DNA of 63,524 bases, the filler included, from Basidioascus undulatus (taxonomy: Eukaryota), in NCBI GenBank assembly GCA_000826855.1. It is 10 parts of 10 records of this genome, joined end to end, with 100 filler letters (N's around TTAATTAATTAA, not from the genome) between each part and the next. Parts side by side here need not be neighbours in the genome. Positions count along the whole stretch, not along the records: positions 1 to 24,973 come from JTLS01000228.1; 9 more parts are not named here. One strand, written 5' to 3'. Positions 1-63,524 of the stretch are shown piece by piece. A program made the translations under genes and the position numbers. Under the pieces are notes generated by a model. That model was not told where the DNA came from. It did not search any database and saw only the letters and a list, made by a program, of their open reading frames with translations. Every line of letters begins with the position of its first letter. Positions within the stretch are counted from its first letter, which is position 1.

Positions 1-191
1 CAAGTCCGTGTTCCCACCCCCCTCCCCCCCGCGGGTCAAATCCATACACTTACTGAACCCTCAGGTCCAACCACCAGACGACTACCAGATTGCCCAGCAA
101 TAGCAAGGCCGGTGCGTCCTCCCCTATTCAGTTGCTTGACCAAGACCCAGAGGTAGCACTGCGAGTTGCTGGATGATTATTCTGGGAAGTC

Positions 192-566
192 TTGGTTATT
201 TGGGTTTCATGCTTGGAGCAACCCAACTCGGCTGGTCGCCTGCACCTCCCCAACGATGCAGATACCAACGAGTGTAGCGCCTTGGACAATCTCTCATTCA
301 GGACAGCGCGGCCGGTCCTGACCTTCGCTGCAGACATGCTCGGTCGTGCGTGGGACTGTTCGATGCGCGGGAAGGCGCTTAAGTGGGGACTACATTGGGG
401 TGTGCGCCAGCCTGCAGTCGAGTGGTGCAACGAGGGAGAGTTTCAAGCTGCGCTCGCGAGGCAGGTTGCTGAGCTTACGAAGGACCTTGTCGATGTCCAG
501 AAGAGCTATGACCCTGACGACCCTTATGGCCGAGTCCTATACTTTGAGGGAACTGTCCCAGCCTGA
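192..566 (+). CDS. Hypothetical protein, probable 3' exon of a gene entering from the window edge
   Basis: 124-aa ORF with protein-like composition ending ...PYGRVLYFEGTVPA*; no recognisable motif. Confidence 0.3.
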   Translation: MVIWVSCLEQPNSAGRLHLPNDADTNECSALDNLSFRTARPVLTFAADMLGRAWDCSMRGKALKWGLHWGVRQPAVEWCNEGEFQAALARQVAELTKDLVDVQKSYDPDDPYGRVLYFEGTVPA

Positions 567-1301
567 TTTTGCCCATTCATCTGGACTATACTTGTCGTTC
601 TTTTGCCTACAGTGTATCGCTTTGGGAGCTGGCCTGCCCGGCTTTGGCAGGCGTGCCACTATCATTTATTGCTGACTGGGTTTGCTCAGGTTTGTCCTCG
701 AAAGAAGAGAGGTCATTTTATTCTCCCGTAAGAGGGTAATGGGGCTCAGTGTGTGAATGGTAATGGTGGTCTAGAAAATGATCGGCTACAGGGAAGTTCA
801 CGTGTCGCGACTGCGATGCCTTTCATGGAAAGTATGGTCTGTGACGATTGCGATCTCTGCGCCAAAGGGAGGACCTGGGAGGGAATTGACCCACCCTTCA
901 GCCCAACCTTGACGGGTGCTCTGTCGACGGCGTAACCCCGTCAGCGGTCAGCGGCCACGACTTCGCGCCGTCGCGCCCTTCGGCATCGCAACAGGTTGGT
1001 CCTTCTTCCATCAAGTCATCCTCCTCCTCCTCCCATCCAGAAGGTGTTCCGGATTCCCCCCTCTCAACGGCAAGCGACTCCCATTATCGCCCACTCATTC
1101 AACACAACAGGTGCAGTGCGGCACGCAGGCACTGTGCTTCGCTCCTCCCGCTTGAATCCTGTGCCGTAATCGGACCGACTGACATTGACTCGGCGGGATA
1201 GACTGAAGGAAGAAGATGTCTGAGCTGCAGTTCGGTCAGTACGCTCTCGGGGGGAGGGTGCGGACCTCATACGATGCTCACTACCCCGGTGCCTGGTTGC
1301 A

Positions 1302-1948
1302 ATGCTGAAGAGCCCCTCGGCCGGGAGCTCGAAGCTCGTTGTGCCTGAGAATCTCACTCATTTCACGGTCCGCCTGGCCGCCGAGGGCGTCAAGTACGGG
1401 CCTGTCGACGTCGCGGCCGGCGGCCCAGTGCCCGTGGCCGTCCTGCTTGGCACGCAGTTGACAGGCCGTGCGGACGAGAACCTCGCTTTCGGTTCGTCTA
1501 CCACTCGCCACTCTTGCCTTGGCTTATTAAAGAGCTTGGGAGTGAATTGTTGGCCTGATTTGAGGCTTCAAGGAGAAGAGCTGATGACTCCCCCTCGCAT
1601 CAACCGCACTGCGCAGGGGTCCAGGGCAAGATCCCCGTCAAGATGCAGATCCGGTCCGACAGGGCGGGCGTGGTCAAGGTCGAGTATTTGCCCCAGCCGA
1701 GCCACGAGCAGGACTGGGAGCCGTCCCTGCAGCTCCTCGTTCGCCTTGAGGGGCCGGCGGTGGCGCCCTGCGATGGACGCAGCGACGACGCAGCCTTCCC
1801 TCTTACCCTCCACCTCCGCTTCGACGCCACCGACGCCGGACTCCTGCAGCCCCTCGGGCAGAACGAGATGGGCTTCAAGATCGTCGGGAACTACAGGTCG
1901 GACGTCGTTGATTCGTTCGCGGCCGCTATTGGGGGTGGCGGGGTGTGA
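1302..1948 (+). CDS. Hypothetical protein, two exons
   Basis: MLKSPSAGSSKLVVPENLTHFTVRL... exon, GTTCGT donor near 1492, acceptor near 1572, then a GC3-rich exon ending ...VDSFAAAIGGGGV*. No family recognised. Confidence 0.45.
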
Positions 1949-3617
1949 TGGCGAATGGGTGGGCAGCGGCGGTGTGCGTCTCCTCAACCCATTTGTTCCT
2001 AGAGTCTCTTCTGCATACCGACGAACAGTTTCACTGAAACTGTAAAATGGGTTTCAACTGTCCAGGCGCCTGTCTTTTTGTCTCGTTCTCGTTCGGCTCG
2101 TTCGTCTTGCATTGCAACGCAACAATGTGCACACATGGGTGACCTCACATTATCTTGCGCAACGATCAACGTGTGTTTCCTGGATGCCGAGCAGTAGCTT
2201 CTTGGTCTTATGTTCTCGCCCCGTCGCTTTATTCCCTGCGCCGCCGTTGGAAACCGTGCGGTGACCGCGAGCGTCGAAGAAACTTCACATCTCGCATGAT
2301 TGATCTTGATACCGCGTTGTGCCCACACATACCAGATATTCTCGGGTACTTTCTGACTGCTCGCATGGGAAATATGCTAGTCGCATATTTGCAACAGCGC
2401 AAAGCTCGGCGACCGTCAATTGCCATTGCACATGTCTCGGCCGGCTGTCCATGACCGTATGGCTCCTGCGCCTCCCACTCAAATACACAATCTCGATTGC
2501 GGTGCGCATCAGCGCCGTATCACACAGATTCCTACTCCCGCAAGCTGTACGCTTTCATCTCCGACGGCACCAGGCAAAACGCTGTCGGTGCCCGGGCGGA
2601 AAGCAGGATTCCCGCATCCATGAATGCAAATCGCCGCAAGTTCCCCGTACAGCTGGAACCGTAAAGTGCAGAATCAAGTGAACGAACTGGAATCATATGT
2701 GTATCGCGCGCCGGCGCAGACTCCTGGGGGGAGGTGAGTGCGGGCGTGTGAAGAGGCTGTGTGTGTGGAAGGCTGTCTCGACGGGTCTAGCCGAGCGCAA
2801 TCGATACTGGAAGCTGAAGCTTGAAGATTGTTAAGTAATCAAGGTGGCGAGAGGTAAGAGGACGTACTGTGTGCTTGTGCAGGTCAAGTGAGCAGTGAGC
2901 GGGAGATATGCGCGGCGGCGGCTTAGAGCCCGAAATGATGCCATTTCCCAAATCGGTGCATGTCGTTTGTGTGTTTCGGCGAAAGTTAAGCAATAATTAC
3001 TCTGTACTACTCGGTGGCAATGCATGCTGGCTGGCGGAGATACTGGTAATGGTAAGGGGAGGATGAGGGCTTGCGTGGGCAGTGGGGACCTCCTTTAGTG
3101 TTGAGGAGGCGACGTTGATTAGCGTGCAGAAGTAACGCAGCATCGCAAGGTTGAGTCTCGTTGAGAAGTATCGGCAGCATCGTGAGCATGTCGAGATGCG
3201 CTTGGAATAGTGAGTGCGGCCACGGTGCTTGTGGCTCCAGGGTAAGCTAGCTTGATCGAACCGCACAGCGCAAGGTGAACAAGTCGCTTTTCCTCTGTGA
3301 ACCTGTAGTATCGTCGCATGGGAGGTAAGTCAGCATGCACCACACCAGAGAACTCGTCGACGGATCAGAGTCGTAAGTAATCGCCACCACTTCGCACTCC
3401 GCACGCGGTGAGTAATGATACGCGTGAGCATCGCCGCCATTCCAAACGAAGCACGAGATCGCGGTAGTAAGCGGTGAGTAATGATGTGCGTTGCTGATGA
3501 TGAAATTTGAAAGTTGTATGATCGAAGCCCCCTGATCACCTGACTACCCAGCACCCAATCCGAAGCCCACGCCCAAGTCCAGCATCAACCCGCCCGCATG
3601 CGCATGCAAGTGCGCGG

Positions 3618-4319
3618 TCACTCGTTGATCTTGGCGAGGACCTCCTGGTCCCTGATCCACGCACCCGTGCACCCCGCTTGTCAGCCCAGCGTCCGCAAGG
3701 CGTAAAGCACCCACGAGTCAAGCAAGGAAAAGAACGTAGGACGCACCGGAACATGAAGAACTCGTCCTCGCCAACCTTGATGCTCTGGCCGCCCCAGCCG
3801 GGGAGGAGGATGCGGTCGCCCGGCTTGACGCTGACGGGAATGACCTCGCCGCTCTTGGGGTCGCGCGCGCCAGGGCCAGTAGAGATCACGGTCGCCTCCG
3901 GGAGGGGGGTCGAGGTAACGGAGGAGGGGAGGAAGATGCCGGAGGCGGTTTTCTGCGGGGAGAGGGAGGTTGAAAATGGATTTTGGAGTGGATTTCAAGA
4001 GGATTCAACATACCGTGTCGGCTTTCAGACGCTGAACGAGGATACGGTCCAAAAGCGGGACTATTATACCGGAAAAATAAGGGGGAGGAGCAGGGTCGGG
4101 TCGGAGCGGGGAGAGGAGAGCAGGGAGAGACGATCAGCAAGCAGACTCCAGTAGATTTTGACTGCAAGATGCATGTTCGGAGACTTACCAACCTGATGGT
4201 AGTGGGAACAAGAGGGCGGCGGAGATTCAGCGGTTGCTGGACTCCCTGGAAGCGGACGTGCCGCAGGAGCACCGTTGCCAATCACGCACCGACTTGATAT
4301 TCTTAATGGTGGACGCCAT
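3618..4319 (-). CDS. HSP10: Mitochondrial co-chaperonin Hsp10 (GroES family)
   Basis: Spliced product MASTIKNIKS-VV-PLLDRILVQRLKADT-KTASGIFLPSSVT...VISTGPGARDPKSGEVIPVSVKPGDRILLPGWGGQSIKVGEDEFFMFR-DQEVLAKINE*; GT-AG introns; includes a 4-nt micro-exon at 4189-4192. Confidence 0.95.
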
Positions 4320-4657
4320 TTCTACGCAATAAAAAGTATCGGGCGGCAAAGACCGGGAGAGTGTGGGACTGGGAGGAGATGGAGGCGGAGGGCAAGAGGC
4401 GAGGCGAGGCGAGGGAGGAAGACGCAGAGTCCGGCCGGGCCGAAGGATTCCGTTCTGAGCACACTTCCGGCTACTGTAGTCGTTTCTAGGGCCTTCTCTC
4501 GCTCGCACTGTCCCGGCCGGCGTCTTTCTTCGCCTTTGATCGCTCGCTGCCTTCTCTTGACTCTCGACTGCTCCTCATCCGGGCGGGTGTCTTTTCCTTC
4601 AAATCCCAATCAATTACCTCTTGCTCTCCATCCGCCACCTCCCCCTCCTCATCCGCC
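4320..4657. promoter_or_regulatory. Shared bidirectional promoter region of HSP10/HSP60
   Basis: 338 bp between two divergent ATGs; only imperfect heat-shock-element-like TTC/GAA arrays (e.g. TTCtaGGGccTTC near 4484-4496). Confidence 0.6.
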
Positions 4658-7505
4658 ATGCTCCCCCGCAACTCGCTCGCAAAGGCCGCCCGCGCGAAGG
4701 CCCTCCCCAAGGTCTTCTCCCGTGGCTACGCCCACAAGGTGCGTGAGCGGGTGCACACATCGAAATTGGGCTGCCGCTGATCGTCGGTACTGTGGCGGTG
4801 TGGTTGTGTGCTTGGTGGGACCAGGAGCTCAAGTTCGGCGTTGAGGCGCGTGCGAGCATGCTCGTCGGTGTCGACCTCCTCACCAAGGCCGTGTCTAGCA
4901 CGCTTGGTCCTAAGGGTGAGTTGGTGATCATTTTAGAGTTTCAGATGGGGTAGTGGTGCAGAGATGCAGGGAGATAGATCCTATAGCTGGAATTGATGTG
5001 CAAGGCTGAGCGGCAGCGGCATCTCCCTACGTCTTCTCTCGTCGTCACAACAGAGATGCCGCTTCCTTGATTATTTTTGGACTACCCCAGGCATGAACTG
5101 ATACTGACTGTCCGACCCATCTACTCTCCTCTGCAGGCCGCAACGTGATCATCGAGCAGGCCTTCGGCGGTCCCAAGATCACCAAGGGTGCGTCTTCTAT
5201 TTCCCCAGTCCCATCCTCTCCCAGTGCTCAAACTTCTGTTCTCTCAGACGGTGTCACCGTGGCGAAGGCGATCCAGCTGAAGGACAAGTTCGAGAACCTG
5301 GGTGCCCGGTGCGTCCTTCCTTCCCCCCTCCCACAACCGGCGACATGACGCCATGTTCCTAACCGCTTATCCTGAAACGCTTTCCTCCCGTAGCCTCGTC
5401 CAGGACGTCGCGTCCAAGACGAACGAGATTGCCGGCGACGGCACGACGACTGCCACCGTCCTCGCGCGCGCGATCTACTCTGAGGGCGTGAAGAACGTTG
5501 CGGCCGGCTGTAACCCGATGGACCTCCGCCGCGGCGCGCAAAAGGCCGTCGATGAGGTCCTCAAGGTCCTCGAGGCTAACAAGAAGGTCATCACCACTAG
5601 CGAGGAGATCGCTCAGGTGCGTGGCTCTCTTGACTGGCTTCTGTACCCTCTCTGCAGAGGGCGAGGGCTGGCGCGGCTGATCTGGGGTGAACGCGAGGAC
5701 AGGTCGCGACTATCTCCGCGAACGGGGACGTCCACGTCGGCCAGCTTATCGCCACCGCCATGGAGAAGGTGGGGAAGGAGGGTGTGATCACTGTGAAGGA
5801 GGGCAAGACGATCGAGGAGTGCGTTGTTTCTGTCCCCTGCTCTCCTCTCTCTCTCCCCTCATCGCTGACTTGGTGGTTGGGTTGGTGGCTGCAGCGAAAT
5901 CGAGATCACCGAGGGCATGCGCTTCGACCGCGGCTACATCTCGCCGTACTTCATCACCGACGTCAAGTCGCAGAAGTGCGAGTTTGAGAAGCCGCTCGTC
6001 CTCCTCAGCGAGAAGAAGATCTCTGCTCTGTGCGTTTCCGTCCTCCCCTCTTCCCTCTCCCTTTCCTCTTTCTTTTTCCCGTCTGTCCCATTCAATTCCA
6101 CAAACTAACGATTGCGCTGTGGAACCAGTCCCGACATCCTCCCTTCCCTCGAGATCGCCGCCCAGTCGCGCCGCCCCCTGCTGATCATCGCGGAGGACAT
6201 CGACGGCGAGGCCCTCGCGGCGTGCATCCTCAACAAGCTGCGCGGGCAGCTCCAGGTGTGCGCCGTCAAGGCGCCCGGCTTCGGCGACAACCGCAAGTCC
6301 ATCCTCGGCGACCTCGCGATCCTCACCGGCGGCACCGTCTTCACCGACGAGCTCGACATCAAGCTCGAGCGCGCTACCCCTGACATGCTCGGTTCGTGCG
6401 GCGCGAGCACGGTTACTAAGGAGGACACGCTCAGTGCGTCCCTTTCCCCTTTGCCTCCCGCCTTCCACCTTCACCATCGCCCCCGTCTTGCTACGTTCTC
6501 AAAGATCTGGAAAGCTGACTAGCAAATGTGTGTGAAACAGTCCTCAACGGCGAGGGCACCAAGGAGGCCGTCCAGCAGCGGTGCGAGCAGATCCGTGCGC
6601 TGATCAACGACCCGTCCACGTCCGAGTACGACCGCACGAAGCTGCAGGAGCGCCTCGCGAAGCTCTCCGGCGGCGTCGCCGTCATCCGCGTCGGCGGCTC
6701 GTCCGAGGTCGAGGTCGGCGAGAAGAAGGACCGCTACGACGACGCGCTCAACGCGACCCGCGCTGCCGTCGAGCAGGGCATCGTCGCGGGCGGTGGTACC
6801 GCGTGCGTCCCTCCCTCCCCATTTTCATGCTGAACTCCGCCAAATGGGAACTGACTTGGGAATGAACGTGATGCGCTTGGCAGCCTCGTCAAGGCCTCGC
6901 TCGCGCTCAAGAACGTCAAGGGCGACAACTTTGACCAGCAGCTCGGCATCACCACCATCCGTGCTGCGCTCAAGGGTGAGTTCTCTTTTCTCGCTATGTA
7001 GTTGAGCTACAGCAAACTGATCTAAATTCCGCTTCTCCACAGCCCCCGCCAAGACAATCGCGCAGAACGCGGGTCTCTCGGGCGACGTGATCGTCGGCCA
7101 GCTCGAGGAGAAGTACGCGGGCGACTTCAACGTCGGGTACAACGCCGCCGAGGACCGGTTCGAGAACCTTGTCGAACGGGGTATCATCGGTGGGTCCCTT
7201 GCTCTCCCACTCCTCCCGTCTGCTCCTTTTCGTTGACTGACAAGTGTGGTTGGTGGTGTTGCGATCAGACCCTGTCAAGGTCACCAAGCAGGCCCTGACC
7301 GACGCCAACGGCGTGTCCTCCCTCCTCCTCACGTCCGAGTGCGCGATCGTCGAGGCGCCCGAGGAGAAGGGCGCCGCGGGCCCGCCGATGGGCGGCATGG
7401 GCGGCATGGGCGGTACGTCCATTTCCACCCTCCTCTCCCCCTTTCCCACCTCTCCCTCTTCACAATGACTCACTCTCTGATCTATCAATAGGCATGGGCT
7501 TCTAA
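4658..7505 (+). CDS. HSP60: Mitochondrial chaperonin Hsp60 (GroEL family)
   Basis: Presequence [12 protein letters not shown]..., motifs [53 protein letters not shown] and a GGMGGMGG tail; many GT-AG introns. Confidence 0.97.
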
Positions 7506-8715
7506 GCTCCCGCGCCACTGACTGATCCTCCTCTTCTACCTTTCTTTCCCTTCCCCTTTGGTTGATTCCATTGCATTGCTTCCCGTTGCGCTTCCTCCTT
7601 CCACCCACCACCTCTCCACTCCACTGAAACTACAGGCGGCAACATGTGTATTTTTTCCCTGTGAGCTGAGCTGAATTGAATATGAAATGGGCGTACACGG
7701 ATCGAAGAGCTTTGCGAATGCGGAGAGTAGCATTCGGGTTGAAAGCAGAGCGAGGCGGCCCAGCGCACCCGACCTACTCCGTGTCAGCTGCCTTGCTCTG
7801 CGTCTTCATTAAGCTGAATTGATCCGGGCGAGATGGGAGGTTGGAGAACAGGTTGAGAGCAATTTCGTTCAATATGGCATCAATCGACAAGATGAGCTGC
7901 GCAGATCGTGCTTGGACGGTGCTCGCACTGCGGCTGAGGCAACCCGCTTGTGCGCTCAATATTGCACACAAGCTGCATCATTATTTTTGCAAGGAGCGGA
8001 TACAGCCGTACCGAATTCATAAGGGTTGGAGAGGTCTTAAACTAGTTAACGGGGCCTTGCCGACCGCCAGTGGGGCCTCGAGAAGCGATGCTCCGCCGGG
8101 GAAGCGTCACGGGGGACAAAGTGGGACAAAGGATTGGTGTTGGGCTTGCTTGCCCTCGAGTCACACAGATAGGTATTCGAGTACATGTACATGGGCGGAA
8201 TCCACGGTCATCTGAGCGTCTGGACAAAGGCAAACTCGCGGGCCGTCAGTGTTGGCCACGACAGCGCGTCCGTTGCTCGTCTGGAGCAGTCGCCTTTCAG
8301 ACTTGCACCCTTCAAATCTGCCTCACTACCCTATCCAAAGCATACTGAAAAGAATAGTTTGATATAATTTGACAGACGATGCACATCGGTGCCTACGAAG
8401 CTCGTGGCCCACAGCTCCAGCGACGGAGAGACGCTATGGAGTCACAGCTGCTGCCGGCCAGACCAGCGCTGTGAAATGCCGCTTGTCACTTTATGTTGAT
8501 ATGATCAAAGGGGGATCTTCTGCGAACCACATGCACAAATATGCACCACATGCACTGTTATCGCCATCCCGCCTTGGAAGCACGTTCGGTTGTGTTCGCT
8601 TTCGCACCTTGACTCGCCACAGTTACTCCTGCGCCGTGTCACCCTTGATGACGAACAAACAACACCCCATCCCCACTTCACCCCTCATCGCCCATTTGAG
8701 ATCTTCGTCCTATTC

Positions 8716-9900
8716 ATGCCCGATACAATGCCGGCAGACCCGGAGCCGGCGACGGCTCCGTCGCAGAGACCCTGCACCCCATCCGAGGACGGCGCTTCTT
8801 TCCGCACCGCGTTCACTACCCAACGGTCAGAGGAACCGGAGACTCTCAAGAGCATGAAGTTTTTCTCTTCTGTACAGTTTGAAGGGCCCATTTTTATGGC
8901 AAAACATTGACCAGCGTGGGAGGTGCAGGCATTGCCGAGCTTCTGAAGTCCACCAGCAACGAGCGTACGCAGAGGACGGAGGACGAGCTGAACCGTCTTT
9001 CGAAACATGTCCAAGCTTGTACGTGTCGGCGAGTATGGCCCGCTGTTTCCTAACCCAGATCAACAAACCCCCTCCCGCAGCCATTTCACCTCTCCAAGAC
9101 GGTCCGACACCCGCAGCATTTGGCATCGAGGCTCCGCTCTATCGCATTGTCCGTGAAGACATAGGCGAGTGTGTGCAGCTGTGCAGGATTGGAGAGGAGG
9201 GCCCGGCTCTGCCCTCATCTTCGTGAGTGCCACAGTGCTTTCAAATTTGTCGGCCAGACCCTGATTACGGTGGTCAAGTATGCTTGCAGACTGGTTTGTT
9301 CTCGGCAATCGTCACCGCGTTCATCATCGAGATGTACAAGGACCTGAATCCCGACCAGGTTCGCACATATATCCCCTTTCATCCTCTTGATAATTACTCT
9401 TATCCTTCAGTTGGGCCTGACTGAACAGAGCGAGGCCACGAACGAGCTCTTGCAGGTCACAAACGAGCTCTTGCGGATCCTCTCCCTCATCTCGCTCGGC
9501 GCCGACAGCTCTGCAATCGTTCCAGCGGATATCGACAGCAGTTACTTTCTCACCTCTTTCGCTGCCGCTCGGGTAAACCTTTGTTTCCTCCTTTCGTTCG
9601 TGCTTGCTCTCAGTGCAGCTTTCCTCGCTTTACAATGCCGACAATGGCTTGCACGCCTCACTCGTCCCTCTACGGTGCAGAATAACTGCGATAAAGCAGT
9701 TACGCAGGACGATCGGTTCCAATCGGCAAAGCGGATTATCCCTTTGGTTTCATGTCGTTCATTCTCCAGGCCGCCATCGTCGTTTTCGCCGTCGGGTTCT
9801 GCTTTTGGCTGCGCGATCAAATTCCATCAATCGTCGATGTTGTCACCTCACCTTGGGCTCTTTCATTCGAGTGTAGTTTGGATCGGTTGCATTGCACTTC
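8716..9900 (+). pseudogene. DUF6535-like basidiomycete membrane protein, frameshifted
   Basis: Motifs (LIF)TGLFSAIVTAFIIEMYKDL and VNLCFLLSFVLALSAAFLALQCRQWL typical of this family; frameshifts at ~9172-9187 (8-nt near-duplication) and ~9750. Confidence 0.55.
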
Positions 9901-10419
9901 CGCTAGTGGCGGCGTCGTTTCACGGCAATCTGGCCTCTTCTTCGCCCTTCTGTGGCGCTTTCGAGAATGCAATTCGAGCTTCAATGCGTTTCATCTTGCC
10001 TCGCCTTTTATCTTTTCGATTTGCAGTCTTCTCAAGCTGTTCCGCAGACATCCTCCTCATTCGCAAGCTCACCACCCGGAGCAGAAGGTCCCTCAGCGCC
10101 CCGGCCTTGACAGCTACGTTTACGTCGAAAGCGTCTTCTTGCCTGAAGCGGTACTGCTCTCCGTCGGACTCGAACCCCTCCATCATGAATGATAGACAGA
10201 TAATGTGCTCGAGATGATAACCGAGGTACGGCTTTTCCCAACCGGGGATGAGAGAATAGCCGCCCAATGCAAGAGACGTCGAGGAAGCCCAAACTTGGAA
10301 CGAGGGCACTGCAATTCGAAGCGGGCGCGAAGCGCTCCAGCCACGGTGCTCAAATCCGTCGACTCTATGTGGAGATATGTCCATTGAAACACCGCGCAGA
10401 GGTTGTGACAACCTGTCGA

Positions 10420-11385
10420 CGAGGCAGCCCCAGGTACCGAGGTGCGTGACGTTCGGAATCTTGCCTGTGTAGACGCCCTCGGGGATGCGGCCGTCAAGCG
10501 CAGCGTGCGGACTGCAGTTCTTGACATAGGCATGAGCGGTAGCAGCTTCGGACCAGAGCGACCACGGGGTACCGGCTTCGATGAGTATCGTGCAGACAGT
10601 GTCGCCGATGGGGCAGTTGATGCGCTCGGTGCCTTTCTGCTGCCAGGTGTAGGCGACAGTGGACTGGTGCTTGATTCTGTGCTCCTTGAGGTACGCCTTG
10701 AACGGGCCCAACATGTACTCTCTGCCTTCGTCTGAGCAGAACACCTTGATCTTCCGACCGGTCCGGAGTTCAATGTTCGCCTTGAATTCCTTGAAGTGTG
10801 CAAAGACCTCGTCTTGTGCTTCAGGAAACAGAGGAAGAGCTTACGCAAGTAGTTGTCAATGAAGGGGGCGATGTAGCGAGCGCCGTGGAGAGAGTGGTGC
10901 CAGACATTGTAGAGGCTGGAGTGGGTAAGGTTGAGCAGGCCAGACACATGGGAGGATGAAGGTGAAAACGCCAGTCGATGCATCTTTCCCTCTGCACATG
11001 CAACACAGACACGTTGCTAGCAAGCACAAGACTGTCCACGTGCCCACTAGAGGCAAGGAGCAGATAGCCTGTACATTCAGATGGCAGAAGTGACGGTGCC
11101 AGGTTGAGAGCTGAGTGCGGAGTACTTCGCAGATGCGGCGAAAGCGGTGAGGTGTGCTCCATTGACGGTGATCGGGCCAGCCGGCTGGACGAGGCAGAAG
11201 AGGTTGCCTGAGGGAACACAACGCGTGATGAAGCAGCCGAACTCGTCTGCAAATGTGACGCCCTTGTCAGTGAACATGACAGCAAAGCCAAGGCACGTGA
11301 GGCTGGAGATGGAGAGTTGGTGCTGATCTCGGGGCCGCACAGGACATTGCGGAGGCCGATGCTGCGCATCTTGCTTCTCACCAAC
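10420..11385 (-). mobile_element. Degenerate Ty1/copia LTR-retrotransposon pol remnant (pre-integrase plus integrase core)
   Basis: YIAPFIDNYLRK, SDEGREYM, HQSTVAYTWQQKGTERIN, LWSEAATAHAYVKNCSPH, YTGKIPNVTHLGTWGC match the copia rve integrase; several frameshifts, no LTRs seen. Confidence 0.85.
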
Positions 11386-11925
11386 GACAGATGATGACGT
11401 TGCCGATGTCTGAGATGGGTCTGAGATGGGTCTGAGCTAGTCCTCGGATGGCCCTCAGATGAGACTCAGATGCTAGGCAAGATTTCAGTATGAGTGTAAA
11501 ATCAGTATGAGTGTAAAAGAATTCAGGAAGCATAAGAACAGCTGTGAAATGAGCCAAATACAGCAAAGATATCTTTTGGTTCAGTTTCCTTGTTGTGGTA
11601 CTGGATGACTGACACGCTGCAGGAGATCGGGTCAGTCTGCACTGGCAGGAGCGGTACAGAGGCCTCATGAGCGCTCAACCTCGTACCATGGAATCATGCC
11701 AATACAAGCCAACCGCTTGTTTCCTCAGAGCTGGTCAACATGGACTCACTCCCCCAAAAGAGCACATGCCCATTGTGATGTGCTATTTGCCTTGATTGAA
11801 CAGTGGGACGAAAGGGTTGTATGATTGTAACCTTCAAAGGTGAAAGAGTATTGAAGATGCGAGTCGGGAACTGAGGTGAGCGATCAGTCTGAACCTGTAA
11901 GAAGACTTTCAAGTAAGTTGCAACT

Positions 11926-12016
11926 CTCTCCTTAGCTCAGTTGGAAGAGCGCGAGACTGTAATGGTTAAGCCTTCAGGTAATCTTGAGGTCCCTGGTTCG
12001 ATCCCGGGAGGGGAGA
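11926..12016 (+). tRNA. tRNA-Tyr(GTA) with an 18-nt canonical intron (11963-11980)
   Basis: Acceptor stem CTCTCCT/AGGGGAG, D arm GCTC-AGTTGGAA-GAGC, anticodon GTA at 11959-11961, T arm CCTGG-TTCGATC-CCGGG, followed by a T5 Pol III terminator. Confidence 0.95.
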
Positions 12017-12597
12017 CTTTTTGCCACTTGTTCATTTTGTTTGCATCACTCTGCAGCAGGGAAGGTGGCTCAAAGGTTGTGTGTTTGATCGCCACCAGGT
12101 CCAGTTGTGTAGACTAGTAGATGAGTCTGCAGTGTCAGAGGGCTATCGATGTGCATAGTTTAAGCTTAACAGAGCAAGCAAATTACCCATATGTTGCAGA
12201 ACTGTTAGCTAACCGCTTTTCTAGCCTTTTCACATCACCCACTGTTCACTGGTCGGTTGCACTACTGATATTCAGTGGTAATGGATAGGAGATGTTGCAG
12301 TGTTGCATGTGAAAGCATGCTGCCATGCAATGCATATGGTTGCTCTGACACCCTACCGAGAATGCTGGATGGGGTGAACAAAATGCAAAGCATTTGTTAA
12401 TTCAAAATGTATCGGTAGACCGACCATGGAGGACCAAATCGCCTTATTAGTTTGGCGCTCGTCCCTGCGTCCTCTTGCTGTGTCTTTCGGCCATCACCAA
12501 CTTCATTCTGCAGTTAATAGTCAAAAGTTGTGGGCCTGGCGCAGCGCGTGTGCCTTCTCCGCTCACCTCTGCTTCCCCTCCGCGCAGTCACTCGAAC

Positions 12598-13890
12598 ATG
12601 GGCCGAACAAAGCACAAATCCGCGAAGGCGACCGCCAAGGCCGCGCCCGAGCCCGAGCCCTCGTCGTCGACTACGCCCGCAGCGGAGCCGACGGTGGAGA
12701 GCCTGCTCGAGAAGACGGTCGTCCTCCTCGCGCAGCAGGACTACCCACTCGCCTTGCGCTTCGCCGACCGCATCCTCTCCCTCTCGCCCACCCACGCCGA
12801 CGCCCGCCTCTACCGCGCGCTTTCCCTCCTCGAGACCTGCGAGCCCGAAAAGGCCGCGCTCGACTTTGAAGGGCTCGCGCAGTGTGGAGAGAGGGAGCGC
12901 GAGGTCGAGGCACGGCTCTATCTGGCCCAGCTCAGGGAGGAGGCAGAGGCGATGACGTGGTATGAGCGCGCGGTGGAGGGACTGGAGGGGCTCCTTGGGG
13001 AGGTGATGGACGCGCGAAATCGCGGCGAGGAGGGCGCGGAGGAGAGGGAGAAGGAGGTTCGGAGGAAAATGACCGGTGCGCTCGTGGCTATGGCTGAGCT
13101 GTTTTTGACCGACATGTGGTGCGTCTCTTCTCTCAATACCTTCTCCCTTCCAACCGCGTTCCCTCCCGCACGGCCTCACACCCGTCCTCCCCCAGCTTCC
13201 ATCCCGACGCCCAAACCTCATCCCTCGCGCTCCTCCAGCGCGCGCTCTCCCTCGACCCCACAGACCCCGACATCCACACGACCCTCTGCTCGCACTCCAT
13301 CTCCTCTTGCGCGCCTCCTTCCGTCTGCCTCTCGCACGCACAAACGGGCTGGGACCTCTGGCGGGCCCTGCCCGCCGGTGACCCCGGTCTTCCGCCCACG
13401 TCTTCCCGCCGCTCATTGGCAAAGGTCCTCGTGGAGCTGAGAGAGCGTGAAAGCGCACAGGAGGTCTTGAAGGGTGTCTTGGCGGAGGATGAGGGTGATG
13501 TGGAGGCGTGGTATCTGATGGGCTGGGTGGGGTGGATGGTGGGCGAGGAGGTGCAGGGCGAGGAGGAGAAGCGGGAGGCGTGGACAGAGGCGAGGGAGTA
13601 CTTGGATATGGCTCTGCAGGTGCGTAAACATCCCTTCTTCTACCCACATTCTCTCCTTGCACCGGTCTTTTCGCCTGTTCCCAGCTCTGACATCCCCTTC
13701 GAAACAGTACTATCACCAAACCGAGCACTTCGACCCGCCCCTCCTCCAACACACTCAGGAGCTCATCACGCAACTACAAGCAGCGGGGATCCAGTCGCGC
13801 CCCGCAGACGAGGATGATCTCGAGGACGGTGACGGCGAAGAGGAGGGGTGGACGAGCGACGAGGACGGCATGGAGGTCGACGGGTCATAA
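12598..13890 (+). CDS. ACL4: TPR-like assembly chaperone of Rpl4
   Basis: MGRTK start, TPR-like helices, LVAMAELFLTDM, EDEGDVEAWYLMGW, acidic tail with WTSDED; 3 exons. Confidence 0.75.
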
Positions 13891-14933
13891 GGGTGTTCTC
13901 CTTCGCACTGGGTTGCTCGCTTGGGCTTGAGACTTCGTAATCGCGCATATAGCTTTAATGATTACTGCACACCTGGGTTGGTCCCACAGCCACAGAGGCC
14001 CCGGTTAGGCCTGCGCAGCGTTACTGAGCAGTTGTACCCGCTGCGTTCATCAAAAGCACCTTCAGTTGCGGGGATTTCTCCTCTGCGGCTGGCACATATT
14101 GCGTTTCACGTTTCCGTTTGGGAAAAAGAGTTTTGAGGCTTTTTCGAGTCTACATTTTTTTGCGACGAAGACGGAAAACGCTGTCTTCTTGACCTGCGGT
14201 CTCCAACGTGCTTGCTTCGTCGCTGTAGCTCGCTGGCTTTCGTGGGGCTTCCCATCCACAATGGCAGCTCAGCACCAAAGCTGCTTTACTCCGAAATAAG
14301 TACCGCTGGTAACAAACATGCGATGCAGCGGTCATCAAATATCCTTGCATAACTCATCCGGGGAAACTGAGGGAGGTTGACTGCACGCTGCAAACTTCTT
14401 ATTGTCGCTGTTCAGGCGACTTCGTAGCGTGCATATTTTTCACCAGGTAACATGGGGTAACTGCCTGTTTATATTAGGGAGACCTTCTTAATGCACCCGA
14501 GAAGTTTCATCGGCCGGAGTAGAGGCAAACCACGACTGATGTTGTGAGCATCCCGTAGAGGGATCAAGGGATGGAAGATGGTGGCCCTTTGGCAGCGCCC
14601 CCAGCGCAACGCTATTATGGTACACCGACGCATTGATGTCGATCGCACGCAAGAAAACATCCAATTGCACCAATTCCCAATTGAAGATGGATTGACGACT
14701 TTCACAAACCACATGCCGGCTGCAAGGTTGCGTTTGTGCGGGCTTATAAGTTTGCACCTGGGCAAAGGCGGGGTGGTGCCGATGAGTAAAAGGTCTTTAT
14801 GAGCTCTTGCTTCTGAGTTCAGTGAGAGTCAAACGTCTCCAGTTTGGACTCAGGCGGCGGAGTGGGATCACTAGCTGCCGCACTGCGCTCTTGCCATCAA
14901 GGTCCCTTCTTGTCCTGTATCGCGACCTATTCC

Positions 14934-16050
14934 TTATAATCTGTCTAGGATACGGCTCATACAGTCATCTCCTCCCACTCCCAGACGTAGCACCCATCCT
15001 TCCCCTGCTCGCGTACTCTGACATGCGTCTCTCTTCCCATCCTCGTCCAGAACCCTGACTTCCCATTTCCGCCCGTTGCATTCCGTCCAAACCACCTTCT
15101 CGAGCGACCCGCAGCCTTTCACCGTCGCAGCCAACGCCTGCCGCATCCCCCCACACCAGAGCTCATCCCTGCACTATCCTAGAACGAAATATTCAGAGCC
15201 GACGGGAAGGAAGGGATTGATGGCGCGAACGATGAGCTCGCAACCGCGAGGGAAGCGGGAGAGCGCGAGGGCGATAGCGGCGAGAGACAGGGACTGTGGG
15301 GCACGGAAAGCGGATAATGAGAAAGGCAGGGACATCTGGTAAACCGACAAGGCGGCGAAGATATGGTCAGAAGTGGGAAGGGAGCGCCGTCGTGGCGCCC
15401 GTGGAGGGACTCGAGGGTTCCAAAGAGATCACCGACATTGTTTGGTAGAGCGTGTAGAAGGTTGTCGGGAGAGTGAGTGGAGAGCTTGATGTGACGGAGC
15501 GACGAGAGGCGCGAAGAGTGCCTGGGTGAGCGTGGCCGCGAGCGACGGAAGATGAAACGAGGGATTGCTGCCACGAAGTTTGAACCTACAGACCTGATGG
15601 TCGAGGGTCTGCAGTCGAGGGAGGCGAGAGAGCAGAATGGAGAGTGACTGGATGTATGAGGCGACGTAGTCGAACATTGGATAGTCGCTGTATGGCGGGT
15701 CGGCGTGCAGTTCCCTAGTATGTTTTAATCCGCTGAGTACCCAGCTACGCATGAAAGCCTGAGGATGCCTTCCGACGTAGCGAATGACTCATCTCATGCT
15801 TGCCAGCACTTTTTTCCTAATCGTGTTGTTCTCCACAGCTTCCGCCACGGCCTAAACGTTACATGCCGTAAGCCTCGCAAATGCTCTTTCCGGCGTCAAA
15901 TGCTCGGGCACAGCCCTACTGAGGACGCGGAGCGCCCTCCTTTGGGGAAGCTCGTTGTAGTCCGCGACGAGGTCAAGGACGATGGGTACGAGTGCGGACG
16001 ATCGAGCGCTGGGAGCGCGAGCGAAGACGTGCACCGAAAGCGAAGACATC
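14934..16050 (-). pseudogene. Probable decayed hypothetical gene (F-box/LRR-like composition)
   Basis: ORFs 15852-16202, 15429-15752 and 14934-15146 lie in the same minus frame, separated by isolated stops; LLSRLPRLQTL and CGSLEKVVW-type segments. Confidence 0.35.
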
Positions 16051-17848
16051 GGAGAGCGTTGTGGCGAGGAGGCGTCGTTTGCAGGATGGTTACAATGCAG
16101 GTCGACGTGGTAAAGACCTAGGTAAGCTTGGAAGAGGTAGGAATGCACACGCGCAGGGGATAAGGGATCAAAGCGGACCGTATGCAGCGGACATGGACGC
16201 ATGGAAAGTGAAACGCATCACGGCGGGCAGCGCCTCCCAGGCAATCCTTTGCAGGACACACGAGGCAGTGTAGTCTATATTCTACAGGAGTTCTTGTCGT
16301 TGTCTTGTGTATGGAACTAGGAACAGATAGAAATTTCGGGAGTTCGTCTTGCTTCAACGCAATTTGAGCAAGCGATACAGCCTCCCACTCCAGATTTTGT
16401 GAATCGTCTCCGCCGCTGCTGGGCCATTTTAGCCTTGGCAGTTGTATTCAACACTGGTGAAATGCTAATGCTACATTGAAGCCCCATTCACATAGGAGTT
16501 AAAATCAGAGTGTCCGCGACGCGTGCGTGTCAGCGAGCCGCGAGTTTGGTCTGTGGAGCTGTTCTAGTAGCCCAGAAACAGATGACAAAACTGAGTGCCC
16601 TAATTAGGTGAGCCGTTATAACCGCTTGGAATAGCTGGATAACGACCGCTTTCTTCGCGGTCCCCGGCGGGCTGCAACGACCAATATGCATGAGTCAGCG
16701 TCTTCTTACATCCTTTTGGAGCGACATCCTCTAACTAATTAGACGCTTATGTCCAGGTTTGAAAGGGAAACTTTACTTAGCTAGTTCACCTCAAATTTGA
16801 TAAGAACATAGGAGGCGGACGTCTGGCCGAGAGCTCGGCTGTCAGTGGGTCATCACCGTCCACTGGTGCTAGGCTCACGGCTCCGTGGTCTGTGTTAGAG
16901 ATCGATGGTGTTCTTTAAACTTGCCATCCTAAAATGAGAGAAAAAGCTACCCGGCAAAAAAAAATGAGGTATCCACCTTCTCCAGGCAATTCGGTAAAGA
17001 ACCCTTCCCCTCAAGGCCCAAGGGTTATACGGATGGCATGGGTGTAGCCGTCACTTCCAATTAGCTCGAATATACGGACGCACCCCCGAAATTTTTGAGT
17101 CCGAGCAGGAAGAGGCTATAGGTAGCTATGCGCGACTGCAGCGCAGTGGGAGGTCCTTACGTTGTGCATCTCGCTGATTTGGTAGGATTCAGTTTGCTCT
17201 ATATCAATTTTGCCGCCGTAGCTGTTGGTCCATACTTCAGAATTCATGGATTTCCCAGACTGAGCGAAATCGCGGAATAACGGAAGGACTTCGACATGCT
17301 GCCGCTCGGCCAAGATAGACTGCCAGAACAGGAGGATGCGAAAGGGGGGGGGGACTAACGCTGCAGTGGGGTTTTCAACATGCATTGTCTATAGGAATTA
17401 TAGGGCAAGGAAAGCTCACTCGGCAGTTTGATGTAATCTTGAATGCGCCTTTGGGAGCTTCCTGACTTGAAGAGTCGGAGCCACAGAGCGCTTGCTTGCA
17501 GACGTTTCATTCGTCACCGTGGGCCGCTGACCATACCGTTCGTAATATCAAGGGTGCGGTGACTTTCTCGGTACTCGTTCGAAGAACCTGAAGGCTTTGC
17601 GGCTGAGTTTCTGTAGACTGCAAGTCGAGATCGGGCCCCCGTGAGGGAGATTGCGGCGATAAGCGAGTTCACGACGGCGGTATGCCCCTGTCTACTTTGC
17701 GAGCGTGCGCCGTGCGTCGAAATCTTTTGGAACCAGACCGTCTTCTCGCCCCGCCTCGCGCATCCTTTTCCTCATCACACCCACCGCCCTCTCCCCTTTT
17801 TCAATCTTTCTTTTTACAAGGAGACGCGCCGGTTCAGAATATACCACG

Positions 17849-20800
17849 ATGGCGCCCTCCAAGACGGCCAAGGGCTCGAGTGGCGGTGCAAAGGCCAGCT
17901 CGAGCTCGAGCGCTGGAACGACGGGCATCAAACGTGTCAAGGGCGAGGTACGGCATTGTTGCATTCCATTTCATTACGAGTATGCCACCCTGACATGCTT
18001 GAGTTTAATGCAGAACTTCTACCGCGATGCGTGCGTCGCTATTCGGATTGGGGCGAGCAGGGGCTGGACCAGGGACTGATGAAGGGCTGTGGGTGGGATA
18101 CAACAGCAAGAAGGCCGCGCGCGTCAAGATGCTCAACGGCGGCAAGGCCGTGCGCGACAAGGATGGCAAGATCATCCAGGCCGCGGCGTTCCAGACCGCT
18201 GAGAAGGACACCAAGCCGGGGCGTGTCCAGCCGGACAGGCGGTGGTTCGGTGCTTTGTCTCTTCCCAGTCTCCCCTCCCTCTTTCCTCCCTCCCTGTAGG
18301 TTCTGACGCATAGCGCGGACCGTCCACAGGCAACACCCGCGTCATCTCCCAGACCGCGCTCACCCACTTCCGCGACGCCCTCGGCGACAAGGTCCACGAC
18401 CCGTACAGCGTCCTCCTCAAGCGTAACAAGCTCCCTATGTCCCTCGTCCAGGACGCCCACCTCGGCCGTGCTCGCCCCATGGCCGGCGGCAGTCTCGTCG
18501 ACACCGAGCCCTTCAAGGACACGTTCGGAAAGAAGGCGCAACGGAAGCGGCCTAGGTTGGATGTTGGGTCGTTTGAGGAGCTGGGGAAGGCCGTCGGGGA
18601 CGAGGGTGAGTCGCAGGTCCTCTCCTCTTGTTCTCCTTCTCTCTTGTCTCCTGGGTTTCGCGCCAGGTTTCTTTCCTTCTCTTCACTTCTTTCCTATGCC
18701 ACAAGCCAAGTCAAGTCTCCCCCCCACTTCCCACGGGGGAGTCTGTTACGCTCGTGGAAGAGCGACCCCGCGCGCCGTGCCACCCCTCTTGTCCGTGTTC
18801 TTTGGTCGAGAGGCGGTTCAAGCCGAGGCCGTCTTGGCCAAGGCGAGGTCGGCGCGCATCTTTGTCTGCTGTAGAGTTGATTCCCCCGCATGCCTGATGG
18901 CGCCGATAAGCGGGGGCGTCGTAGTTGGCGGACGCACATTCCTTTTATCTTTCGCTTCTCCTCTCTTTTCGTTTCGCCCATCATGTCGCCTCAAGGTGTG
19001 TCTTGTATTCAGGCAACATTGCTGACGTTGTCATTCGGCACTGCCCAGAATCGACGCTCGACCTTTCCGCTCCTACGCCCTCCTTCGACGCCCTCCACGC
19101 CGCCGCCTCGACCTCCTCCGCCGCTGCCCCTTTTACCGACGCGACCACCTCGGCCCTCTCCTCCGCACCCGACGCCGTCGATCCTAGCCAACTCCCCTTC
19201 GACCTCGACTCCCTCGCGCCCACCGCGCGCGAGGCGCAGTACCGCAAGGGCACGTCCCGGCGCATCTGGGGCGAGCTGTACAAGGTCATCGACTCGAGCG
19301 ACGTCGTCATCCACGTCTTGGACGCGCGCGACCCCGAGGGGACCCTGTGCAAGAGCGTACTTGAGGGGATTCGGAGGGAGCGCTCGCACAAGCAGGTCGT
19401 GCTGGTACTGAACAAGGTCGATCTGGTCCCTACTTGGGTCACGGTGAGTTTACGTTCCTCCTCCCCCATTCCCTACCCTGTTTTCCATTTCTTTTCCTTT
19501 CCGCTTTCATTCGGTTTCCTTCTCCCCTTTTCTCTTTCGACCCACGCGTCAAAGTCAAGTCCCTCTCTCCCTCATTGGGTGTCCTCCGGGCATACGAGGG
19601 CGGACTGTTACGTCCGTGGAAGACCGATCTGGCCCGCCGCGCCGCTCCTTCGGGAGTTCAAGCAGACGCCGTTTTGGCCGACGCGAGGTCTCGCGGCGGT
19701 GCGTTTGTCCGTGCAGAGTTGAGCCCTGTCGCACTTCGAGAGAATTGATAACACGGGAGGGCTCGTAGTTTGCGGACGTACATCGCTTTCCTCTTCTATT
19801 CCCCTCTGTTTCTCTTTTCCCGTCAACTTTAGATTCTCGAGGCGTTGGTGTCGAAGCAACGAGAGCTGACTTCCGCCCCACCTGCTCCCTACGCCAGGCC
19901 AAATGGGTCCGCCACCTCTCGCGGACGTACCCGACGCTCGCGATGCACTCGTCGATCAACAACTCGTTCGGCAAGGGCTCCCTCATCCAGCTCCTCCGCC
20001 AGTTCTCCGTCCTCCACTCGGATAAGAAGCAGATCTCAGTCGGCTTCATTGGGTACCCGAATGTCGGCAAGAGCTCCGTCATCAACACGCTCAAGAACAA
20101 GAAGGTCTGCACTGTCGCGCCCATTCCGGGAGAGACGAAGGTGCGTCGATTCGCCCACGGTTTTTTCTGACCGAGCCAAGAGCTAACCTGTGAAGGAACG
20201 ACGATCCAGGTCTGGCAATACATCACGCTCATGCGCCGGATCTACCTGATCGACTGCCCTGGCATCGTCCCTGTCTCGGCCCGCGACTCCGACACGGACA
20301 CCGTCCTCAAGGGCGTCGTGCGCATCGAGAACCTTGCGACGCCGGTCGAGCACATCCCGCAGCTCCTGACGCGCGTGCGGCCCGAGTACCTCGAGCGGAC
20401 GTACGGCGTTACGCGCCCGTCCGACTCCCCCGCTGGCTGGGCAGGCCAGCGTGGCGCAGACGAGCTGCTCGGCTCCATCGCGCGAAGGACGGGGAAGTTA
20501 CTGAAGGGCGGCGAGCCCGACCTGAACGCCGCCGCGAAGATGGTGCTCCACGATTGGATTCGGGGCAAGATCCCGTTCTTTACGAGGCCGCCCGACGCCG
20601 ACGGCCAGCCGGTGGTCAAGCCGTTGCCCGAGGAGCCGCAGCTTGTGCCGCAGGAGGGCGCGAAGGATAAGGGGAAGGGGAAGGCCAAGGAGGGCGGGCG
20701 GGACGCGCAGGAGGTGCTCGCGTTGAAGGAGAAGAGCATCAAGGGCGTCGTCCAGCCTATTCGGCAGATCGCGGTCGCCACCAAGTATGTTTTCGTCCCG

Positions 20801-21641
20801 TTATTCCTCCGTCTCGACGCTCACCTGACTGGATACGCCCCCGTACACCAGGTTCCTCCCAGACGATGTCACCGGCGACCCGGACGCGTTCGACGACCCG
20901 CCTGAGGGCGAAGAGGCGGAGGCGAGCGACGCTGAGGGCGACGCCGACTCGGACGAGGAGAGCTCTGGCGCCGAGGCGGAGGAGTGGCACGGTATTGGTG
21001 GGGGCGAGGAGGAGGGGAGCGAGGAAGAGGAGGAGTACGAGGAGCCTGAGCTTGAGGAGCTCGGGTGGGATGAGGTGTTTGGCGCGGCGTCTGGCGCGCC
21101 CGGTGCGGAGGCAGGGGAGGAGGAGGAGGAGGAGGAGGCGCCGTCAAAGAAGCGGAAGTGTGCGTCTTCTATTTTCCCTCTCTTCCCCTTGTGATGGTTC
21201 GGGCACTGACGGAATGTCGTGCTGGATAGCTCTGTCCGCTGACGATGAGGAGGACGACGACGAGCCGGCGGACTCGCGCAAGTCGCGTCCGAAGGAGCCG
21301 CGCATGACCACTAGCAAGGTTCGTTGTCGCTTTTTTTTTGTCATCGTCGCTCTCGCTGAGTTGCGATGCTGATGCGGTGGACTTGACTCGCCGAGCAGAA
21401 GGCGGCCACGAACTACTTCACCACTGCGAACGTTAAGAACAAGAACGTGCGTCTTGCTCCCTTCTCGCTTCCTCTTGCTTCCTTTTCTATTCCATGACAA
21501 GCGAGCTGACTCTGTGACAATTGCAACCCGCTGCGACAGCGTGACCGCAAGATCCCGAAGGGCGGGCGCGGGGGTCCGAGCGCGGCCGAGCGGAGAAGTC
21601 GCGCTGTGGGGGATAAGGTGAAGAAGATGAAGCGGCGGTAG
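17849..21641 (+). CDS. NOG2: Nucleolar GTPase Nog2 (60S biogenesis)
   Basis: [88 protein letters not shown]; acidic C-terminus; multi-exon. Confidence 0.96.
18699..18941 (+). ncRNA. Intronic H/ACA snoRNA, snR191/U19(SNORA74)-like, copy A
   Basis: In the long NOG2 intron ~18606-19048; pocket AGTCA(18709)/GTTAC(18745), pocket AGAGT(18873)/TAGTT(18922), ACA box 18936-18938 14 nt after the pocket; complementary to LSU helix 69 GUAACUAUGACUCU. Confidence 0.85.
19542..19785 (+). ncRNA. Intronic H/ACA snoRNA, snR191/U19(SNORA74)-like, copy B
   Basis: In the long NOG2 intron ~19444-19898; pocket AGTCA(19553)/GTTAC(19607), pocket AGAGT(19715)/TAGTT(19766), ACA box 19780-19782; same motif order as copy A. 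Confidence 0.85.
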
Positions 21642-22159
21642 ATTCGCGCGTGGGTGGACTTCGTAGATGCGTGGGGACGAGGGGCTGTTGTACGATACGG
21701 ACTGCGCACTTGTTCGTCACGACCAGACTTTACTGTTTCTGGCTGGGCTTGGACTGCATTGCCATTCAATCTTCAATGAGAGGGAGCAGTGAAGCATTTG
21801 AGTAGGGAAAGTCGGAGATTTGAGGGGGCGGTGCAATGCGAAGGAAAGTGCCTCGAATTTAACGGGTTTTCGGTTGTGTGCCCCGTCGTTTATGTCAAGA
21901 ACAGATATCTGCGAAGGTTCGGACGAAGGCCCAGCTTGCACGCCCACCGCTCATTTTTGGCCTGAACAACGTGCCTGACACGGCCTGCAATGAAGGAACT
22001 CGAAGATTCAGCTCATGCGCTCCTTTTCTTGGTAATTGTGGGAGTCTTCACAAAAAGAGCATGGCGGACGCTGCAGGTCTCACGGAAGTGGATTTGTCAA
22101 GCACAGCCGTCTTCATGACATGCAACGACATCGCACAATCATGGCACCAGCTCTGCGAA

Positions 22160-24330
22160 TCAGTCGGCAGTCCTCCCCTCCGGTGGAACGCAAGGCAGCC
22201 CGAGTAGGCCGAGCACGTCAGCCTCCGATTTTGCCCAGCTCAGGTCAACTTCTTTGCCGGTCCTGTTGATCGTGATCCCGCCCGAGTCGAACTTCATGCC
22301 CTTGTCTTGGGCGAAGCGTCTGCCCGTATCAAAGGAGGGACGTCCTAGTCAGCCCAGATAATCAATCGAATATGGAAGGATCACGGTGATGGGGGGCGCA
22401 GGCATGGAGGAGAGCGAAACGCGCGGGAGCTGAGATCGTCCTCAAATTGGGTCGAGCCCGTCCTGCGCAGGCACAACAGATTAGCCTTGAATTATTAAGT
22501 ATTTTTGCCAAGGTGACAGGCAGCAGGACAAAGAACGCACCACCCGAGGACTGCAGTCCAGTATCGGTTGCGAGGCGCGTAGAGGAGGTGTACCCGACCA
22601 TAAATTGGCTCTTCCCGTTCTGCCGTGGCCATGTCCTTCTATGTCCTCCAATCCCGGAGTGAACAAGGTGCTGTGCAGAATCACAGCCAGAGCATGCCCA
22701 ACAGAAGAGGAGAAAAGACGGACGCGAGAGCGGATGACGAGGAAAGCCTTTTCCAGCGTGTCGAACGTGTCGGCTTGGCGGTAGTCGTTGTTCATCCGAC
22801 GCAAGTTGGCGTCCGCGTAATCTATATAGGGGGAGTAGGCAAGTCAGCGGACATCTCTTACTGCTGAGCATGGGCGACGCTATCCAGCCTCGTACGCAAG
22901 ATGTCCGCTATGAGTCCTAAGGGAAATTATCACGCCTGCGTCGGGAAATGAACTTGATATGCGTACCAGCCTCTTCCAGTCTCTTCATAACCTTCCCAAG
23001 CAAGCTCTTCTCTCTCCGCCTTGATTTGGGGTCGTAAAGACGATGTCGATGTCGTTCGTCTCTGACTTGCCTCTACGGTACCTGATGGGGATGGATTTGG
23101 CCCGTTCTAGAAAGTAATTCCACTACCGGCAGAATAGTAGTTGACACTTCAGCTCTGGCGCACCCTCTGCACACCGTGTACTCTGCCTGCGGCTCCTCCG
23201 CTTTCAAATGCAGCGCGATGCAGCCACGACGGCCTCGACCTCGTCTCGCGGTATTCTGTAAGGATATTATCCGGGAAAATGCGCTCTCTCCGTGGGTCTC
23301 AAAAACTTTGGGAGGGTTTGGGGCGCACTTTTCGTCGAACTCGTCTGCCATCTGCACCTGCTCCTGCGTGATCTTCTTCGCTGCGACGAGCTCGTCGAGC
23401 GAGCGAAAGCCGGCGTTCCAGAGGTCAGGGCTGTGACTGGGCCGATTCCGTTGATGCGGGCGAAGTCGAGGCGAGCGTGGTATGATTTGTGGGAGAGGAT
23501 GAAGTATGTGGGAACACGCCGGCTGTGAGAAAGCGCAAGGTGAATCAGGTATAGACGGCAGTGTAAGGCGAGGAGCGTACCGGTCACTGTAAGTCGGCCA
23601 ATCGCAAGGTACTCGTCTGTCTGTGGAAGCCACACAAAGGTCAACATGGGGTCATTTTCTTCGCATCAGAAGACGACAGCAGTCAACTCACGAACGCCAC
23701 ACTCTTCGTGTCGACATTGGTACACACCCTCTCCCCATTTTCTTCGGAAGCGCTGCTCATCCCGAATCATCAACAGCCATTGTCATTCAGAGGAACCTCC
23801 CGTGAGGTTTGAGAGGAATCGTGTACCGCGCACCTTTGACACTCCCAATCGCCCTCCCGTACGCAATGATCCCGGTCTTGTCGCCGTCCAGCACCCGCTG
23901 GTTCTTGATGATACCCAGAAGCTCCACGAAGACTTCGTTGGGACATACGAGAGGGTGATATCGCTAAGATGAGCGGTAGTCGAGCCGAGCAGTGACGGAA
24001 GAGTCGATTTGCACGGGCAGCGTAGGAAGTGGTGGGAGAGCGCTGGCCGAAGACGAGGTCGCAGCCGATGCTGTCACTGTCGAATCAGCGCAGAACCCAG
24101 ACTCCACTTGTTCGTGTAGCTCACGACGACCTCGGCGTGGACGGTGCTCGCCACGAGCTTCGCGCTGCCCTGCACGATGATATCGCGGAGCTTGGCTAGC
24201 TCGTCTAGGTGCGAAAGAGCAGAAGCACTTTTTCAGTACGAGGACAACGGCAGCTGCATCCACGCCAAGAAGAAACGGACCACCGCCCGCCTTCGTGTCG
24301 AGCACATACATGTGCTGACGTTTGAACATG
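22160..24330 (-). pseudogene. X-family DNA polymerase (Pol4/Pol mu-like), apparently disabled
   Basis: CPNEVFVELLGIIKNQRVLDGD..AYGRAIGSVK (lyase domain), INGIGPVTA (HhH), YRRGKSETNDIDIVF (catalytic), KGMKFDSAGI..SEADVLGLLGLPCVPPEGRTAD* (thumb); frameshift in the GA run near 23008-23016 and a degraded RRVD/GWTGS region. Confidence 0.75.
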
Positions 24331-24973
24331 TCTGGGCACGGTGCTTGAGGCGGTTGATACCGGTGGAAACCCGTGGAGGTAGCGGTAGAGGACGACGAGT
24401 GAAAGAATAAGGGCAGATACGAGTTGTTTGATGGGGCTCCGCGTCCTGCGTTCGGCTGAGGAGCGCGTGGTGCTGTTGCGAGTTCGACGAAAAGAAGTCA
24501 GTCAGCCGCGGTTGCGGCGGCGGTCCGCGTGCCTCTCTCTTCCATGGACGTATGTCTCGTCTGAGTACTGAAACTACACAAGAACCTCTGAAATTATGAA
24601 CATTAGATGGCCAAGGAAAATATCCATCAACGATGGGAGACCGCACGCCATTCCGATCAGACATGTTCACACTTGCATGCGTTATATCAGAGTATACGTA
24701 GCCCGTGAGAAGGGCTGTTCTGCATAGAGGCTCAATGATGGCTCCTACAGATGTTGAGTTCGAATATTTATACAATTGTTGCTTGCAAGTTGAGCCGATG
24801 CACAGGACTGTGCTGTACTCTCGCGCGGTTCGGCGGCGACGGCGACGGCGAAGCGACTGACGGGCATGGTCCACAAGCGCTGATGTCAGCGTGCCGAGAC
24901 CCCCTCAGAGGCGTACGTAGGCCTCCCTTTCTCCAGTTAGATAAAACGGACAATCACCGTCGGCATTGAATGG

Positions 24974-25073
24974 NNNNNNNNNNNNNNNNNNNNNNNNNNN
25001 NNNNNNNNNNNNNNNNNTTAATTAATTAANNNNNNNNNNNNNNNNNNNNNNNNNNNNNNNNNNNNNNNNNNNN
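24974..25073. other. Artificial 100-nt contig spacer (N-run + TTAATTAATTAA + N-run)
   Basis: Same spacer at 29010-29109, 33043-33142, 37071-37170, 41090-41189, 45107-45206, 49123-49222, 53079-53178 and 59512-59611; the 12-mer gives stops in all six frames. Confidence 0.98.
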
Positions 25074-25716
25074 GCCCTCTCCTGCGCAAGCCGCCGCCGC
25101 CTGCGACGACGCTCTCCGCGCTCGCGGCGAAGCAACTCAGCCTTGGCCCGTCGCCCGCCGCACCGCCAACGTCGTTCCCGGGCGACGAGCTCTCCCCGAC
25201 CTCCGCGTCCACGTCGACGGCAGGCTGCTGGCCGCCCGTCGTTGAGCCCATCGACTTTGAGTCGTACGCGTCATACTTCGGGGAGACCTCCTGATGAATT
25301 AAAGGGTGAAGATGTTGGAGGTTGAAGTTGAAGTGGAGTTTGGGATTCACATTGATTGGCCGCATGTCGCCTGCTCGCACCCTGTAATGCAACGTCCTGC
25401 TTGTCTGATGTTTCACGCCTGTCTCCTTGAGTGGTGACTTCTCGAGCGTTTTGTAGCTTTGGTTCCCAACCGTAGAAATTTGGCTGGAACCACAATTACA
25501 GCCTACCTTCCCTCGAAGTCATGCGCGCTTATTGCTCATGCAAAAGTTCGATTGCAGTCATGTACGGAGGGCAGTAGCAAATAACACCACCAATAAGGAA
25601 AGGAAAGTACGACAGCGACAGAAATGTACGAAAAGAGCATGGCATAAACCCAAAGAAATGCAAAGACGATGCGAACCCAGCCCTCCCTCCTCCCTCCACG
25701 TCTGCAGCAACGCAGT

Positions 25717-28958
<3,242 letters not shown>

Positions 28959-29222
28959 TCAGTAGGTGAGTCTGCTATGGCCCAGCCCAGTTCCGCAAAA
29001 TGCCGAGAANNNNNNNNNNNNNNNNNNNNNNNNNNNNNNNNNNNNNNNNNNNNTTAATTAATTAANNNNNNNNNNNNNNNNNNNNNNNNNNNNNNNNNNN
29101 NNNNNNNNNGGAGGGGGCAGTAGCAGCGGTACGTGGGGCCATTGAAGGGGGGGGGGTCGGTGATGCATGGAAGGAAAGGAAAGGTGGCAGGGGAGAAGGG
29201 AAGGGGAAAGGGGACGACCCAC

Positions 29223-31375
29223 TTCCGCAAAGCCCGCACAGCAGAGATCTTCACTGGCACGCCAGCAGTCGGCGACTCCAGTAGCGGGACGGCCGCGTCG
29301 ACGTACGCGCTGCGGAGGTCGTCGGGGAGGACGTCCGCGAACTGGGATGCGAAGACGAATGCGCGTCCTTGCAGGAAAGGAGTTTCTGGATTTCCACCAC
29401 CGCTGGTCAGGCGCGCGTCCACAGCGAAATAGCGAAGGGTAAAAGGAAAAGACCGACCGGACGCCCCAACGAACCTCCCCACGACGCTCCTACACAGTCC
29501 CTCCAAGTCGAACGCCTCCCGCCCCTCATCCTCAACGGCGTCAATCACGCCCTCGGCGACGCTGCCAATAGCAGCGAGGGTAGCCTCGACAGGCTTCCAC
29601 CACTCGCCCTGCCCCGCGGCGTGCGCCGCTTCGGAGGCGGCGAGGATGGAGTGCGTTGTCGGGGCGAGCGCGCGCAGGGTCGGGAGGGGGTGCTTTTGGA
29701 GGAACATCTGTGGGGGGCGGGTGAGACGGAGGGGAGGAGGGGAGGAGGAGACGGAGGGGACGGACCGCGAGGAGATCGTGCGTTGCGATGCGGAGGGAGT
29801 AGTTCTCGGTTTCGTCTTCCTCGTCGTCGACGAAGGCGTTGGGGTCAGAGGCCCAAGTCTCTTCCTGTCCCAGCGCCCCACTCCCGCAATCAGCTCCCGT
29901 CCACCCACCCAACCTTTCTTCTCCCCACGCACGCACCTCGTCCACGCTCATCTGCCCCCACTGCACCGCGAGCCCCACCGCGTCCCGCAAGGGCGCCTCG
30001 TCCCACAGTTCCCGCGCAGCCTTCAGCTTCGCGAGCCCCGCGAGGACGTCGAACACGGGGCTCGCGAGCTCCGCGAGGGGCGTGGCGTCCTCGTCGCCCG
30101 CGGCAGGCGAGTCGGACAGGTAGGTCGCCGTGTAGGTGGGGAGGAGCGCGTGGAGGTGCGCGAGGGAGGAGGAGAGGAGGAGGGCAATGTGCGGGATGAG
30201 GGCGTCGCGGAAGGTGTCGGTTAGGAGGTTGAGGGTCTGTGTTGGGGGGATGCGGTCAGAAGGAAAGGGGGAAAGGAGGAAGCGAGAGGGAGAGATGGGG
30301 AGGGACGGACCTTGAACATCTGCGCCCTGACGCCCCACCCCGCCTCGCCGTCCGCGTCGAGCGGAACCTGCAGGAGCTGGAGGAACGCGTCGACCCAGAC
30401 AGGGATGACGGACTGGGCCGCTTCGGACGCGGCGGCAGGGTACTGCTCGCGCACCATGTGCAGCGTGTACACGCATTGGCGGAAGACGGCGATGGTGAGG
30501 GCGCGGGTGGGGGGGGAGTGCGCCTGCGGGGGAGTGCCAGTTAGCGTGATAGATGGTTAGGAATGGAAGGGAAGGAAGAAGAGGAGAGGTCAATAAGAAA
30601 GAGAAAAAGGAAGCAACGCACCTGCGGGTTCCCCAGCACGCCCAGCAGCACGGGCAACACGTCCCTCGCAACCGGCAGGAGCTGCTCCTCCGTCAACTCC
30701 ACGCGCACAAACTCCTCCAGCACGCGCATCGCGCCGTGCGTGCCGGCGGAGTCTCCGCGGCGGAGGAGCCCGACAAGGTCGTCGAGGAGGGAGGGGTAGT
30801 GGTCCGGGTAGTCGGACGCGGCGAGGAGGGAGAGCGCGTACGCGGCGGTCGTGCGCAGGGGCTTGTACGGGGAGGAGAGGAGCGCGAAGAGCTGGGGGCG
30901 GATGTGGGCCTTTGCCTGCCGGGGGAGGGTGTGAGAGGGTGTGGGGAGGTGGGGGACAGGGGAAGGGGGGGACGCACTTCGGCGGAGGGCGCGGAGCCTT
31001 TGAAGGACGGGAACATGGGAGACCAGCGCTCGTTGATGTACTTGCGGAGGAGCAGGCCCGCTGCGTATCTATCCATCTCCTCCCAGCATCAGCCTCGTCT
31101 TCTCACCCCATTCTTTCTACAGAACCGAATACTCATCTGGCGAACATGCAGCGGCACCCCCTCCTCCGCGCACACCCTCACAAGCGCATACCCAAATTCT
31201 TTATCCCAGCCGCCTCACATTCAGCTCCCTTTCAACCGCAAGAAGGGCAGAAGGGAAGAGAGAAGAACGGACCGGCCTGGGGCTGCAGCTCGCTGAGGGT
31301 GAGCTCGGCCTGGATGCGCTCGTTCGCGTCCGCGGAGAGCGTGGATTCGATTAGCTGTACTAGTTGCGCCTCCAT
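29223..31375 (-). CDS. KAP114: Importin-9/Kap114 family karyopherin (3' end lost in the gap)
   Basis: IBN_N start MEAQLVQLIESTLSADANERIQAELTL, LLRKYINERWSPMFPSFKG, WASDPNAFVDDEEDE, PFLQGRAFVFASQFA. Confidence 0.85.
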
Positions 31376-31837
31376 TGGTGCGTAGGGAAGAAAGGAGGAA
31401 GAGATATCAGGGGGTTGGTTAAGGGAAGGAAAGGGAAAAGGAAACGAAAGGAAGGCACGACCGACGCGATGGACTGAGCGCGGTACCTCCGTGGAGGGGT
31501 GAGGGACGCCGCGGATAGCAGGGCCTCCCAAGGTCTTTCCAACCCTGCCAGCGAGCCACTGGCGAGACCTGCAGCTTCCCCGACTGCGATATTTGTAGCC
31601 TTGCAAGCCCATCGGAATATTCTGAAAAAACCTTGCACGTTGCGTGCAAACGAACCGCAACAAATGAACAACCGCGTCCTCCCCACGAATCAGCCCAACG
31701 TGACACGACGTCATCAGCCTTCGCAATCTCCACGTCTTCTGTCTTCCCATTTAACCCCTTCCTTTGCCACAATCACCAACACCTACAACACCTCTTCCCT
31801 CTTCCCCCTCTCACACTCTCATATCCACACACACACC

Positions 31838-33010
31838 ATGGCCGCCCCCCGCTCAATCGTCATCGCCGGCGGCGGGATCGTCGGAGCCTCGACGGCGTAC
31901 TACCTCACGCGGCACCCCGCCCTCGCCGGCGCAGCGGTCCATCTGTTCGAGGGAACTGAGATCGCGGCTGGGGCTAGTGGGAAGGTTCGTTGTAAAATAT
32001 TCTTAGTGGGGGGGGAAGAGTAGGCTGATCGAATGGGACGGGGACGGACAGTCCGGGGGCTTCCTAGCGAGCGACTGGCACGGCCCCGCAACGGAGAGTG
32101 CGTCTTCCTTCCTCTCCCTCCCCATCCCCCTCACACTCACCCAACCCCTCTCCCTCCACAGACCTCGGCCTTCTCTCCTACTCGCTTCACGCGCAGCTGG
32201 CCTCTGAGCACGGCGGTGCCGAGCGGTGGGGGTACCGTCCGGTGACCGCTCTCTCTCTTCTCGCAGACACCTCCTCTCCCACATCGAAGAACCCGCGCAA
32301 AGGCGCCGCGCACCTCAAAGAGGGAGCACTCGACTGGTTAGACGCAAGCATCGTCTCCGCCGCGAGCGTACTCGGCACGCCTGACACTGTGGCGCAGGCG
32401 CACCCGCGCCTTCTGACTCAGGCGCTGGTGGAACTTGCGCAGGAGAGGGGCGCGCAAGTGCATGTTGCGCATGTTGAGGAGGTGCGGCGGGACAAGAACG
32501 GCTCTATCAAGGAGGTGGTAGGGCGGACTAGGGACGGGGAAGAGGTGCGTTCGTCTTCCTTCCACCACCACCAACCAACGCCGGCTCCTGACGTCTTCCC
32601 ACCCACGGCGGAGCAGATCGCAGTCCCCGCCACCGACCTAGTAATCACCGCGGGCCCCTGGTCCGGCGCGCTCGCGCAAAAGCTCCTCCCTGCGAAGGAC
32701 GCGCGGAAGATCGCCATCACCGGCCGGCGAGCGCACTCGATCGTCGTGCGCCCGCCGGCGGATAAGCCCCTCTCCGCGCACTGCCTCTTCACGGAGGTGA
32801 AGATCCGCAAAGCAGGGACGGTCAGCCCCGAGGTGTACGTCCTCTCGCGCCTCGCTTGGCGGATGTTCTGGGGAGGTCCACACGCTCATTTTTACGTATT
32901 TTTGTCCCTTAGTTATTGCAGACCGGATAAGTCAGCTTACATTTGTGGGCCGACCGTACGTCCTCTCCTGCCTCTACCTGTCCCAAAACTTACCCTCCGG
33001 CCCCCTCAGG
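31838..33010 (+). CDS. FAD-dependent oxidoreductase, DAO family (TDA3-like), 3' end lost in the gap
   Basis: IVIAGGGIVGASTAYYL Rossmann motif, IAAGASGK-SGGFLA, AERWGYR, AQAHPRLLT, VITAGPWS, RAHSIVVRP. Confidence 0.88.
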
Positions 33011-33682
33011 ATTCCTCCCCTCCGTTTCTTCCCCTCCGTTTCNNNNNNNNNNNNNNNNNNNNNNNNNNNNNNNNNNNNNNNNNNNNTTAATTAATTAANN
33101 NNNNNNNNNNNNNNNNNNNNNNNNNNNNNNNNNNNNNNNNNNGAGGATGAGTCTTCCCCCGAGCGCTCGCCGGCCGCACAGCCTCCCCCCAAGCTCGCGC
33201 CCGGGCAATCCGGCAAGAGCTACGCGGCGGCTGCGCGCCTCCCTCTCCCCCAGTCCCCGCCGAGGAGGACACGGAGAGCGCTAGGGGGTGGTGGACGTTC
33301 TCGGAATGCGAGCTGTGGGTTGAGAGCCGGTGACCATCTTTGGCGGTGAGGAGAGGGAGGAGCGGGGAGAGAGGGAGGAGCGGGAGGGAAGGGTGAGGGT
33401 GAGGGGGTCGTTGGTGGGTGTTGAGGGCCGGTCGTGGGGTGGAGGGCGCATGGATGTGGGTTTCCTCTTGATGTGCTGCGCTGCGTGGAGCTGAGGGGTA
33501 TGGACGAAAGCTGAAAGCTGGTGGGAGTGAGGCTGTCACTCCTCGCAAAGCCATGAGGTCAATCCGTAATCCGATTATATCGCATATAAGTTATCCAAGC
33601 TCTCTCACCATTCCAATCGCCCTCAAACCACCTTCCACCCTCCCCACGGCGTCCACGCGTCACACCCCTCCCCATGCGCACC

Positions 33683-34068
33683 TCACAGCTCGTCCCGCAC
33701 CCTCGCCTCGCCCCCCTCGGGCCCACTCAGCTCCTCCGCCCCACGGGTAACCTCATCGTCCTCAACAGCAAGGTCGGACCGCTCTGAGTGCTTGGAGAGG
33801 AAGAACTTGAGCGGGTGCTCGTCTGGCTTGCGTGCGGAGGGGACGCGATTGGGGGATGCGATGGGGTGGGCGGAAAGGGAGGCGCGCCTGGCGCGCAGGG
33901 CGGCGGTGGGGACACTGTGTGGGGGCGAGAAGGGTGAGTGTTGGCTGGGATGGATGGTGGATGGAGGGATACGTGCGGTGGGACGAAGGGCTTCTGCTGC
34001 GCTGCGGCAAGGGAGGCGAGAAGGGCGAGGACGAGGAGGGAGAGCGCGAGGATCAGGAGACGGTACAT
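33683..34068 (-). CDS. 107-aa protein with signal peptide and C-terminal RDEL (predicted ER-resident)
   Basis: Exon 1 34068-33977 (MYRLLILALSLLVLALLASLAAAQQKPFVP), GC-AG intron 33976-33915, GC3-rich exon 2 ending ...GGEARVRDEL*. Confidence 0.72.
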
Positions 34069-34336
34069 GGCTGCTTCGGTCGATCGATTATGAGCGTATG
34101 AAAGGGTGTGAGTGTGGCTACGAAAACAAAGAAGTCGGTATGCTGCGAAACGCGACGGATATGGTCGAGGTTCAACGTAGAGCGTCTTCTCACGGTGAAG
34201 ACTGCTCAGTAGCAGCACGTGAATGCGAGACGCTAATCGCCAGAACCCCCTGGCCTCTCACCATCACTCGCTCATTCTCCTACTCTCGTTCAACACCCAC
34301 GTACACTTCGAAACACACTACATTTCGAAAAGGAAT

Positions 34337-35726
34337 ATGCGCCTAGGCTGGCGCGCGGCTCTCTCCTTCGCGTGCGCGCTTGCCGGCGTAGCGGCCGCGG
34401 CGCCTGCGGGACAGGTCGTCCTTGCAGATGGGGATGGGGATGCAGAGGGAAGGGGAGGGGAGGATGGAGAGCTTGTTGGATGGGTCGATCCAAGGTTGGG
34501 GGGCGGGAGTATGATGAATGTGAGTAGCGAGAGCTTGCGAAGGGGGAGGCACGACGCGAATGGATACCGCGGTCCCGATGCAGCGCCTCAGCTCTGCTGT
34601 TTCGTTTTCTTGGGAATGGATAAAGATTTGTGCAGGCGTGGATCTACCACAGATCATGATCCTTTTCTGACATGCCCTGCCTCCCCATCTGTCCTCACAC
34701 ACTCCGCTGTTCCGCTTCACCTCACACTCACTCACGCTTACCCTCGCGCCCACCCCACAGTACGCAACCCGCCTCCTCGGCGAACCCCTGAACATAATCA
34801 TCTCGGGCCTTTCCGACCCACACGTCCTCACCGACGCCGGTCTGCTGCACTACGCCAAGTCCGTCTTGCGTTCTCCCTGTCCCCCTCCCCTCCTCGCCCC
34901 TTCGAGCACTCCGCCAACTCACCTGACTCTTGGATACACCTTCTCGTCCACGGACCAACTCACACGAAACCTCGAATCTCACAGGACTGTCGGATTCGCC
35001 AGCGAATGCTTCAACCTCCACATTGGCGGGCCGCAGCAGGCAGACCTCGGCGACGGCGAAGGGCGGGTGGACGAGCAGTTTGTGGGTCCTCATTCCCTCC
35101 TCCTCCCTCCCTTCTCCCCCCTCTTTCCTCCCTCTCCCCTCCGCGCTGAACGTGATGACGGTGGGGCACGCCAGGAGCTCCGCCAAGCCTACTTCCCCTT
35201 TCTCGGGACATGTTGGGAGTCCGCCGCGGGCGGGAACCACTTCCGCGCGTGGCGGCAGCGCACGACGGGCGCGTGGTTCCTCGCTGTCAGCAAGGAGCAG
35301 TGGAGCGGCGAGAACCATATCATCAGCGAGAACGGGTATGATGGTGCGTCGATCGTTCGTCCGCCCTTCACCGTCTTCCCTTCTTTCCTGTTCCCCACTT
35401 CCTTTCTTCACATGTTTCCAAATCTGTGCCTTCTGATGAGTGTGGAAGGTGGCTGATTGTGGAGGTGAGCGAGGAACAGACGGGCGAGACGAACTAGCGC
35501 ACCGTGCCGCGGCAGGAGGGCACTATAAGAACTACTGGTGGAAGGCAGACGTGCAGTGGGTGGACGGGCTGCTCGAGCGGGGGAGCAGGGGTGCGTTATT
35601 CCCCCTCTCCCATTTCCCTTGTTTGCGTGGCTGCATGGCTGATGCAGGGAAGGGAGGGGAGCAGGCGTCAACCACGGCATACCCATCGACGGACGTGTCG
35701 CAGTCCTTACCGTCCGGCAGGTCTGA
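34337..35726 (+). CDS. Conserved fungal secreted protein of unknown function
   Basis: Signal peptide; GWVDPRLGGGSM, GEPLNIIISG, ECFNLHIG, GTCWESAAGGNHFRAWRQ, NGYDDGRD, NHGIPIDGRVAVLTV; multi-exon with canonical sites. Confidence 0.85.
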
Positions 35727-36242
35727 AGATCCAAACCCTTTCCTTCGCACTTTGATTCCCATTTGTTTGCGCATGATTCCCCTTTCTTGCCTTTCCACAT
35801 AGCGGAGGCTGGATGCCCTTCCCTCTTCCTCTCACACTGTCCAAACTCACTTTTCATACGCTTCCCTTCACTGTTCCCACTCCATCTGTTCCACCTTCAA
35901 TCAATGCTCTTGCATCTTCCTCTCTCTCTACAGTGTTGTCTCTCTCTTTCCAGACTTTCTTGTTTCCCACACTCATGTACAGTCGTCGCATCGCATGTCT
36001 GCATTCCATTTCCCGTTCTTGTAAGGACGCACTGCACTCGTGAGCTGTGAACACCACTACCTTTTCAGGATTCTCCGAAGTTCTTGGGTCTGTGCTGGCT
36101 ATCCAGACATCCCGTCCAAGAAATGGGTGCAACACAGATTCACACTGTTTCTCCTTGTGAGCAGGTGACCGGCGGCGGTGATGCTGATGCACTCATTACG
36201 TTCACTCTCACCTAACATACTGCACAGCAGCACAAAGCACTT

Positions 36243-36875
36243 ATTATCGATATGTACACCTCTTTCCCTTTCTTGCCTTTCCTCTCTGTTTGACGCTTTA
36301 CCTTATCTCCACTCTTTGCCCTCCGTCCTTTACCCTTCTTCCACCTTGAGGTTGCATGTGATTGTGTCGTCCATTCCCTTTAATCATGTTGTCCACTTCC
36401 CTTCAATCACATGGCCCTTTCACCCACAAGTTCTTCACTCCTCCACACAAACACTCCACTTCCCTTTCACTCCTCACACTGTTGTTCTTCAAGCATGATA
36501 AATTGGCCACTTCATTGTCTCTACTTTCCTTTTTACAATGATACTATCGAACAGCACTCATCTGCTGAGCAAGGAGCAAGTGTATATTTGTTAAAAAAAG
36601 GAAAGTAGAGATGATGAAGTAGCCCTTTTATCATAGCTTCAAGAACAACAATGTGGAGGAGTGTTTGTTATGCAGGAGTGAAAGAATAACACAGGTGAAA
36701 GGGCCATGTGAGCGCAGGGGAAATGGACAACATGATCAAAGGGGATAAAGACACAATCACATGCAACTTCAAGGGGAAAGAAAGGTAAAGGACGGAGGGC
36801 GAAGGGCGGAGACGAGGTAAAGCGTCAAACAAAGAAGGAAGATGAGAAAGGGAAAGAAGTGTGCATGTCGATAGT
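36243..36875. repeat. ~630-bp imperfect foldback (long inverted repeat)
   Basis: Arms match as reverse complements, e.g. CACATGGCCCTTTCACC/GGTGAAAGGGCCATGTG, GTTGCATGTGATTGTGTC/GACACAATCACATGCAAC, GTTTGACGCTTTACC/GGTAAAGCGTCAAAC; centre ~36560. Confidence 0.9.
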
Positions 36876-39032
36876 CACGTCCAAGGGGCAGACTTCGACA
36901 AACATGACAGATGATCGGCTTCCCTGCCTCATGCAATAGTTTTCGGGCTTAGTTCTTTGTTGGAGGGATAAGTCACTAGCGCCCCTTGGCAAAGGTCAAA
37001 GGCTTTCCCCCGGACTTGCCACACGGAAGTCAGATGCAGCATGGTACGGATGGCTGTTTGCAAGGGAACGNNNNNNNNNNNNNNNNNNNNNNNNNNNNNN
37101 NNNNNNNNNNNNNNTTAATTAATTAANNNNNNNNNNNNNNNNNNNNNNNNNNNNNNNNNNNNNNNNNNNNCCCCCCCCCAGCCCCACAAACACCCCTCCA
37201 CATCCTCATCCGCGCCCCGCGAGCGGCCCAGCCTCCCAGGGGTTGGCTGCCGTACCCGCTTTATCGATCTAAGGGGAGCGGGAAGCGAGATGGGTTGAGG
37301 GTGGAGTGCTCTGGGGAGGAGGAGGGGGAGGTGGAGGTGGAGGTGGTGGAGGGCGTGTGGTGGGTTTGTGAAAGCGTCTTGAGGGGGTTTGGGCCGTGAT
37401 GAGGGACGGGGGTGTATCGGGTACAGTAGAAGAGATTGGTTGTCCTTTTGCGTGATTGCGCGGGAGAGCGTTGCTGCATGCTGCGACTTTCCCTTCGAGC
37501 CTTGGATCAATGGGAGGTTTCGCAGTGTTTCTCTGCCTGCTCGTGCTCCCGACGCGCTGAGAACATATGGCATTCTGACTTCTAGCTGTTCTTCCGATTC
37601 CAGTTGGGAAAACCACGATCAACAACCAGGAGTCGTGCCTCGGGCTTTCTGCGTTTCTGTGCCTCGCTGCTATGGCTGTGCAGTGTTACAATCCTAATTG
37701 CAAGCTGCTATGCACGTTTGATGAGGACAATTTCATTCAAGCACAAAGGCAGGCAATCGTCTCGTTTGTGCGTGACCTGCTGCGTTCCAAGGGAGATGGT
37801 GCGTTATTTGTCCACCTTTTCCACCCCATTGATGAAAACAAGACAATGCGCAAGCCACACCTAGCCGCGTGGTGTATTTGGGTGTGGGAATGCAAAGCTT
37901 TGTGCAGGTGAGGCTCCTCGAGGTTGATTTGTTTCATGACGACCAATGCAGGCGAACGAACGTTGGGCTCCAACCTTCAGCTGGTCAGTTAAAAACCTCC
38001 TCGTCTCGAAAGTTGCAGTTTGTCGTTCGAAGACGAAGAGACTGCGTTTCGTTTTCCATGATCGCTCTGACAGTGGGCGCTTTTCCTCAGCGCAGTCTCC
38101 TGATGTGGGACGACCCCTTGATAGGAATTAATTTTTGATTTCTACAGGATCACGGAAGCACGAGTCGAGATTGAATGTTGAAGCCGCAACAGCGGACGGA
38201 TACATGGCGAGGAGGTTTATCCGTGACGCCCTTCCGCACTTTTCTTGATGTCGCCAGGCCCGCTCGAGGCCCACTTCTGAGCACGTGGTGTACACGGAGT
38301 GCTGCACAAGTTCCACAACAAGTGACAGGTAATCGTGTTTCTCCCTCTCTCCGCTGTTTGTCCACCTCACCTCTCCTCTCCTCATTCCGCTCTGCAGTTT
38401 GCTCTACCAGTCACTCATGCGCCTCGCTCTGGGTCGCCTCTGGGAATGATGGCCGCTGCCTCTCCCCACCCCGACCCCTTTCTATCTACAGTCAAAGTGC
38501 ATGTACAGAAAGACCCCTTCATCGAGCCACATGATGCCCGTTCGGTCTTTCGTCTGAAGGGCTACGATGCCCAGGGACAGGCTATCATCCTCGAATGCCA
38601 AGGTGCGGAAGCTGAGCTGTGGCAGCTTCAGTAAGGTTTGGGTGGTGTTCAACCTTCTCCCCGCACCCAAAGGGGATCGTGAGCGCCCCCTCGCTGTAAA
38701 GCGATCCCGGTGGACTGGCGGATAAAGGTATGCGGTCATTTCATTCCCATTCTCACTCCGAAGCTCACACGCGTTGCCCCGAATCGGGAATCGGCTATAC
38801 TGCGGGAGCTGCGACATCCCTATGTCTGTTAGCTTATAGGTGAGCTGCTGTGCCTTCCACTTGGTGCGGTCATTGACGATTTTTGTCAGCCTGGTACTCC
38901 TCTCGAGATTCAATCGTGAGTCTACTAGAGCTCACATCCCGGAAAACGCGCTCAATTAGCTTTTAGACGAATATCCATTTTAAGTTTGTTTCTTATCGGC
39001 AGATTGGCCACACTCACGCTGAGCGTTCCCCA

Positions 39033-39870
39033 GTGATGAAGTACGTGCCGTGAGTTCTATTCAACATTCTCGACAATCAGCATCGACCTTGGCAACCGCT
39101 CTCGGCCTTCAGCTTACGTTATAGTGCAACCATGCTCTTCTTATGAATCACCAGCATTATTCGGGTGAGCGAAAGCTCTAGCTCCTACCAGCTCCTGCCA
39201 GCCTTGGGTTTTTTCTCCATGTGAGGAACATAGTGCACAGGTGCGTGAATTCAAAGCTTGCAAAAGGGTCGTACCGCTCTAACGTGACGAGGGTATAGGG
39301 ATGTCAAGCCCGCCAACATCTTGGTGGTCCCCACCGAAAGCCCTCTGGCGAACTACACTCATATGAGTGGGTAGGGATGACGCACTTTGTTCTGATGCAG
39401 ACTGGCGTTCTCAAGCTCTGCGACTTCGGCTCCGCTAAACGGTGGGATCTCTTTAATTGCCGAATGCCCTTAAAACACTTATGATACTCTGGCATGCAAA
39501 GCATCGACTTCACACCTGTACCAGGATACAATACAGACGTTCGTACATCGGTAGTCGCCATTACGGTGCTCCGGAGCTTGTAAGTCGTTTCGTGCAACAG
39601 CCGCCGACGATTTTGTTCTGACAGAGATGTGGCGACGACGAAGCTGATCCACGCTACCGAATATCATCACAATATTGGTACAGACCCTTACCTGGCTCCA
39701 GATCACAGCTACCAATAACAATTTCAGACGTTTGGGCGGCAGCCTGTCTCATCGCACAACTCGTGCTTCGCAAACCTCTGTTTCCAGGGGTAGGCGCAGG
39801 CGACCAGCTATTGCGCATAGTTGCAAGCAGGGGCACACCAATCATTGAAGAGCTTAAGCTCATGAAGTCT
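39033..39870 (+). pseudogene. GSK3/Rim11-like CMGC kinase pseudogene
   Basis: VMKYVP*, SYQLL.ALGF, IVHRDVKPANIL, TGVLKLCDFGSAK, TSYIGSRHYGAPEL, DVWAAACLIAQL..RKPLFPG...DQLLRI; in-frame TGA and frameshifts. Confidence 0.75.
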
Positions 39871-41511
39871 ATCGCCGCCGACGTCGAGAGTCAAGCACGA
39901 GACGGGCGAAGATGTTGCGAAGCCGAACAGCACTTCGGGGACCTCGAGGAAGGGAGCGTCCCACCATCCGCGCAAATGGCTGGGACAGAGGCTCCGTCAA
40001 ACCTGGGCGTGAAGTCTTAGAGGTATGGATGCATTTCGAGAGTAATGCCCCATGCTTGAACCAGCTCGGGGGAGAGCACGTGCGGGGCCGCTGAGAAGGG
40101 AAAGCCTGAGGAGAAGGCGAGCTCAGCACAAGGCAAGGTCAGCAGTGTGAAGGGTTATTCACGGACGCACGTTCGATCCATTCCAACCTCGAATGTACTC
40201 AAGCGAGAGCCAACCACCTCCGCCAATTTCACGCTCGGCGAGCCGCACAAGCCATGCCCGCGCTGCGGCTCGCCCTCGGCAGCCCGGGGGAGGGTAACCG
40301 CAAGAGCGCGCCAGGAGCTGAGCTGTTATACTTCCCAGCAGAAGTAGTATGGGGCGGGGTCCGCTTCCGAACGAGGAGCAGTGCGCGCGGCAGTCGGACT
40401 CGGAGTACGAGTGAAGGAGGAGGCGGGAGGAGTGCGCGAGTGCGAGATGCGTGGAGAGCTCGCGAGCACGCATGGTGAGGAGCGACGGTTGATCAGCGTC
40501 TAAGCGGCTCATCGACGGCGGTGGAATGCCAGGGCAGAATGTCTGCTTCTCCGCTGGGCTGAGATCGTCGACTGCCAGACGGTCTTCAGTCGAGCGTGAG
40601 TCTTGGCTGCATATCATGATTCCACAGCCACTTGGTGTTGGGTAACGATAAAGACTGTCCTTTGGGCAGACATCGAAGAGCAGATTATGTAGGTCAGCGC
40701 AGTTGGGGGAGATGGAAGACGATGATGATCAAGCCCGTGGAAGCGGCACTTCCTCTCGACGATCAGAGGCCACGCGCTGACCCTTGTACTGTCGTCTTCT
40801 CGCCGCCTTCTCGCCGTCTATGCAATCCGATCACCGACTGTATCTTGAAACAGGAAATGCATACCCGCCCAACATTTTTCATCAAGACGCGGTGGACACA
40901 AGATTTTCACCTTGAAGCTCGGTTGGAGGACTTCCACCATGACGTCGTTCGAAGGGGCTCCCGACTGCCTGCCCGTCTTCTCTCCTCCCCCTTCACCACC
41001 ACCATCTCCCCTCCCATCTCCTCTTTCTCCATTCCCCTGTCCGCAAAGCACCTTGGATGGCCGCTCCAAGCACTTGACGACGACGTCCCNNNNNNNNNNN
41101 NNNNNNNNNNNNNNNNNNNNNNNNNNNNNNNNNTTAATTAATTAANNNNNNNNNNNNNNNNNNNNNNNNNNNNNNNNNNNNNNNNNNNNCGTGCATTGCC
41201 TTCCTTTGTCCTATTGTCATCCTGTCCCCCTCCTCGCCTTCCTTTGTCCCTTCCATCAAGCTATTGTACTCCTGGCCTCCCTTTGTCTCTCCACAGTATA
41301 AGAACCCTCTACATGTTCTCCATCTGGTCTTGCCTTCTTGTTTCCACATTAACGTAGTCCCTGCTCCCACCTTACTCGTCTCGTAAGCAACCATTGCCCT
41401 CACAAGCCCCGGGTAGCCCCCGTTGCGGTCTGTTTCACTCTGCCGGATCCTGACACTAGCTGAACCTCAGCTAACTTGCTATCTTCTTATACTTTGCTTA
41501 TCTGAGCACAA

Positions 41512-41678
41512 AATGCCCACTACGCACCACTGCATGGTTTGCAACAAGAATGGTTTCTGCAAGAAGCACCAGGAGAGATGCGCCATTCACAAGAAGGTTG
41601 TGTACTACAAGAAAGGCTCGGGAGGCCAACCCCAGCTCCTGCAGAACATGCAACCAACAGACCGGGAGCGGAGCATGA
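41512..41678 (+). CDS. Small Cys/His-rich peptide, possibly frameshifted
   Basis: MPTTHHCMVCNKNGFCKKHQERCAIHKKVVYYKKG; a further CRTC lies in a shifted frame at ~41639-41652. Confidence 0.3.
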
Positions 41679-42312
41679 GGAAACCGTCTCTTCCCTATAT
41701 AGCTCAGTTTTCTCCTGCTGGTGTAAAGCTTCCGTCCATGTGGTTTTGGTGCTGGGCTGGCCCTTTCCCGCTCCTGTATCCCTTCCTGTCGCTGTCGCCC
41801 GCTGGCAGCCCTTCTCGCTCCTGTACTCCACTCCTCCTGTTGCACATTAGCGGCGTCGCATGCAGAGCTCTTAACGCTTAACCTAGCACTTCTACCGACC
41901 ATGCAAATACATAACATGTTCACACATCAATGTAACTACCGTAGATGTCATGTAGCAACCCGTAAGCTAAGTTGTAAAACACCTGACTTCTCCCTTGCTT
42001 ACCTTCCTTGCCTTCTCTGCCCTTGTTGCCTTCTAGTCATAACAGTAGATCTTGGGTTTTGGGTCTTGTCATGAACGACATAGTAACCAAGTAGTAGTAA
42101 CCCTAGACCCTAGACCCTAGCGCTCTAAAGAGAGAGCCTTGTGCGAAGACTGAATCTTGTTCTATTAATAAAATACATTAGGGTTAGGGACGCTGTTGAG
42201 GAATTAAGGGGTTCTTGTCAATGCTCGAAGGCGGAGACGTACCGTTTTATATTTATTATGTATTTGCGTAAATATGCGTTCAATACCAGCCCAAGAGCAG
42301 CCGCCATCCCCA

Positions 42313-43060
42313 TCACCCATCAACCAGCACATACACCCCCAAACAGGCACCCTCCCACCATCTTCCACCCTGCCCAACCCACTCCGCCCAATCATCAAGC
42401 CGCTCAAAGCCAAGTGGCCGCAGTGCCGCCACACCCTTCTCGTACGGCTCGCGAGCTGGGGATCCATGCTTGTGACGGGCATGACGACAAGCGTGCGCGC
42501 GAAGTGGGCGACCCCAGCTGTGTGAGTGTAGGTACGCGCGAGCTCGGAAGAAGCTTCGAAGACGGCTGGGATAAGCGGGAGGGACGCATGCGACTCAAGG
42601 GAGCGCAGGAGTGCGGTGGAGTTGGGGATAAGGGAAGGGTAGAGGTCGGCTATAGTAATGTTGACTTTGGGAGCAACTGGGGAACATACGGGCATAGGGT
42701 CAGCAACAGGCGGACGGATGCATCGGAAGAGCGAGAACTCACCAGGATCCGGCACGGCGAATAGCATGCGCGGGACAGAGTACGTCCTCCAGAAGAAGAC
42801 GTCAGTGCTTTAAGTTTCGCCAATCTCTCTGCTTTGGTAAGCTGGATCCGTTGGCTCGAGGGCGACGAACACTCCCCGATCTTGGCGTTCCGCTCAATCC
42901 ATAAGCTTACGGGTACGACACTGCCTTGGTGAACCGCACCGTACACAAGAAGAAGCGCGGCGTTAAAGACAATCCACGCGACGGTGAACACCTTTCCGCG
43001 TGGGATGTAAGGCGCGGCGAAGAGGAGGAGGGGGAAGAGAGGGATCGTAAGCAGTACGAC
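42313..43060 (-). pseudogene. 3' fragment of GPI mannosyltransferase 4 (Smp3/PIG-Z-like)
   Basis: WIVFNAALLLVYGAVHQGSVVP and VFFWRTYSVPRMLF resemble Smp3 HQGGVVP / WKTYxPP motifs; introns retained; N-terminal part not seen upstream. Confidence 0.6.
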
Positions 43061-43329
43061 GACGTCGTGGTGGACCAAGTTGGGATATACGAGGTGGATC
43101 TGCATGCATGTTCTCCCTTCGTATCGTAAAGATACAGGGCCTGCAGTGGACAAATCCCGCTCGATGCTCGTTGGACAGCCTCCGCCGCACCAGGTCTGGT
43201 GGAGTGGCATTCTGTACTTCGGTGCGAAGCTCAACTGTTCCAGTCACATTCCACAACCGCTCTAATCTTTACCTCTTACCTGATCTGAATACCATGCGGC
43301 ACCCACCACCGGCTTCTCGCGCTGCAACT

Positions 43330-43604
43330 TCACCCGGAACGAGGCGCACTAGGAGTTCGAGTACAAGCGGCTGTTCAACATCCGTCCCGGCGACGCGCAA
43401 GGCAAGATGGCCGAACTCGTCGAGGAGCACACATTCTACCGCGTGCACGATACATCGGGGGTGCATATCGGGCCCTACTCGGTCAAGCTCCCCCAGGCGG
43501 GCCACAGCACAGCGATCTTTTTCGGCGCGGTCGGGCTCCTCGGGGTCGCCTACTTCTTCGGACGGTCATACCTCCAGCGCTACCGTACTGTCAAGGGCCT
43601 CTGA
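43330..43604 (+). CDS. C-terminal fragment of a protein with a terminal transmembrane helix
   Basis: EFEYKRLFNIRPGDAQGK...AIFFGAVGLLGVAYFFGRSYLQRYRTVKGL*, strong GC3 bias; no 5' part evident. Confidence 0.35.
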
Positions 43605-44850
43605 GAGCGGAGCGTAGGGTACCGGGGGCATATTGGGCTACCTTGCTAGCGTTCGTCCGGTTTTCTCGTGGTGGTTAGTGGGGCGGTATACATGCAGCAA
43701 CAGAGTATGCAACGAACGAGCGCGACACGAACACTGTATGCTCGAAGCTCAGTTTTCCGAACTGCAATGCATCCGAGCGTCCTGTGTTGACAGATTGATA
43801 GAAACTTACATCGAATACCTTAAGGTGGGAAGATGGTGTAACTTCAAAGACTACAAAACGGCTAAGAAGCCTATCAGACCGAACACTGCCAGATGTCCCA
43901 AAGCACTTGACCACCCCTGCCCTGAGCGCATTCGTCCAAGCCTCTCCGGCCACGGCGGGTGTGGCGGCAATGGATACGCCGGTCGTGCCCGTCTGGGTGG
44001 CCAGGCTGACGACGCCCGTTGGGCCGGAGGCGACGTTGAACTTGGCGGAGGCGGTAGTCGTTTCGGCTGTGGACAGTACCACCCAGCACAAGCCTCACAT
44101 TCAGTTCTTCATCTCCCCGCTACCCCCGAGAAAAGTACACACTCACAGCTAAAAGGCGGCGAGATGCACACCCAAGGCCCCGACCCATACGCGGGAATGT
44201 CCTCCTCGTACTCGTACCCATTAACCCCAAACCTCGTCGTCTCCCGCACCTGGATCTCCCATCCCGTCTCGGTCGCGTCCTCGATCGATCGATCTCAATG
44301 AGTGGAACGAAGCGACGAGGGAGCGAGCGACGATCGAGGAAGATAAAGGCAAGTGCGAAACGCAAAGAGTTGCCTGAGCCTCCCTCACCACCGTTTGCAG
44401 GCGACTGCTCGCACGAATGGTGGGAGCTTCTCGAGAGAGAGCGAGAGGAGAGCATCGAAGAAAGTGGATGAGCAACCGAGGGTGGGCGGTGAAGGTTGGA
44501 CAAGGTGAGGCGGTCGGTACGTGAGCGCGCAGTACAGGGTGTGCGTTAGAATGAGGTGAGGTGACGAAAGGCGAGTGGCGAGCCAGCGCGTCCCAAAAAG
44601 GCGCGCAATCGATGATCGATCAAAAGGCGGCGGCGAGTCATGAGTAACGAGCGATGAGAGAGAGAAGGAAGCCACATCGAGGGTGAGGATAGCGCGTCAG
44701 CGGGCTTTCTGCCCCCCTGCGTCCAAGGCGCGCAGGAATGCCGCCCACTGGGAAGTTGCAGAGCACGTTATAGCTCGATGAAGCGGTCAGACTGGATGAA
44801 GTGGTGAACTGGATGAACGGGTTCCGTCCCCTCTCTCACTGTGCCCTCGC

Positions 44851-45106
44851 CTACATGCTAAAGCTCACCTGCCCCGCCCCACACTCCCCGTCAGTCTCTC
44901 TCTCTCTCTCTCTCCTTCCCCTTCCCTTTCCTCTTCTCCCCCCCCAAAAATGCGTGACGTACCCCACACCCGCACCCCTTCCCCGAGCTCTGCGGGTTGT
45001 CCAACACGCGGAAGCTGCTGCCGATGAGCTCAGTAGCGAAGTCGAGAGTCGAGCCCTTCAGCAGACCCAGCGAGACGGCGTCGACGAGGACTGTGGGGCC
45101 CTCTTC
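44851..45106 (-). CDS. ISA2: Fe-S cluster assembly protein Isa2 (HesB family), C-terminal part
   Basis: VLVDAVSLGLLKGSTLDFATELIGSSFRVLDNPQSSGKGCGCG-intron-VSFSM*. Confidence 0.9.
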
Positions 45107-45206
45107 NNNNNNNNNNNNNNNNNNNNNNNNNNNNNNNNNNNNNNNNNNNNTTAATTAATTAANNNNNNNNNNNNNNNNNNNNNNNNNNNNNNNNNNNNNN
45201 NNNNNN

Positions 45207-45920
45207 GCCCATACTGCGCCGCGAGACCCGCCGCAGGTGGATCGTTGCTGGAGAGCGGAGCGCCGCGAGGCTGGTGCTGGTGGCTGGAGCGGAAGCGGTG
45301 GCTGGCGTGCTGGAGATGGTGGGGGAGGAGAAGGAGGCGGGGATGGGCTTATGCGTGCCCGTGCCGCCCACCGTGCCCGTGTTGGACGCGCCGCCGGCGG
45401 AGGACGCGTACGACGGCGGGCGTGCGGGAGAGAGGAGCGGGGCGGTGGAGGAGAAGGAGGATGCGGGGGAGAGGGGGACGGGGATCGACTGCGTCTGCGT
45501 GGGGGAGGAGACGGAGGGAGGGGGGGAAAAGACGACTACTGTCTTGCTGCGGGTCGAGTGGGCGGAGAAGCGTCAGCGTTTAGAGAACATAAGGAGAAAG
45601 ACGTGAAACACGCACCCAGAAGCCAGAGTCTTCTTCATCCCGCCCTGGGGGAGCGTCTCCTGCGCACGTCCACCGCCGCCGCCGCCCAAGAACGGAGTGG
45701 TGCGCCCCTCCGCGGCCGCGCTGTTGCGGTCCTTGCGCCTGTTCTTGCCCGAGAGCGAGCTGAAGATCCCGCCGCCGCCGCCACCGCTGCCCTTGTTGTT
45801 GCTCTTCGCGCTCGCGGACGATGGCGAGGGAGGGGGCTCGGTGTCGCGCAGGAAGTTGGCGAGCGCGCGCGTGTCGGAGACGGGCTCGTACGACGATGAG
45901 GCGGAGGATGAGAAGGACAT
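45207..45920 (-). CDS. Low-complexity hypothetical protein, 5' part
   Basis: MSFSSSASSSYEPVSDTRALANFLRDTEPPP...; GTGCGT intron near 45615-45540; runs into the gap. Confidence 0.6.
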
Positions 45921-46687
45921 TGCTTGGGGGGGATGGGGAGAGTGGAAGATGGGGAGACAGGGAAGAGAAGAGGAGAGAGGGGAGAGAGGGGGGGCAGAGG
46001 AGAGAGCGCCGAGCGGACGCGGATTCGGATGGACAAGTTGAGCGTGCAGCAGAGTCAGGCCTGACCGTCAAGGCACAGGCACGAGCGAGTAAGCGGACTG
46101 AACGGCCTGCAGGCGCGGCGCGTGCGAGGCAATGATGAGTGATGGATTGGGCCGCAAAGGCAAAGGCTGGTCTGCGACGCAGCGACGCGCTTAGAGGTGA
46201 GGGCGGAGAGAAAGAGGGAGCGAAGACGAGAGGAGTACGAGTGGAGAGGGAAGACACTGGTCGCGCAGGCTGAGTCAAGCGCGTGGAGCCTTGTCAACAA
46301 GAGCAATACGGAACTGAGCAACGGCTGTCTAGCATTGCGGAGGATACGGGGGATGGGCGCGTCGGCAAGGGCGAACGCGGACGGAGCGGAATGAGGACGG
46401 GGGTATCGAGGTGTCGGGCCCGGGGATCGGGTGGTCGCGAGAAAGCCGCTCTTTGTGAGTACTTTGCTTCTGACTGTATTGACGGATATTTTGGATTGGA
46501 AGTGTGAGCGTATAATGCGGGTTGGACGGAGTAGAGCGAAGTGTGTTGTTGGCAACCGTTGACGGCCCATCAAGCTCCCGCGCCGTCAAAGTCGGACGCG
46601 CAGCCGACGCGTATCGCTCATCCTCTCACCATCACCCTCATCAACTCCTTATCCTCCCCTACCATCCTCACCACCTTCCAATCTCCC

Positions 46688-47561
46688 ATGGCCTCCCGCT
46701 CCCTCTCCTCCACGCACTCCCCCTTCCCCTCCCCTCTCCCCGCGCCCTCCGCCGCCCTGCCCCTCCCACTCAATCCTACACACTCGCATATCCCCACCCT
46801 CCCCGAGATCCACGCCCGCCTCCTCGCCCTCTTCCCTCCCTCGCCCTCTCCCTCTGTTTCCCCCACATCCTCCACATCCTCTTCCCGCTCCCCCTCCCCC
46901 GAGCCAGAAGAGCCCACAGAAGCAGACGAGCTCAACCTCGCCCTCGACTCCTTCGCTAAGCGCGCAGGGAACGCACCGTTCGCTGTGCGCCGTCCACCGG
47001 CGGGGACGTCGAGGGGGTGGAGGGAGGTGGGTGCTGCGCCGGAGGTGGAGGGTGTGGGAGTGGGTGGAGGAGGAAGCATCTCCACTCTCCGCCTCGACCG
47101 CTCGCTCGCTACCGGTACCCCCACAACGACAACCAAACCCAACACCACCACTCCCACCCCTCAATCTTCCACCCCCACCCCCGCGCGACCAACCAGCACA
47201 GTCTTCCCTCCGCCCCGCCCCCAGCCGCGGGTCACCGCGCCCTCTGCCTCGTCGCGCGGCCCCTCGTCGGGAGCGAGCTCGTTCTCTGATCTGTCTGGTT
47301 CGTCGTTTCCCCTGAAAGAGGAGTGAAGCGGGAGTGGGACTGATGAAAGGAGGGACGCGGTAGATGCTAGTGTGTCGAGGACGGCGCTGGAGGAGGCTAT
47401 GCTGAGTGGGCTGCAGGGCACGGGGATGGGGACGGGCACGACTGTGGGGCGGCTGTGCGTCTTCCCTTCCCTGCCCATGGCGGTCGGCGCTGATTCTCGA
47501 TGGGGATGGTAGAAGCATGTTTGGGAGGAGCACTACAACCTCGAGCAGGGGCCGCGGGTAG
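46688..47561 (+). CDS. Ser/Pro-rich hypothetical protein
   Basis: MASRSLSS... with C-terminal SSFSDLS-DASVSRTALEEAMLS segment; two introns; ends ...SRGRG*. Confidence 0.65.
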
Positions 47562-48914
47562 CTTGTGAGGTAACCCGTGCAGGACGAGATAGGTGCGGGG
47601 CTGGACGATGCGGCGGGATGGGGGTTGACACATGGTGTATTGTGTTGCGTGTATGTACAGCACTGCCAGATTGATTATTGTGGAGTTTCTTCCTTCGCTG
47701 CGTGTACTGCAGGTGCGTTTGCAGGTGTATTCGTGCTATAACTTTCTCCGTACTTTGTTGATTGCAATGGTGCCGACGCATGTGCTTGGGCCTTGGGCCT
47801 TGGGGGCCGGCACTGTACCGCCCTCTACGTGAGAGGTGAAAGAGGGACATAGTACTAGGGCAGTTCGCGAAGCTGAAGGCGGTGGCTCGGGGGTGTTGTG
47901 CTCACGCCAGTTTTTTGGTATAGAATATTGAGGGGATCTCAGATAATTGGGCGCCCGATGGTGGGGGGCATGTTGGATGGGAATGAGAGCGAACGATTAT
48001 GCGAGGACAGTTGAGGGCGTCCCGCTGCGAGTCTTGCTGTGGCACGAACCTGAAGCCGAGCGGCAGTTGGTCTGTGCAGAATGGGTGAGAGTTCCGGTTG
48101 TTAGAGATCTTATAGTTTACTCGACCTTCAAGGATGTGTGCTCGACTACGGTCGAGCTGGAGTGAGATTGCAGCAAGACCGCACCCCTCGCCTTGCTGTT
48201 TTGTCTGCGACCTGGCACGGCTGAGCAAGCACCCAGTACAATCTTATGATCACTGTGGACACTTATGTTTCTATGTAAAATCAAACATCGTCTGAATGCT
48301 AAACTAAGTGTACAGCAGACCTGCTGCCGGCGGGGCAGAAGTTTAATCTTATCGGGGATGCCTTTAAAGCACTTCAGAATTCGTTCGACCGCGCTCGGTG
48401 CGGAGCGCAGCACTGCGGGCTGCAGCCTGCCGTGCGTAGCAGTTCGATCGGCTTTCGTTGCGGACACTTTCGCAAGTTTTTATCCGCATGTGATCCAAAA
48501 CGCCTTTCTGTGTCTCCAATGGCGTCCTCTGGATCGGTACCTTCGCAACAATCTGCGGGGACGAGGATGCCGAACTGTTTGCGACAATAATATTGGCTAC
48601 ACGTAGCTACGAGAAATGCACGCGCGCAGGATTATATGTTGAGACTACCAGCGAAGTCCAGGCATGCGTTGGATCCAGCGCGGTTTATCCGAGATCTCGC
48701 TCGAACAAGCTCGATGACGCCGGGCCGCGGGCGCAAACGCGCGGGAAACGCGCCGGGTTGGGAGGCAGTTGGAGGCAGTCGTCGAGGCCGTTGAGTGTTG
48801 CAGCTTGCCTTCCGACATTCAATCCCTCTTTATTACATTCGTTCTACAGACCGTACTCTTTCCATCCTCAAACCAGACGACCACCCGACGATAAACGCTT
48901 GAACGACGCACAGG

Positions 48915-49083
48915 ATGCGCCTCACATTCGTCACCGATGCTGGGCAGGTGCGGAGTCTACCTCGCGAGCGAGAGGGGGAGCCGCTTACTGAATTTCGCTG
49001 GTGCTGGGGATGCGCAGACGTACACCGTCGAAGTCTCAGCGGACATGGAGATCGAGAACATCCATGCCCTGATTGAAGCCGAG
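48915..49083 (+). CDS. DDI1: Ddi1 (UBL-aspartyl protease), N-terminal UBL exons only
   Basis: MRLTFVTDAGQ-intron-TYTVEVSADMEIENIHALIEAE; truncated by the gap. Confidence 0.7.
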
Positions 49084-50217
49084 GTGCGCGGTATCTCCTT
49101 CCTCTCTCCTTCCGTCCCCCAGNNNNNNNNNNNNNNNNNNNNNNNNNNNNNNNNNNNNNNNNNNNNTTAATTAATTAANNNNNNNNNNNNNNNNNNNNNN
49201 NNNNNNNNNNNNNNNNNNNNNNGTTCTTTGCTGCCTCCTCTTCCCCTTCCCTTTCTCCTCTTTCTCGCTGCCTCTCTCCCCCTCCTGCCGTTCTCCTTCC
49301 CTCCCGCCTACCTCCATCCTTGGTTCCTGCGTTTCGCCGGACGACGACTGACCTTGCCACCTGTGCACAGTGAAAAACTCCTGTGCGGTTCTCCTCCCCA
49401 CACTGCCGTAGGATCCTAAGATAGATAACTGAACATGCTTCACCCGAGAATACAGGTCCAGCGTCCTCACCAACGCGTTCCTCTTTTCCTCCCGTGCGTC
49501 CTCCCTCTCCTCCCCTCTTCCCTTCCCACTTAGGAAGGTTGATACAAAACTGACGCTGAGTGATTGGGGTGTGGGGTGCGGAAAACAGAAGCCCGCATCC
49601 TCATTGTCCTCAAAGGGCTCCGGGACGTGGCTGCGTCGAGGCGGGTGCGGCTGGCGCGGAAGGCGTGATGAGTCCGGGATGGGTTGTTCGTTCGACAGAC
49701 GGCGAGCGAGACGGACTTGACTTTGCGTAGATTGTGTTTGCAGGTAGATTGTGTTTGCAGGCGACTTTTTATATTTCTCTGCATAATCGATATTATGCAT
49801 GTGCGAGGATCGCATGTTTTCGACGGGGCGGCTGGTGCAGGGATTTGGTGCGGGATGCGGGATACACAACGCGACGATCATCTTCGTTGATCCACAGACC
49901 CTTCATTCTTCATCCTCTTTTTATGTTTGTTATAGATCCCCCTTACAAGAGCTGGCACTTCTCGAGGTCCTGCACCCTCCCGCTGTGCTCTCCCTCAACT
50001 TCCCAGATCTTCAACGCATAATGTCCAATTGCTTCCGGAGCACGGAAATGTTCCTGATAAGTGACAGGTGGTCCAATTCTCAGGTAGATTGCGAGCTGTT
50101 GCCGTATTGAAACCCAGGTCTGCATGAGCCTGCAATTTCAGTTTCGCGGCTCAGACTGTAGCTGGCTCTGCGTGTCAGGGACTGCTGTTTTAAACAATTT
50201 CAACCTTATGACTTCCA

Positions 50218-50332
50218 TTGAGGGCATCTGTGGGGGAAGTTATTCTCGGTAGGGGAGGGGAGAGGCTGGACGTGACAGACGTACTGATTCAGCCTTCGCA
50301 GAGGCTCGCGCGGTACCCGTTGTTGCTGCAGG
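50218..50332 (+). pseudogene. RhoGEF (DH domain) fragment
   Basis: RLDVTDVLIQPSQRLARYPLLLQ matches the DH CR3 motif, followed by a GTGCGT donor; upstream sequence is not cleanly open. Confidence 0.5.
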
Positions 50333-50956
50333 GTGCGTCCTCCATTTCCTTTCCCCGCCCCTCACGCCGCTTCGCTCTCCATACATGTTCCACCGTCCCT
50401 TCTCTCCACCTTCCCCTTCACAACCCTCCCCTTCCCACTCCGCAACCCCGTCCCTTTTCCATCCCCTCCCCTTCCCATCCCGTCCGTATCCATCTTCCTC
50501 TCTCTCCACCATCCCCTCCGCATCCTCCGCCTTCCCTCCCTCCGCCTGCCCACGTCCCCGGCCCATCTTCCCCGCCCCCCTCTCTCCCTCCCCTTCCCTC
50601 CCTTGTTGTCCGCCCCATCCGCCTCCGTGGCCGACTCATCAGAACACGAGGCTGACCTGGGACGGATGACGGATGGCCGAACAAGCAGACCTCGCTCCAC
50701 ACGCCCCCCGACAGCCTCACGCGCAGCGTCATCGAGTGCGCGCTGCACGGTGCGCGGCGGACGGCGAGGGCTTGCGATTTGGCTACGGGTGGTGGGCAGG
50801 GTTCGTAGCTAGCCCTAAGCACCAATTTATATCCGAACTAACGATGATATTTGCGTTAAAGTATTTTCTAATGATGATGCAAATGTGGACGCCTTGACAG
50901 CAGAGCAAGGAGAAAGACTAAGAGGGTGTTGTACAACACTGGCGGCGCGACAGCAC

Positions 50957-52894
50957 TTAAGCAAGAGAGACCTCCTGTCCCCAGCGCATCCTGCCGCGCA
51001 GCCAAAGGGCTACATAACTGAGCGCGAGGAGCACTGGGACCTCAACAAGCGGACCAAGACTGTAACCAAACAATGCAAGGCACATGATCAGCGATTTAGG
51101 TAGTTGGCGAGTCCCAACAGTTACAGAACATACGTAGCTGCAAGGACCTCAGGCCCGTCAGAACCGAAGCTGGCGACACCGACGGCGATAGCTAGCTCGA
51201 AGTTGTTCGACTGGAAAGAAGTGAAGACTCAAGGTCAGTGAGCAAAATGAAGGGGGAACTCATCGGCACGTACACCCGCTGTGAAGGCCTGCGTTACGGC
51301 GAGGTCGTAGCCTCCGGTAGTCTTGCCCCAACGAGTGCGCGAGAGGTACCAAAGGGTGAAGAATGTGACGCTCCACACGATAGTAAAGTAGAGGACAAGC
51401 GGGACGATAATCCGGAACACCGTGCCGATGTTGTCGACGATGCGCTTGCCCTGCAATGAGTGCGAGGTCTACTTCAGTACACGAGGCAACATGGACAACA
51501 CAGTCGCACAGAGATAAAGGACTGACCTGGTTGGCAAAAAGGACGATGATGGTGTACAGCAGGCCTACTAGCGCTACCGGTCCGAAGTAATCAAAAAAGC
51601 GCTTGAAGCCGCGGGGGCCAAGGGTGAGCTTGGCGATCAAGCGGGTGATTGCACCGGCAGCGAGCGGGATGCCGAGATACTGCATATGGACATTGAGCTT
51701 TCGGAGGAGTACAGGGGTCTAACGGAAAATTGAACTCACGATGCCGACAGACTTGGCTACTTGCTGATAGTCAAGCTGGAGAGCGGGAGAAGACGAGTTG
51801 CGGGAAGAGCCGAGGATGTTACAGAAGAGCAGCGCGTAGGGCGAGAACAGGACGACCTGACTCAACCACGCCCAAATTCAGAACAAGACTGTTGACGACA
51901 CAACAGAGTACGCACCTGAAGAAGCGAGTTGAAAACCACAAGGATGGCACAGTAGTTGGCGTTGCCACGGCTGATAGCGTTCCAGATGAGAACCATGGCT
52001 GTCGACCAAGGCTTATCAGCAAACCGTTCGAAATGTCAATTCAGCTGGGAATCGAACACGCACCAATGCAACGCGCTGTAATGACCAAACCGATGTGCGT
52101 CAGCATCTGTGAACGCTGACCAAGAACGACCACCAACGTACCGACGCCCACGAGCAGTACACCCTTGCGCTCGCGCTCCAGTTCTGGAAGTGTGGCCCAG
52201 GCAAGGGCAAGCATGATGAATGGCGCCACCTGTTCAGCTGTCGCGTCAGTCCCTCATTCATTGTGAGAGCATGACCTTGAAGAGTCTCACAATCCAGTTG
52301 AGAACGAGGGAGATGCTGAGCTGGACCCAGATCATGCGACCAGAGAAAAGCTCCGGCAGCTTCTCCCATTGAACCTTGGCCAAGGCCGGCCAGATCATGA
52401 CAAGGAGCCCGATCAGGATCGCTGTTGCAGACGGCGATATGGGTGTCAGTAGCAGCACACTGCTCTTCACTTCGTTGAATGAACACGTACGGATCGATAC
52501 ACCCTCCCACTGAGCACCGTTGAATGCGCGACGGACACCGTCCTCCTGAACAGGAAATAAGACAAACGGGCATAAGCAAGGTTAGAACCTGGCAGAAATC
52601 GGCGCCATAGACAACCATCAATACTCACAGCGTACACGCCAATGAGCACGCCAAAAATCATGGCGAGCAGGACGAACGGAGCGAGGAAACGGTCGAGGAT
52701 GCTGAGGCTCTTGAACAGCGCTGCCAGACCGCCAGCCACTGCGTGAGCTTCGACACAGCTCTCCCAGTCGCACAAACACAAGAGGCACACTCACTGGACG
52801 CCTTGAGAGCCTCGTCAATTTTCGCGTCGTCGTCCATTTCCTGTAGACCCTCGCAAAAGTCGCAATCTGCGGAAGTCCGACAGGGAGGGTGCAT
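50957..52894 (-). CDS. ACR3: Arsenite efflux transporter Acr3
   Basis: LSILDRFLAPFVLLAMIFGVLIG, IGLLVMIWPALAKVQWE, ARCIAMVLIWN, YLGIPLAAG, FTAGSNNFELAIAV, GPLVEVPVLLAL. Start given is the first in-frame ATG below the repeat; the ancestral ATG is probably 53073. Confidence 0.93.
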
Positions 52895-52967
52895 GAGGTA
52901 CGAAGGCGTGTCGCCATTGCCTGACGCCTTCTCCGATGGAGATGAGGCTGGCGTAGGAGCGGCGCAC

Positions 52968-53059
52968 TTAGGGTTAGGTTGGGTTAGGTTAGGTTAGGTT
53001 AGGTTAGGTTAGGTTAGGTTGGGTTAGGTTGGGTTAGGTTGGGTTAGGTTGGGTTAGGG
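52968..53059 (+). repeat. Telomere-like array: TTAGGG-(TTAGG/TTGGG)16-TTAGGG
   Basis: 16 pentamers between two TTAGGG hexamers (52968-52973, 53054-53059); 19 bp of unique sequence follow before the gap. Confidence 0.95.
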
Positions 53060-53178
53060 TGATGGGCTATCATTATTGNNNNNNNNNNNNNNNNNNNNNN
53101 NNNNNNNNNNNNNNNNNNNNNNTTAATTAATTAANNNNNNNNNNNNNNNNNNNNNNNNNNNNNNNNNNNNNNNNNNNN

Positions 53179-54959
53179 CAAACTCGTCCTTCACGCCCGG
53201 GCCCGAGCCGATCGCAGCGACGTTCTGCAGCGCCGAGGACGGCCGCTTGCGCTTCCCCCCGCCGCCGCCCGTGCTGTGGGCCGTGCCGGATGTGGAGGGG
53301 GTGGCGCGTTTGCGGGAGGCTGGGGTGGGGTGGGGGTGGTTAGAATGGGGAAAGCGGAGGAGGAAGAGGAGGCAGAGGATGGACACATACCTTTCTCGCC
53401 CTCCGGTCGCAGTGCATCCTCAGCCTTGCACTGCGCGATGAACGCCTGGCGAGCGACGCACACTGTCCAGTCGCCCCCATAATGAGCCCTTTAATATTCA
53501 CCTCATATCGAGCACTTTCAGTAGAAGAAGCTGAATGAAGGAAAGACGCACTCTGCTGTCCCCACTCGACCTCCTCCGGCGGGTCCACGTTCTCCCTCGC
53601 GAGCTCCTCGTCTGAGATGCGCGTCAGGAGCGGGACCTGCCCGGGGTTGGCGCGCGACTGGGCGTCGGCGAAGGGGTTCGGGAGGATGGGGTCGGCCTGC
53701 GGAGGGAGGTATGTGAGGTGTTAATTAGTGAGTAAGAAGGGAACGGGAGGGGCAGGCGTACGCCGGGGTTTTCGAGATAGTAGAAAACCTGTTTGAGAGG
53801 GTGCGAGGTTAAGGAGAGTTTAGAAGGGAGGGGTAATGAAGGAGGTGGGAGTAGAGCGAACGAACGAGCCAGAGGAATGCCTGGGCGCGCTGCGCTGAGG
53901 GGATGTTGGATGGCCAGAAGAGCTCGTAGCTTATCAGGGGAAAAGGGCGTCTGCGTGAATACAGAGGGAGATGCGAGCAGTACAGGATGGTCGGACATAC
54001 ACGTCAAACCCAGGAGGCATATGATCGCGGTTGACGGACGCCGCGCACATCATAAGGGCGAAGATGAAGTTGACGACAGAGGTGGGTGGGCGGAAGCCGC
54101 TCATCTGCGTCCCGCCGTTCAGTCAGAATATTAACATGATAACAGAGAGGAGCAAAGACGACCCACGTATTTCATCTTGATAGAGAGCAGCGTCCCCGGC
54201 GGCTGGTCGACCTCGTGCGGGTGCAGCGCGCCCTTGAGCGACGACTTCATCCGCGGCGCGTCGCCGAGCTGCTTGCGGGACGTTTCGGTCTTTTGGATGG
54301 AGGGGACAGGCTAGGTAAAGTAAAAATTTCCAGGAATAGTTGAGCTGAGAAGTGCAGTGAGGGTGTAGGATGAGGAGATGGACGTACGTGGTACGAGCGC
54401 AGCTGGGTGCGCATTTCTGAGTAGAAGGCGAGCGTCGTGTTGATGCGCCCGACATTGACGAGGAATGTGCTGTGATCGCGTGAAGAGAAGTTTCAGCATT
54501 TATCGCAACAGAAGAAAGTAAATGGATTGGCAGGCGCACATCATGCAAACGTCAAGCGCATAGGCCGGGTCAGCTCCGACCTTGTCCCTCATGATCTTAG
54601 TCGACTTGTTGCTCGAGACGATCGCATCCGAGTACCTTTCTCCCTCATCTTCAACTTCAACACTTCATCTCTCCAAACCGACCAGCCAAAAAAAGAAACA
54701 CCCACAGCTCGAAGAAAGTCATCTTCCTCCCGCCCTCCGTGACGCGCCCCGGGGGCGGGGTGAAGCACTGCCTTTGGTCGGAGAAGATGGCGTTGAGGAA
54801 GTCGTACTGCATATCGCGGCGGAGGATGGGCTGCCCGTCGGGGAGCTTGATCGCGGGGAACTTGGCGGTCGCGACGCTGGGCATCGGGCCCGAGGCCATG
54901 GACGGGCCGGTCGCGACGGAAGAGGGCGCGGGCGAGCCCGAGAAGGCGCGCTCGGACAT
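53179..54959 (-). CDS. IES1: INO80 complex subunit Ies1 (3' end lost in the gap)
   Basis: IKLPDGQPILRRDMQYDFLNAIFSD, LVNVGRINTTLAFYSEMRTQLRSYHPVPSIQ, QLGDAPRMKSSLK. Confidence 0.88.
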
Positions 54960-55440
54960 CGTAGCTTTGCTCTGGTCTAGATGGGAGTATTCGAGGGAGT
55001 ATAGGTGAAGATTATGGGGAAAATAAGAAGACTGCGTGTGCGGTGGATGAACGGAGAAGGCAACTGTGTGAGCGACGCATCCAGCTCCCACGTGATTCGG
55101 CGATAAGGAGCTGTGTATCAGCGATTGCTGAGTTCATTGCTGGCCTCGGAAGTCTGCGACTCACCTTGTCATTTCACCACGACATTCACGAACTACATTC
55201 TAATGATTCAGAGAAACTGGACGGTGCTTTGAAAGCTTCATAGCCTTAAATGCTCACAGGCGAGTGAGCGACCGTACTGCAGTACAAATAATCACAACAC
55301 AGTCGACGCTGGCGCTGCCGTCGCTTCGGGCCGGGCCGCCTAGCTTGGCTTCGCAACGCATCAGCAACACATCAACTCCATCTCTCTTCCTTCCTCTCGA
55401 TCAGGCGTTGTATACGGTGCTGTCAACCGATCGGGATACC

Positions 55441-57540
55441 ATGGCACGAAGTCCGCCAGCCAAGAAAGTCGCCTTCTCAGACGAGCCGACCGTCATGTTC
55501 GATCAACCGGCGAGCGAGTCTCCGAAGCCTCGAGTGCGTTCGCGGGGTGCGGCTCTGCTGGACTGCAGCTGGAGCTGGAACTGAGAAGCCGGGGGGNGGG
55601 GGGGGGGGGGGGTGCTTGTATGGCTGGATGGTAGTCGGCGGTATCCCAGGTCGTGCATGTGCGTCCCCCATCTCCCTTTCCAGCGCTGCCGGGATCCTGC
55701 CGGGATCCTCACACCTCGTCGTCCGACCAGGATGCCCTCGCGATCGGGTACGACTGGGCAACAAGCCCGTTCTCATTCGTCCCCGTTGCAGCGCTGGTGC
55801 TGCTAGCGGACGCGGCGCTGTGTCAGGCCATCATCCGCTACATCCCCTGTGCGCAACCACCCACCTTCCCCCCATTTCCGCAGCCGCGCGGACTGACGAA
55901 GCTGGTGTGCGGGGACCAGACACCGAGATCGACTGGTCGACGTACATGCAGCAGGTCGCGCTCTTCCTCTCCGGCGAACAGGACTACACCAAGCTGCGGG
56001 GCGATACGGGGCCGCTGGTGTGCGTGCTGTCTTTCCTTCCGCCTCGCAAAGAAACGGCTTACCGGTGAGCATTCCACAGATACCCCGCCGGCCACGTCTT
56101 CCTCTACTCGTTCCTACACCGCCTCACCCGAGGCGGGACGGACCTTCCCTTCGCACAGCAACTCTTCGCGGGGTTCTACATCCTCAGCCTCGGCCTCGTC
56201 CTAGCCATCTACCGGAAAACGCATTCCGTGCGTCCTCAAGTTCCCCTTGCCTCTGATACCTTAAATGCATGCTGATGATGAAATTGCACGCAAAGGTCCC
56301 GCCCTACGCCCTCCCCCTCCTCATCCTCTCCAAGCGCCTGCACAGCATCTTCCTCCTCCGGCTTTTCAACGACCCGCTCGCGCTCACGGTCCTCTACGCC
56401 TCGGTCCTCACGCTCTTGTATAGGCGCTGGAACGCAGCGGCGATCCTGTACAGGTGTGTTGACATCTTAGCCCTTGCACACCCCTCACTTCTCTGAGGCT
56501 GAACGGTGCGGAGGGCGACACGAACAGCCTCGCACTGAGCATCAAGATGAACATCCTGCTCTTCTTGCCCGGCCTCGCAACGGTTCTCCTCCTCTCGACG
56601 GGCCCGCTGGGCCTCCTCCGACACGGCCTCACGATCCTGACCATCCAAGTACCCCTCCCCTCCCTTTCCCTCCCCCGACCCGCACTCACTCCACCGCAAC
56701 GCACAGGCCGTTCTCGCCCAGCCCTTCACGCCCCACCTGCGCGCCTATCTCACATCCGCATTCGACCTCTCCCGCGTCTTCCTCTACCGCTGGACCGTAA
56801 ACTGGCGATTTGTCCCCGAGCGGACGTTCCTCTCGCGCCCGTTCGGCGCGGCGCTCCTCGGCGCGCACCTTGCGCTCCTGCTCTGGTTTGGGGTGACGCG
56901 CTGGGCGCATCCGGCGGGTGGCGTAAGCGCGCTGGTTAAGAGGGTGTGGAAGAGGCCGGAGCTCCCGGTTGTCCGGGAGCCGCTGGGCGCGAGATGTGGG
57001 TCTTGGACACTCTGCGATGCTTCTGCGTGTGGGTTGTTGAGATTGGGAAGGGTGCAGTCATCGTCAATACTCTTTTCACCTCCAACCTCGTCGGGATCCT
57101 TTGCGCGCGCTCGCTGCACTACCAGTTCTACAGGTGCGCTCTTCCCTCCGTCTCCTCTACCCTTTATTCACTCACATCCCCCTTTTTCGCACCGTCCATC
57201 CAGCTGGTACGCCCACCAAACCCTCTTTCTCGCATTTCAAACGCCCTACCCCCTCCCAATCAAGTACGCCGCATCCCCTCTCCTCTCTACCATCCCTCAT
57301 CCCCCTCCCATTCTCGTCCTCTTCTCCCCCTCTCCCTCATGAGCGTCCACTGACCCCCCCTCCCACCAACAAAGGCTTGCCCTCCCCACCGCAATCGAGT
57401 ACGCGTGGAACGTCTACCCGTCCACGGACGCCTCGTCCGCCGTCCTGCTCGCTGCGAACGCGGCGCTGCTTGCTGGGGTGTGGTTGGGCGACCGAGGGGA
57501 GGGGAAGAAGCACCGGGAGGGGAGAGAGAAAGTCGAGTAG
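55441..57540 (+). CDS. ALG3: Dol-P-Man:Man5GlcNAc2-PP-Dol alpha-1,3-mannosyltransferase
   Basis: [85 protein letters not shown]. Confidence 0.96.
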
Positions 57541-58655
57541 GGGTTTGGATATGGATTTGAGGCACGGATGGATTACAGCTCGCGGATCAGTTGGCGCAGG
57601 CAGTCCCTGCGCTTCGTCCTGCCTACGATGCGGCCTGCTGTCTTTGTGAAGAGAGCAAGGGCACGCAGCTGCCACTGGTCGTTGAGCATTTCGAACCTTG
57701 ATTTGTTGGTGGTCTATCTTGTCGCCCGCGTTAGATCGATTTAATGAACACTTCAACAACTGCGCTTGAAACTGTCGGAGTCCTTACGTTTCGCTTCAAC
57801 GCTACGAGTGCTTCTCGATTACAGATTGGAGGCATCACTGCCATCAGTTGACCTGATAGAAACGAAACGTTCCAGTAAAGCACATAATTTTCATCGAATT
57901 GTTCTTTCGGTAAAGGGCAAGCGGTGAGAGCAACGGGCATGAATGTATAAGTAAGCAGCATCAAGTCTACCCTCACAGACTATTCCTACAACTACCAAAG
58001 CAAAACAGCTCCCGAAGCTCAATCCAGACGCCTTCTCCTTCCCCCCAGCCACGGCGAACGATAAGCCAACGAGCGGCGGCCGCTTGGGGACGGACGAACC
58101 GGGCAGTGGCGGCCACAGCTGGACGGAGGAGAGGTCGAGGGACGCCGGGCTAGCGGGGGCCTTCTTCTAGGGGGGGTAGTCGGGGTGCTAGAACGCGAGC
58201 GCTTTGAGCCCGGACGGTCGTCGCGCTGCTGCGGCTGCGAGAACGCTTGGTGGAAGTGCCTATCCGTGCCCGGGGGCTGGAACGAAGATTGGGGAAGAGC
58301 CGGCGCCTATCGCTGCGGGGTGGTCGGGTATGAGGCGAGCGAGGAGAGAACGCGCTGCGCGACGAGGCAGGACGCCAGGCTGTTTCTCGCTGCGCTCGAC
58401 GGTGATGGTGACGATCCCTTCCGGCGGCTTCATTGGGCTCAGCGTTGGGCTTTCAGTTTATCAAGGGAGAGGAGGGTTCACCGAGCATCTCGCACTTCGT
58501 TTGGAGATTTACGTCGTTCGAGAGCGCGGCGGCGCATTCACTTTCGCCTTCGTACAAGGGGAACTGAACCCCAGACTCGCAAACCGTAAAGCGTCAAGAC
58601 GTGTATCTCATCACCCCGCACCTAAGCCAAAGCAGCCCTCACGTCCCCTTCTCCT

Positions 58656-59460
58656 TCACCCCTCGTTCTCCCATCCCTCATTCTTCACTTCCCCCTTCTC
58701 CAGGACCTCCTTCTTTACCTCCACCAAGCCCCCCTCCTCATCCTCACCCGCTCCCGCTGCGGCCTTCGCCCGCCCAAGGAGCTGCCACGCCCACGCGGCT
58801 ATCACAACGCCCGCCGTGAGCCCCGCTGCGAGGAGGGCGGTGCCGGCTAGGGTGAGGAGGAGGATGACGGCTGTTTTCCTTGTTTTAGTAAGCGCGAGCG
58901 AGGGGAGAAAGGGTTGGGGAAGGGAAGGAAGAGGGAAAGGAGACGCACCCGCTATGAGCGTAACTGACCCCGCTATGAGCCCCGCCCAGAAGAGGGCGGT
59001 GAGGAGGAGGGTCGTCCATAGGAGGAGGATGAATGCGCTTTGTTCCCCACCCAGCCCGTCCCAGCCCCGCAATCAGCAATCAGCATTTATCTTCGAAGGG
59101 AAGGGGAGGGGGGGGGGCCGCGCACAGGAAGGAGAGGACGGGGATGAAGGAGGTTAGGGCGAGGAGGGCAAGGAAGACCTGATTGGCGTCGGTGGGGTAA
59201 GCATGCGTATGGCAGGATGTGGGATGAGTGGGGAGATGAGGAGACGCACGACAGTAACTGGCTGCTCGTGCGCCTTGGACCGCACCCACTCTGTGCGCTC
59301 GAGAATCCTGTCCCTCGCGAACCTATCCACCATGCCAACCAACATTAGGGCTGCCTATCCTTCCCTGCTCTTTATAACAAAAGAAAGGGAAGACGCACTC
59401 CTGCCATCCTGCTCCCGCCCCCGCCTCCAGCTCCTCCCCTGGCGCGCGCGCGCTCTCGCG
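58656..59460 (-). CDS. Promethin/LDAF1-like small multi-TM protein (5' end probably in the gap)
   Basis: AHEQPVT-VFLALLALTSFIPVLSFL followed by long hydrophobic hairpins and a charged tail; spliced. Confidence 0.5.
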
Positions 59461-60735
59461 CTTGATTTCGCTTGGCGAGGTCGTGGTGGATGCGAGGGGG
59501 GTGTTGCTTAGNNNNNNNNNNNNNNNNNNNNNNNNNNNNNNNNNNNNNNNNNNNNTTAATTAATTAANNNNNNNNNNNNNNNNNNNNNNNNNNNNNNNNN
59601 NNNNNNNNNNNGGTCGCCGTAAGACCCTTCAGCTGAGGATCGTGAATGCGCAAGGAAACGATTGCGTCTCGGCAGTAAGTGCTCGATTGGTCTTCTTATC
59701 TCACATAGTCAACCCTCTAGGGAGAGCCTCAGCTTTTAAGTAGCACAAGAAAGTCCTTGCTATCTATGTGGCAGTGACATGTGGGAACAAAACGGGGAAA
59801 AGAAGACTGGGTAGTGGGTCAGTCGTCCCAGCATGCTTGCGATCTTTCTCGCGGCGGATTCGCTAGATGGAGAATACCTGCTCAGGTTGCCTGAGAATGC
59901 TGCATCTCTTTACAGATCCGGTTCTGGGACCAGTCTCAGGGGCTTTCACCCTCATTACGACTGGACCGTACCGGCAGCGGGGATGGCACGCAATGGAGCG
60001 AGAGCATCGGGGAGCTATGCACTGTTCCTCAGAACGTCGGTCGACATGGATTTCAATACAGTCCTAGTTTGAGGGGGGCTATGCTTGGAGGTGTGAGGTT
60101 TTGTGGTCATTCATAGGTCTCGGGGCGCGGCGACGCTTTGTTCTTACGAAGTGGTGCTTAGAGACCTCGGTCTGACTGGGCTAATGGATTGCGAAGGAGG
60201 GGAGAGAGGGAGACGGGGGATCAATTTAAGTCAAAAGAACGCCATGCATCCGAAAGTTATGTAGAGAATGCACCAAGCCAGTGCTGTCGGAGGACGTCTG
60301 GACGAGCCAGTGCTTTGCCTTCTGCCCCCACAGCCAAGAAGTGCCATCGCTGTACATCTTGAAGAGACGGATGCTCTAAATGATAGTCTTGGTTTTCAGA
60401 TAATACGTCTTGGGGCTTCTAGTTCCACTCATCTGGACACGAAGGCTATGAGTTCCGTTGACAAGAGCTGAGAGCGGATGTCCCTACGACAGCTGAAGCC
60501 TGCTGGAATCGCCGTTGCTCCTAAGAGCACTTCTTTGGGAGAACACCTTCGGCCTGATTGATCCTGGCGAAATAACAGAGCTGAAGGCTGACATTAGTGC
60601 CCACGCTCGCCACATGAAGTCGCAGACCTTCTCGAACCGAAGAGGCTTCGATCAGCTTCACTTATGGTCCGCTAAAGACTGACTACACCACGATACTTCG
60701 GTCCCTATAATCATTAAAGGCATTAAGAAGAATAG

Positions 60736-61032
60736 GGGATGTCAAAGTCGCCGCAACCTCTCGCAACGTGGCCGCAACGAGAAATTCGATTCCCATTTAT
60801 GGGCCGCAACGTCTCGATTTGCGCCGCAACGTGTGACATCGTAGCATCTTGATCCTCTCCGAACCGGAACGTCTTCTTTTGATGGCAGAACTACAGCGGA
60901 AAATACGCCCCGTTGCAAGCAACGCTGGCGGGGGTGATCACGACACAACAGCAAGTTGCGAGTCCTCGCTGCAACCCGCTTGCGCCGCTTGCGAGCAACC
61001 TTAAATCGACCAAGTTGCGACTTTGACATCCC
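60736..61032. mobile_element. Non-autonomous TIR element (hAT-like MITE), 297 bp
   Basis: Perfect 16-bp TIR GGGATGTCAAAGTCGC (60736-60751) / GCGACTTTGACATCCC (61017-61032); many subterminal (C)GCAAC/GTTGC motifs; no clear TSD. Confidence 0.75.
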
Positions 61033-61432
61033 TCATGCGAAAACTGTCTGTCCCTTTGTCACTCGGTTTTGACAGGCGAGAATGAAGTGTCAAGTGCCAC
61101 ACAGCGCGGGAAATGGGGAGCGCGGGGCGGCCGTCGCAGCGTTCGCGACGTCCGTCTCAACGCTCGGTATTCTCCTTCGACGAGCACTTCCATCTCAATC
61201 TGGCCAATCAACGCTATTAGAACAGACGAAAGCGGTAGTCGAACGGTATGTTGATCTGTCAACCTGCGGAGAACGAGCGAAGAGCTCATCGAGCGTTGAG
61301 AAGGCGACGATCGTTGCAGCTCGCGTAGGCCGTCGCGCTTTGTCGCCGCTGTCGAGGCCGCACTTGTGAGTCGATGCAAAGTCATACCATTCGGTGTGAC
61401 TAATATTTCTCTGTTTGCTTGTAGCCGCCACG

Positions 61433-63524
61433 ATGATGAGCCTTCTCAACTCCCCGATCCTGACGACCTACGTCCTCCCCCTGGTGCTGCTCCTCCTCCT
61501 CGCGCGGTACACGCTCTCGTTCGTCCTCCCGCGCATCACCCGCACCGTCCGCATCTCCTCCATCTCCCCGCGCTCCGTCCGCGGAATCGTCGTCGGGCCA
61601 TTCCGCGCAGACCGTATTGGCTGGGGACTGGCGAGCCGGGCAGGGGGAAGGCGCAGGGCCTGGGTCACCTTCCGCGTTGAGGGGGCCGAGTGGAAGATGG
61701 GGGTGGGCAAGGGAAGGAAGGGGAAGAATAAAGAGAATAAAGAGAGTGGGAGTGGTGAAAGGTGCGTAGGTTCACTTGAAAGCGTGCGAGGAAGCCAGTC
61801 TCAAGCCTGGACCTACAGCCCTTCTTCCACTGTGCATCCCCCCCTCCCTGCCCGCCTCCTCCTCAAGCTCTCCAAATCCACCCTCCGCCTGCTCCCCTCC
61901 GTCGCCCAGTTCCTCACCCTTGAGCTCCACGCGACTCGCGTCCTCCTCCCCACAGGCGCGACCCTCACCCTCTCCCGCGCCGCCGTATCCGCGCACGTCG
62001 ACCTCTCCACGACACTCCTCGAGGCGGGCGAGACGCTCTCCGCGGGGCGGGCGCGGGACGCCTTCCGCCGCGTTTGGGCCGACGCGGAGGGCACCGTCAA
62101 ACTCACGCTCGTCCTCGAGGGCCTGCACGTCTGCCCGCCCGACATGAGCGCACAGCCTGCCGTCAGCGTGCCGGGCGCATCGACGCTCGTCGCAGAGGCG
62201 CGCTTTGGGAGGAGTGCGGGCCCGCTCGGGTGGGGCGAGGCCAAGATCGGGGTGGAGATAGCTGGCGTCGAGGCGGACTGGGAGAGGCTGCGCGAGCTGC
62301 AGGACGCGCTGGAGCAGTGGACCAAGAAGGAGAAGCCGCGGCCGTCCCCGATAAACACGAACCTCGAACGGCCATCCCACCGCCGCACCTCCCTCTCCCC
62401 CTCCGTCTGTTCCTCCGCCTCCAGCTCCCGCACCCGCCGCGCCCGCAAGTCCGCCGCCGCTGGTCCCTCGCCCTCGGAGATGCTCCTGCGCGCGTTCGAC
62501 TCGCTCTCCCTCACCCTCTCCTCCGCGACGCTCACCTCCCACCGCCACCCCGCTCTCACCCTCACCGCCTCCCTCCACACACTCCGCATCGCCCTCCGCC
62601 CGTCCTCCGTACACACCAAGCGCCTCCCCTTCCTGCACGGGTCCGCCCCCGCGTCGTACAGCCACATCCGCCCCGCCTCCCTCGAGCTCTCCCTCGCGCA
62701 GGCGGCGCTCGACCTCGCCAGCGGGGAGACGCGTCCGACCGCGCGGGTCCTTGACCTCCAAGCGCTCGCGGTCGACGCCGCAGGGATTTGGAGACCAGAG
62801 GGCAAAGCCCCCAGCCCGCAGTCGCTCGGCGAGGACCCCAACTTCCATGCCGTCGTATTCGAAGCGAGCCTGGACCGCATATCCGGCGAAGGGGAGTGGG
62901 ATGCCCTTCGCGAAGCCGCCACAGCGTTCCTGCCTCTCCCGCGTCCGCGCTCTTCCAATCCTACGAAACCGACCCCACGCACGCTCCCCAACCTCCCCCG
63001 CCTCACAGCCTGCTTCGCCCTGGGCGACATCTCCTACTCCCTCGGCCTCCCCAGCGCAGGCTCCATCCTCCTCCGCCTCCCCTTCACAGTCCTCAACGCG
63101 TCCTCCACATACAGGGACCACGCGGGCTGGCGCCCCCGGTGGGAAGCCAAGCACGCCCACCGCGGCTCGTCCGCCTCCTCCCGCGGCGCACACCCCGCAA
63201 CACACGACGCAACGCCCGAGGCTCTTCCGCTGGCGTACGAGTTTGCCGCGGCGCTGCATACCGCCCCGCTGTCCGTGTCACTCCTCCCCGCTTCCTCCAC
63301 GCACCGGCACCGCACCCCTACGCCCACGCCGACGCACGCGCAACACCTGTCCTCCACCCCGAGTGTGGGCAGCCTCGCGAGTGTTGCGAGCTCCCAGAGT
63401 GAGACGGTCGAGGGGCTGGCGGTGCTTGATGTGGGGCGGTGTGAGATGCGCGTGCAGGGCGATGTGCGCGGGTGGAATGCGAGGATGTGTCTATCACTAT
63501 CACGTTCAGGTCCTTCATCGTTAT
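61433..63524 (+). CDS. FMP27: Fmp27/Hobbit (BLTP2) lipid-transfer protein, 5' part
   Basis: N-terminal TM LPLVLLLLLARYTLSF, then RISSISPRSVRGI and a long beta-rich open exon from ~61818 to the window end; 5'UTR intron 61366-61424. Confidence 0.65.
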   Translation, partial: MMSLLNSPILTTYVLPLVLLLLLARYTLSFVLPRITRTVRISSISPRSVRGIVVGPFRADRIGWGLASRAGGRRRAWVTFRVEGAEWKMGVGKGRKGKNKENKESGSGERCVGSLESVRGSQSQAWTYSPSSTVHPPLPARLLLKLSKSTLRLLPSVAQFLTLELHATRVLLPTGATLTLSRAAVSAHVDLSTTLLEAGETLSAGRARDAFRRVWADAEGTVKLTLVLEGLHVCPPDMSAQPAVSVPGASTLVAEARFGRSAGPLGWGEAKIGVEIAGVEADWERLRELQDALEQWTKKEKPRPSPINTNLERPSHRRTSLSPSVCSSASSSRTRRARKSAAAGPSPSEMLLRAFDSLSLTLSSATLTSHRHPALTLTASLHTLRIALRPSSVHTKRLPFLHGSAPASYSHIRPASLELSLAQAALDLASGETRPTARVLDLQALAVDAAGIWRPEGKAPSPQSLGEDPNFHAVVFEASLDRISGEGEWDALREAATAFLPLPRPRSSNPTKPTPRTLPNLPRLTACFALGDISYSLGLPSAGSILLRLPFTVLNASSTYRDHAGWRPRWEAKHAHRGSSASSRGAHPATHDATPEALPLAYEFAAALHTAPLSVSLLPASSTHRHRTPTPTPTHAQHLSSTPSVGSLASVASSQSETVEGLAVLDVGRCEMRVQGDVRGWNARMCLSLSRSGPSSL

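Follow-up and report, generated by a model that had tools for sequence, protein, structure and literature searches.

Two predicted box H/ACA snoRNA genes of the U19/snR191 family in neighbouring introns of NOG2 in Basidioascus undulatus

Introduction

The pseudouridine pair of LSU helix 69 is reportedly the most conserved in rRNA, a statement attributed to Badis et al. in 2003. The vertebrate RNA of the family, U19/SNORA74 (Rfam RF00090; clan CL00043), has a three-hairpin layout and a host gene other than NOG2. In Saccharomyces cerevisiae, snR191 (RF01263) is hosted by NOG2, is arranged as hairpin, hinge, central domain, hairpin and ACA, and, as stated by Lim et al. (2021; PMC8476143), guides psi2258 and psi2260. 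In eight fungi, according to the same authors, the NOG2 intron that bears the snoRNA keeps a conserved position; four of them are basidiomycetes (Ustilago maydis, Malassezia sympodialis, Pseudozyma hubeiensis, and Meira miltonrushii), and the conserved position is given for 170 of 249 fungi with snR191 (PMC8476143). Where duplicates arise in their account they reflect duplicated host genes and not two introns of one gene (PMC8476143). Most H/ACA families have apparently been lost in several Pucciniomycotina, according to Canzler et al. (2018; PMC5824354). In some basidiomycete lineages, homology searches have difficulty in recovering the guide RNA of the present family.

Multi-copy intronic snoRNAs that occupy different introns of one host are known from animals, for example U14 in hsc70, and there, too, paralogous guides come from separate introns of one pre-mRNA. 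Those introns pre-existed in animal genes, whereas the case described here is fungal and has intron flanks suggesting that the intron itself was copied. Mobile snoRNA introns have been described in fungi by Luo et al. (2013; PMC3596301), who report that snoRNA-bearing introns of snoRNA clusters vanish from one site and reappear elsewhere, and who discuss intron transposition and reverse splicing. There the clusters are of the box C/D type, the hosts are non-coding and the introns move between loci (PMC3596301); the NOG2 case differs in that an H/ACA intron appears to have been copied inside one protein-coding gene, with the donor kept.

Here we analyse two elements, copy A and copy B, in the window, by which we mean the whole 63.5-kb stretch of B. 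undulatus DNA that was studied; all coordinates refer to its plus strand. An earlier note on this DNA had held that the snR191/NOG2 host-gene link extends to basidiomycetes, which is so but was already in print (PMC8476143). Of all this, the duplication within the gene alone looks new; earlier work had already established the snoRNA family, its target, and the NOG2 host. In the literature passages covered here, taking Lim et al. without their species-by-species tables, there was no report of two snR191 copies in one NOG2 gene, and none of within-gene copying of a snoRNA intron in fungi.

Results

NOG2 host gene and its introns

The 5' part of the host gene spans 17850..21500 and encodes Pfam NGP1NT and MMR_HSR1 domains, with yeast Nog2 as the best PDB match. 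The NGP1NT domain is matched by exon 3 (6e-11) and exon 4 (8e-31), and exon 5 matches yeast Nog2 (3jct_m) at 1.2e-27 as against 3.5e-12 for Nug1; judged by these protein matches, the gene is a NOG2 orthologue. Joints in contigs from X3, a single run labelled only 'DNA?' and from the same sample as a possible assembly source, place the first four exons at 17850-17947, 18013-18029 (a micro-exon), 18107-18248, and 18329-18605, and later exons at 19049-19443, 19898-20139/40, and ~20209-20784. Exon 5 (19049..19443) separates two neighbouring long introns: intron A (18606..19048; 443 nt, phase 1), which hosts copy A, and intron B (19444..19897; 454 nt, phase 0), which hosts copy B and occupies the conserved snoRNA-hosting position, between an 11-residue stretch (letters not shown) and the residues AKWVRHL of the NOG2 protein. 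GT..AG joints were seen for six intervals, namely introns A and B and four other NOG2 introns, and this one sample shows that introns A and B are removed from the transcript. The contigs leave 18606-18707 uncovered, have lower depth over the introns, and are uninformative on RNA ends or levels. The five other mapped NOG2 introns measure 65, 77, 80, 69, and 67 nt, so that the earlier note was right about two introns of ~450 nt and fair, if slightly generous, in giving 60-130 nt for the remainder.

Structure of the two intronic elements

Copy A is a 243-nt element at 18698..18940, supported by its match to Rfam SNORA74, by the homologue-built models R1 and R2 described below, and by constrained folding. 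Its 5' hairpin (18699-18757) contains pocket strands at 18707-18713 and 18745-18749, with AGUCA starting at 18709 and GUUAC at 18745; UGGAAGA starts at 18755, and the H-like box AGAGCGA lies at 18759-18765. A central hairpin domain (18766-18862) leads to the 3' hairpin (18863-18934), which has pocket strands at 18870-18877 and 18922-18927 (AGAGU from 18873, UAGUU from 18922), and to the ACA at 18936-18938. Copy B, of 246 nt, lies at 19540..19785 on the strength of its Rfam snR191 match, R1 and R2, and a constrained fold, and repeats the series: 5' hairpin 19542-19619 with AGUCA at 19553-19557 and GUUAC at 19607-19611, UGGAAGA from 19617, H-like box AGACCGA at 19621-19627, central domain 19628-19705, 3' hairpin 19707-19777 with AGAGU at 19715-19719 and UAGUU at 19766-19770, and ACA at 19780-19782. 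All the ordered motifs that the earlier note had listed for two ~244-nt elements were thus present in both, and the distance from pocket top to H-like box or ACA is 14 nt for both pockets of both copies, again as it had claimed. Two gapped patterns built on the motifs matched copies A and B and nothing else in the window, and matched 0 of 100 dinucleotide shuffles.

Both copies can fold as hairpin, hinge, hairpin, and tail, each guide hairpin opening into an internal pocket. A central hairpin domain separates the H-like box from the 3' guide hairpin, and an ACA box (18936 and 19780) lies near the predicted 3' end, 14 nt past the 3' pocket, where 14-16 nt is usual for box H/ACA snoRNAs. The constrained fold has an energy of -107.3 kcal/mol for copy A, compared with a minimum free energy (MFE) of -110, and of -89.1 kcal/mol for copy B, compared with -97, so the same architecture is open to the two copies within 3 and 8 kcal/mol of the MFE. 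In these folds the upper stems differ in sequence between the copies and still pair, in agreement with the earlier description. Certain features are less regular: the folding energy of copy B is no better than that of shuffled sequences (z -0.55), the top of its 5' lower stem is weakened by a bulged C and a U-U mismatch, and the central domain of copy A contains a 23-nt insertion. The hinge box reads AGAGCG in copy A and AGACCG in copy B, with G at position 6 instead of the canonical ANANNA, followed by A at position 7; the yeast consensus is AGAUUA.

Family assignment

In a 1351-nt search, copy A matched Rfam SNORA74 over its full length with 30.8 bits (E 1e-5; gathering score 71), and copy B matched Rfam snR191 over its full length with 25.4 bits (E 0.002; gathering score 46). 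Neither copy reached the gathering score, and a scan of the whole window at the gathering threshold returned tRNA as the sole match. The Rfam matches of the two copies name snR191 and SNORA74 alone, and the seeds of these families consist, presumably, of yeast and vertebrate sequences. We read the sub-threshold scores as limited model reach and not as exclusion from the U19/snR191 clan. The comparison with Rfam models proposed in the earlier note gave full-length matches within clan CL00043 that remain below the gathering scores.

Twenty metagenomic homologues, and neither of the window copies, went into two covariance models; R1 covers the 5' hairpin and H box, and R2 the 3' hairpin and ACA. 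Searched against the whole 63.5-kb window at E<=10, each model found copies A and B alone, R1 with 58.2 bits for A and 47.2 for B, and R2 with 28.8 for A and 42.5 for B. The pocket residues GUCA/GUUAC and GAGU/UAGU of the snR191 Rfam consensus recur in both copies, whose pocket strands line up with residues conserved in the pockets of the two Rfam consensus sequences. Relative to these references, copy B is of low similarity to snR191; yeast has a single snR191, modelled over 273 positions, as against the pair of 243 and 246 nt in the window, and U19/SNORA74, although it has the three-hairpin layout and pocket residues and is the best Rfam match of copy A, is modelled over only 201 positions. 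Homology, structure, and pockets taken together place both elements among the H/ACA snoRNA genes of the U19/snR191 clan, and the identity given in the earlier note, with two intact pockets each, is borne out by the clan matches, R1 and R2, and the folds.

Covariation and constraint

At least 28 metagenomic homologue loci were collected, a set biased by a search pattern that demanded the conserved motifs. Twenty of these homologues were aligned with MAFFT and tested against a structure of 49 pairs in seven helices. Within this structure 89.2% of cells were paired, a value that fell to 35-45% when the structure was slid by 1-3 columns; changes on both sides were seen in 32 of the 49 pairs, and none of 500 shuffles reached any measure. 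Covariation in support of the family structure is thus strong. MAFFT misaligned the 5' strands of the central domain, and a 3'-half alignment with a misaligned hinge was set aside. The central domain of the 20 homologues comprises three covarying helices and a 5-nt loop closed by C-G. Position 6 of the hinge is A in nine, G in ten, and C in one of the 20, and position 7 is A in all of them. Thirty-nine columns are invariant across 22 sequences, many of them forced by the search pattern.

The comparison of copy A with copy B supports their description as paralogues. Blocks that form pockets, boxes, and stem bases are 78-86% identical between the copies. The central domain and the intron flanks reach ~60%, and the stem apices, where pairing is retained, 45-51%; pair-by-pair reading of the folds gives at least five double changes that keep a pair. 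Both copies look constrained, in line with the earlier suggestion that selection maintains each of them. The similarity might instead be upheld by repeated gene conversion between the introns, a process favoured by two copies lying ~840 nt apart in the same orientation. We consider this very improbable: the blocks of identity are short, at 5-24 nt, fall on the pockets, boxes, and stem bases, and are broken up by the divergent apices, and conversion tracts would neither track functional boundaries nor leave compensatory pairs.

Redundant duplicates usually decay, and one copy could have ceased to be assembled into a snoRNP, with position favouring A as the dead copy. The lower R2 score and central insertion of copy A might be signs of this, as might the weaker 5' lower stem and ordinary folding energy of copy B. 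Against such decay, the flanks have diverged to ~60% and yet both copies keep four pocket strands, the 14-nt spacing, ACA, and compensated stems; moreover R1 favours copy A, so neither copy is consistently worse. We therefore regard a single working copy as improbable, and prefer the reading in which both are maintained as guides.

Proposed processing and function

By analogy with the family, we propose that the NOG2 pre-mRNA is transcribed, introns A and B are spliced out, and each excised intron is trimmed by exonucleases to an RNA of ~245 nt protected by the H/ACA proteins Cbf5/dyskerin, Nop10, Nhp2, and Gar1. The 5' pocket (AGUCA/GUUAC) and 3' pocket (AGAGU/UAGUU) would position a pair of uridines from the helix 69 loop of the LSU rRNA, two nucleotides apart, each 14 nt from the H-like box or the ACA box, and both, the predicted counterparts of yeast psi2258 and psi2260, would be converted to pseudouridine. 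The pocket strands pair with the helix 69 strings quoted in the earlier note, and target complementarity in this organism is predicted from homology of the guide sequences. One host transcript would thus yield two guide RNAs, which should be redundant because their guide sequences are identical. It is probable, in our view, that these are paralogous U19/snR191 H/ACA snoRNA genes, B being ancestral and A an intron copied within NOG2, that act as redundant guides. A redundant pair from one pre-mRNA would offer a clean system in which to ask why duplicate guides persist. The locus together with the metagenomic homologues also provides a fungal model that detects the family where Rfam cut-offs fail.

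Ancestral position of the snoRNA-bearing intron

Of 27 homologue loci searched among those listed, NOG2 exons lie beside the RNA in eight. In all eight the snoRNA is at or beside the exon 5/exon 6 junction, which is the intron-B position; seven show both flanking exons, and one (L097) shows exon 5 only. The other 19 listed loci carry the RNA without an adjoining NOG2 exon, and in one locus (L021) the ORF listing shows no clear host gene. A NOG2 location is therefore typical of snR191-family RNAs, and not obligatory. These loci also bear on whether the elements might be structured intronic regulators of NOG2 splicing or expression and not snoRNAs. Although both Rfam matches are below the gathering score, they are full-length H/ACA family matches with guide pockets and box spacing intact, and an RNA that occurs without an adjoining NOG2 exon in 19 of 27 loci is therefore not tied to NOG2 splicing; we find a regulator of this kind scarcely credible, and retain the snoRNA assignment.

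Copy B thus occupies the conserved NOG2 snR191 intron position, and copy A lies elsewhere. By mapping, S. cerevisiae snR191 shares both the host and the intron position of copy B, and the fungal NOG2-intron snoRNAs predicted by Lim et al. are of the same family and in the same conserved intron (PMC8476143). A yeast hybrid RNA of ~1100 nt is described as exon 1, upstream intron and whole snoRNA (PMC9351541), a length that fits an intron near codon 270, the exon 5 end in yeast Nog2 numbering. None of the at least 28 homologue loci has a second copy, and no locus has two R1 or two R2 matches; copy A, lacking from the loci listed, therefore appears to be lineage-specific. The best explanation is that copy B is in the ancestral, widely conserved intron and copy A is a lineage-specific addition, and the duplication into a second NOG2 intron that the earlier note had inferred accords with the absence of copy A from these loci and with the paralogy of A and B.

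Origin of intron A

Copy A probably arose in this lineage by copying of the snoRNA-bearing intron to a place in NOG2 that lies 395 nt farther upstream. The distance from the snoRNA to the 5' splice site is 92 nt in intron A and 97 nt in intron B, and to the 3' splice site 108 and 112 nt. When each flank was compared with ~12,500 window segments of equal length, its partner ranked first to fourth, with 0-1 segments as good in the case of the 3' flank and 1-3 in that of the 5' flank. Of the two, the 5' flanks resemble each other less strongly (z 2.0 against mononucleotide shuffles). That the flanks are homologous is probable but not proven, because they are only ~60% identical and rich in CT, and other CT-rich stretches of the window score equally. 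Beyond the splice sites, 36% and 23% of random segments are at least as similar as the adjoining 40 nt of exon at the two ends. Near-best matches for the flanks and none for the adjoining exons suggest that the copying into the second NOG2 site took in the entire intron and stopped at its ends. No duplicated exon sequence lies beside introns A and B, which speaks against a simple tandem segmental duplication.

Intron A could, alternatively, have been present beforehand as a short intron into which the snoRNA, with or without some flank, moved from B by retroposition or gene conversion, with no intron gain. Mobility of snoRNAs through retroposition and recombination has been described (PMC8178906), the weaker 5' flank similarity would be in keeping with such a move, and in two agaricomycete-like loci (L040 and L079) the same variable NOG2 linker holds an intron of ~52 nt, ~16 codons away from the A site. 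However, the flank lengths of A and B are near-identical and far exceed the 38-50 nt of upstream flanks read in relatives, both flanks stand at or near the top of the window segments, the similarity stops at the splice sites, and, among the matches listed, an intron at the A position is lacking from four of the six NOG2 loci from other fungi whose junction can be read. We judge entry into a pre-existing intron to be rather unlikely.

Our tentative proposal, offered as a possibility, is that intron A is a new spliceosomal intron formed when excised intron B was reinserted precisely, from one splice site to the other, at a second place in the NOG2 transcript or gene from which it came. Reinsertion might proceed by reverse splicing, then reverse transcription and recombination, or by an equivalent copy mechanism, and a bound snoRNP could promote it by keeping the excised intron intact for longer. 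If correct, this would be a rare and traceable intron gain by intron transposition, with donor and product readable in one gene and the donor still 395 nt away.

The host gene and its introns

The plus-strand gene around the two elements encodes an NGP1NT domain (8e-31 and 6e-11) and a GTPase motif, and because its exon 5 is closer to yeast Nog2 (1.2e-27) than to Nug1 (3.5e-12), the host gene is, judged by sequence, a NOG2 orthologue. Contigs of sequencing run X3 bridge six GT..AG intervals of NOG2, one of which holds a 17-nt micro-exon, so that seven introns are mapped. Intron A (18606-19048, plus strand, 443 nt, phase 1), intron B (19444-19897, plus strand, 454 nt, phase 0) and the five others (65, 77, 80, 69, and 67 nt) are all defined by X3 contig joints. 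The run is labeled only 'DNA?' and we infer that it is cDNA-derived; its sample may also have been a source of the assembly, and its splice support is not independent. The micro-exon (18013-18029, plus strand) lies between two short introns and appears as the exact 17 letters between two joints in one X3 contig. X3 also contains a contig running from inside copy A into exon 5 (18708-19077) and one across the entire intron B plus both exon edges (19415-19926), with a depth of ∼15 for these intron-retaining contigs versus ∼90-105 for exon contigs. They may represent precursors, whether still unspliced or already partly degraded, or else carried-over DNA, between which the contigs cannot discriminate.

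Two U19/snR191-type snoRNAs in NOG2

Copy A occupies 18698-18940 (plus strand) in intron A and copy B 19540-19785 (plus strand) in intron B. The ordered motifs described in the earlier note are present in both at the coordinates given there, and two gapped motif patterns match only these copies in the whole window, with 0 matches in 100 shuffles. Folding with the pockets (the internal guide loops of the 5' and 3' hairpins) and boxes constrained to be single-stranded gave one and the same architecture for each: a 5' guide hairpin, hinge, long central hairpin domain, 3' guide hairpin, and ACA. The constrained energies were -107.3 kcal/mol for copy A (unconstrained minimum -110) and -89.1 kcal/mol for copy B (unconstrained minimum -97); the stability of copy A exceeds that of its shuffles (z -3.2) and that of copy B does not (z -0.55). 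The distance between each pocket top and the box that follows it (hinge box or ACA) is 14 nt in both copies, and the pocket strands, AGUCA/GUUAC and AGAGU/UAGUU, pair with the two overlapping helix 69 strings as quoted in the earlier note. The pocket residues are also conserved in the consensus sequences of the Rfam models SNORA74 (vertebrate U19) and snR191 (yeast).

A small hairpin forms the end of the central domain (18820-18850 and 19660-19690; columns 113-131 of homologue alignment A3); in 22/22 sequences its 5-nt loop starts with GU and has a C-G closing pair. The loop is GUCUU in copy A, GUUUU in copy B, and GUUAU, GUUUU, or GUUCC in the homologues; we know of no function for it.

At gathering scores, Rfam detected no snoRNA in the whole window and matched only a tRNA gene (11926-12016, plus strand, 48.8 bits), in which 19 extra nt, probably a tRNA intron, follow the position of the anticodon loop. 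The Rfam search proposed earlier was rerun in E-value mode on 1351 nt and yielded full-model matches, both of them under the gathering scores: copy A to SNORA74 (30.8 bits, E 1e-5, gathering score 71) and copy B to snR191 (25.4 bits, E 0.002, gathering score 46). Scanning a metagenome collection with a 5'-hairpin pattern retrieved at least 107 loci and, among the matches listed, 20 of 107 also passed a simple 3'-hairpin filter. A hand-drawn structure of 49 pairs in 7 helices was tested on a MAFFT alignment of these 20 homologues: 89.2% of cells were paired versus 35-45% with the 3' partners slid by 1-3 columns, 32 of the 49 pairs had changes on both sides, and 0/500 shuffles equaled the structure on any of five measures. 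Covariance models were built from the homologues alone for the 5' hairpin plus hinge (R1) and the 3' hairpin plus ACA (R2), and at E<=10 each matched copies A and B and nothing else in the whole window (R1: 58.2 and 47.2 bits; R2: 28.8 and 42.5 bits, respectively). Because the homologues were fished with motifs of the window copies, their motif conservation is partly by construction; stems, spacing, and central domain were under no selection by the fishing pattern. The observation of the earlier note is thereby confirmed, and its reading of the elements as two paralogous snR191/U19-like snoRNAs in separate NOG2 introns has good support.

The family itself, the site it targets, and NOG2 as its host gene were known before, basidiomycetes included. 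The suggestion that the host link reaches basidiomycetes is already published (PMC8476143). The family corresponds to HACA_42, with a first hairpin conserved across Dikarya, and H/ACA families are described as hard to detect in several Pucciniomycotina (available text of Canzler et al. 2018, PMC5824354).

Sequence constraint and box variants

With AGAGCG in copy A (box 18759-18765) and AGACCG in copy B (box 19621-19627), the hinge departs from ANANNA in having G at position 6. Among the matches listed, position 6 is A in 9/20, G in 10/20, and C in 1/20 homologues (columns 76-82 of alignment A5), and position 7 is A in 20/20 and in both window copies. Since the position-6 deviation is common among homologues, it appears to be a trait of the fungal snoRNA family and no defect of the window copies; the effective hinge box may be AGANNNA. 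In three otherwise complete homologues, the triplet 14 nt past the pocket is AUA (L017) or UCA (L007 and L050) in place of the expected ACA, which points either to a variant box or to a copy that is dead.

Identity between copies A and B is 78-86% in four blocks with the pockets, boxes, and stem bases, ∼60% in the central domain and both intron flanks, and 45-51% in two stem apices where pairing is kept. A pair-by-pair reading of the constrained folds found at least 5 positions with both sides changed and pairing kept, as well as several one-sided G-U exchanges. Neither copy is poorer throughout, R1 favoring A and R2 favoring B. Drift at the flank rate would not have left all four pocket strands intact, the spacing exact, and the stems paired and, on both these grounds, the two copies are probably functional. 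The constraint pattern (78-86% in functional blocks versus ∼60% in flanks) agrees with the idea of a duplicate retained under selection in both copies.

Origin of copy A

R1 scored at least 44 bits at 28/107 of the matches listed. Local tblastn of the window's NOG2 exons against 27 of these 28 loci (L104 was left out) found, among the matches listed, NOG2 exons at 8/27 (L030, L031, L040, L055, L056, L072, L079, and L097). At all eight, the snoRNA sits at the exon 5/exon 6 junction, the position of intron B; both flanking exons are visible at 7/8, the short L097 having exon 5 only. The available text of Lim et al. 2021 (PMC8476143, Table S6) reports that the position of the snR191-bearing NOG2 intron is conserved in 170/249 fungi having snR191, and likewise among eight fungi poor in introns, four of them basidiomycetes. 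A yeast hybrid RNA of ∼1100 nt, described in PMC9351541 as exon 1, upstream intron, and the whole snoRNA, would place the yeast intron near codon 270, which is the end of exon 5 on yeast numbering. The intron B position of the eight loci fits both sources.

No second R1 or R2 match was found at any homologue locus among the matches listed. The copy A site is uninterrupted, without an intron, in L030, L072, L055, and L056; L040 and L079 have an ∼52-nt intron ∼16 codons away, and L031 is too disrupted there to be read. Because no locus is doubled and four lack an intron at this site, copy A appears lineage-specific within the sampled loci. In L031 (4519-5674), stops and frame changes interrupt the flanking NOG2 exons around an apparently intact snoRNA, either because the contig is poor or because the host gene is decaying.

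The two introns are similarly laid out, with 92 (A) and 97 nt (B) from the 5' splice site to the snoRNA and 108 (A) and 112 nt (B) from the snoRNA to the 3' splice site; the upstream flank is only ∼38-50 nt in the relatives examined. Against mononucleotide shuffles, the 3' flanks resemble each other at z 4.6 (0/500) and the 5' flanks at z 2.0 (16/500). A harder null took ∼12,500 segments of equal length from the two strands of the window; the score of the true partner was equaled or beaten by 0-1 of them in the case of the 3' flank and by 1-3 in the case of the 5' flank. The 40-nt exon stretches beyond the splice sites do not surpass 36% and 23% of random segments in similarity. Homology thus seems to span the intron and end at the splice sites, a pattern predicted by intron transposition and not by tandem segmental duplication. 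Support for this pattern is moderate, since the flanks are CT-rich and share no more than ∼60% identity. Alternatively, a short intron may have pre-existed at the A site and later been overwritten by conversion. The point of greatest interest is the possible gain of intron A as a copy of intron B. The snoRNA duplication within NOG2 is real and, among the sampled loci, lineage-specific.

In animals, host genes that carry paralogous snoRNAs in different introns are well known. For fungal clusters, the available text of PMC3596301 proposes mobility of snoRNA-associated introns. In the partial texts covered by our literature search, which the per-species data of Lim et al. lie outside, we found no report of a NOG2 gene with snR191 in each of two introns, nor of a fungal protein-coding gene within which a snoRNA-bearing intron had been copied.

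snoRNA loci outside NOG2

No NOG2 exon adjoins the snoRNA at 19/27 of the loci among the matches listed (including L021, L022, L027, L046, L054, L066, L077, L078, L087, and L107), 11 of the 19 forming one close group. The snoRNA is therefore housed elsewhere in those fungi, its gene having left NOG2. The copy in L021 looks intergenic, downstream of a kinase-like ORF. L080 (2225-2330), close in sequence to the NOG2-hosted copy of L040, keeps the 5' hairpin and hinge (R1 67.0 bits) and then runs into unrelated sequence; either this copy is truncated or interrupted, or the assembly is chimeric here.
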